From positions 31,310,001 to 31,374,000 of the forward strand of contig NC_135758.1 in the NCBI RefSeq assembly GCF_052425735.1: a stretch of 64,000 nt of DNA, given 5' to 3'. The translations under genes were made by a program, and so were the position numbers. Below the pieces are notes generated by a model. It had not been told where the DNA came from, ran no database searches, and saw only the letters and a program-made list of their open reading frames with translations. The DNA comes from Oculina patagonica (taxonomy: Eukaryota). Every line of letters begins with the position of its first letter. Within the stretch, counting starts at the first letter, position 1. Of this stretch, positions 1 to 64,000 are shown in pieces.

Positions 1-185
1 GAGCGAAATAACATGCGAAAGTAATCTTCCAACCAAGGTATAGTACTTTTAAAATGTTGATTTCACAGGGAGACTTTCTCGCACTTAAAAATATTTCCGG
101 TCAGTCTGATGTGTTTTTTTTGCGGTGTAGCTCGGTGTGAGTACAACTTTACCACCTTGTTTTTCTTCAGGGTCGGCCAGGGTTA

Positions 186-190
186 GATAA

Positions 191-242
<52 letters not shown>

Positions 243-2724
243 GGACTATCTACCTATCTAACTAACTACAAAAATTTAATAACAACAAATTCAAAATAAC
301 AAAAGAAAAGTCTGCTTTTCATGGAGGCCGTGTCTAAAATTTACTTAAAATTTAGATATTACTTCAAACTGTGCCGACTTAATTTAGATTTGAAATCGGC
401 CAGTGAAGATGCTTGTCTTAGGTCTACAGGTAAGTTGTTCCACAACTGAGCAGTCCACTGTATGAAAAACTTTTCTTGAGATAATCAGTTCGAGGTTGTT
501 GAAGAACGAATTTGTTTTCGGTATTCCTTAAACGATAAGCACTAACATCGTCACGATATACGAATCTTGATCTCAGATAATCAGGAGTCATACCATGTAA
601 TGTTTTATACATTAGGATAGAGTTCTGTTTCAATCTTTGATAATAGAGTCTTCTCCACCCCAGTGTCCGGAACAAATCATTTAAATTACTATCATAGCTC
701 GCAGACATTAGGGTACGAGCTGCGCGGTTTTGAAGCCTTTGCAGTTTTTCAGCAAGGCCCTTGTTACAGCTTCCCCACACTACGTTGCAATAATCAAATT
801 GTGGTTGAATAAGGCTATTATAAATTTTGATTAAAATATTAAATGGAGTGAGATGCCGAATTCGTTTAATTGCACCAATGGCACAAGCTATCTTCTTAGA
901 AATGTTTTCAATATGACACTCCCAGTTTATATTTTGATCAACATAAACTCCGAGGGATTTAGCAGAGGTTTCTTGTTCTATTGCGTTCTCATTTATAGTA
1001 AGAGAGGGACTTTTCATAAATTGTGATAACTTCTGCCTTGATGCAATAAGCATAAACTCAGTTTTCGTCATATTTAGAGTAAGCTTGTTAGCAGACAGCC
1101 ATTCGTACACATTTCTCAGGTCGTGATTAAGGCGATAATTTATATGCTCAATGTCAGTGCTAGCAAGTGTTAGGCTAGTATTATCTGCGTACATTCTGGG
1201 TTCCGAATATGTCCGACAGTGTGGTAAGTCATTAATATATATCAAAAACAGAAGAAGTCCCAAAATTGTTCCCTGGGGAACACCACATCTTAGACATTTC
1301 GGAGTTGACTTACAAGAATTAATATGACAAATCTGTGTTCGATTATCTAAATAAGAAGCAAAGCATTGATGACTGGTTCAACAATTCCCATAGTATTGCA
1401 ATTTTCGCAACAAAATATCGTGATCTACTGTATCAAATGCCTTTTTGAGATCTAAAAAGACTACGGCATTAACAAGACCACGGTCTATATCCAAGGCCCA
1501 GCTATCTGTTGCTTCGATAAGTGCAGTGAGCGTAGAATGCAGAGACCGAAAACCAGATTGGTGGCACGAGAGAAAGTTGTTTTTTGTTAAATAATGATAA
1601 AGTTGATCGTAAATTATCCGTTCAAAGACTTTGGCCACAACTGGAATTACTGATATTGGCCGATAATTCGTCGGATCAGAACGCTTCCCAGAATTTTTAT
1701 ACAATGGAGTGACTCTGGCAGATTTCCACTCATCGGGAAAGATACCCGTCATTAGGGATTGATTAAATATATGAGTGAGAGATTCCGCCAGTAAATCAGG
1801 ACATTCCCTTAGAAGTTTCGCTGAAATATTATCTAATCCTGTTGCCTTTGACCTACAAAGCTTTGATAGTAGTGCAAAATCACGTGTAGGTGTTGTTTTT
1901 TCAAAAACAAAATTTTTATCAGTTGCGGTAAGAAATTCGTCGAAGGATTTATCAACTTCTGTTACGTCTCCACTAAGGCCTGGCCCAACTTCTGTGAAAA
2001 AGCAGTTTAGCATTTCTGCTATATCTGTTTGAACTTCAGATTTTACCCCACTATATTCCATTTCATTAATAGCAGTTTTATTGGATTTTCGTGAGGTCAG
2101 TTCATTGATTGTTTTCCATGTTTTCCTTTGATCCCCACAACAATTGTTGAAGGCATTTTCATAATACGCTTTTTTAGCGCTGTTAATTTCCCAATTCACT
2201 TGATTTTTAACCATTCAAAATTGGTTCCAAATAAATGGATCCTTTGTCTTAATAGCCTTTCTTTTGAGGCGGTTTCTGAAATTCATCCGCTTTTTTAAAA
2301 TAGTGGTTATCCATGGTGATTTAGAATCTCGTGTCCGTTTGGTCTTCATCGGTGCGTGCTTTTCACATACATTCAGGAATAATTCTTTCCACCTCCTCCA
2401 CATATCATTAGGATCATACAATTTCTTTATATCATCCCAGGGTTGGGCTAAAATATCCGCATAGAAATTTGCGCTATTAAAATGTTTAAACTGTCTATAT
2501 GTTATCAAGTTAACTCCTTTGGAGAAAGTGGGAATTGAAATTTTTCGATATGCATAAACTAAACTGTGATCACTTACATTCTCTGCCCGATTTGTGAAAA
2601 TCAGATCAATTAAAGTACTTGTAGTAGGTGTAATTCTGGTAGGTTCATTAATGAGTTGTTCCAATCCATAAATATCTGTTATGTTAAGAAGAGCTTTCAC
2701 ATTAGCATTGTCTTTGGATTGCAA
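186..2724 (-). mobile_element. CR1/L2-group non-LTR retrotransposon ORF2 (reverse transcriptase; endonuclease mostly deleted), frameshifted, with (TTATC)n 3' tail
   Basis: ORFs 2215-2724, 1378-2214 and 424-1263 carry NYRPIS, QSGFR, FLDLKKAFDTVDH, LLFLIYINDLP and YADN (degenerate YADD). A GATAA microsatellite tail lies at ~186-200. Confidence 0.93.
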
Positions 2725-2729
2725 TACCT

Positions 2730-5700
2730 TTCTTGTTAAGGTGGAGTTTGTAATTGTTCAGACATGTTTCGTCGATGTTCAAGTGTTCGACAAAGCCCCA
2801 GCCATTTTGATTACAAAATGTTTTTAAAACTTTGTTGCAGTCCTTTACTTTCTTCTTTGTGTGATTGCAGAAATGGTTACACTAGTGTTAGGAGAGTTTG
2901 TAGCAATCATATTTCCTAGGTCGACGATTTCCTCCGCCACATTCCGAGCAGAGGATGAATTTTTCAGATCATTTGTTCCGACATGGAGGATTATCGCCTT
3001 CGATTTTGTAGCCAAGCTTGGTTGCAGATAATGCTTCATGTCTGTGGTTGTAGCACCAGGGAAACTTCTCACAGTTACGCGCCGTTTAGCTGCCCGACTT
3101 AATAAGTCCTTGCGTAAACCTTTGACAATCGAATCTCCAACAATGATTGTGCCTTCATTGGGTTTTTGCTCCCCTTGGTCGTTCTCACTAGTATCGTTGT
3201 TTTCTGTTTGTAGTTGCTGGTTCTGGGAACTAGCTTTGCCTTTCTTTTTCTTCTTCCCTCGTTTAGGGTTATTGGACTTGTTTGATTTAACGGGTTGCAA
3301 GTCATCAGAAGCAGCTTGTTTATCGTGTGATCCTAACGAATCTTCGGCGGAAGCAGGTTGTGGATCGTGTGATCCTGACGATTGATCAGAAGAAAGTATT
3401 TTGATTGCTTCAAGGAGGCTAGCCCTTTCTTTCTCAAGATGGTCAATGGTAGATTCATAAGTTGTGCATTTGAGCCGCAGTTCGTCTAGTTCTCAGGGGA
3501 ACCCAACGGAATATTTCGTTAAAATATCTGTTCGGAAGACGATTTGAGATCTAGAATTTTCGGAACATTCATTGTAAATTTTTTTGCTTGCCTGCCTTTC
3601 CTAGGATTTTCGAATATCTAAAAAATGGTATAATTGTTCATTTTTAACGGATTTTAACTCTAAAAAGGTCACCTAGAATTTTCGGGAGCCCTTCTCTGGC
3701 TGAATTTTTTCGAAAAGGTAAGTTTTGATCCCTTTAACTTTGATCACTAGACTTTCAGCTAGGAAATCCGAACAGATAAAAAATTTTTAGGGGATATATA
3801 TCTACCGTTTAAATACTAAAATACGTTCAACGGTGCTATCTTTAAGTGGTTTTGAACTATATTCTCGATGGGTGCCCCTGAGTTCTTGTTGTAGTGGCCG
3901 TAATCCGTCTCTATTAGTTAGACTGGATTTAATGCCGCTTATTTCGGACCAGACCTTTGCAATTTCTTTAGAGAATTTCTCACTCAAGTTGTTAATTAGT
4001 ACTTCGCCAGAGTTGAGGGCATGTTGAGCGTGTTTGAATGATTCGCTTTCGCTCTCGCTTTCATTCTTGTTGTCGTTCTCGCCCAGAGCAACTTCATCAA
4101 CTTCAAAATTCAAAGTTGGTTTTGAGGTATACGGTATACGGTATACAGGGGAATTTAAAATGGGATATACAGTGTTTTTACACTGAACTTGGGCATTTTG
4201 GGGTATAAAGTATACTGTGTTTTTCCAAAGTTTTGTATTTTGCATGATTTGGAGGGAAAATATTGGGTATAATTTATTGGGTACAGGTTTCTCGAGTATA
4301 TTGGCTAGGTCGACGATTTTCTCCGCCACATTCCGAGCAGAGGATGAATTTTTCAGATCATTTGTTCCGACATGGAGGATTATCGCCTTCGATTTTGTAG
4401 CCAAGCTTGGTTGCAGATAATGCTTCATGTCTGTGGTTGTAGCACCAGGGAAACTTCTCACAGTTACGCGCCGTTTAGCTGCCCGACTTAATAAGTCCTT
4501 GCGTAAACCTTTGACAATCGAATCTCCAACAATGATTGTGCCTTCATTGGGTTTTTGCTCCCCTTGGTCGTTCTCACTAGTATCGTTGTTTTCTGTTTGT
4601 AATTGCTGGTTCTGGGAACTAGCTTTGCCTTTCTTTTTCTTCTTCCCTCGTTTAGGGTTATTGGACTTGTTTGATTTAACGGGTTGCCAGTCGTCAGAAG
4701 CAGGTTGTTTATCGTGTGATCCTAACGAATCTTCGGCGGAAGCAGGTTGTTTATCGTATGATCCTTACGAATCTTCGGCGGAAGCAGGTTGTGGATCGTG
4801 TGATCCTGACGATTGATCAGAAGAAAGTATTTTGATTACTTCAAGGAGGCTAGCCCTTTCTTTCTCAAAATGGTCAATGGTAGATTCATATAAGTTGTGC
4901 ATTTGAGCCGCAGTTCGTCTAGTTCTTGTTGTAGTGGCCGTAATCCGTCTCTATTAGTTAGACTGGATTTAATGCCGCTTATTTCGGACCAGACCTTTGC
5001 AATTTCTTTAGAGAATTTCTCACTCAAGTTGTTAATTAGTACTTCGCCAGTGTTGAGGGCATGTTGAGCGTGTTCGAATGATTCGCTTTCGCTTTCGCTC
5101 TCGCTTACATTCTTGTTGTCGTTCTCGCCCAGAGCAACTTCATCAACTTCAAAATTCAAAGTTCAGAATTCAAAGTTGGTTTTGAGGTATACGGTATACG
5201 GTATACAGGGGAATTTAAAATAGGATATACAGTGTTTTTACACTGAACTTGGACATTTTTGGGTATAAAGTATACTGTGTTTTTCCAAAATTTTGTATTT
5301 TGCATGATTTGGAGGGAAAATATTGGGTATAATTTATTGGGTACAGGTTTCTCGAGTATATTGGCTAGGTCGACGATTTTCTCCGCCACATTCCGAGCAG
5401 AGGATGATTTTTTTCAGATCATTTGTTCCGACATGGAGGATTATCGCCTTCGGTTTTGTAGCCAAGCTTGGTTGCAGATAATGGTAGATGGTCAATGGTA
5501 GATTCATAAGTTGTGCATTTAAGCCGCAGTTCGTCTAGTTCTTGTTGTAGTGGCCGTAATCCGTCTCTATTAGTTAGACTGGATTTAATGCCGCTTATTT
5601 CGGACCAGACCTTTGCAATTTCTTTAGAGAATTTCTCACTCAAGTTGTTAATTAGTACTTCGCCAGTGTTGAGGGCATGTTGAGCGTGTTTGAATGATTC

Positions 5701-6417
5701 GCTTTCGCTCTCGCTTTCATTCTTGTTGTCGTTCTCGCCCAGAGCAACTTCATCAACTTCAAAATTCAAAGTTGGTTTTGAGGTATACGGTATACGGTAT
5801 ACAGGGGAATTTAAAATGGGATATACAGTGTTTTTACACTGAACTTGGGCATTTTGGGGTATAAAGTATACTGTGTTTTTCCAAAATTTTGTATTTTGCA
5901 TGAATTGGAGGGAAAATATTGGGTATAATTTATTGGGTACAGGTTTCTCGAGTATATTTCCTAGGTCGACGATTTTCTCCGCCACATTCCGAGCAGAGGA
6001 TGAATTTTTCAGATCATTTGTTCCGACATGGAGGATTATCGCCTTCGATTTTGTAGCCAAGCTTGGTTGCAGATAATGCTTCATGTCTGTGGTTGTAGCA
6101 CCAGGGAAACTTCTCACAGTAACGCGCCGTTTAGCTGCCCGACTTAATAAGTCCTTGCGTAAACCTTTGACAATCGAATCTCCAACAATGATTGTGCCTT
6201 CATTGGGTTTTTGCTCCCCTTGGTCGTTCTCACTAGTATCGTTGTTTTCTGTTTGTAGTTGCTGGTTCTGGGAACTAGCTTTGCCTTTCTTTTTCGTCTT
6301 CCCTCGTTTAGGGTAATTGGACTTGTTTGATTTAACGGGTTGCCATTCGCTTTCGCTGTCATTCTTGTTCTCGTTCTCGCCCAGAGCAACTTCATCAACT
6401 TCAAAATTCAAAGTTCA
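2730..6417 (-). mobile_element. ORF1 of the same LINE (coiled coil plus SGNH/GDSL esterase-like domain), present as four scrambled tandem pieces
   Basis: IIVGDSIVK, VRSFPGATT and ILHVGTNDL are SGNH blocks typical of CR1-type ORF1. They repeat at ~2845, ~4305, ~5365 and ~5955. Confidence 0.85.
3494..3880. mobile_element. MITE with CAGGGG(A/C)ACCCA termini inserted in LINE ORF1
   Basis: TIR caggggaaccca / tgggtgcccctg; AGTTCT duplicated on both sides; empty site seen in the repeated copies at ~4920 and ~5537. Confidence 0.85.
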
Positions 6418-7380
6418 GAGTTGGTTTTGAGGTATACGGTATACGGTATACAGGGGAATTTAAAATAGGATATACAGTGTTTTTACACTGAACTTGGGCA
6501 TTTTTGGGTATAAAGTATACTGCGTTTTTGCAAAATTTTGTATTTTGCATGATTTGGAAGGAAAATATTGGTTTAATTTATTGGGTACAGGTTTTTCAAG
6601 TATATTGGGTATACCACTTCCCCCTTCCCCCCCCCCCCCACCCCCTCTCCTTCACTAACCCCGTTTGATAGACTACCAGCGTTCTCTCTTTCTTCTTAGT
6701 CCGTCGAGTTTGAAGCGAAAAAGAGCGCGGGTGGAAAAATCTCGCCCCAATATTTTTCATTGACATTTCCTTCTTGCGCTTTATTCTAAGCTTCACACAG
6801 AAGGACTGCTCGCAGTCTATGTTTTTTCAGGGACGACGGAACATTTTTCCACAATGGGGGGGGGGGGGACTGTCTAGTGACTTGAAGTTAGGAGGGGGAC
6901 TTAAGAGACTTATCTCTTAGTAAGTCTATATTTTTTTCGGAAATATTGGGGGGTAGGCTGAAGCTCCAGCCCCCTCCCAGCTCCGCCGTCCCTGTTTGGA
7001 TTGTGATACAAGCAGAAGGCAAAAAACACGCACAGAAGAACAACCTGCTTCTGTCTAACAAACAAGCGGCATGTTTTACAAAATAGTGTCATTTCCTCTT
7101 CATAATTAGGGCTAGCTTGCGTTTCACTATGCTGACTTCAGAAATCATGGGTACTCTTATCAAAATAAAACCTAGTGCGATTAAATAACTTTGAATTAAG
7201 CGAGCATAACAACATTTCCGGCGTTAAAGTTATCTTTGCTATTTGGTAAAAGGATTTTAAGCGGACCCCACAGTCTGCCTAATGAGATCTAATGTCCGGT
7301 TTATGTTCTGTGGAATGACCCAAAGTACGTAGCACAAATTCCAAAACATCTATTACTTGAAAACTTTGCTGACTCATGAA

Positions 7381-7779
7381 CAGGGGCACCCAACGGACCA
7401 TTTCCGGCGGTGAATATGTGTTCAGAAGGCCTGTTAACCCCTCAGATTTCTTTAGTTAAATGTCACTTCGAACCTTCGTTATATGGGAGATATAACACCT
7501 GTTGTTTTCGGAGAGGTAAAAATGTTAATTGGGAACGGGAAAACGCCAACTACGATTTTCGGAAAGATAACTGTTTTAACAGCTCTCAAATTTGGGTAAC
7601 GGGATATTGTTCCTTAAAGTTTCGCCACTCAACTTCATATAATATTGAGCTAGAAAATCTAAAGATATTAGACTGTATTGCTTATGCAAATATCCCTTTA
7701 AAAATCTCTAAACAATACGGGAAAACAGAACAGCGGCATTTTAAGACTTTTGACTGAATTTCCTCGTTGGTTAGTCCTG
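7381..7779. mobile_element. MITE of the CAGGGGCACCCA family, predating the segmental duplication (paralogue at ~26202-26593)
   Basis: caggggcacccaacg ... cgttgggtgctcctg termini (cleaner in copy 2); ~7-bp tcatgat-like TSD. Confidence 0.7.
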
Positions 7780-7944
7780 TCATGATCGGTCATGACTACT
7801 TAATATGTTATTACCGTTTTGGGTGTTATATTGGTTATTTTTTCTCCTAGCAATATAAAAGAACACGATCTGGATTTTGACGCTTTTTCTTTTGAAAACT
7901 TTTCTTAAAGGACTCTTTAAGAATATATTTTGCCTTTTCTACAG

Positions 7945-9101
7945 AACTCAAATGCAAAGGCCGGACACCACCAGCGCATGGCAGGCTGGACTGTCAAGAA
8001 GACCTAAACACTCAGAAAGTTTCTTGTCGTATGTCATGTGACCCGGGCTATGACGTTGAATACCTCGCAGCCATGCGTTACGTATGCAATCCTGACGGCA
8101 CATGGACCCCTGAACCATCATCCGCGGACTCACATTGGCCAAACTGTAAAATATACAGGTAGGTTACCTTCCTCTTACTAATTTCAATGAATTAGCAGCC
8201 AGACTATATTAAATTCCTTTATTACGCTTTTCAGAGATCTTGTCCGTCCATAGCTGGTGTAAGCAACAAAATTGAATAAAAAAACGTTCATTGGAATGGA
8301 AAGCTACGAGATTTGTTTTAAATTATGAACTGATGATTCCCGAAAACGTTATTGTAAGCTGGATCTTTTAGTCCTGTAGTATCGTTGAGAGATTTTTAAT
8401 CTGTGTGTTTTTCTCCAAGTGTTTGTTGGAAACTACGATATTGACATTTTTGAGTATGCTTATTTTGAAGATTTTGAGTATTCTTGTTTACAATTCCGAT
8501 TTTATTCCAGCTAAGGCCCATCATTATTTTTGTGGAGTTTTCTTTTTTTTTATTTGTTTGTTTGTTTGTTTATTTTTTATGATTGGCCTTTTTGTAGAAT
8601 GGCTGAATGAGTTCAATTCCACGCCGTTTGGCGGAATTGGAAATTGAGATTATGGTCTTGCCCTTTAGGAATGGATCTTACTGCTGAGTGACAAACTTGG
8701 CCACCCAGTCCCTTGGCATTCCGGCTCGGCTCAGAGTAGTCTAGGTTCGACCCTGATCGGTGACGTCACCAAAGAGCACTCCCGTCCCAGGCTTTGCGCG
8801 GTCACCGAAACAAGAGAGAACGCCTAGGGACTTGGCTGATACAGTGGAACCCCGATATAACGATATGCCAAGGGGGCAGTAAAATTATATCGTTATATCG
8901 AGGAATCGTTATATCGGGGTTTCGTCCCATACATTTTACTTTTGCCGGGACATAACATATTCATCGTTATATCGGGAATATCGTTATATCGAAGATCGTT
9001 ATATCGGGGTTCCACTGTACTGGGAGCTTCCTTTATTTTTCTGTTTATAACTGACACATCATTCTTTGTTCTTTTTCAGCCGTGGAGAACCGGTACCCTG
9101 A
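7945..9101 (+). CDS. Small Sushi/CCP-like protein, copy 1: exons 7945-8158 and 9080-9101 (signal-peptide exon presumably upstream of the window)
   Basis: AG/GT-bounded 214-nt exon encodes LKCKGRTPPAHGRLDCQEDLNTQKVSCRMSCDPGYDVEYLAAMRYVCNPDGTWTPEPSSADSHWPNCKIY, joined to SRGEPVP*. AATAAA at ~9220 and ~9235. Frame is conserved with copy 2. Confidence 0.8.
8842..9017. mobile_element. Tc1/mariner-type MITE
   Basis: TIR cagtggaaccccgatataacgat with TA TSD; absent at the paralogous site (~31930). Confidence 0.9.
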
Positions 9102-9763
9102 ATGAGACTGTATCACGTGACGAGATGCTTGATAACCAAGCATCGCAAACACAGTAAAACCTCAGTGACAACTTTCAAGAAAAAGAAAGAAATGCTTTAG
9201 TAATGTAATGTTGTAAACGAATAAACTGCGGAGAAATAAATAATTTAGTGGGAATCGCTAAATTGATGTTTTTGTTTTCGCGCGCTGTGTTAATAACGCT
9301 ATGCGAAGAATTAATGCCGTTACTCATGTTATTCATTCCTGCATATTACCTTTAGATTACTGTATACTTTTTGTGTAAAGGTATAGCAGAACTGAGAAAG
9401 ATCTAAATTAAGGCGAAAAAGATGTCCTTTATTTCACGTGATCAATTTTCATTTTGAAAGTGGTAATCAACAGACATGAGGGCAAATTAAATCTGCAGTT
9501 CATAGCTGAGTTTTGTCCTTCAGTATGCATTCAATGTTTCGTGAATTTCTTGTCACAGTCGCTTTTTAGCAACGTTGTGAGGTTTTAACGCGCACGTAAC
9601 ATTGTGTAACCTTGTTTTGCAATGTTTTGTTGGTGATCGCTTCGGACACATCCTTATTTTGTGCTGTCCAAAAAATTTAGCTGCCTCCGGTTTGTAACCA
9701 ACCAGTAAACGACCTGAAAACCGTACTGTACCATTTCATAACGCCTTTTGAGTTGACTTTGGT

Positions 9764-10390
9764 TCAATCATCAAATAACGTTTCTGATTTGTCTTGAGAT
9801 ACCGTTTCTGACTTGAGTAGATCTTTTAAGTTCTCATACTCCAAGCCACTTGCATTTCCGTCTATTTTTAAAAATGCGTAAATGACGTCCTTAACCCTGC
9901 GTGGTACATAAAGACCCACAAAGTAATGGAAAGCCGTTTCAGCGGGCTCTGCCATATTAGAAAGAGAATCTTGCAGGTAACCCACAGCCCACCAACAGGC
10001 GACCAAACATGCAGTCGAGGCTGCCGCGCAACACAGAGGCACCGAGAGGACTAGGACTAGAGCAAACAGCCCCGCGCCCACGAGCGAGGACTCGGCCATG
10101 ACAAACACAACAAACGAAATGAGAAATGTAGCAAAGACAAATCCCAGGAATACCATGCAAGGTACGGAGCCAGCAAGAACTGCAGTGCTCACGAATAAGG
10201 CAGTCACCGGTCTTCGCCAGGAGAATCTGAGAAGCCATGACAGTCGCGAGCCTCGCTTGTTGATTGGTTGTTGATTCTGCCAATAGTGGAGCATCGTTTC
10301 AGGCTTGTTGTCCGGCAAATGGAATCTGACTCGTTTATGAATCAGCGTGTGAAAACTATCTTTACTATCACTGCCTTGAAGACTTTCCAT
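9764..10390 (-). CDS. LDAF1: Promethin / lipid droplet assembly factor 1 (TMEM159)-like protein, copy 1, intact single coding exon
   Basis: Long hydrophobic double-hairpin region RRPVTALFVSTAVLAGSVPCMVFLGFVFATFLISFVVFVMAESSLVGAGLFALVLVL resembles the promethin family. The likely start is MESLQG at 10390, which aligns with the copy 2 start. Confidence 0.75.
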   Translation of the reverse strand: MESLQGSDSKDSFHTLIHKRVRFHLPDNKPETMLHYWQNQQPINKRGSRLSWLLRFSWRRPVTALFVSTAVLAGSVPCMVFLGFVFATFLISFVVFVMAESSLVGAGLFALVLVLSVPLCCAAASTACLVACWWAVGYLQDSLSNMAEPAETAFHYFVGLYVPRRVKDVIYAFLKIDGNASGLEYENLKDLLKSETVSQDKSETLFDD

Positions 10391-10592
10391 TATCTTGGGG
10401 AGAAGATTGAAACGTTCAGGATATAAAATTGGCCGCATTCAATTTACTTTTTGAATTCGACATTTCCTTTTTTCATGTTCAAATAGTTTTGATCATTATT
10501 CGTTTGTCCTTTATGTGTCGTAAGCAATTTCCCCATGAAAAAGTTTCGTCATAACAAAAGTAGGTCCGCTATATACGTACATGCGACTACAC

Positions 10593-11102
10593 TAGGCATG
10601 AATAGATTGTGGTAGTAAATTCAGGAAAAGTTGCTTCACAATATACCTTAAAGTTGCTCAAATATCAAAAAGTTGCCACCAAAATTTAGAAAAGGTGCTT
10701 GCTCTAGAGTCGTTTTGTTTTAGATAAATACTCAAAACGTGTTTGTTTGTTTGTTGCCATTTAAACATTTTCATTAAATATTCTTACAATCATTAAAAGA
10801 GTCCAAAAAGCCATTGTTATATGAGAAATATAAATACTTTGTTGTAATCAAATACTCTTTAAACTCAACATAATTTCAATAATAGATAAAAAAAAAAAAA
10901 TAATAATAAAAAAATAGATAGAAAAAGATAAAAATCCCTCGAAATGAAACGACTTTTATGGTTTGGATCGGCTTTATATCAATTTGTTGCTCAAAAGTTG
11001 CCAAGGAAGGCAAAAGTTGCCCTAGGTTGCTGGTACTACAAAAAGTTGATCAAGACGCTAAAAGTTGCTCAAAAGTTGCTGAACACAATCTATTTATGCC
11101 TA
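10593..11102. mobile_element. hAT-type MITE
   Basis: TIR taggcatgaatagattgtg / cacaatctatttatgccta; perfect 8-bp TSD GACTACAC; absent in copy 2 (~33750). Confidence 0.9.
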
Positions 11103-12569
11103 GACTACACACACAAAGAGTAGTCATTTTTTTATTCTGACACTTTAATTCACCTTGGATACGTAACTAACCAAGTCAGTTTTTAGCCACAGAGAAAGAT
11201 GGTAGTGGGCACTATGATTGAAATTGCGGACCTCTGGACCCTGGAAATCTTAAAATCAAAGGCAGATAACACTGGACTTATCAAAACCCTGAATGAAAAG
11301 TGCGTAGCCTGCGCCAAGGGTGAGAAAACACGCGGAAGCAAATAATGTTTGGCCTTTTTTCCGATTGATTAAAAAACGGCTTTTTTTCCATGATAAGAGA
11401 ATGTTGTACGGTTTTTTAGTGCCCAGAAAATGTAAAATCATTTAACACACAATTGAAAAGACTGATATAAAACTAAACCAACAACAAGCAAAACTAAAAT
11501 CCATATAAATAAAGTTGAAGCAGAGACACATATTTATAGTGACTGATGGGGAACAAATAACCAAGTTTTCAGTTTTTCTTTTTCTTTTACAGCAGCTACC
11601 GTCTGTTTATGATCTATATATCGTACAAATAAATCAACCATATTACTGAGGGCAACTAAATCAAAACCAAATTGCACAATTAATTTCGAAAACTTAACAG
11701 CAGTCTAATTTTAACTTAAATCAACCTCCCTCCCCCAAAGAAGAACTCGTACCCATAGTAATCCGCATAAGCTACATATCAAATCAAAGCAAAACACTTT
11801 CGTTACCTCTAAACTGAAAACCACTTTAGACTGAGCAATAACACTGACATTTTAACCCATTGTCAGTGATCAAAATTTCTTTCATCCGATCTGCGTGACA
11901 ATTTCTCAATGTTGAAAAGACGTGAGGAACGCGCCACACCGGCACCTCTATCCTCCCTCTCCGGCCGAGATTTCTTACGATTTGATTTCTGTCATTTCTC
12001 TACTTTACACACAATGTCTAGGACCTTCTCATGGTCCTTATCTCCTAACAGGCGCATAACAAGATCCTTGAAGTGGTCTTTCGACGAATCCACCTTCTCC
12101 CTAGCTGTCTGATAGACGAGCCGATAGTACTTCTTCCTATCATGGTTGCCGTCAGCGGCTTTGTTATGCAGGGTCTCTAGCATCTCCAGAACTTCGTATT
12201 TGTTAAATTCTGACAGCGGGCGGGCCGCATAGGTCAAAATCCGTTCTACTAGATTTTCGGGTGACGCATTGGTAACCAACTCCACTGATTGCTCAATTGT
12301 CTAACCTCTTCACGCAATCTCGGTAAAGAGACAAAGAGACTCTACATCATCTCACAACTTGATGTGCAAAGCACTTAGTATTATTAACATAACACGAATA
12401 AAGCAAGCTCGCGGCGTTTCCCTAGTTCAACTAGACACCAACCGCTAGTTCGCCAACCAGCCCCACCGAATAAATCGGTTACCTCGCTTGTCGTTTGTAA
12501 ACATCCAACTGCCACACCAGCCAAAGGAAATAATACAAATAAGCGAGCTCGCAGCGTCCCCCCCTCCTT

Positions 12570-15160
12570 TTTTTTAATGCATTTACACACAAAAAAAAAA
12601 ATACAGTACATAAACGATACGCTACTTAAAATGAAAAATTTTACACAAAGAAGAATTCAATTACTACTAGCACTATTAATTTAATTTTACAGTGTTTTTT
12701 GTTTTCTTTTTAGGTAAATATAATACAACTTACTGGTAACAATATTTATTATCTGTTAGCTCTTTTATTAATTAAAGAGAATATAAAGTATTAAATTAGT
12801 TCAAAGTTTTCCTTTCGGTGCCTAGCTTTTTTTTTCAGTGCATAGCATATGGTTATTATGATATTAAGTTCATAATTGCAAGGGGTTTTGATAATTTCGT
12901 TATTAAAAAAAAAAAAAAACACACAGAATTAAAAAAAATGGTAATTTGATAAAAGAGAGAAAAACAAAATTACAAAAGATCTCCGTATGTTTCATTGAAC
13001 TTGGTAAGGCTGTTATTTTGTATTGCAATTTCTCTTTGTATATTGATTTTGTCCGTTAAGAGTGCTAAAAAACTGTTAAAACATAATTTTTCATCGTGTA
13101 AGCATTTACAGTATATAGAGTACTTTGCGATAAGAAGAGTGTAGTTTAAGGCGTACATGTGCATCTTGTTGTCGAAAACTCCATATAAAATCATACTGTT
13201 TGATAAGGTGATATTTTCTTTAGTTTTACTGGACCACCAATTTTGAAATAGATTCCAAAAAGATAAAGATAAAGGACAGTGTAAGAACATGTGATCTAAA
13301 GAATGTCTGTCAGTGAGACATTGAGGGCAAATATCATTATCCGATATTTTAGCTTTAAAAAGGCTAACTTTTGTTGAAAGAATGTTATGAATAATCTTGT
13401 GTTGAAACATTGAAATCTTAATGTCATTAACTCGGAAAAGAGTTGTAGTGGGCGAAGTGAATTCACTCCATCACTCCTTCACTCGTTTCCTGTTAGACAT
13501 ATGCACGCAATGCGTGCAAGTGTTTTAAGGCCTCTAGAGAATTAGACCTTTTCTCTGATACCTACATTTCTTGTTAAATTACATAAAATTAACATGCTTA
13601 GTCACCAACCGAAATATTGTATTAATGTCAGTTTTCTTGAAATAACATGATATTTATTCAGCTACATGTATAAGCCGAGACCGTAAACCTTTGGTTTTTT
13701 AGAACCAGTTAGAAAAAAACTAACCCAAAACACTCAGCTAAAGATGAATTGATTTCAGTACGATTTGGTGAAAAAAAATCGCTCGACTTATAGCCAATGA
13801 TATTATTATTATTATTTTTCGTTACCTTCAAATAACAAAAAGGAAAAATAAAAAGAAAGAAATCAATTTGCAACAAATGGGAACTCTATCTCTTGGCCTT
13901 TCGGTCTGCTCTCGATCAGTATTTGATGACAATCAAAGTGAAGCAAACAGAAGTTTGGAAAGTTTAACATCATTTGTATTAGCAAACCTTTATTTGTCAG
14001 TTTATTGTTTTCGATTCTTGTTTCATAATAACTTTTCCGAGTTTAGTGGCTTATAGCCACCTTTAGTTATTCTTTATCTGAAAGGGTAATTTATAAACTC
14101 TGTTTATGTTTGCTTTGTTGAAACCGTACCTTAAAATTTTGCTTTCAGCGGTGGGTGGTAAAAAAACGTTTCTTATCATAACGGAGTAGATGTTTTTGGT
14201 AGAGATTTGATTTGTTTTATTTTCATTTTCCGGCATTTGCCGAAGAGTTCTTTTTATTGCTAGTTTCCAATTAGTTGGAATGGAATTTATCAATCCAAAA
14301 TATAAAGTGAAAGGTGTTTCAAGATGAAAGTTTTCGGAAAATTGATTAAAAGAAAGGAAATTACCGTCGTTTTGAAGAAGGTCTCCAATACGTAGAATAT
14401 TTTTTTCGAACCAGTTTTTATAAAAAAGTGTTTTACCTTCGATTTTTATGTTGCAGTTGTTCCAGATTATTTCATTGTGTGGAAATGTGTTGTTTTCAAA
14501 AGCTTGTTTTGTGCTTTGCCAATGTTTTAAAACTTCGCAATAGAAACTTGGTGGGCGGTTAAGTTGCAGAGAATTGATATCATAGTTGCAGCGCGTCAGA
14601 AAAGACAGTCCTCCATAATTTTCCAACGCGATCTCAGGGATAATCTGCCAGGATGCATTAGTTCTGGTTTGCAAACGAGGTATCCAGGCAACCTTTAAAG
14701 CATTATTCATAATATCAAAATCAGTCATCTTGAGTCCGCCGTGTTTTTTCTCGCCAATAATAGTTGATTTTTTTATCTTTGCGGGTTTTCCATTCCAAAT
14801 AAAGTTAAAAATTTATTTTTCGATTTCTTTGATGAATTTTTCCGGGATAACAAGAACAGACGCATTGTAAATTAATTTAGAAAGTCCGAAAGTTTTAACA
14901 ATGTTTATTTTTCCGTAAAGTGTTAGATTTCTTCTTTTCCAACTGTTAAGCGTCGTTTCTAAGTTTCTGATTTTCTCTCCAAAGTTTAACTCGTTAGTTT
15001 TATTTGTGTCATACGAAAAGAAAATACCAAGAGCTTTTATTGGGTCCCGCGGCCAGCGAAAGCCGAAGGGAGTTTCGGTTTCATTTTTCCATCGACCAAG
15101 CCACATTCCCTCAGACTTTGTGGTGTTAATTTCTAAGCCGGAGAGGTTTTTGAACTTTGT
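12570..15160 (-). pseudogene. L1/Tx1-clade LINE ORF2, 3' part (RT C-terminus and CCHC zinc finger), disrupted
   Basis: SGLEINTTKSEGMW, IKALGIFF, WKRRNLTLYGKINIVKTFGLSKL, GGL..DF..N.ALK..W and CPQC...HSLDHMFLHC motifs; A-rich 3' UTR and poly-T on + at ~12568. Confidence 0.88.
13429..14062. mobile_element. Non-autonomous DNA transposon remnant inserted in the L1/Tx1 ORF2 (Kolobok-like)
   Basis: Inverted aactcggaaaag / cttttccgagtt near both ends and TTAA/TTAG flanks. The ORF2 reading frame resumes on either side. Confidence 0.5.
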
Positions 15161-16380
15161 TAAAGAAAAAAATCGGAACTTTGGTAATACAAGTACAAAA
15201 CGCGCGAAAATAATGTGGAACGTGATCAATAAATATTTATGTAAATTCAGTTTTAAAAATAGAGTTGTAACGTTGTCGGTATCTTTAGAATTTTACTTTG
15301 ATCGGGAAGTGTCTGGTTTCGCATTGGAAAAGCAATTAACTTGTTCTACGAATTGACCAATCATATCTTTTCACTGACGTATCGGTAACACATTAGGTTA
15401 TTTTTCCTAGGTTGTTTATTCGATACAATAATTTCTGGTATCGTATTAAAAGATTTCTCGAGTTGTTTCGACTGTTAGTTCTGTTTTCTTATTCCAAAAT
15501 ACGCCTGTTTTCCGAAGCGAAACCATACCAAACCATACGAAACCATACCAAACCATAACAAACCATGACAAACTTAATGACTTATCTTTTTATTATCTTC
15601 GGTTTCTAAAGATTGTACATTGATATTTACACAAGTGATTGTTCTTTTATTTTAAATATTGTATAATAGTACAATACAACTTGGAATTTATTTGTACACC
15701 AGGAACTTCTGGTAACACCTTTAACTGGACCTAAACTCGTAAACAACTTAGTATTAAAATATGTATTTGGGCGTAACTATGCTAATTTAAAGAACGCCCC
15801 TTCTTCTCCGAAATCTACCTTAGAGTTGTTGTCGGTTTGTTTACATTAGTAATCTGTTTAGTTTGGATTTTTCGGTACAACCTTGTAACTTTAATTTAAT
15901 TTTGTTCTGTAAAATAATTCTTTGTAAATTTTACCTTGCTCGTGTTGTTTTATTTGGACCAGTAATGGTGTGCACGTTAGTTAAAATTACAGAAAACCAA
16001 GTCGAAATTCGCACCTTTTAATGTTTTGGAAAGAAGACCTTCCCGTCCTGACACCTTCTCGTGGCGTGTTTTGCGCATGTCATGACATAGGATTTAATCA
16101 GTAATTTTGACATTTTGGATGAGTGATTGACAGCTAAGCTCTGACATGTTTTTGAACAGTTTTTTAGCACTTGATTTGAATGCAGCGGGCTTTAGTTTTG
16201 AAATTTGCATATTTCTTCTAGTGTGTACAACGAAAATAGAATCAAACAGGATTATTTTCCAAACAATAAGAGTAAGAAATTGCTGAACTAAAATACAAAT
16301 AACATTAAGAATCATAGTTGTGATATAGTTTACAACGAAAACCTGGTGCAGAAAATCTATATCAGTTAATAAACGGAAAA

Positions 16381-16381
16381 A

Positions 16382-16439
<58 letters not shown>

Positions 16440-16440
16440 T
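16381..16440. repeat. (AAT)n microsatellite
   Basis: About 19 consecutive AAT units. Confidence 0.95.
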
Positions 16441-16506
16441 TCCCGCTTAGACGTCTTCCTCTAAGCCATTACCTATAATATTACTTAGGGATAAGTATCC
16501 GTTAAG

Positions 16507-16976
16507 TTAAAAATCGTCCAGGTCTTCCTCGCAAAAAATTCGGGTTGGTGATCCGCTAGGTGAGGTCTTAACAAAGATCTTACCGTCGAGAGTCCAAACG
16601 CTTGTAAGTGTACCATCTCTCCGTCGCTTGTTTGCCTCTTCTACAATGCTTCGCCTGTATGCGGTTAAATTTTCATTGATATAGATCCGGTGTTGACCAG
16701 TCGAAGGGTAGGAAGGGAAAAGATCGGAGATTTTAACTTGTTTTAGCTTCGTGCGCTCTCTGTAAATCTTTGTTTTAATCTTGTGACTGCAGAATTTGGC
16801 GATTATTACTTTCCCGTAGTTCAGCTTGTGGGTTATCTCTATGTCTTCGGGTTCTACAGTGATGTTGAGGGCTTCCGCTACTTTGATAACCACCTCCTCC
16901 GTGTTTACATAGGAGTTCTGTGGTATGCTATGGAATTCGAGCGAATTCTTGCGAGTGTATTGTTCTAAGTTATCAA
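16507..16976 (-). mobile_element. LINE ORF1 C-terminal fragment (RRM/CTD type), 5'-truncated
   Basis: LDNLEQYTRKNSLEF..., DIEITHKL, IIAKF, IYINENLT and VWTLDGKIFVK motifs typical of invertebrate LINE ORF1p. Confidence 0.8.
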
Positions 16977-17455
16977 GACGCCGACCGCTAGTTCACCAAC
17001 TAGCCACCGCCGAAATAAATCGGTTCTCTCGCTTGTACCACTTGTAAACATCCAACGACAACATACATCTGTAAGCCGAAGGAAATACAAATAAGCGAGT
17101 CTGCGGCGTTCCCCTAGTTAAACTAGACGCCGACCGCTAGTTCACCAACTAGCCACCGCCGAAATTTAATCGGCCAACTAACTTCTACCATCTGTAAACA
17201 TCCAACGACCACATTAGTCGAAGGAAATAATACAAATAAGCGAGTCCGCGGCGTTCCCCCAGCTAAACTAGACGCCGACCGCTAGTTCACCAACTAGCCA
17301 CCGCTGAAATAAATCGGCTATCTCGCTTGTACCACTTGTAACCATCCAACGACCACATAAGTCGAAGGAAATACAAATAAGCGAGTCCGCGGCGTTCCCC
17401 TAGTTAAACTAGGCGTCAACAGCTAGTTCATTAACTAGCCACGCCGAATAAATCA
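16977..17455. repeat. ~145-bp tandem repeat (~3.3 units; a further unit at ~12395-12560)
   Basis: Recurrent gacgccgaccgctagttcaccaactagccaccgc...aaatacaaataagcgagt. Confidence 0.85.
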
Positions 17456-18126
17456 ACAACCTTTCCAGCAGTTTCGATAACAGACTTGGGACCGTCCCAA
17501 ATCCTTTCAGCAGTCTCTCAACTTCGCTGTATGAGAAAACCTAAAAGATACGACAGACAAGAAAGTATACAACGAAATGTCAAATAACGTCTGAAAGACA
17601 ACTACCTCCAGCTCTTGAGGTTGAGCATAGTTAGTAGAGGGGGAAAGGGGTAGAGCTCGTCAATACCACCCGCCATCTTGTTTTGCGTTTGCAGGGTCAG
17701 TGTCACGTGATGGGTCAGTTCAACATCAGCGAGCAGCTATTGTTTTGATCCTTTGAAGTTCGCCGAGTTTCCTAACCAGTTTCCCTCTACTAACTATGGG
17801 TTGAGCCGCGTTCTCATTCCCATTTTGGCCAACTGGCGGATTTTCGACTGGTTCCACAGGATCACCGAGTAGCTGAACTTTAGGTTCTGCAGGTTGACCT
17901 TCAGCCACAACGAACTTGTACAAGAAAAATCGCGTGGGTCGTATCTCAATACGAAAAAAAGTTCAACTCTTCGTGGCTCCGCTGAAAACTGAGCTAGAAT
18001 GAATTATTTTCGCGCCAAACCAGAATTTATCATCGGCAGTTACGTGACTGCTCAACTACCCATGAAATACCCATTATTAAGTGTATTTCAACTTCGCATA
18101 TCATTATGAGTGTTATGAAAAGTATG

Positions 18127-18387
18127 CTATTCGCGCCAGTCCCTTACAAGCGCGAGTATAAATAAGAGTCCTGCATCTCATTTTGGCCCAGTTCGCGTAA
18201 GAATCCGGGCTGTTGTAGCCGAGACCTGTTGTTTATTCCTTTCGCGCTTGCCTCCTTTTGCTATCGTGCTTTTTCCTTTCCCCACCCTCCCTTTCCCTTT
18301 CCATTTCCGCTTCCAACTCACTGGAGCGCGGTCGCATATCTCCATCTCTTTAATATTAGCGAGCGTGAAAGGGACTGTCGCGAATAG
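18127..18387. mobile_element. 261-bp MITE with CTATTCGCG(C/A)CAGTCCCTT TIRs
   Basis: 19-bp TIR with one mismatch; TATG on both flanks (18123-18126 and 18388-18391). Confidence 0.8.
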
Positions 18388-18631
18388 TATGCTATTCGCG
18401 ACAGTCCCTTTTACGCTCGCTAATATTAAAGAGATGGAGATATGCTCCCGCGCCCAGCAGTCTGCGCATTACATGGCCCAAAAACAGATGACCCGAGACA
18501 CTGCCAATACTTAAACCCAAGGCCCAAAACTCAAACCAGAAAAATCCTACCAGCTACCCATAACTGAAGACGAAAGGCTCGCAAGACACTAACCAATCTT
18601 GCTGACAAGGTCTTTAACTAGGTTCCAGGAG

Positions 18632-19220
18632 CAAAAGTTTGCTATCCACGGCCTTAAGCTGAGCACTTTTTCACACAGACAAATCATGCAGCAACTGAGG
18701 CCAGACTGCCTTCCCTTGGGTGGCAGAACTAGAAATACTTAAAATCCAGGATAAATGCACATGGCATATAGCACAAAAAGAGTTGGCGCTGGAAATACAC
18801 GAGAGAACCCACTCAAGGGATGGCAGTCTGAGCGTCAGTAATCCGACTAGGGCATTAGACACCCTTTCAGGCTACCATGGGAAGAAAGGAAAAGAAAATG
18901 GCGCGGGACAGGACGCACAATTAGCTAAGCAAAAGTTCGCTATCCCCGGCCTTAAGCTGAGCACTTTTCCCAACAGACAAATCATGGAGCAACTGAGGGC
19001 AGACTGCCTTCCCTTGGGTGGCAGAACTAGAAATACAGAAAATCTAGGATAAATGTACATGGCATAGGACAAAAAGAGTTCGCGCTGGAAATACACGAGA
19101 GAACCCACCTAAGAGATGGCAGCCTGAGCGTCAGTAATCCGACTAGGGCATTCAGGGGACACCCTTTCAGGCTACCATGGGAAGAAAGGAAAAGAAAATG
19201 GCCCGGGACAGGACGCAAAT
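18632..19220. repeat. ~298-bp tandem duplication
   Basis: aaaagtt(t/c)gctatcc...gggacaggacgca occurs twice. Confidence 0.9.
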
Positions 19221-19389
19221 ATCTCAGTAAAATCGAAACGTGTAAAAACTGTGAACTTTACTGTCAAGAAAACCCAAACAGATACATGTATGCCAAAGCA
19301 AAACATGTAAAACAATAGGGCGGCGAAATAACAATGAAAAGAAAAAACAAAAGAAGTTGCGAAGGGGTTGGCAAACAAAAGATAACTAG

Positions 19390-20300
19390 TAAATAATAAA
19401 GATGGTAAATTTTAAGCTCGGTAATAAATAATAAAGATAAGATGTTCTACATGACACGAGCATGGGACAAAGAAAAATTCTGAGTCCCCGACGGGAATCG
19501 AACCCATGGCCTCCCAGAATACCGGTTGGGCGCTCTAACCAACTGAGCTACGAGAGACTCGTTGTGAGCTGGGCCATTTTTACTAGGTTGATATGTGACA
19601 CGCGTCCTGCATACTGCTAGGATCAGCAATGTCGAATTCATCAAGTTTTGTAGTAAATAATAAAGATGGTAAATTTTAAGCTCGGTAATAAATAATAAAG
19701 ATAAGATGTTCTACATGACACGAGCATGGGACAAAGAAAAATTCTGAGTCCCCGACGGGAATCGAACCCATGGCCTCCCAGAATACCGGTTGGGCGCTCT
19801 AACCAACTGAGCTACGAGAGACTCGTTGTGAGCTGGGCCATTTTTACTAGGTTGATATGTGACACGCGTGTCACATATCAACCTAGTAAAAATGGCCCAG
19901 CTCACAACGAGTCTCTCGTAGCTCAGTTGGTTAGAGCGCCCAACCGGTATTCTGGGAGGCCATGGGTTCGATTCCCGTCGGGGACTCAGAATTTTTCTTT
20001 GTCCCATGCTCGTGTCATGTAGAACATCTTATCTTTATTATTTATTACCGAGCTTAAAATTTACCATCTTTATTATTTACTACAAAACTTGATGAATTCG
20101 ACATTGCTGATCCTAGCAGTATGCAGGACGCGTGTCACATATCAACCTAGTAAAAATGGCCCAGCTCACAACGAGTCTCTCGTAGCTCAGTTGGTTAGAG
20201 CGCCCAACCGGTATTCTGGGAGGCCATGGGTTCGATTCCCGTCGGGGACTCAGAATTTTTCTTTGTCCCATGCTCGCGTCATGTAGAACATCTTATCTTT
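19390..20300. mobile_element. Fold-back insertion of 264-bp tRNA-related (SINE-like) tandem units
   Basis: Near-perfect palindrome 19433-20300 centred on 19866/19867; 13-bp TSD AAAAGATAACTAG at 19377-19389 and 20301-20313. Confidence 0.9.
19909..19988 (+). ncRNA. tRNA-like sequence (pseudo-tRNA / SINE head); identical copies at 20173-20252 (+), 19745-19824 (-) and 19481-19560 (-)
   Basis: A box TAGCTCAGTTGG, D stem GCTC/GAGC, B box GGTTCGATTCC, T stem ATGGG/CCCGT and a bulged 9-bp acceptor-like stem. The 18-nt anticodon arm is non-canonical (no U33). TTTTT lies just downstream. Confidence 0.75.
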
Positions 20301-20849
20301 AAAAGATAACTAGCAATATGACACCAAATTAGATGCAAATGACGCAAAATAGAAAACATGACAGGAAAACAACAACAGAATAAAAGCAATAATTAAGGCA
20401 ATAAACGAGGGGAGAATGAGAACCATGTAAATCCAACCTAGACTAGACAGCTACAAAATCTTTAAGCGTGCAAACTCAAAACTTGGAAATTGGGACACTG
20501 AACTGAACTCCACAAACCTATGTTCGGGAGGTGAGACACCACATTGAAAAAGACTCACGCAATAAAATCAAAAAATGGGCGCCTAGGGAATAGCACTGCT
20601 CAAATGCGAAATTTGTGAGGCAAAGTATGCATAACAAAAACATCAAAAAACAACACAGCCAAATAAAAGCACTTCACAAAACCCGTTGTTTGTGAGGCAA
20701 AATACACTGACGAAACATAAGTTTCACCGGAAGGAACGAAACAAACCAAAGTGTACAAATCAAAGGGAAGCTAAAGGAGTGGAAAGCAAAGTACGCAACA
20801 AAAAGCCTCACGGTTACAAGTACAAATAAAGCATATAAGCGTACAGTTC

Positions 20850-22040
20850 CACAGGGGCCAAGGAAAGTTCAGCACAAACCTGGTGTTTGCGAGGCGGAGC
20901 ACGCTGACTAAACAAATGAAAGGCATGCAAAAGGAAAGCACTGCACAAACCCGATGTTTGCGAGGTGAAGCACACTAACATAGGAAATACGCGTCTGCAA
21001 AAGGAAAGCACTACATAAACCCGATGTTTGCGAGGCGAAGCACACCATGATAACAAAAACACGTGTGCAATAGGGAAGCACTACACAAACCCAATGTTTG
21101 TGAGGCAAAGCACACTAACATAACAAATAAACGTGTGCAAAAGAGAAGCACTACACAAACCCGATGTTTGCGAGGGGAAGCACACTAACATAACAAATAA
21201 ACGTGTGCAAAAGAGAAGCACTACACAAACCCGATGTTTGCGAGGCGAATCACACTAACATAACAAATAAACGTGTGCAAAAGAGAAGCACTACACAAAC
21301 CCGATGTTTGCGAGGCGAAGCACACTAACATAACAAATAAACGTGTGCAAAAGAGAAGCACTACACAAACCCGATGTTTGCGAGGGGAAGCACACTAACA
21401 TAACAAATAAACGTGTGCAAAAGAGAAGCACTACACAAACCCGATGTTTGCGAGGCGAAGCACACTAACATAACAAATAAACGTGTGCAAAAGAGAAGCA
21501 CTACACAAACCCGATGTTTGCGAGGCGAAGCACACTAACATAACAAATAAACGTGTGCAAAAGAGAAGCACTACACAAACCCGGTGTTTGCGAGGCGAAT
21601 CACACCAACATAACAAATAAACGTGTGCAAAAGAGAAGCACTACACAAACCCGATGTTTGCGAGGCGAAGCACACTGACATAACAAATAAACGTACGCAA
21701 AAGAGAAGCACTACACAAACCCGGTGTTTGCGAGGCGAAGCACACCAACATAACAAATAAACGTGTGCAAAAGAGAAGCACTACACAAACCCGATGTTTG
21801 CGAGGCGAAGCACACCAACATAACAAATAAACGTGTGCAAAAGAGAAGCACTACACAAACCCGATGTTTGCGAGGCGAAGCACACTAACATAACAAATAA
21901 ACGTGTGCAAAAGAGAAGCACTACACAAACCCGATGTTTGCGAGGCGAATCACACTAACATAACAAATAAACGTGTGCAAAAGAGAAGCACTACACAAAC
22001 CCGATGTTTGCGAGGTGAAGCACACTAACGTAACAAACAA
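20850..22040. repeat. 70-bp minisatellite, block 1 (14 near-identical units plus degenerate flanking units)
   Basis: Unit acgtgtgcaaaagagaagcactacacaaacccgatgtttgcgaggcgaagcacactaacataacaaataa at 21061+70n. Confidence 0.97.
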
Positions 22041-22057
22041 GAGCTCTTAGAGCTTAC

Positions 22058-23227
22058 AACTGCGCTGGTCTCGTGAGCACTTTAGGGGAGCCATGTGGGG
22101 GGAACAAAAAATGCACCCCCCTCCCGTTATCCCCTTTACCTGCGTCGAACAATGTTGCGACTGATAAACAAGATGGTAACAAAACACCTTGCGTGACATT
22201 TCATGGTTGACTAGTTCCATCCGAAATTAAACATTTTTCTTATATGCTAATGGTGGCCAAATTTAATTCCCACGATCCTGATCCGTGAAACAAACAAATC
22301 TTTTAAATCAGCATCCAGTGTTGTATTGAATTTCCGTTTAAAGATTGAATAACTCGCTCCGAAAATGGAATATTGGAGCAAAAAATTAAATCAAATTTAA
22401 GAAGAACACTAGAGCTGCTTTTTGCTGAATGGGAATTCCCCGGGGAATTATTTTACTAATGACGTCAACCTTGCAAGTCAGGGCATGTTTGTCTCAGTGG
22501 TTTTCCTTCAGATTTCAGAAATCCTCTAGATGACACAACTCCAAAAATACATAACGCTAAAAAGTCGAACATTTCACACTGGTTAAGACCAGAGGATTTG
22601 TTTAGTTTCCATTTGAAGCAGATTTAAAGCTTTCAGAGCATTGCGTGATTCTTGCCGATCGTCCTTGTGAAAGTGAAACTTGCCAACGCCAGCACATTCC
22701 AGGACACAAACGTAATGAAAATAAATGTAAATTCTTGCCCGCTAACTCGTATTTTTCTTTCAAAGCATGAAATTTTAGTATTTTCTTTGATTCAAACGCT
22801 TCAAAAAACTTCACACTGTATTTTTATGTAAAGACCAAAGGATTCGCAGATTTAAAAGGGAGCTGATAATAGCTTTGAAAAATTACGTGACGCGAGGTCT
22901 AGCCGATCGAAAGTGAAACTTGTCATATCAGCACATTCTTTTAAACCAACGTAACGGTATTTATTCACAGATTCTTGCCCGCTGAATTATATTTCTCTTT
23001 GAAAGCGTCGAAATTTAGCATTTTCCATGAGTCAAACGCTTCAAAATCGAATATTTCACACTTAACATTTTTTGTAAAGACAAAAAAAGAGAACATGTTT
23101 CCATTTGTTACTGATTTGTAGCTTCTAAACATCGCGTGACTTTAATCTTGACCGAGTGGAGGTCTGCGTCTGGTCACCGACAAAACTAAAAAACCCCGTG
23201 CAGAGCAAGAACTGCGCAGCGCAGTTA
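22058..23227. mobile_element. Insertion splitting the minisatellite; short TIR and an internal ~240-bp duplication
   Basis: aactgcgctg ... cagcgcagtt ends; ~22640-22860 resembles ~22885-23140. Confidence 0.5.
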
Positions 23228-23830
23228 ATAAACGTGTGCAAAAGAGAAGCACTACACAAACCCGATGTTTGCGAGGCGAAGCACACTGACATAACAAATA
23301 AACGTGTGCAAAAGAGAAGCACTACACAAACCCGATGTTTGCGAGGCGAAGCACACTAACATAACAAATAAACGTGTGCAAAAGAGAAGCACTACACAAA
23401 CCCGGTGTTTGCGAGGCGAATCACACTATGATAACAAAAAAACGTGTGCAAAAGAGAAGCACTACACAAACCCGATGTTTGCGAGGCGAAGCACACTAAC
23501 ATAACAAATAAACGTGTGCAATAGGGAAGCACTACACAAACCCGATGTTTGCGAGGCGAATCACACTAACATAACAAATAAACGTACGCAAAAGAGAAGC
23601 ACTACACAAACCCGATGTTTTCGAGGCGAAGCACACTGACATAACAAATAAAGGTGTGCAAAAAGTGATGGGAGCCGACCGACGGGAAAAGCACTTCGCA
23701 AACCCGGTGTTTGCTAGGCGAAGCACGCATAAAATAAACATTTACAACAGTACAAGTGTGCAAACCTAAGCGAGGGAACCGAGGAAAAAAGCGCTGCATA
23801 AACGAGAGATTTGTGAGGCAAATATGACAC
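23228..23830. repeat. 70-bp minisatellite, block 2 (6 good units plus degenerate tail)
   Basis: Same unit at 23232+70n. Confidence 0.95.
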
Positions 23831-35846: not shown

Positions 35847-38800
35847 ATGTCGATATACGAGGCCTCATTTGTTTTCTTGTCCACCGTTTGTCTTTTTTTG
35901 TATTTATTCACAGCAAACTCAACGCAACAATCGGCGTCCGGTGGTGATGGATCATTTCGTCGATTTCAGCGCATGTATCTCATTGTTTATCTCATGGCCC
36001 AAGGTAATGCGTACGTAATATAGGTAATGTGTATGCTAAGGATTTACAGTTTAGCGATAACTGGTAACCGCACGTTGCCAGAAATGTGATCAACCAATAA
36101 GAATAACGGTTCGTGGCAAAATAGTATCTCAATTATAATCAGCTGAACATTGACCTTAGTGGCAGTCGTGGCGGTTCTAATAAAACGTGGCTTATTGCAC
36201 CGAGCGTCATTGACACTTACAGAGATAAAATAAAAAAAAAAACATTTCTTTTTTACCATTTAAAGTTCTTTTTGCTTTGAATGGGTCTATGGGGGTGTTT
36301 ATCCTAAATGATGCCCTCGCCGGCTGCAAGCGTTGTTATTGGTTGCTCCAAAAAAAATATCAGCTAAAGCCGATGAAAAAAAAATATATATCTGACTTAT
36401 TTCACGATGCTCTAATAAATGTACTAAGGAGACAAGAGCTGAAGATCCAATAATACTCTTGAGGTATTGTTATGATTTTTTGAAAAATAAAGAAAGGCAA
36501 TTATGACTAGTAATTAGCAGTCGTACTTGTTCGTGGAACTGTCGCAGATGCGGCCAGCAACTGGCCACCGGACTGTGGCAGGGTGGCTGTATTCATTTGT
36601 CTTGATTTGTCAGCAAAAGCACTGAATTTCTTGCTTGGAACAACTTAGTAGCCGTATATAAAAACCAACACTAACTGTTTACAAACACTGACGTCAATTT
36701 TTTCAAGAAAGTTGGCTTGAGGGGTTGGATTCGACAGTTCTTCTCAACGCGCCGTTACAACTTGTGACTGATTAATTTTTAAAATATAAAATCCTAGATC
36801 TTGATCAGTCGTCAAGATTTTAGCCATGTGGTTTATTGCGTTCGACGGCAGGAGAACGCATCCTAATCTTGCGGTGGCCTGTGGTCCCGTGGTTGTCCTG
36901 TGAACGCACAAGCGAAAGTGGTTCTATGTGTGGTATTATGTATGTCGGTATGTGGCAAGTTGGCCTCGATCTCATGTGATTAGACATTAGAAAGCAATTA
37001 ATTGCGTCACAGCGACGTCAACAAAGACAGCGCGCGCAAAAACAATTCATGAAGCCGATAACGCTAGGCTGTAAACAGTTATTGTGTTCGACGGTAGGAA
37101 AACAAATCCTAATCTTGTGGTGGCGTGTGGTCCCGTGGCTGTCCAGTGAAAGTCGTTTTATGTGTCGTTCTGGCAGGTTGGCTTATTAATGACGTCGCAG
37201 TTTCTTTGCGAGAGACCCTGGGAACGAGGTTGATTCGTTCTGACGATCTTCTTCGGTTTGCGTTTGCGAGTTTGCCCTGTAAATTGTGCTGAAAAATAAA
37301 CGTTTCGGCAGTCCTCCTCGTGCACTGTTGGATTGAGATTGTTTCTCTGATAGTTTCAAGTGATGTTGGATGCGCGCTTTATGTTGCACACGCGGTCGTT
37401 TTAAATTTGTATGACGATATAAACAGTCGTGTAACTCGGATTACGTTTGCTAGCCTTATCTTGGGTACCTATCTTGGGTCGAACGCACTCCCCTAATCTT
37501 TGATTATTACTAGTAACTAAATGTAAAATTTTGTGTGCAATAAAATTTGTGTGTTCGAGGGTCACGGATCGGCTCGCATGCCCGCGCCAAAATTGTAAGG
37601 GACTGGGGTTCAAAGGAACGGCTACTAAGCTGATTTGGTAAACAACATGGCGGATGGCAAAGCACACAAGCACAAAAATAATAATTTTGAAAGCTGCCGC
37701 TATTTCGCTGTTGCATCCTGCAAAAGTTGGAAAATTGGCTAGGATTTCCACACAATTATACGGAAGATGATCTACGTAAAAGTTCGTGTAAAAACTATAT
37801 CGAGGAATTCGTACGCGATGGAAACGCTCTTCTCGCAAACCCGTAGGGCGAATTTTAGAATTGGCTTCTTGACGGGACTGCCATTTTAACCCTTATAATT
37901 ATGTGTCTGTATGCCTCTCCTTAACCACAGTGTAAGCAGCTCTTGTTACAGGTAAAATAGACATGGTCGTTCCATTTTATAATGTACTTATATGTAGGGG
38001 CGGAATGAGGTGTGGGAGGGGGGTGGTGGAGGTGAGTTAGGTGGACTGGGGTCGTGGGGAAGGAATTTTTGGATGGTAATGATGGGATGGGATGTGGGAT
38101 AAATGAATTTTTGAGGGTTTTTTTTTTGCGAAAATCCTGGCGTAACTGCTGAATACCCTGCTTCCTGGACAGGCCCTTTCTATGATGTAAACTACAGAGG
38201 TAAACATGTTCCTGTTTGTGGTATTATTGATGGGTTGCTGTTCTCGGTTTTTTAATTTAACCAATTTTAGTCATTCAGAAACTGCTCGAGAATGTTACCT
38301 TAAATATCTTGCGAGCTTACAATGTAGCATGGCTAAAAAATAGTGATGCCACAGCTTTTGCTGAAGTCATTTTCCAAAACCAATTTTTTTTCTTCTGACC
38401 ATAGGAGCTGATTGGTTGCAAGGTCCACATGTGTATGCATTATTCTCCAGTTATGGAATGACGTCCAAGCAAATCAACCAGCTTTTTGTAGTAGGATTTG
38501 GTTCTTCCATGGTGTTTGGTACAGTTGTAGGCTCATTTGCAGATAAACTGTAAGTTTGTGATGATTGTTTGTATTTGTACTTTTTTAATTTAATACGTAA
38601 GTTCTTGAAATTTGTTCTAAGAGCATGACATGTTCATCAAGAGAGCTTATGTCATAAATATTTTTATTTGAGTATGGTTAAGGATGGTTTTATTTTGTCT
38701 CACAATTAATTTCCATATTAAAATAATCCCATTTAAAACTCGCACATTTATACAAAATTTATGTACATATCTTGATGGTAACAAGTTCTTACATGTAAAC

Positions 38801-41800
38801 AGTGCTGTGTTCTAGAGGTCTCTGTAACTTCTCCATATGATGTTACAACTATTCAACTATTCCTGACAGTATTTTCCTTTTCCAGTGGAAGAAAATGTAA
38901 CTGCATTCTTTATGGAGTATTGTATAGCATGGATTGTCTTTCAAAGGTATGTACATGCTGTGTGTTAATAATAAATAAATAAATAAATAAATAAATTACT
39001 AGTATGTTACTCCAGTAAAATAGCGGTATGTCATGCTATCCTCTTTCTCTTAAGACAGGAGGCCTTTGGACAAGCGACCCTTGTTAATATTTTGTATGTC
39101 TTGAGATATGTCTCTCTCTTTTCTTTCAGCATGTACCAAATTACTGGGCGTTAATGTGTGGTCGCTTGGCAGGAGGAATGGCAACATCCATTCTGTTTAG
39201 TGCCTTCGAATCCTGGGTAATCTGTGAACATGACAAGGTATGTGAAGTCATTAATTCATTCAAGCTCATTCACAGGGTCTTCTGTATCAGGGCAGTCTGA
39301 AAAAAATCAGGCTTGAAGCAGGCTAAAAGCTTGCCCTGAAATTAAAATAAAATGTTGTAAATCCATTTTATTTCAGCGAGGATTTAGTAAGAGCTTGTTG
39401 ACGGACCTGTTTTCAAATGCTGTTTTGGGAAACTCCTTGGTTGCTATTTTTGCAGGCCTGGTTGCTCAGGTGGTGGCCACTCAGTATGGATTCATGTAAG
39501 TTGTATATAGTTTATAATTAGTTAACTTTAGACAACATGAAAGTTATAGTGGTAGAACAACATGTCTTAAAGAGAAAGAGATCTTAAGTTATGGTTTGGT
39601 CTGCAACATTCTTATAGACCTTTCAGATCATCTTTACTATAGGCAGTCGTGTGTAATATATCGTGATATATCGGCAGATAGTTGGCTGATATAAGTCAAG
39701 AGTCTGCTGATAGTTGGCCAATAAGTCAGTCTATAATTGTGGTGAGTCGGCAAAAAGTGAGCTGATACGTGGCCAATAGCCTACTGCTCTTGGTCAAAAA
39801 TTGACTGATATATTGACCGACAACTGACCTATTGGTCTATCAGTAGATCTATGTGTTGACTGACTTTTTTTACTTATGCAATCTTTATTGCAGTGCTCCA
39901 TTTAGTCTCTCACTATTGCTGTTGGTTGTCACAAGTGGAATAATCTGTTGCACTTGGACTGAAAATTATGGTGATATCAGTGGAAATGTCAAACTGTCCT
40001 CAGTTCTGCAAGGAATACAAGTTTTAAGACAAGGTCAGTAAGAGTCTTACATGTACAAATGTGCGAGGCAGCGAGGCGTGCAAGGCATGCGAGGCAAGCC
40101 ATGCGAGGCGAGGCAAGGCAGCAAGGCATGTGAAGCAGAAATCCCTACTCCAAATAAAAAGGCTAACCACAAGCTACCTAAGCTAACAGTAGGCTAACCG
40201 GAGTGCTGTTAAGGCTAACTGGAGTGCCATTTAGGCTAACTGAAGTGCTATTTAGGCTAACCCGAATGGATCACATGCCTTGCTGCCTTGCACAAGGCCT
40301 CATTTGTTTTCTTGTCCACTGTTTTTTTTTTTTTTTTTGTATTTATTCACAGCAAACTCAAAATATGTGACGACGTGGTCAGTAAGAGTCTTTTGTTTCC
40401 TGTTATAGTGTTTACTGAAACTCCAGAGAAACAAGGAACCTATTGTTCTTACATGTTATAAGAACAGGTCCAAAAATACCAAAAGTTATAAAGTGTTCAC
40501 ACCATCAATAAGCAGAAATGATGTTAGGCTACAGGCCATGAGTTCAGGTCCCTCCAAGGTCAATAACATCTCTGGTCTTCTTGTCAGATCCTAAAGTGCT
40601 TTGTCTTGGACTGATCCAGTCTTTGTTTGAAGGATCCATGTATTCCTTTGTATTGGAATGGACACCAGCTCTAACTCCTGGTAAGTTTTAATCCAGCTTT
40701 ATATGATTTTTATTTATTGTGACCTGAAGTAATTTACATTAACTACAGTCAATGACTTCTGGAATTATAGCAACAACCCCATTACAATACAGGAAATTTT
40801 AACACAAGACAGGACTGAGCTTTTACTTTGTGCCAGACATGATGCCCACTATCTTTGCAATTTATTTTGAATATTTTTTCACGATATACACTGTATACAG
40901 ATCAGTGTTAACATTCTAGTCACTGTATATCACTGTGATCACTAGGTTTACTGAAAGTATCCTATTCACAGTGGTCTCCTTAGGCTATCCAGGTACAGTG
41001 TGGGAATTATACAATTCGGCAACTGATACTTTACTCTCATAGAGCGGTTTTCACTTGAGTGTGTAAAGTAATTTACGTTTGCTTTGGTTTTGCATTACTA
41101 CGCTCAGTGATTGGTTTAAAAACCTTGTGCCACATTCTCGACCAATCAGAACTAAAACCAGAACAAATTGTGACTCGCTCGAGCACGTTATCTAGCGCTT
41201 CGTGCCGGCTATAAGTATTTGCTTCAAGTTTTGATTGATTCACTGGATTGTCTATGTCCTTTGTGATTGGTCAGAATAATTACGTTCACTTGGTTTTGGT
41301 TTTATGACACTCAATTGAAAACTGCTCATAGTGCCACCCTCTAACGTTGGGTACCATTTAATGGTTGGGACAATCTGCCAGATGTTTAGAGGGGACGGGG
41401 TAGGGGGCCAACCTGCCACACACAAGCATCCCATTTAAGGAGACCAGAAGTGCTCATAGTTGTCGCTTGCTACCGTAACTGGAGTAATGTACATGTACCT
41501 GTCTGGAAAGCCACCTTGGTTTCAAGGAGGTTTCTTAATGTTTACCTACTCTCCACATGACAATAAACATGTAGGTAAAATAATAAAAGGCATTAGAGGA
41601 AAGAGGTGAACAATGATGGCTACCAGCAGAAGAGAGCAAGGCAGACCAAACTATTAGACACAAGAACCTGCAAGAAGACTCTTATGGTCTTGTGCTAAAT
41701 TTAATGCAAGCACTTAGCATGAAAAGGTGTTTATGGCTTGCTTCTGGGGTGGCGGTGAGGGTAATTGGTACTACCACTGGATTGGGTTCCATTTTTAAAC

Positions 41801-44800
41801 TTCCAGAACTGTGTCATGGGGTTCCAATTTTAACCTTTTAGTCTGAGATAGGGTCTCTGAATGTAGATTTGCCAACTCTCACGCATCATGCGTGAGTCTC
41901 ACGCCTGTGGATCCAAAATATTGATCTCACGCTTAAAGACTATTTTCTCACGCCGACTGACAAATCCAGATTTCTTACTCCTCTTAAACCCATTAAATGT
42001 CAATTTAATTCAATTCCGGCGAAATATAACCCAGAAAATCAGCATCGTTATTCGTGTTTGAGTCCATTTCGTACACTTCGGCAACATTTGAAAGTCGTCA
42101 AAACATCTTTGGTACCCATCGGCAATGCTCGGAAGTTGTTGGAACACCTTCAGAAATTTCCGGAAATAGCCGGGACATCTTTGGAAACAAAGTGATGGCA
42201 ATCTCACGCTTTTGACTTGGGAAAAGTTGGCAGGTATATGAATGGGGGAAATTATATCAAATTTGTATCTTTCTGCTTATCAGAATCAGGTTATTTTGAA
42301 ATGTGTGGAAATAAATAGCAAAAGTTGTAGTTTAAAAAATGTCCTCTTCACTTCCCAGGGGGGTACTCCGACTTGTAAATGACGGGGATGATCGAATGAA
42401 GGCAAAACGCAGGACCCAAAAAAATCCCTAAGTCTTCCGAAATTACCCAAAAAAATCCCTGGACCAAAAATAACCCCCCAAAAAATCCCTTGTCAAATTA
42501 CCCCTAAATTGCCAGGAAGGGCAATAACGCTCGAGTTTGATTATTCATCATACCTTAAATACATGCAACACCAAGGCCGTGCCAAGGCACTTTAGTTTGT
42601 TTTTAACACCCAAAAACATCCCCTGTTTGAATCAAGTCAGAGACATGGTAGGAATTCCTAGATCCCAGGGGAGTATTCCCACAAAAACATTTCCAAGTCG
42701 CTCCCCCCCCCCCCACAGCTTGCTTGCTACGCCATCTTATCAGTATATGCAAAGGAAGGCAACTTTGAATAGCTTCATTGGTAACATTCTACAGTTAAAG
42801 CAGAAAACGTGTTGTTTGGATTACAGATCCTCCAATGGGCATAACAATTGTTAAGGAAAATATTCCCCATGGATGGATATTTGCTTCTTTCATGGTAAAA
42901 TAATATTATAGAACCTATATTATTATATAAAGGTATCAAGTACTTCTGTGTGTTCTTGAATAATGCAAGAGGGTGTAAGTCATTACGGTTAAGGCCTGTC
43001 TACTGTGCCTACTTCTAAACTGCCCTTCTTTAAACTTCCCCTAGTCATTGACTTAATTATTCAATGAAATTTTGTTCCTTTGTCTTACTTCCCACTAACA
43101 ACAAAATATAAAGTTTGTGCTGTTTTCAGTCTATACTTGCCCTCAGTTATACAAATAATTTTATACATTATACAAATAAATAGTTTGACAGTAGATGACA
43201 TCGCACAAGGTTTATGTTGAGGTCTTGGCACTCTCCTGAACTTACACAAGTGCTTTCAGCCAAACAGAGTATGCATTTTTTTAGGTATCTGTAATGCTTG
43301 GTTCACGCGTCTTTAAATTTCTTTCTAAAGTGGATTCTGTGGAGTCATTTATGAGGTATGTTTAAGCATTTGCAAGCTTAAATTTTTTATTCTTCTTACT
43401 GGGTATGAAGCTAGAAATATGCTGCCTTATGGATATTTTATTATCAAACAATGTCTTAATGCATGCATGCTGTTAGATGATAGTTCGTTTCTTTTTTCTT
43501 TCAGACCTATCTTTGGTATAGCAGCACTATCATTAATCACGCCCATCATTGTCCCAAAGGTATGATTCATGTTTAGAAAATCTGCTGCTAGGGGGACTTA
43601 CAGCAAGGCGCCCAAAAGTGTGACCACTTTTAATTTATTCACATTCTTTCGTGCAGATTTAATCCAATCAAAAGCCATAGATAGCTTGCAGTTGACTTCT
43701 GATTGGATTAAATCTGCACGAAAAAATGTGAATAAATTAAAAGTGGTCACACTTTTGGGCGCCTTGCTGTAATAGGGAGGAAAGAAATGTACTTAAGGTT
43801 TACCACAATGGGGGAGATGCATGATTGTATAACTTGTGTCATTTCTTAAAGTACCAATTTTTGTTGAAAACTTCGGGCTACAATAAGTAACTTTGCCTGA
43901 GTTGTTGGCTCATTTTTTAGGATTTTTTTCTTTACATTTTTTAATAAATTAAATTGCTGTTTTTCTTTCTGTCTTCCTATGCAGAACCAATGCGCTATTT
44001 ATGTAGGATTCTTGGTGTTTGAATTTTGTGTAGGTAAGATGCTGACTTTTGGATGCTCAGCTTCCGTAAGGTAATCAGAATATGAGAGGGGTGGGGTGTG
44101 GAGGACAAGGTTTAAACTTGTTGCCTGAGCATGGCAACAGTTAATATAGTTTCTCTCCAAGTAATTTCATTTAGCCTTATCATAAAATTATTTTCAAAAC
44201 CTACTGCCAAAACCTGAATGGCAAAATTTTGAATTAAAAAAAATGAGCCAAAAATTTATTAGAAATGGTAATATATCTGGCCCCATTAGGCAGCCTGTAT
44301 AGCTACATATGTTGTGTGGGAGGTGCGGTGGCCTCTTCACCGCGGTCAAACGTCTCAGGCAGGTTTTCTTTCCATTTCGCCGTTTTTTTGTTCAAATTGA
44401 AGTGTTATTACGAGCAAGGATAGATAAAAATAGTTGCCGAGTGAAAGCATAATGCCATTCCCTCAGGTAAACCAGTGTTTTTACTTTTTAAATGTTTCGC
44501 ATCCGAACCAAAGGTGCTTTGACAAAAATGAATGGCGCCGACAAGTCCGCATATCGCTATTTTCAAACACTTAGAACTTTTTTAGTAAAGCTCCAAAAAA
44601 CTTAGTAAACCCTACGGATACCGGTTATGTATCGAACTTCGAACTGTGAAAATTAAAACCTTATCTTTGCAGTACTTTTCTTATTTTCTGCATATTTCTG
44701 TCGTTTGACCGCGGTGGAGGTGGCCTCATGGTTAGTGCTGGAGTCCAGATAAAGCAGTCCAGGTTTGAGCCCTAGCCGGGGACATTGTGTTGTGTTCTTG

Positions 44801-45256
44801 GGTGAGACTTTTCTTGGGGCGTCTGGTCTTCATATCTAAGAAATAAAAAGTTGACAGATATGCATAGAGCTAGTACCTTAATTAAAAAACAACTTTTAAT
44901 AAATATATATGGCAGTGGACTAACGTTGTAATAAAAGAATACTTTTCTTTTTTAAAGGAATATTCTGGCCAGCAATGGGAGTGCTTAGAAGTAAATATGT
45001 GCCAGAATCGAGTAAGTAAACCACCAACATTTTGGTGAACCACCAACATTTTTTATGCTATAACGGTAATTCTTTTTTTTTTCCTCATCCTCAATTTATC
45101 ACAGCAGAAAGCTATGGCCCAAGACTAATATTATTATTTTCAAACCTTCTTTGCTTTAATTTTCAGCTCGTGCCACCGTCATGAACATATTTCGTGTTCC
45201 TTTGAATCTTATTGTCATCATTCTTTTAGTTCAGGTTTGTACATACATACTGATAC

Positions 45257-45306
<50 letters not shown>

Positions 45307-46961
45307 AATAATAATATTATTATTATTATTATCATTATTATTACATGCATGGTTAACAGTTAGTATTGTTTTGAAAAATTTTCTAGGAATTTTTGTATTT
45401 TGATTAGTTTAAGCTGTAACAACAACAACAAAGGTATCTTAAGTATTCCTTTCACCACAGCCCAACCCTCTCAGTCTCTTCACGACGACTGATAGGTGTC
45501 ATATTCCTCAGCTCTGAATAGGTGCAAGCGACCTCTCTGTTCAAAACTGAGGGCTTATTCCCGGGGAGGTGGTACTACCCAAAAAACTTTGGTAGGTGTT
45601 TGCTGCAAGCTTTTTGACTGCCCTACCCTACTCAGTTTGAAATATGCGATTTTCCCTACCCCTTTTATCCAAAAGTTGATATCCTGTTTAAGACCAGACC
45701 CTACCAACCGATTGCTTCGGTTTGCATGAACATTTGTTAAGGGCGACAAACTCCCGATAGTTCTTAAATCGCACTTTTCAAGACAAAAGAGAGATTAACG
45801 TGACGTTATACGGCAAACGCGAGCTTGCCTTTTATTTTGTTACCTTTTTTTTATCGTATTCTAAAATTAATCCCTTACAAAAACGGGAAAAATCCCACAT
45901 TCACGACAAACGCAAAACTATTCATTTCCGCGTACGAACGGCAGACGGCAGAAGTTGAATTTTTGCCGTTCGCGGGAAAAATAAACGTCATGCTTAATCT
46001 CTCTAATAATAAAAATAGTTTCGTCCAAAAATGATATATCTAATTGTTGACCAGAGTGCACAAACCATACCCTACTACAGACTAAAATGGTCAAAATTGC
46101 CCTATTTCAGATTTCAGATCAAAACGCCTCGAAAACCTTTGGCGCCTCACATACCAAAAATTAAATGGAAAAGCTTATAAAAGCATGGTGATGGTATACC
46201 TGTATCTAGGTTTCAGATGTACGATTCTTTTTTTTTTTTTAACAGGATTTGGCTCTCCCATCAGTGTTTTGCTGTTGTGTGGTATTCTTGATAATCTGTT
46301 GTGCTGTACAGCAGTGGTTATTTCACTTATCTACCCACTGTTTGGGCTCTTCAAATGAAGTTAAAGGTGAGGTTATAGTTTATCATATCCAAGGCAAAAA
46401 GAACATCGTATCAGGGACGTGGTCATAACAAGTGTACTCGATATGGACCCACCTTGTGTAGGGGTAGGGGGGGGGGGGGCTATGCAAGATACCACCTGTC
46501 TGATTAGCCAAATAGACAAAAGTTATTGGCCTCAAAATTGAGTTGAGTCTTTCATATTCGGTGTGCATGAAGCTTGCATTGCTGGAGAAATGGCACAAGG
46601 AGTTGTGAATCTTTTTCTTAGTTTCTACTACTGATAGAGTGGGGGCTATACAAACAAGACACCATCTTTTAAGATGGGGAATGGGGGGGGGGGGGGTACA
46701 TGAAGAGCGGTGGGTCCTGTCTGAGTACAACAGTTTTGACCATTTCCCTTAATCCCTCAGGTCCCACTGTCAAAACTTGATTTTTTTCCCTGTATTTCAA
46801 TTTTTATTATATATAGTACACGAGCATTGTGCTTTAATATTTTATCGTGCAAAATAAAGGATGATGATGATGATGATGATGATAAAATCAAATAAACTTC
46901 ATGCTTTTTTCTTGCAGGCGAAGCAGTCTCGGCAAGTTGTGACGTAATACGACCGGTATAG
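35847..46961 (+). CDS. MFSD5: Molybdate-anion transporter MFSD5 (MFS). Exons: 35847-36003, 38405-38549, 38886-38946, 39130-39237, 39377-39495, 39894-40033, 40588-40680, 42827-42894, 43285-43355, 43505-43559, 43985-44033, 44958-45011, 45167-45234, 46246-46366, 46918-46961
   Basis: Family motifs FQRMYLIVY, ADWLQGPHVYAL, GFGSSMVFG, ATSILFSAFESW, WTENYG, QSLFEGSMYSFVLEWTPAL, IPHGWIFASFM, GIFWP and RATVMNIFRVPLN; GT-AG introns with compatible phases. Confidence 0.93.
41855..42237. mobile_element. MITE-like element in MFSD5 intron 7
   Basis: Imperfect inverted ends tgccaactct / aaagttggca with TA flanks; ctcacgc repeats. Confidence 0.5.
43601..43770. mobile_element. Fold-back MITE
   Basis: Arms of ~70 bp beginning cagcaaggcgcccaaaagtgtgaccac; TA flanks. 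Confidence 0.9.
44318..44810 (+). mobile_element. Truncated tRNA-derived SINE interrupted by a TIR element (44336-44718)
   Basis: SINE head ggtggcctcatggttagtgc...ggtttgagccct...gggacattgtgttgtgttcttggg. The insert has TIR ttcaccgcggtcaaacg / cgtttgaccgcggtgga and a 9-bp TSD GGTGGCCTC. Confidence 0.75.
45257..45343. repeat. (TAT)n microsatellite
   Basis: Interrupted ATT/TAT run in MFSD5 intron 13. Confidence 0.95.
45789..46004. mobile_element. MITE
   Basis: gagagattaa..tgacgtt / aacgtca..ttaatctctc inverted ends. Confidence 0.6.
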
Positions 46962-48134
46962 ACATCACGTGACAAACGGCAACCAGAGCAAGAATATTAA
47001 TGTAAAGCGTATCGACACAGTCACACCCAATAATAAATTATTTCTGGAAGAACAAGTTGTTTATGGACCAGTACTGTTTTAATTTTTATAAACCCACAAC
47101 ATTTAACCGTCAGCTAAGTTTTTCGCACCCATATCAGTCAGCACCAAATAGTTTAAAAAGTAGCGAAAGTAAACTCCCCCCCCCCCCCCTCCCTTCTGTA
47201 CAACATGCTCGTGGAAGCGGCTTCTGCGCTCGCGTGTCGCGGCTGCTAGTCACGGCTCCTATTTAATTTCACTCGTGGCTTCGCCGCTCTTTTTTCCAAA
47301 AGTATGACGTTACAGTAATTGTAAACGAAAGAGAATCATTTGATATCCCACACAAAACACCCTATATTGCGTCACGTTTGCTTTTCTTTTAAAAATGGCG
47401 GTCACCGAAGCTTCCAATCACAACATTTCATTCAAACAAATTTATCCTTGAACTTGATCTGTTATGTCCTTTACAATCTGGTCAGTTATCACAAGACTCC
47501 CGGATCCTTTGTTTATTTTGAGTTTAAAACTCGTTTTGCGGACAGCCGGAATTTTTTAAACAAATAGAACTACAGTACCTTTTTTCGCTGAGCAGGAATA
47601 CCTCTATTTGCGGCCACATAGTTGTCATAGTTAATACTATAATCTCAAAGATTCTAAATGATTTAGTTAAAGTTCGTCGGTTTTGACACGGAAAACGTAA
47701 CATAGTAGGGACTCTGATCAAGGTAAAGTAAAAAACTTTTGCACGATTTTTTTTTAAGAAAAGAATCCAATGTGGATTCACTAGCTGTGGATTGACGTAA
47801 GCAAGCCTTTTACCCCCGCCACGCATGTATTTATTTTATATTGCGTAAAAGCGAGAGAGGAACTCATTTATAGAAACTCCGGGGTGGTACGTCTTTGTTT
47901 GGCGAGCAAGCCGGAAGAACATCTTTAGCGCATTGTTTCAACCGCTAGAATAGACCAATGAGACGCGTGGAAATGAAAAGGGAGTCTAGTCCAATAAAAC
48001 CGAGCTATGCATGGTTGTTATATAATTTCAGACTGTCTTGCAAAGCATTCACACACAAGCTGCTCTTCAGTCCAGACCATCTACCCGTGGAGACTAATCA
48101 AGTTAAAGCTCTAGAAAACTGCGCGGTTTATAAG

Positions 48135-51100
48135 ATGTCACATGGAGGTCATTCACATCATGGAGGAATGGACGACAATTCAACGATGTCAATGCACGCA
48201 TCTACAGCCAAGATGAACCACTCTATGATGGGACATCACGGCGGCAGCGCTCATCAGGGCGGGCATGGTGAAACTGCAGGGCATGCGGTAAGCTGAGCTG
48301 TCAACTGCTAATATTTCTCTTAAATGGCGCAAATTAACCCCGTACATGCGGGTCTAGCTGGCAAATGGTGACATGTCTGGAATCAATAGGGTAGATGATT
48401 CATTGAAAATGTAAAATGAATCAGTATGTCATTTGTTAGCTTCCTACGCGGACGTTCTTTGGGAGAAACGCGTGACGAGCCCAAAGAACGCCTGCGTAGG
48501 AGGTGGTCATTTGTGAGATTGTTCTACAGTACTTTGTAAAGAACCAAAATAAACAGTTCTTCCGGTTCGTGGGCAAAACCGAGACGACGGCAAAAATTCC
48601 TGCAAAACAAGATTACCGAGTCTTAAACTAAGAAACCTGTCTCGTTATTTTCTGAATTCCGGAGAATCGGAACGTCAGCTGCCGTTGTAGATTCATTTGT
48701 TTGCTGGATAGGATTGTTTTCGTAATCACATTTAAACATTTGAACAAGTTCAAAAGTACTTGTAAACTGAAGCTTTAATGAACATTTGACTGAAACTCCG
48801 ACGAACGCTTCAGCAAAGAGAACACCAAAGCTACTCAGTGCCTCCAATTTCCTCAGGTCGACTCAGGGTTCGGACCCAAAAGCCTGGAGTTTTAAATGAA
48901 AGACGTGAATCCTTCATGCATGGTTTACGTACACACTAAAAGCCTTTATAATTTGCAACTAACCACACATTGAATCAGACACGTCTCAAATACTCATAAA
49001 AAAAAGCGGCCAAAATTGCTCTCAGCGAAATAGGATGTCAACAACAATATTGTCAAATTACAATATGCTTATTCCGAATGTTTCAAAACTTTTGCTCGGT
49101 GCACGTATGATGTACGTAGCAGCCGATATGTTTATTTAACGGTCGTGCTTCAATTGTAATGAATGATTGTTCAGTTTGTATAATAAATTGGATAACGCGG
49201 CCTTTTTCACCATCAACCACAGCCACGGTAATTTGTGGAGTTTCTATCGAAGAAGTTAGCACCCAGTCTAAAATGTCTAATATCTCCAGTGCGCAACGTT
49301 CAAGAATAATTTATAATCGTATGTGATCATTTTGGAAGTCATACAGAATCACAATCAAATAGGACAGGAAAAAAACTAGCTTTGAAATGTCTTGAAACTG
49401 TATGGAGTTCAATTTCAAATCCAATATATGATAATGTGTTTCGTGATGTAGACGTAATCCACTGGTGGTTAAGTGAGCAATTAGTGTTTTTAGACAAAAT
49501 GTGCTTTGTTACGACAACAAAGAGTGCACAGGATTAGATATAAATTAAGAGACATCAGTCAGCCATTAAACACAAAGATTAAAAAAAACACGTTTGGCAA
49601 ACTATACACACACGCACGAAAAAAAAATTAACTTTTAGTGAATGATGATATTGCAATTTTGAAAGTGTTCCAATTCAAATTGTATCTTATTGTTTGTTTG
49701 TTGGGAAAATATCACAAACAAACGTCATTGCATGATACCGAAACAACATAATATAACTACAATCTAAACAGAACTCATTTGTGGGCAATGACTTTGTATT
49801 TGTGGTCAAGACCGCTGAAAAACAGTGTGCAATATCTGACCGGGTTTTAATACATGACGTCATACAGTTTTTGTTCCCAGAGAAAATAACTCAGCTTTCT
49901 TATTTTTAAAAGCTATTCGCCTATTTTGAGATTGCGAACAGATCGAACAAGTGATTTGAATAATAATTTTTTCCTGCCAAGTTGACAGAATTTGCAGTAA
50001 ATAAATCCTGAGAAGTAAAAAAAAAAAAGTTACGATACTTGTAGCTTCTTATTCTTCACTGTGGTATCGTTTCCTGAAGTTAGTCAAGTGAAACACAAAC
50101 CACATAAGACCAAAGATAAACTATTTCTTCTTACAGACTAGCATAAATCCGAAACTTTCGACACAGTGAGAAAATGGACCTAGTGAAGGGCTGAATCGTG
50201 TTGAATTGTCTGGTGAATGGTCTCTGTATTTAGGTCCCTCGATTCGTTTCGCGTGTGTTGGGCCATTAGAAGGACTCATAAACTACTCAAATATTCGGCA
50301 TTGTCTTGTTGTTTGCTATTTGTATATTTTTTCTCTTGACTCTTAAGGAATAGTGTGTCTCACTATAAAGCAGTGTTCTGATTTTTCATATTTTACTTTT
50401 TAACAATTCAGTAAGAGCTTTTGCGCTGAAGGCTGGCCGATTAAGCTGTTTCAGTATATAGAACTTGCTGCAAGATCAGTTTTAGAAAGATATTATCCGT
50501 TTTTGTTTATAGAGTCCTGCAGTATCCTGCAGTACACTTTCCGTGATCTCAATTTTTTGGACGAACTCAGTAAAAGGAGATAAAATTTAACGTTTTTGCG
50601 ACTTTTTACATTGCGTGTTGTTTTGTTTGCCGGTTTTTTTTTCTTATTTGACTTGAACTATTTTAAACCTAAAGAAATTATCATCATCATGCCCTTGTTG
50701 TACGGTATGACGTACTCCGGATTTTCTTTTTTAATTAAACTGATATTGGTAAACCGCAAATGAGCAAGCATCTTTTCAGTTGGCCTTTCGTTCAGTAAAC
50801 AAAAATGTAATTTTTCAAACATCTCGTGTGTATAACAGAACTATACAAACTTTGCATTGCTCCAGTGTTTTCTGATTTCCACTAAAAGCCGATAAGCTGA
50901 CACGATCAATTGCCAGTTTTAGCCACAAAAAGACAATTGTCAATGCAAACACGATGATTTTGAATTTAAAAGAAGAAATATATCTGCTAGTTGGAAAGCT
51001 TAAGTTGACGAATCAGTTCATTTTTACAAGCCTTTGATGTTTGTACTTAAGGTCTCGAGATCAACAGTTCGTCAAACAAAACTGGCAGTTCACGTGATAG

Positions 51101-53607
51101 CCGTTTTTCCACCATTGTGGGTTTAATGCGAATATCTCGTTGGCGTTTCAAGCAATCCAAAAACTCTCTGCTCATTTCACAAATCTATGTTTTGCGGTGT
51201 TTTGTGAATTTTTGGGTGACTTTTGGGAGGAGATAATTTTTCTTAAAGGATTAGTAAATTTTAGAGGAATAAGAAATATTGGAGATTTTATGTGATTTTA
51301 AAATTAGAATTTGAAAGTGCACATACCTGAGCGTAGTGAGTCCAGTTCACTAATAAACATAATTATATTATGTGCCTCAGGTTTACACTATATACGTGTA
51401 TATATGTGTATGTACAAGTGCTTACTTTAGAATTTGAAGTTTAAAATTGGCAGACGGACACCAGTTAGTCCCCCTGACAACCAGGAGTGCTCTTGCGTGG
51501 GGGTCAAGCTTGTTTCAAAAACAATTTTCTTTCTCCTTTCCTTTCTTTTAACCCCCTTAAATTTCACTCAGATTCATATTTACCCCCGCCTTAATTCCCA
51601 CTTTGAAAGATTCTGTAAGTGCCGGACGCTTTTGTCACAAAAAACAAAACGCGTTAATTCAGCACTCTCATCTTCTTATTCTTAACCTAAGCCGTTAGAA
51701 AGATGAATAAACACTCGCAGAACAGGAAACGTTAACTGAAGGTTCAACATGTGCCTATTTTCTACCACCGTTCTCCGATCTATACATGCGCGAGTGGCAA
51801 GGCTACGAAAACGAGCAGAGAGGGCGAGCTAAGCGAGCCTGCGAGAAGGCTGGGGCGACTCGTACTCCAAGCTTCATCATACTCGCTCAGTACTACGTTA
51901 GGTACCAAGAGTGTCCACTGACGGTTCTATGATAGCAATCTATTTATTGTTGAGTTGAATTGCAATACTTTTGTGTTTATTTCTAGATGATGTTCCACCT
52001 CAGAACAGATCTCAACCTTTTGTTTGAACCCTGGGACATTTCCACGACAAAAGGTAAATATATTTTGGGCATATATTTTGTGATAGGAGATTTCCCGGAG
52101 GAATGCTTGCACATCATTCGGATGTTACAAAGATTGATGCTGACGCGACAAATGGAAAGAAGAAGCTCAGACTGCAAAACAGTCGTTTTTTCTCTAAAGT
52201 CGTTGGAAAAAGCGCTTATCGAAGGCGCGAAGCGCTGATCGTCTCGCGAGCCTCGCACGCCAGCGTCTCTCCCCAGTCTCACCCACAGTTTTGACATTGG
52301 CTCCAGACCTCTCGCTCTCGTTCGAATACCGAGCGCGTTCGCAAAAGATACAATGTTTCACGTCACTGTTGAGTTTCACAGGTTTTTTTACACCGAGGAT
52401 GAGCCAAAAAAACACACACACGCGAGTTGTTCCACCAAAAAGGTGATAAAAAGATGGCATGCGCCATTTAATCGCTTTTTTCTCTCCAATTTCAGTGTTA
52501 GTTGGTTCGTGTATTGCAGTGTTTTTCCTGTCTGCATTATATGAAGGCCTAAAAATCTTCAGAGCCAGGCTAATGAACATGCACACCAGAGCGTCGAGAC
52601 AAACCGACCAAGAGAAGGATGCCGTGCACATTATAGGACCTCGCCAGGGCTGTCGGTAAGGCAACTTGTTCATTACCGGCCCCAAACATAAATTGAAGCT
52701 TACCCCTTGGCATGTGAATACTCTTAGATTGTCATACATTTCTTTTTTCATGATATTTCTGAGAATTTGACGAAACATCAAGTCACCATGCCTAGTTTTT
52801 TTTTCGTTCTTTAACTCAATTTCCTCGCATCCGTTATTTGTGTCGTCACGCAGCACTGGGTGAGGCGTTGTGTGACGACTTAAACAAAGTCAAGCTGTCT
52901 GCGAGACAAGGTCTTTGAGTTGAATAAGAAGTTCGATGTAGATTTTTTTTTGGATTAAAAGATTGAACAACGCGAAACCAAAATATGAGATATAGCTGTC
53001 ACAGAGGGCACGCGATTTCGTAAAATATCTTCACACACGTAAATACTTGAATCTTTCCATATTTGTATGTGTGGTTGCTCTACCGAAAAGTTGCACCGTA
53101 GCGTAATTTTAAGTGCGTGCCGGGGTGGGAAGTTGAAAAGCAAGAAGACTGTGGGGGTGGGGGAGGCCGATGAGGTGCAAAAATCACCGGGTTCTTTATC
53201 TTCAGAATCTGTTTAATCAGTCAACTTTTCATCTAACTTTTTGATTTTCACGTCCATCTTTTTTCAGGCAAAACATATGCAGCTGCCATCACTTGACGCA
53301 GACCGTGATGCACGTAGTGCAAGTGGTGCTGGGTTACCTGCTCATGTTGGTGGTGATGACGTTTCAAGTTTATCTGGGAATTGCTGTTATACTTGGCGCG
53401 GGACTGGGCTACTTTTTATTCGCTGGATTAATCAGTGAAAATGTTCCAGGCGAACCCAAGTCTGGCCCTAACTCCACCCTGGAGAGTCCAGCAATCGTTC
53501 TCAAAGTGACAAATTTTGACGAAATCAGGAATGGACAACAACAAGAGAATTTGGAGAAACTAAGTTTTTCTGATTTGGCCGTTGAAAATAAGGGGTTTGA
53601 ATACTGA
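48135..53607 (+). CDS. SLC31A1: CTR/SLC31 copper uptake transporter. Exons: 48135-48287, 51987-52053, 52496-52655, 53268-53607
   Basis: His/Met-rich ectodomain; MMFH...LLFEPW; GSCIAVFFLSALYEGLK; MxxxM (MLVVM) followed by GxxxG (GAGLG); compatible splice phases. Assignment to CTR1 rather than CTR2 rests on the His/Met-rich N-terminus. Confidence 0.9.
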
Positions 53608-55821
53608 CCCTTCTGGTCTTGTTCTTATTAAAAAAAGAATAACACAGATAAGTGCTCTGAAAAATTCACTGTTGTAAAAATCAAGTCATTTTAATACCAT
53701 GTGGCACCAGCTTAATAAATTTGTAAATTACAATTAAGCCCACGGTAGAATCATTATCTTCCACTTTGAAAAAAGTGTAAAAAGCTACATAGCTGGAAGA
53801 AAATTATGTCCAAAGGACGCTAACAGCTAAATCAATAATAAAAATAAAGCTCGAGATTATAATTTCCTTATCCAATATCTTACTAAAAATTTGTATGTAT
53901 ATTATTTACTAGATCTATAAATAGCAAAGTTTGCAATCACAGCGAATTACCAGTTGTCTATGCACCAACACGGCTGTGAGAAGGATTAACCGTGACAAAG
54001 CCCACAAGGTATATATATTTTTCCATTAGAGTACTACATTTACGCCACAATAAATTCTTCCTAATGTCCTCACCCATCTTAGTATATCAACACCCAGTCA
54101 GAAGAAATGTAGAGACAATACCGAGTTTCCTCTTATGATCACTGTTCTTTGGCATTGTTGGGCTTAGGCCGTCCCCTCTGTTTTCTCCGTTTACCGTCGA
54201 ATGCGTTTCCTTAAAAACTTACATAAAATCAGGAGCACGCTGGAACTAAGAGCCTGGAAACAACGAAACGTGGTCACAAAATCAACATAGGAAGAAAAAA
54301 AGATCGATGTAGTAGTTAAACTCAGCCAAGAAAAGCGAAAACAGATGAACCACTAACACTATTTTGCGATCTGCGAACATCCACAACTTTCCAGCAACCG
54401 CTTGAATAGCAAGTCTTTGATTTTACTAATATAACAATTTTTTTTTTTGGAAAACCCCAATTTGGGTCAGTCGGACGACGGTTATCGGAGAAGACAAGGG
54501 GGGCGGCCTAATAGTGCTAAGAGGGACCCTCCATTAGGGACTGGACTACTTCATTAAAATGGGCTACGCTGATTCTACTTCAGTCAAGCGTACAGATTTC
54601 ATTTTGCAACGGCCGAATTAAGATGGGAAATCTGGAGTCAGGTGTCTACCACTTGATGGAACAGAACGGTTGGAATGACTGTTGAATAATGGTGTTCTTC
54701 CAAAAACAGCAAACCGACCAAAAGAGATGACGCTTACCATTTATAATTTAGTCTCTGGTTATTGTATTCCCTTAATAGGAGACTGGACACAGGAAAAATG
54801 GTCAAATGGTATAGAATTTCCCGACAGTTCGTACCAACGTAATGAAAGGACTACCTTAAAAAGTACTTCTCGATTTCCGAAAGGATTGTCCGGAAAATTA
54901 CTGTTCCATTTGCTTCCAAACGAAATTTTCGAGAGTTTTGGTTAAATGGTAAGCACCCCAGAGAATCAACTAAGCACGCAATGTCAGCCCCTTTCAGATT
55001 AGAGGCACGTGACATACCGTAGAATTCCGGTAAGCCCTGGTATACATTGTAGGGGTTTTGGGGGGAAAGGGGGGGGTAAGGGGGTAAGGGGAAAAAAAAA
55101 TAAGGTTAAATTAAAAAAATTGGGGGGGGGGGTGGGGGGGGGGGGGGGGGGTAAAGCTTCATTTGGCCAGCTGACGTCATAACATTCGAATCAGCCATTT
55201 GTTATCCTTTTATATTCATGTTAATCTGCCCTCCACGCCTTGCTCCAAGTAAAATTATTTGTTTTTTTTACACCTGCTAACAAGGCATAGAGGGCGGATA
55301 GCACGAACTCAAAGAAGAACAAATGGCTGGAAAAAGGTTTATTTCGTGATTGGATCTTGCGAACAACTTTCACTCCTTGACTTTTGAATTATTTTTTTTC
55401 CTTTAAAAACTTGCTGATATGACTATTCAAATGAAAGGTAATTGTTAGTACTTTCATTCAGTGCTGTTTATTATGCCGTATAACGTGGTTTAACTTCTCT
55501 TCAAAGTTTGAAAACGAATTGAAATAAAAGCTATTGCGCAGTACCTTGTGCTTACCAGCTACAAAAGTTGGTACTAACATTTACGCTAACTTGTGGACGA
55601 AACTCTACTGTGTGGCCATTCCAATGAAAGCTGTCGGGCAGTACTTTCACGCGCTGATTGTTGTTTAAATTATTCATTTACCTATTTTAATTTTTAAATT
55701 GTTATTTTTCGTAAAAATGGAATTTGTACGCTCACCTTGTTTATCTATCCTCACTAGGCTGGCAATCTGTCCAACTTTCAAACTATTCTGTTTCTCAAAC
55801 TACTGACGCTGGCAAATTCAT

Positions 55822-62558
<6,737 letters not shown>

Positions 62559-64000
62559 GTTGTCTTGCAAGTTGAACGGCCTGCACCTCTAGACTACTTC
62601 TTCGCCTTACGAAGTCTGCGTGAAATCACAGAGCTTCTTTTGCGTAAGTAGTGCCACGAGACTAGTGCTAGTCCCTCGCAGGTATTGAGCAATTTTCCGC
62701 ACGAAGAAAATAAAGCCTTATCATTTACGACGAAAAGATACGGACGAGAGAACCATAGGACCATTCACAAGGGAAAAAAGGATTAAAGGTTTTAATTATC
62801 TCTTACAAGATGCAGTCTTCGCTTCAATCAAGAATATAACAGCACAAATTGTCATGTCACACAACGTTATCGCGTGACGTGGGCCGTGACTCAATCGCGT
62901 GACAGTTCGCAAATGGGGCAAGCTGCCAATGTTGTGAAAAGATCCAAAATGTTGTTTTTCTTCGGCCAACATTTTAAGAAGTCTTCGCTTTTATATAAAT
63001 ATGCCAAGTGAAATGCTACATTGTTACTTTGTAATACGAAACACGATGTTTGCTGTTCTAAAATCCAGGCCTGCAAATTAGCACGTTCTTCTTGTCATTC
63101 TTGGCACCTGCGTGAACAAAGTCACGGCCGGAAGTGGTATTTCATTCAGTTCTTAACGTAAACAACAAGGCACCCGGAATTAGTATTTGCTTCTGTTGTA
63201 AACAACACGGCCGAAAGTGTATTTGCTTCTGTTTTTAGCAATACTCTTGAACTGTTAAACAATCTCTGGTTTAATTCTGTCGCAGTTGGCAGTAAGACTT
63301 CATTTTAATGTTTATTGTCTTTCTTCTTTCCTCTACCGGCGCGTTCATTTTGTGCTTTAATTTTATTTTCTAATTAAGCTAAAGCGGATACGTGTTGTGA
63401 ACTGGTGCTTTTTTGCTCGCTTTGATATTGCTTATTACTGGACGTGGGATCGACCTCTCAGTATTGGAAAAATACTGGTGAAGTCTTTAATTTTAAATTG
63501 ACAACAAAAAAAACGAGAAAATTTTTTTTTTTTTTTTTTTGTATTTAATTTGAATGAAATGTTTTGTTAAAACAAAGTTGTCTGGTAGACATCGACGTAA
63601 AATAATGGAAATCAAACCTATTTAAGGACGGTGCCTCCTTTTCTCCCTTTCCTCGCCGCGCCGACTTAAGACGTCTTTGTATTGCAATATCGACCAATAT
63701 CGGACCGCAGACCAGTTCTAAATTTGGATCATGTATTAGGCCGCGCTCAGTGGTTGTAACGTCATTTTACACGATGCTTTGTAAACACAGTTAAAATGCA
63801 TTTTCAGTATTTCGTTGGCTCTATCGATTGTATAACCTGTTCAAAACACTCAACTAAAAAAGTTGAGAGAATTCGCGGTGAGTACCCACCTATGTAAACA
63901 CCAGCCAGCGGCAACTCCCTGAACTCTCTCTCTTCCGCGCGCCCTTTATCGGGGTTGAACCTAGGCGCGACTCTCTCTTCTCGCGCCTGGGTTTAACCCC

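What the first reader, a model, noticed from the sequence alone, without database searches (positions are those of the whole stretch)
19377..20313. 0.87-kb near-perfect palindrome of tandem tRNA-like units inserted as one event: candidate Penelope-mobilised tRNA retroelement
Seen: 264-bp units, ~1.8 on the minus strand then ~1.6 on the plus strand, give four identical tRNA-like heads. The arms differ at one position that I could find (~20277). The inversion point is the unit's own ACGCGT palindrome with no spacer. The left arm overhangs by 43 bp, and a 13-bp TSD brackets everything. The tRNA-like part is internal to the unit and is followed at once by TTTTT (Pol III terminator), with no poly-A tail, unlike a classical SINE. 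Established: partial-tandem and inverted arrangements are hallmarks of Penelope-like element insertions and retrozymes. Inference: a non-autonomous tRNA-containing element copied from a multimeric or circular RNA with snap-back priming. The architecture matches the hammerhead insertion at 61038-61367 (44-bp overhang, 11-bp TSD).
Basis: partly seen in the sequence, partly recalled or inferred. Interest (0 to 1): 0.8.

Follow-up and report, generated by a model that had tools for sequence, protein, structure and literature searches.

The report
tRNA-like hitchhiker of Penelope retroelements
This coral palindrome is one very recent insertion of a small, abundant jumping element that carries a tRNA look-alike and no ribozyme, and its insertion footprints match those of the genome's own Penelope-like retroelements, which probably copy it.

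Summary
Window 19390-20300 is a head-to-head inverted pair of 264-bp units, about 1.8 on the minus strand and 1.6 on the plus strand. The two 435-nt arms differ only at 20277 and join with no spacer in the unit's ACGCGT. A 13-bp target-site duplication (TSD) flanks the insert, and the left arm runs 43-45 nt further out. Each unit holds a tRNA-like cloverleaf followed by T5. No ribozyme was found.

The family is large and young: 698 exact 33-mer hits and about 2,700 tail-motif hits. Of 80 insertions, 38 are head-to-head, 41 are single arms and none is tail-to-tail. The 3' ends fall in two zones about 42 nt apart, while the 5' ends vary. Head-to-head inserts pair one short end with one long end in 31 of 32 cases. 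TSDs are 9-15 bp with a symmetric target motif.

An autonomous Penelope-like element (PLE) family in this genome shows the same rule in 12 of 12 pairs. So does a hammerhead-core insert in this window.

PLE-type mobilisation with priming from both target strands is well supported. Snap-back priming is not. A circular RNA template, the partner element and long-read proof of the centre remain open. Other first-stage notes had already flagged this family elsewhere in the genome.

The parts
19377..19389 (.). Left copy of the 13-bp target-site duplication AAAAGATAACTAG. Its last 3 bases (TAG) could also belong to the element.
19390..19866 (-). Left arm: about 1.8 units in antisense orientation. Its outer end is at unit position about 213-216, the long (L) 3'-end zone.
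19387..19431 (-). One-sided tail: the 43-45 nt by which the left arm extends beyond the right arm (unit positions 172-216). It lies between the two 3'-end zones.
   Evidence: PLE tail as described in PMC8557442 and PMC11167929
19864..19869 (.). Inversion point: the unit's own self-complementary ACGCGT. It acts as a 6-nt overlap between the two arms, with no spacer.
19867..20300 (+). Right arm: about 1.6 units in sense orientation. Its outer end is at unit position about 170-171, the short (S) 3'-end zone.
20301..20313 (.). Right copy of the 13-bp target-site duplication.
19482..19558 (-). tRNA-like module 1. It has A-box-like and B-box-like motifs and an aberrant 10-nt anticodon loop.
19746..19822 (-). 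tRNA-like module 2.
19911..19987 (+). tRNA-like module 3, followed by T5 at 19992-19996.
20175..20251 (+). tRNA-like module 4, followed by T5 at 20256-20260.
20277..20277 (+). The only difference between the arms (C here, T in the three other units). It is either a post-insertion mutation or a copying error.
20031..20090 (+). Two copies, 35 nt apart, of the motif ATCTTTATTATTTA. They contain the S and L zones where family copies end, which I infer to be reverse-transcription start zones.
   Evidence: (D4)
61025..61378 (.). Comparison insert of another family carrying a hammerhead-core motif. It is head-to-head, with a 13-bp TSD (61025-61037 and 61366-61378) and a 44-nt one-sided tail (61038-61081).
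   Evidence: no Rfam hammerhead hit

Best explanation
The palindrome is one very recent insertion of a high-copy, non-autonomous retroelement. Its 262-264-nt repeating unit contains a tRNA-like module with a Pol III-type A box, B box and T5 run, and no self-cleaving ribozyme. I infer that the reverse transcriptase/GIY-YIG endonuclease of a Penelope-like element (PLE) copies it.

Proposed mechanism:
1. The endonuclease nicks both target strands 12-14 bp apart, at the same T-rich motif on each strand.
2. Each 3'-OH primes reverse transcription of sense-strand element RNA, starting at one of two internal start zones about 42 nt apart. Each zone lies in one copy of a duplicated ATCTTTATTATTTA motif.
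3. When both strands prime, one uses the short site and the other the long site. This gives the one-sided 43-45-nt tail.
4. Both cDNAs run towards the RNA 5' side over more than one unit, so the template is multimeric or is traversed repeatedly.
5. Their 3' ends are then joined by microhomology or with filler. In this copy both cDNAs ended in the self-complementary ACGCGT, which lets two same-sense cDNAs anneal at the same position and produces a spacer-less perfect palindrome.
6. Gap repair creates the 13-bp TSD.

Shown here: the architecture, the end zones, the short-plus-long rule, the TSDs, the target motif, and the parallel with a real PLE family. Inferred: RNA as the template, internal initiation, a dimeric enzyme complex, and which PLE is the partner.
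For: - Family size: 698 exact hits of a 33-mer. The 24-nt tail motif gives 2,666 hits at up to 3 mismatches, against 4 for the reversed control. Copies are 74-100% identical to the window unit.
- Orientation: of 80 insertions, 38 are head-to-head (-,+), 41 are single arms and 0 are tail-to-tail.
- 3' ends cluster at unit positions 169-182 and 209-222. 5' ends are spread across the whole unit, and 67 of 115 arms exceed one unit.
- Head-to-head inserts combine one short and one long end in 31 of 32 cases (binomial p = 7.7e-9), whereas single arms use either end (14 S, 20 L).
- 34 insertions have TSDs of 9-15 bp, with a mode of 12-14.
- The target motif is symmetric at both TSD borders: A at position -2 in 55 of 68 half-sites against a 32% background. 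This implies the same nick specificity on both strands.
- Inner junctions show 1-7-nt overlaps in 12 of 38 inserts, or filler that sometimes contains extra unit fragments in either orientation.
[quoted passage not shown] Its family has two 3'-end classes, and 12 of 12 head-to-head pairs are short plus long.
- GIY-YIG hits genome-wide lie mostly in (-,+) pairs: about 22 against 3 by my reading of the list.
- Literature: PLE insertions are 5'-truncated partial tandems, often with an adjacent inverted 5'-truncated copy and a 30-40-bp tail at one end (PMC8557442). A purified PLE protein cleaves and extends both strands and starts reverse transcription at two internal RNA sites that delimit the tail (PMC11167929).
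Against: - No autonomous PLE sharing sequence with the unit was found. The single PLE compared has no similarity. No perfect tail-motif hit on contigs C1-C2 lies next to a listed GIY-YIG hit.
- There is no direct RNA evidence. RNA-run contigs contain only pieces of the unit and cannot show strand, ends or circles.
- The T5 run right after the tRNA-like module should stop most Pol III transcripts before they reach the start zones, so the source of the multi-unit RNA is unexplained.
- The palindrome centre was not confirmed by independent long reads.
Confidence: 0.75

Rival explanations
1. A refinement of the best explanation, not an exclusive rival: the template is a unit-length or dimer-length circular RNA, and the reverse transcriptase goes round it repeatedly. 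This is the retrozyme-like rolling-circle model. The tRNA-like module would supply the processing or ligation signals that the hammerhead supplies in retrozymes.
For: - Units are joined seamlessly in any circular permutation, and 58% of arms exceed one unit.
- The window copy has four identical units.
- One insert (L033) has alternating ABABA units, with four private variants shared by units 2 and 4 and others shared by units 1, 3 and 5. That is what repeated copying of a dimer would give. Another (L027) has three private variants shared by all four units.
- Coral hammerhead retrozymes do form abundant circular RNAs (PMC7229834).
Against: - No ribozyme of any Rfam class was found in the unit, even at E up to 10.
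- The unit RNA is not unusually structured (z = -0.75 and -0.96), unlike rod-like retrozyme circles.
- 5' ends show hot spots at unit 234-264 (2.3-fold) and at the tRNA 5' end, 41-50 (1.8-fold), which suit linear RNA ends or pause sites.
- In the 115 arms sampled, none exceeds 4.6 units.
- In vitro, unprocessed multimeric RNA is the dominant PLE substrate (PMC11167929).
Confidence: 0.25
2. For this copy only: a single cDNA folded back at ACGCGT and copied itself (snap-back priming).
For: - The arms are identical apart from one base.
- Their lengths differ by exactly the tail (483 against 438 nt including the shared hexamer), as expected if one arm was copied from the other up to the short site.
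Against: - A hairpin with no loop cannot form within one molecule, whereas two separate cDNAs can anneal through a 6-nt palindrome.
- In the other 37 head-to-head inserts the arm lengths are unrelated and either arm can be the longer, so the family does not generally use snap-back.
- The PLE protein extends both target strands in vitro (PMC11167929).
Confidence: 0.15
3. It is an ordinary tRNA-derived SINE mobilised by a LINE, with the inversions produced by L1-style twin priming.
For: - It has a tRNA-like head with A and B boxes, variable TSDs, 5' truncation and 1-4 nt of microhomology at the 3' junctions (mean 1.6 nt).
- A few arms start at the tRNA 5' end (unit positions 41-49) and end at the short site, like Pol III monomers.
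- LINE-type RT genes exist in the genome, for example at window 424-2214.
Against: - There is no poly-A or simple-repeat tail.
- In every head-to-head insert with intact outer ends, both arms start from the same 3' initiation region, unlike L1 twin priming, where the inverted arm starts at an internal RNA site.
- The short-plus-long rule (31 of 32) and the symmetric target motif on both strands match the PLE family tested here (12 of 12), not what is known of LINE endonucleases.
- Most arms are multimeric.
Confidence: 0.08
4. The palindrome is an assembly or fold-back read artefact, or a DNA-level inverted duplication or foldback DNA transposon.
For: - Perfect palindromes are a known artefact of long-read chemistry.
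- The centre could not be checked with independent long reads.
Against: - A 13-bp TSD brackets the whole structure.
- The two outer ends are asymmetric in exactly the family-typical way, one short and one long.
- 38 of 80 family insertions on many chromosomes are head-to-head.
- Contigs from two runs bridge the left junction.
- A DNA transposon would have identical termini and a fixed TSD length. Here single arms with variable inner ends are common.
Confidence: 0.04

Closest known systems
Penelope-like elements (PLEs) and their non-autonomous derivatives, such as the non-autonomous Chlamys elements including MRC1 (PMC8557442; PMC11167929)
   Same: 5' truncation with fixed 3' ends; partial tandem copies; an adjacent inverted 5'-truncated copy; a one-sided tail bounded by two reverse-transcription start sites; variable TSDs; AT-rich targets. 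A PLE family in this genome follows the same short-plus-long rule.
   Different: There is no coding capacity and no detected sequence similarity to an autonomous PLE. The unit carries a tRNA-like Pol III-type module. The tail is 42-45 nt rather than 30-40 nt.
Metazoan non-LTR retrozymes: hammerhead-bearing tandem repeats of about 170-400 nt, described in the coral Acropora millepora among others (PMC7229834; bioRxiv 10.64898/2026.07.22.740005)
   Same: Small non-coding units of about 260 nt, inserted as multimers with TSDs. They are abundant in a coral and are proposed to depend on PLEs.
   Different: No hammerhead or other known ribozyme. No rod-like fold. A tRNA-like module sits in the unit instead. 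No circular RNA has been shown.
tRNA-derived SINEs mobilised by LINEs
   Same: A tRNA-related module with A and B boxes; non-autonomous; short; high copy number; TSDs.
   Different: The tRNA-like part is internal to a repeating unit and is followed at once by T5. There is no LINE-type or poly-A tail. Most arms are multimeric and half of the insertions are head-to-head with two 3'-end zones.
Small-RNA-gene-bearing non-autonomous LTR elements: Cassandra, Helenus and Ajax (PMC10886601)
   Same: A Pol III-type small-RNA module recruited by a non-autonomous retroelement of a class other than LINEs.
   Different: Those are LTR elements with a primer-binding site and polypurine tract and short fixed TSDs. 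This one has the PLE-type footprint.

Membership tests
PLE-type (Penelope-like) insertion / non-autonomous PLE dependant | Fixed 3' ends with variable 5' truncation | tested here: met
   3' ends fall in two narrow zones and 5' ends are spread over the unit.
PLE-type (Penelope-like) insertion / non-autonomous PLE dependant | Partial tandem copies (pseudo-LTR-like) within one insertion | tested here: met
   67 of 115 arms are longer than one unit, and one TSD brackets the whole insert.
PLE-type (Penelope-like) insertion / non-autonomous PLE dependant | Adjacent inverted 5'-truncated copy, head-to-head | tested here: met
   38 of 80 insertions are (-,+) and 0 are (+,-).
PLE-type (Penelope-like) insertion / non-autonomous PLE dependant | Short tail extension present at only one end, bounded by two RT start sites | tested here: met
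   31 of 32 head-to-head inserts are short plus long, with a 42-45-nt tail. The L088 PLE family follows the same rule, 12 of 12.
PLE-type (Penelope-like) insertion / non-autonomous PLE dependant | Sequence shared with an autonomous PLE (3' end or pLTR) | tested here: inconclusive
   Only one PLE (L088) could be compared, and it shows no similarity.
PLE-type (Penelope-like) insertion / non-autonomous PLE dependant | Mobilisation by a PLE RT/GIY-YIG protein | not testable with these tools
   This needs biochemical or cell assays.
Metazoan non-LTR retrozyme | Hammerhead ribozyme in every unit | tested here: not met
   Rfam scan at E up to 10 over 19300-20400 found no ribozyme family. No CUGANGA core on either strand by inspection (sequence).
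Metazoan non-LTR retrozyme | Tandem units of about 170-400 nt flanked by TSDs | tested here: met
Metazoan non-LTR retrozyme | Unit-length circular RNA | not testable with these tools
   Only contigs of RNA runs were available.
tRNA-derived SINE (LINE-dependent) | tRNA-related Pol III promoter head at the 5' end of a monomer | tested here: inconclusive
   A and B boxes are present, but the module is internal to the repeating unit. Only 8 of 115 arms start at positions 41-50.
tRNA-derived SINE (LINE-dependent) | LINE-derived or A-rich/simple-repeat 3' tail | tested here: not met
   There is no poly-A or simple repeat; the ends lie inside the ATCTTTATTATTTA motifs. No LINE 3' end was compared.
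Functional tRNA gene | Canonical cloverleaf with a 7-nt anticodon loop and an assignable anticodon | tested here: not met
   ARAGORN reports tRNA-??? with a 4-base anticodon. The Rfam alignment covers model positions 4-67 and has a 10-nt insert in the anticodon region.
Foldback/MITE DNA transposon | Identical inverted termini and fixed-length TSD | tested here: not met
   Termini are asymmetric (short against long), TSDs are 9-15 bp, and single arms are common.

The most novel reading that the evidence does not exclude
The family is a ribozyme-free counterpart of retrozymes. The tRNA-like module would replace the hammerhead as the RNA-processing handle. Cellular tRNA enzymes (RNase P, RNase Z or the splicing endonuclease, plus a tRNA ligase) would cut multimeric transcripts to unit length and circularise them, and the circles would serve as rolling-circle templates for a PLE reverse transcriptase. 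This would show that PLE hitchhikers can swap a self-cleaving ribozyme for a host-processed tRNA mimic.
Probability: 0.12. Interest if true: 0.85.

Novelty: new variant of a known kind. Interest (0 to 1): 0.6.

Why it matters
How PLEs transpose is still poorly understood. The key in vitro findings come from a single lizard element: both strands are cleaved and extended, and reverse transcription starts at two internal sites.

This coral family offers thousands of short, young natural insertion products that show those same features in vivo. It also adds two quantitative constraints:
- Double-primed insertions almost always pair one short start with one long start.
- The target motif is symmetric on both strands. 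Together these suggest a dimeric enzyme complex engaging two adjacent sites.

The family also shows that a PLE-type hitchhiker need not carry a hammerhead and can carry a Pol III tRNA-like module instead. That blurs the line between SINEs and retrozymes. I found no description of such an element in the searchable literature.

On the practical side, such inverted multimers are hard for assemblers and repeat annotators, which may mis-file them as tRNA genes, satellites or foldback elements.

Tried and rejected
- **Ribozymes.** The Rfam gathering scan of the window found only the four tRNA hits. A permissive scan of the locus found no ribozyme; the miRNA hits there merely reflect the perfect hairpin. 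Rfam also gave no hammerhead hit for the 61-kb insert, although a CUGAUGAG...GAAA core is visible.
- **RNA structure.** Two permutations of the unit folded with z-scores of -0.75 and -0.96, so there is no viroid-like rod.
- **Snap-back as a general mechanism.** Rejected because arm lengths are unrelated between the two arms.
- **Partner search.** The unit has no similarity to the L088 PLE, to the rest of the window, or to another tRNA-plus-hammerhead family (L087) beyond the tRNA boxes. No listed tail-motif hit sits next to a listed GIY-YIG hit on C1. I did not try to get the same DNA by other tools.
- **Reads.** All runs are short Logan contigs. The depth tables are dominated by the roughly 700 or more family copies. 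No empty-site joint appeared among the 15 joints shown, and the centre could not be verified. RNA-run contigs hold only parts of the unit, so expression, strand and circularity remain unknown.
- **L083 neighbour.** A possible chimeric insert, with one tRNA-family arm and one PLE arm, could not be resolved. The PLE-like ORF breaks off after about 260 aa.
- **Literature.** Searches for PLE-mobilised SINEs returned nothing specific.
Full report
**1. The observation**

Window 19432-19866 and 19867-20301 form a 435-nt inverted repeat with no spacer, reported as 100% complementary. The repeat period is 264 bp. I set unit position 1 at window 19867.

- The left arm is antisense and runs from the centre out to unit position 216.
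- The right arm is sense and runs out to position 171.
- The arms differ at one base, 20277.
- The centre is the unit's ACGCGT at 19864-19869.
- A 13-bp direct repeat, AAAAGATAACTAG, flanks the whole structure at 19377-19389 and 20301-20313.
- The left arm is 43-45 nt longer than the right, depending on 1-3 ambiguous junction bases.

Each unit holds a tRNA-like module. Rfam tRNA scores 36.3 bits against a cut-off of 29. ARAGORN cannot name an anticodon because the anticodon loop is 10 nt long.

**2. The family**

The genome is a 529-Mb coral assembly.

- A 33-mer spanning the tRNA 3' part and the T5 run occurs 698 times exactly, with 0 for the reversed control.
- A 24-nt tail motif occurs 2,666 times with up to 3 mismatches, against 4 for the control.

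I mapped the unit onto 76 loci. Thirty-eight were best hits, and 38 were an unbiased series along contig C1. This gave 80 insertions away from locus edges:

| Class | Count |
|---|---|
| Head-to-head (-,+) | 38 |
| Single arm | 41 |
| Complex | 1 |
| Tail-to-tail | 0 |

In the unbiased C1 series about 43% are head-to-head. Identity to the window unit ranges from about 74% to 100%, so the family has been active for a long time and still looks active. Most copies have a 262-nt unit. The window copy belongs to a 264-nt variant with two extra bases.

**3. Ends**

The outer ends are always the sense-strand 3' ends. They fall in two zones, S (unit 169-182) and L (209-222). After removing bases that could equally come from the target, the modes are about 170-173 and 212-215. 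Both zones lie inside the two copies of a 14-nt motif, ATCTTTATTATTTA, which are 35 nt apart (D4).

The inner 5' ends are spread over the whole unit. They are enriched 2.3-fold at positions 234-264 and 1.8-fold at 41-50, the tRNA 5' end. Of 115 arms, 67 exceed one unit, and the longest spans 4.6 units.

The key regularity concerns head-to-head insertions whose two ends both fall in a zone. Thirty-one of 32 combine one S end with one L end (17 S-L, 14 L-S, 1 L-L, 0 S-S). The binomial p is 7.7e-9 against independent choice. Single arms use either zone, 14 S and 20 L. The window's 43-45-nt overhang is therefore not a peculiarity of this copy. It is the family rule.

**4. Target sites**

Thirty-four insertions have clear TSDs of 9-15 bp, with a mode of 12-14. 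When both TSD borders are aligned in the same polarity, the same motif appears on both strands: AAA(C/A)|AA. A occupies position -2 in 55 of 68 half-sites, against a 32% background. On the nicked strand this reads roughly TT|GTTT. The motif is symmetric, so both strands are nicked with the same specificity, 12-14 bp apart.

The 3' junctions carry a mean of 1.6 nt of possible target-element microhomology. This suggests that the exact start within a zone is tuned by a few base pairs.

**5. Inner junctions**

Twelve of 38 head-to-head junctions show 1-7-nt overlaps and five show 1-2-nt gaps. The rest carry 5-93 nt of filler, and one complex case has 210 nt. Several fillers contain extra short unit fragments in either orientation.

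Arm lengths within an insert are unrelated, for example 139 against 744 nt or 960 against 559 nt. Either the S-ended or the L-ended arm can be the longer. This rules out snap-back self-copying as the general mechanism and fits two independently primed cDNAs joined in the middle.

The window copy is the only one of the 38 in which both arms end at the same unit position (262, inside ACGCGT) with a 6-nt overlap. A self-complementary hexamer is exactly the kind of site where two same-sense cDNA 3' ends can anneal in register. That gives a perfect palindrome without a loop.

Both arms also reach the same template position if they started in the same unit of one RNA (171+264 and 216+264). This is compatible with run-off at an RNA 5' end near that site, because five arm 5' ends in the sample map to position 262. 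It is also compatible with selection of that junction by the palindromic microhomology.

**6. Link to Penelope-like elements**

The literature lists the PLE hallmarks: strong 5' truncation, partial tandems (pseudo-LTRs), an adjacent inverted 5'-truncated copy, and a 30-40-bp tail often present at only one end (PMC8557442). A purified PLE protein cleaves and extends both target strands. It starts reverse transcription at two internal RNA sites that delimit the tail, without homology to the target, and it prefers AT-rich DNA (PMC11167929).

I checked a real PLE in this genome.

- It is inserted head-to-head with a 1,271-nt, 100% identical inverted arm, a 14-bp TSD and a one-sided tail of about 95 nt.
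- Its 3' 531 nt searched against the genome gives two 3'-end classes, at query positions about 396-409 and about 489-508.
- All 12 head-to-head pairs in that list combine one short and one long end.
- Genome-wide GIY-YIG hits also lie mostly in (-,+) pairs, about 22 against 3 by my reading of the list.

It has a visible hammerhead core (CUGAUGAG, helix II, GAAA) and shows the same footprint: a 13-bp TSD and a 44-nt one-sided tail.

So three unrelated sequences in one genome share the signature: an autonomous PLE, a hammerhead-core repeat and the tRNA-like repeat. This is the main evidence that the tRNA-like family is mobilised by PLE machinery.

**7. What it is not**

- **Not a retrozyme by definition.** A permissive Rfam scan found no ribozyme family. 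There is no CUGANGA core on either strand. The unit RNA is not unusually structured (z = -0.75 and -0.96).
- **Not a classical LINE-dependent SINE.** There is no A-rich or simple-repeat tail. The tRNA-like part is internal to the repeating unit. Most arms are multimeric, and both arms begin at the same 3' region, unlike L1 twin priming.
- **Not a functional tRNA gene**.
- **Not a foldback DNA transposon.** The ends are asymmetric, the TSDs vary in length and single arms are common.

**8. Open points**

a. **Template form.**
- For repeated copying of a monomer or dimer: the four identical units in the window copy, the ABABA alternation in L033 and the uniformly shared variants in L027. This could be a circle or end-to-end template jumps.
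- For linear RNAs: the 5'-end hot spots, the lack of very long arms, and the published finding that unprocessed multimeric RNA is the preferred PLE substrate.

b. **Transcription.** The T5 run should stop most Pol III transcripts before the start zones. A minority of short arms (unit 41-49 to about 172-179) look like read-through Pol III monomers. The origin of longer RNAs is unknown. The tRNA-like module and the segment upstream of it vary less among copies (1.3-1.8% variant frequency per position) than positions 122-224 (3.8-4.2%). This hints that source copies need them.

c. **Partner.** None was identified.

d. **Independent confirmation.** Only short contigs of public runs could be laid. 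They bridge the left junction in runs X1 and X6, but they cannot resolve the centre or show an empty allele.

**9. Earlier notes of this scan**

Several first-stage notes describe the same or sister families elsewhere in this genome.

- One of them (s1-306412) is my locus L043. It shows the same structure.
- One followed-up note (s1-268517) concerns a different family that combines a hammerhead with a tRNA-like module. I fetched it as L087 and found no similarity to this unit beyond the tRNA boxes.

The scan has therefore found this kind of element before on other DNA of this genome.

**10. Verdict**

It is a new variant of a known kind. I found no description of a tRNA-bearing, ribozyme-free element with the PLE footprint in the searchable literature.

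The short-plus-long rule and the symmetric target motif are useful in vivo constraints on the PLE mechanism.

Noticed in passing
window 61025-61378: An insert of a different repeat family with a hammerhead-core motif (CUGAUGAG, helix II, GAAA). It is head-to-head with a 13-bp TSD (GGTATGTAATTTG) and a 44-nt tail on the left arm only. Rfam gives no hammerhead hit, so the ribozyme may be a minimal or truncated variant.
   Followed up: partly
L088 (G000:C8:10951000-10957500) and one search hit list: An autonomous PLE family with an 845-aa RVT_1 + GIY-YIG ORF and near-identical copies. It has two 3'-end classes about 93 nt apart, and 12 of 12 head-to-head pairs combine one short and one long end. 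The L088 copy has a 14-bp TSD.
   Followed up: yes
L083:920-2021 with L089 (G000:C1:46088500-46093600): A minus-strand arm of the tRNA-like family (920-1251) abuts, head-to-head, a plus-strand ORF (1230-2021) similar to the N-terminal region of the L088 PLE protein. This may be a chimeric insertion with one arm from each RNA. The PLE-like part breaks off, and another RT-bearing element follows, so a shared TSD could not be checked.
   Followed up: partly
L033:604-1815 (G000:C4:46281853-46283064): A single-arm insert of 4.6 units whose units alternate ABABA. Units 2 and 4 share four private variants, including a 4-nt insertion; units 1, 3 and 5 share others. This is expected if a dimeric template was copied repeatedly.
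   Followed up: partly
L075 and L076 (G000:C1:40600678-40601015 and 40617911-40618248): Two copies with identical structure and identity values about 17 kb apart. They probably belong to a segmental duplication rather than being separate insertions. A GIY-YIG hit lies between them at C1:40608261.
   Followed up: no
L087:780-1120 (G000:C1:39130480-39130820): A different small element combining a hammerhead-like core with a better tRNA-like module (Rfam tRNA 44 bits) followed by a T-run. It is unrelated in sequence to the 264-bp unit apart from the tRNA boxes.
   Followed up: partly
window 424-6411 (-): A LINE-like retroelement with RVT_1 ORFs (424-2214) downstream of ORFs that have weak GDSL/SGNH esterase matches (3802-6411). 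Its 3' end lies beyond the window start.
   Followed up: no
window 9764-10438 (-): A 224-aa ORF with a Promethin domain (E = 6.6e-12), probably a host gene exon.
   Followed up: no
34 TSD-bearing family insertions (loci L001-L081): A symmetric target-site motif, AAA(C/A)|AA, at both TSD borders. This implies the same nick specificity (about TT|GTTT) on both strands, 12-14 bp apart.
   Followed up: yes
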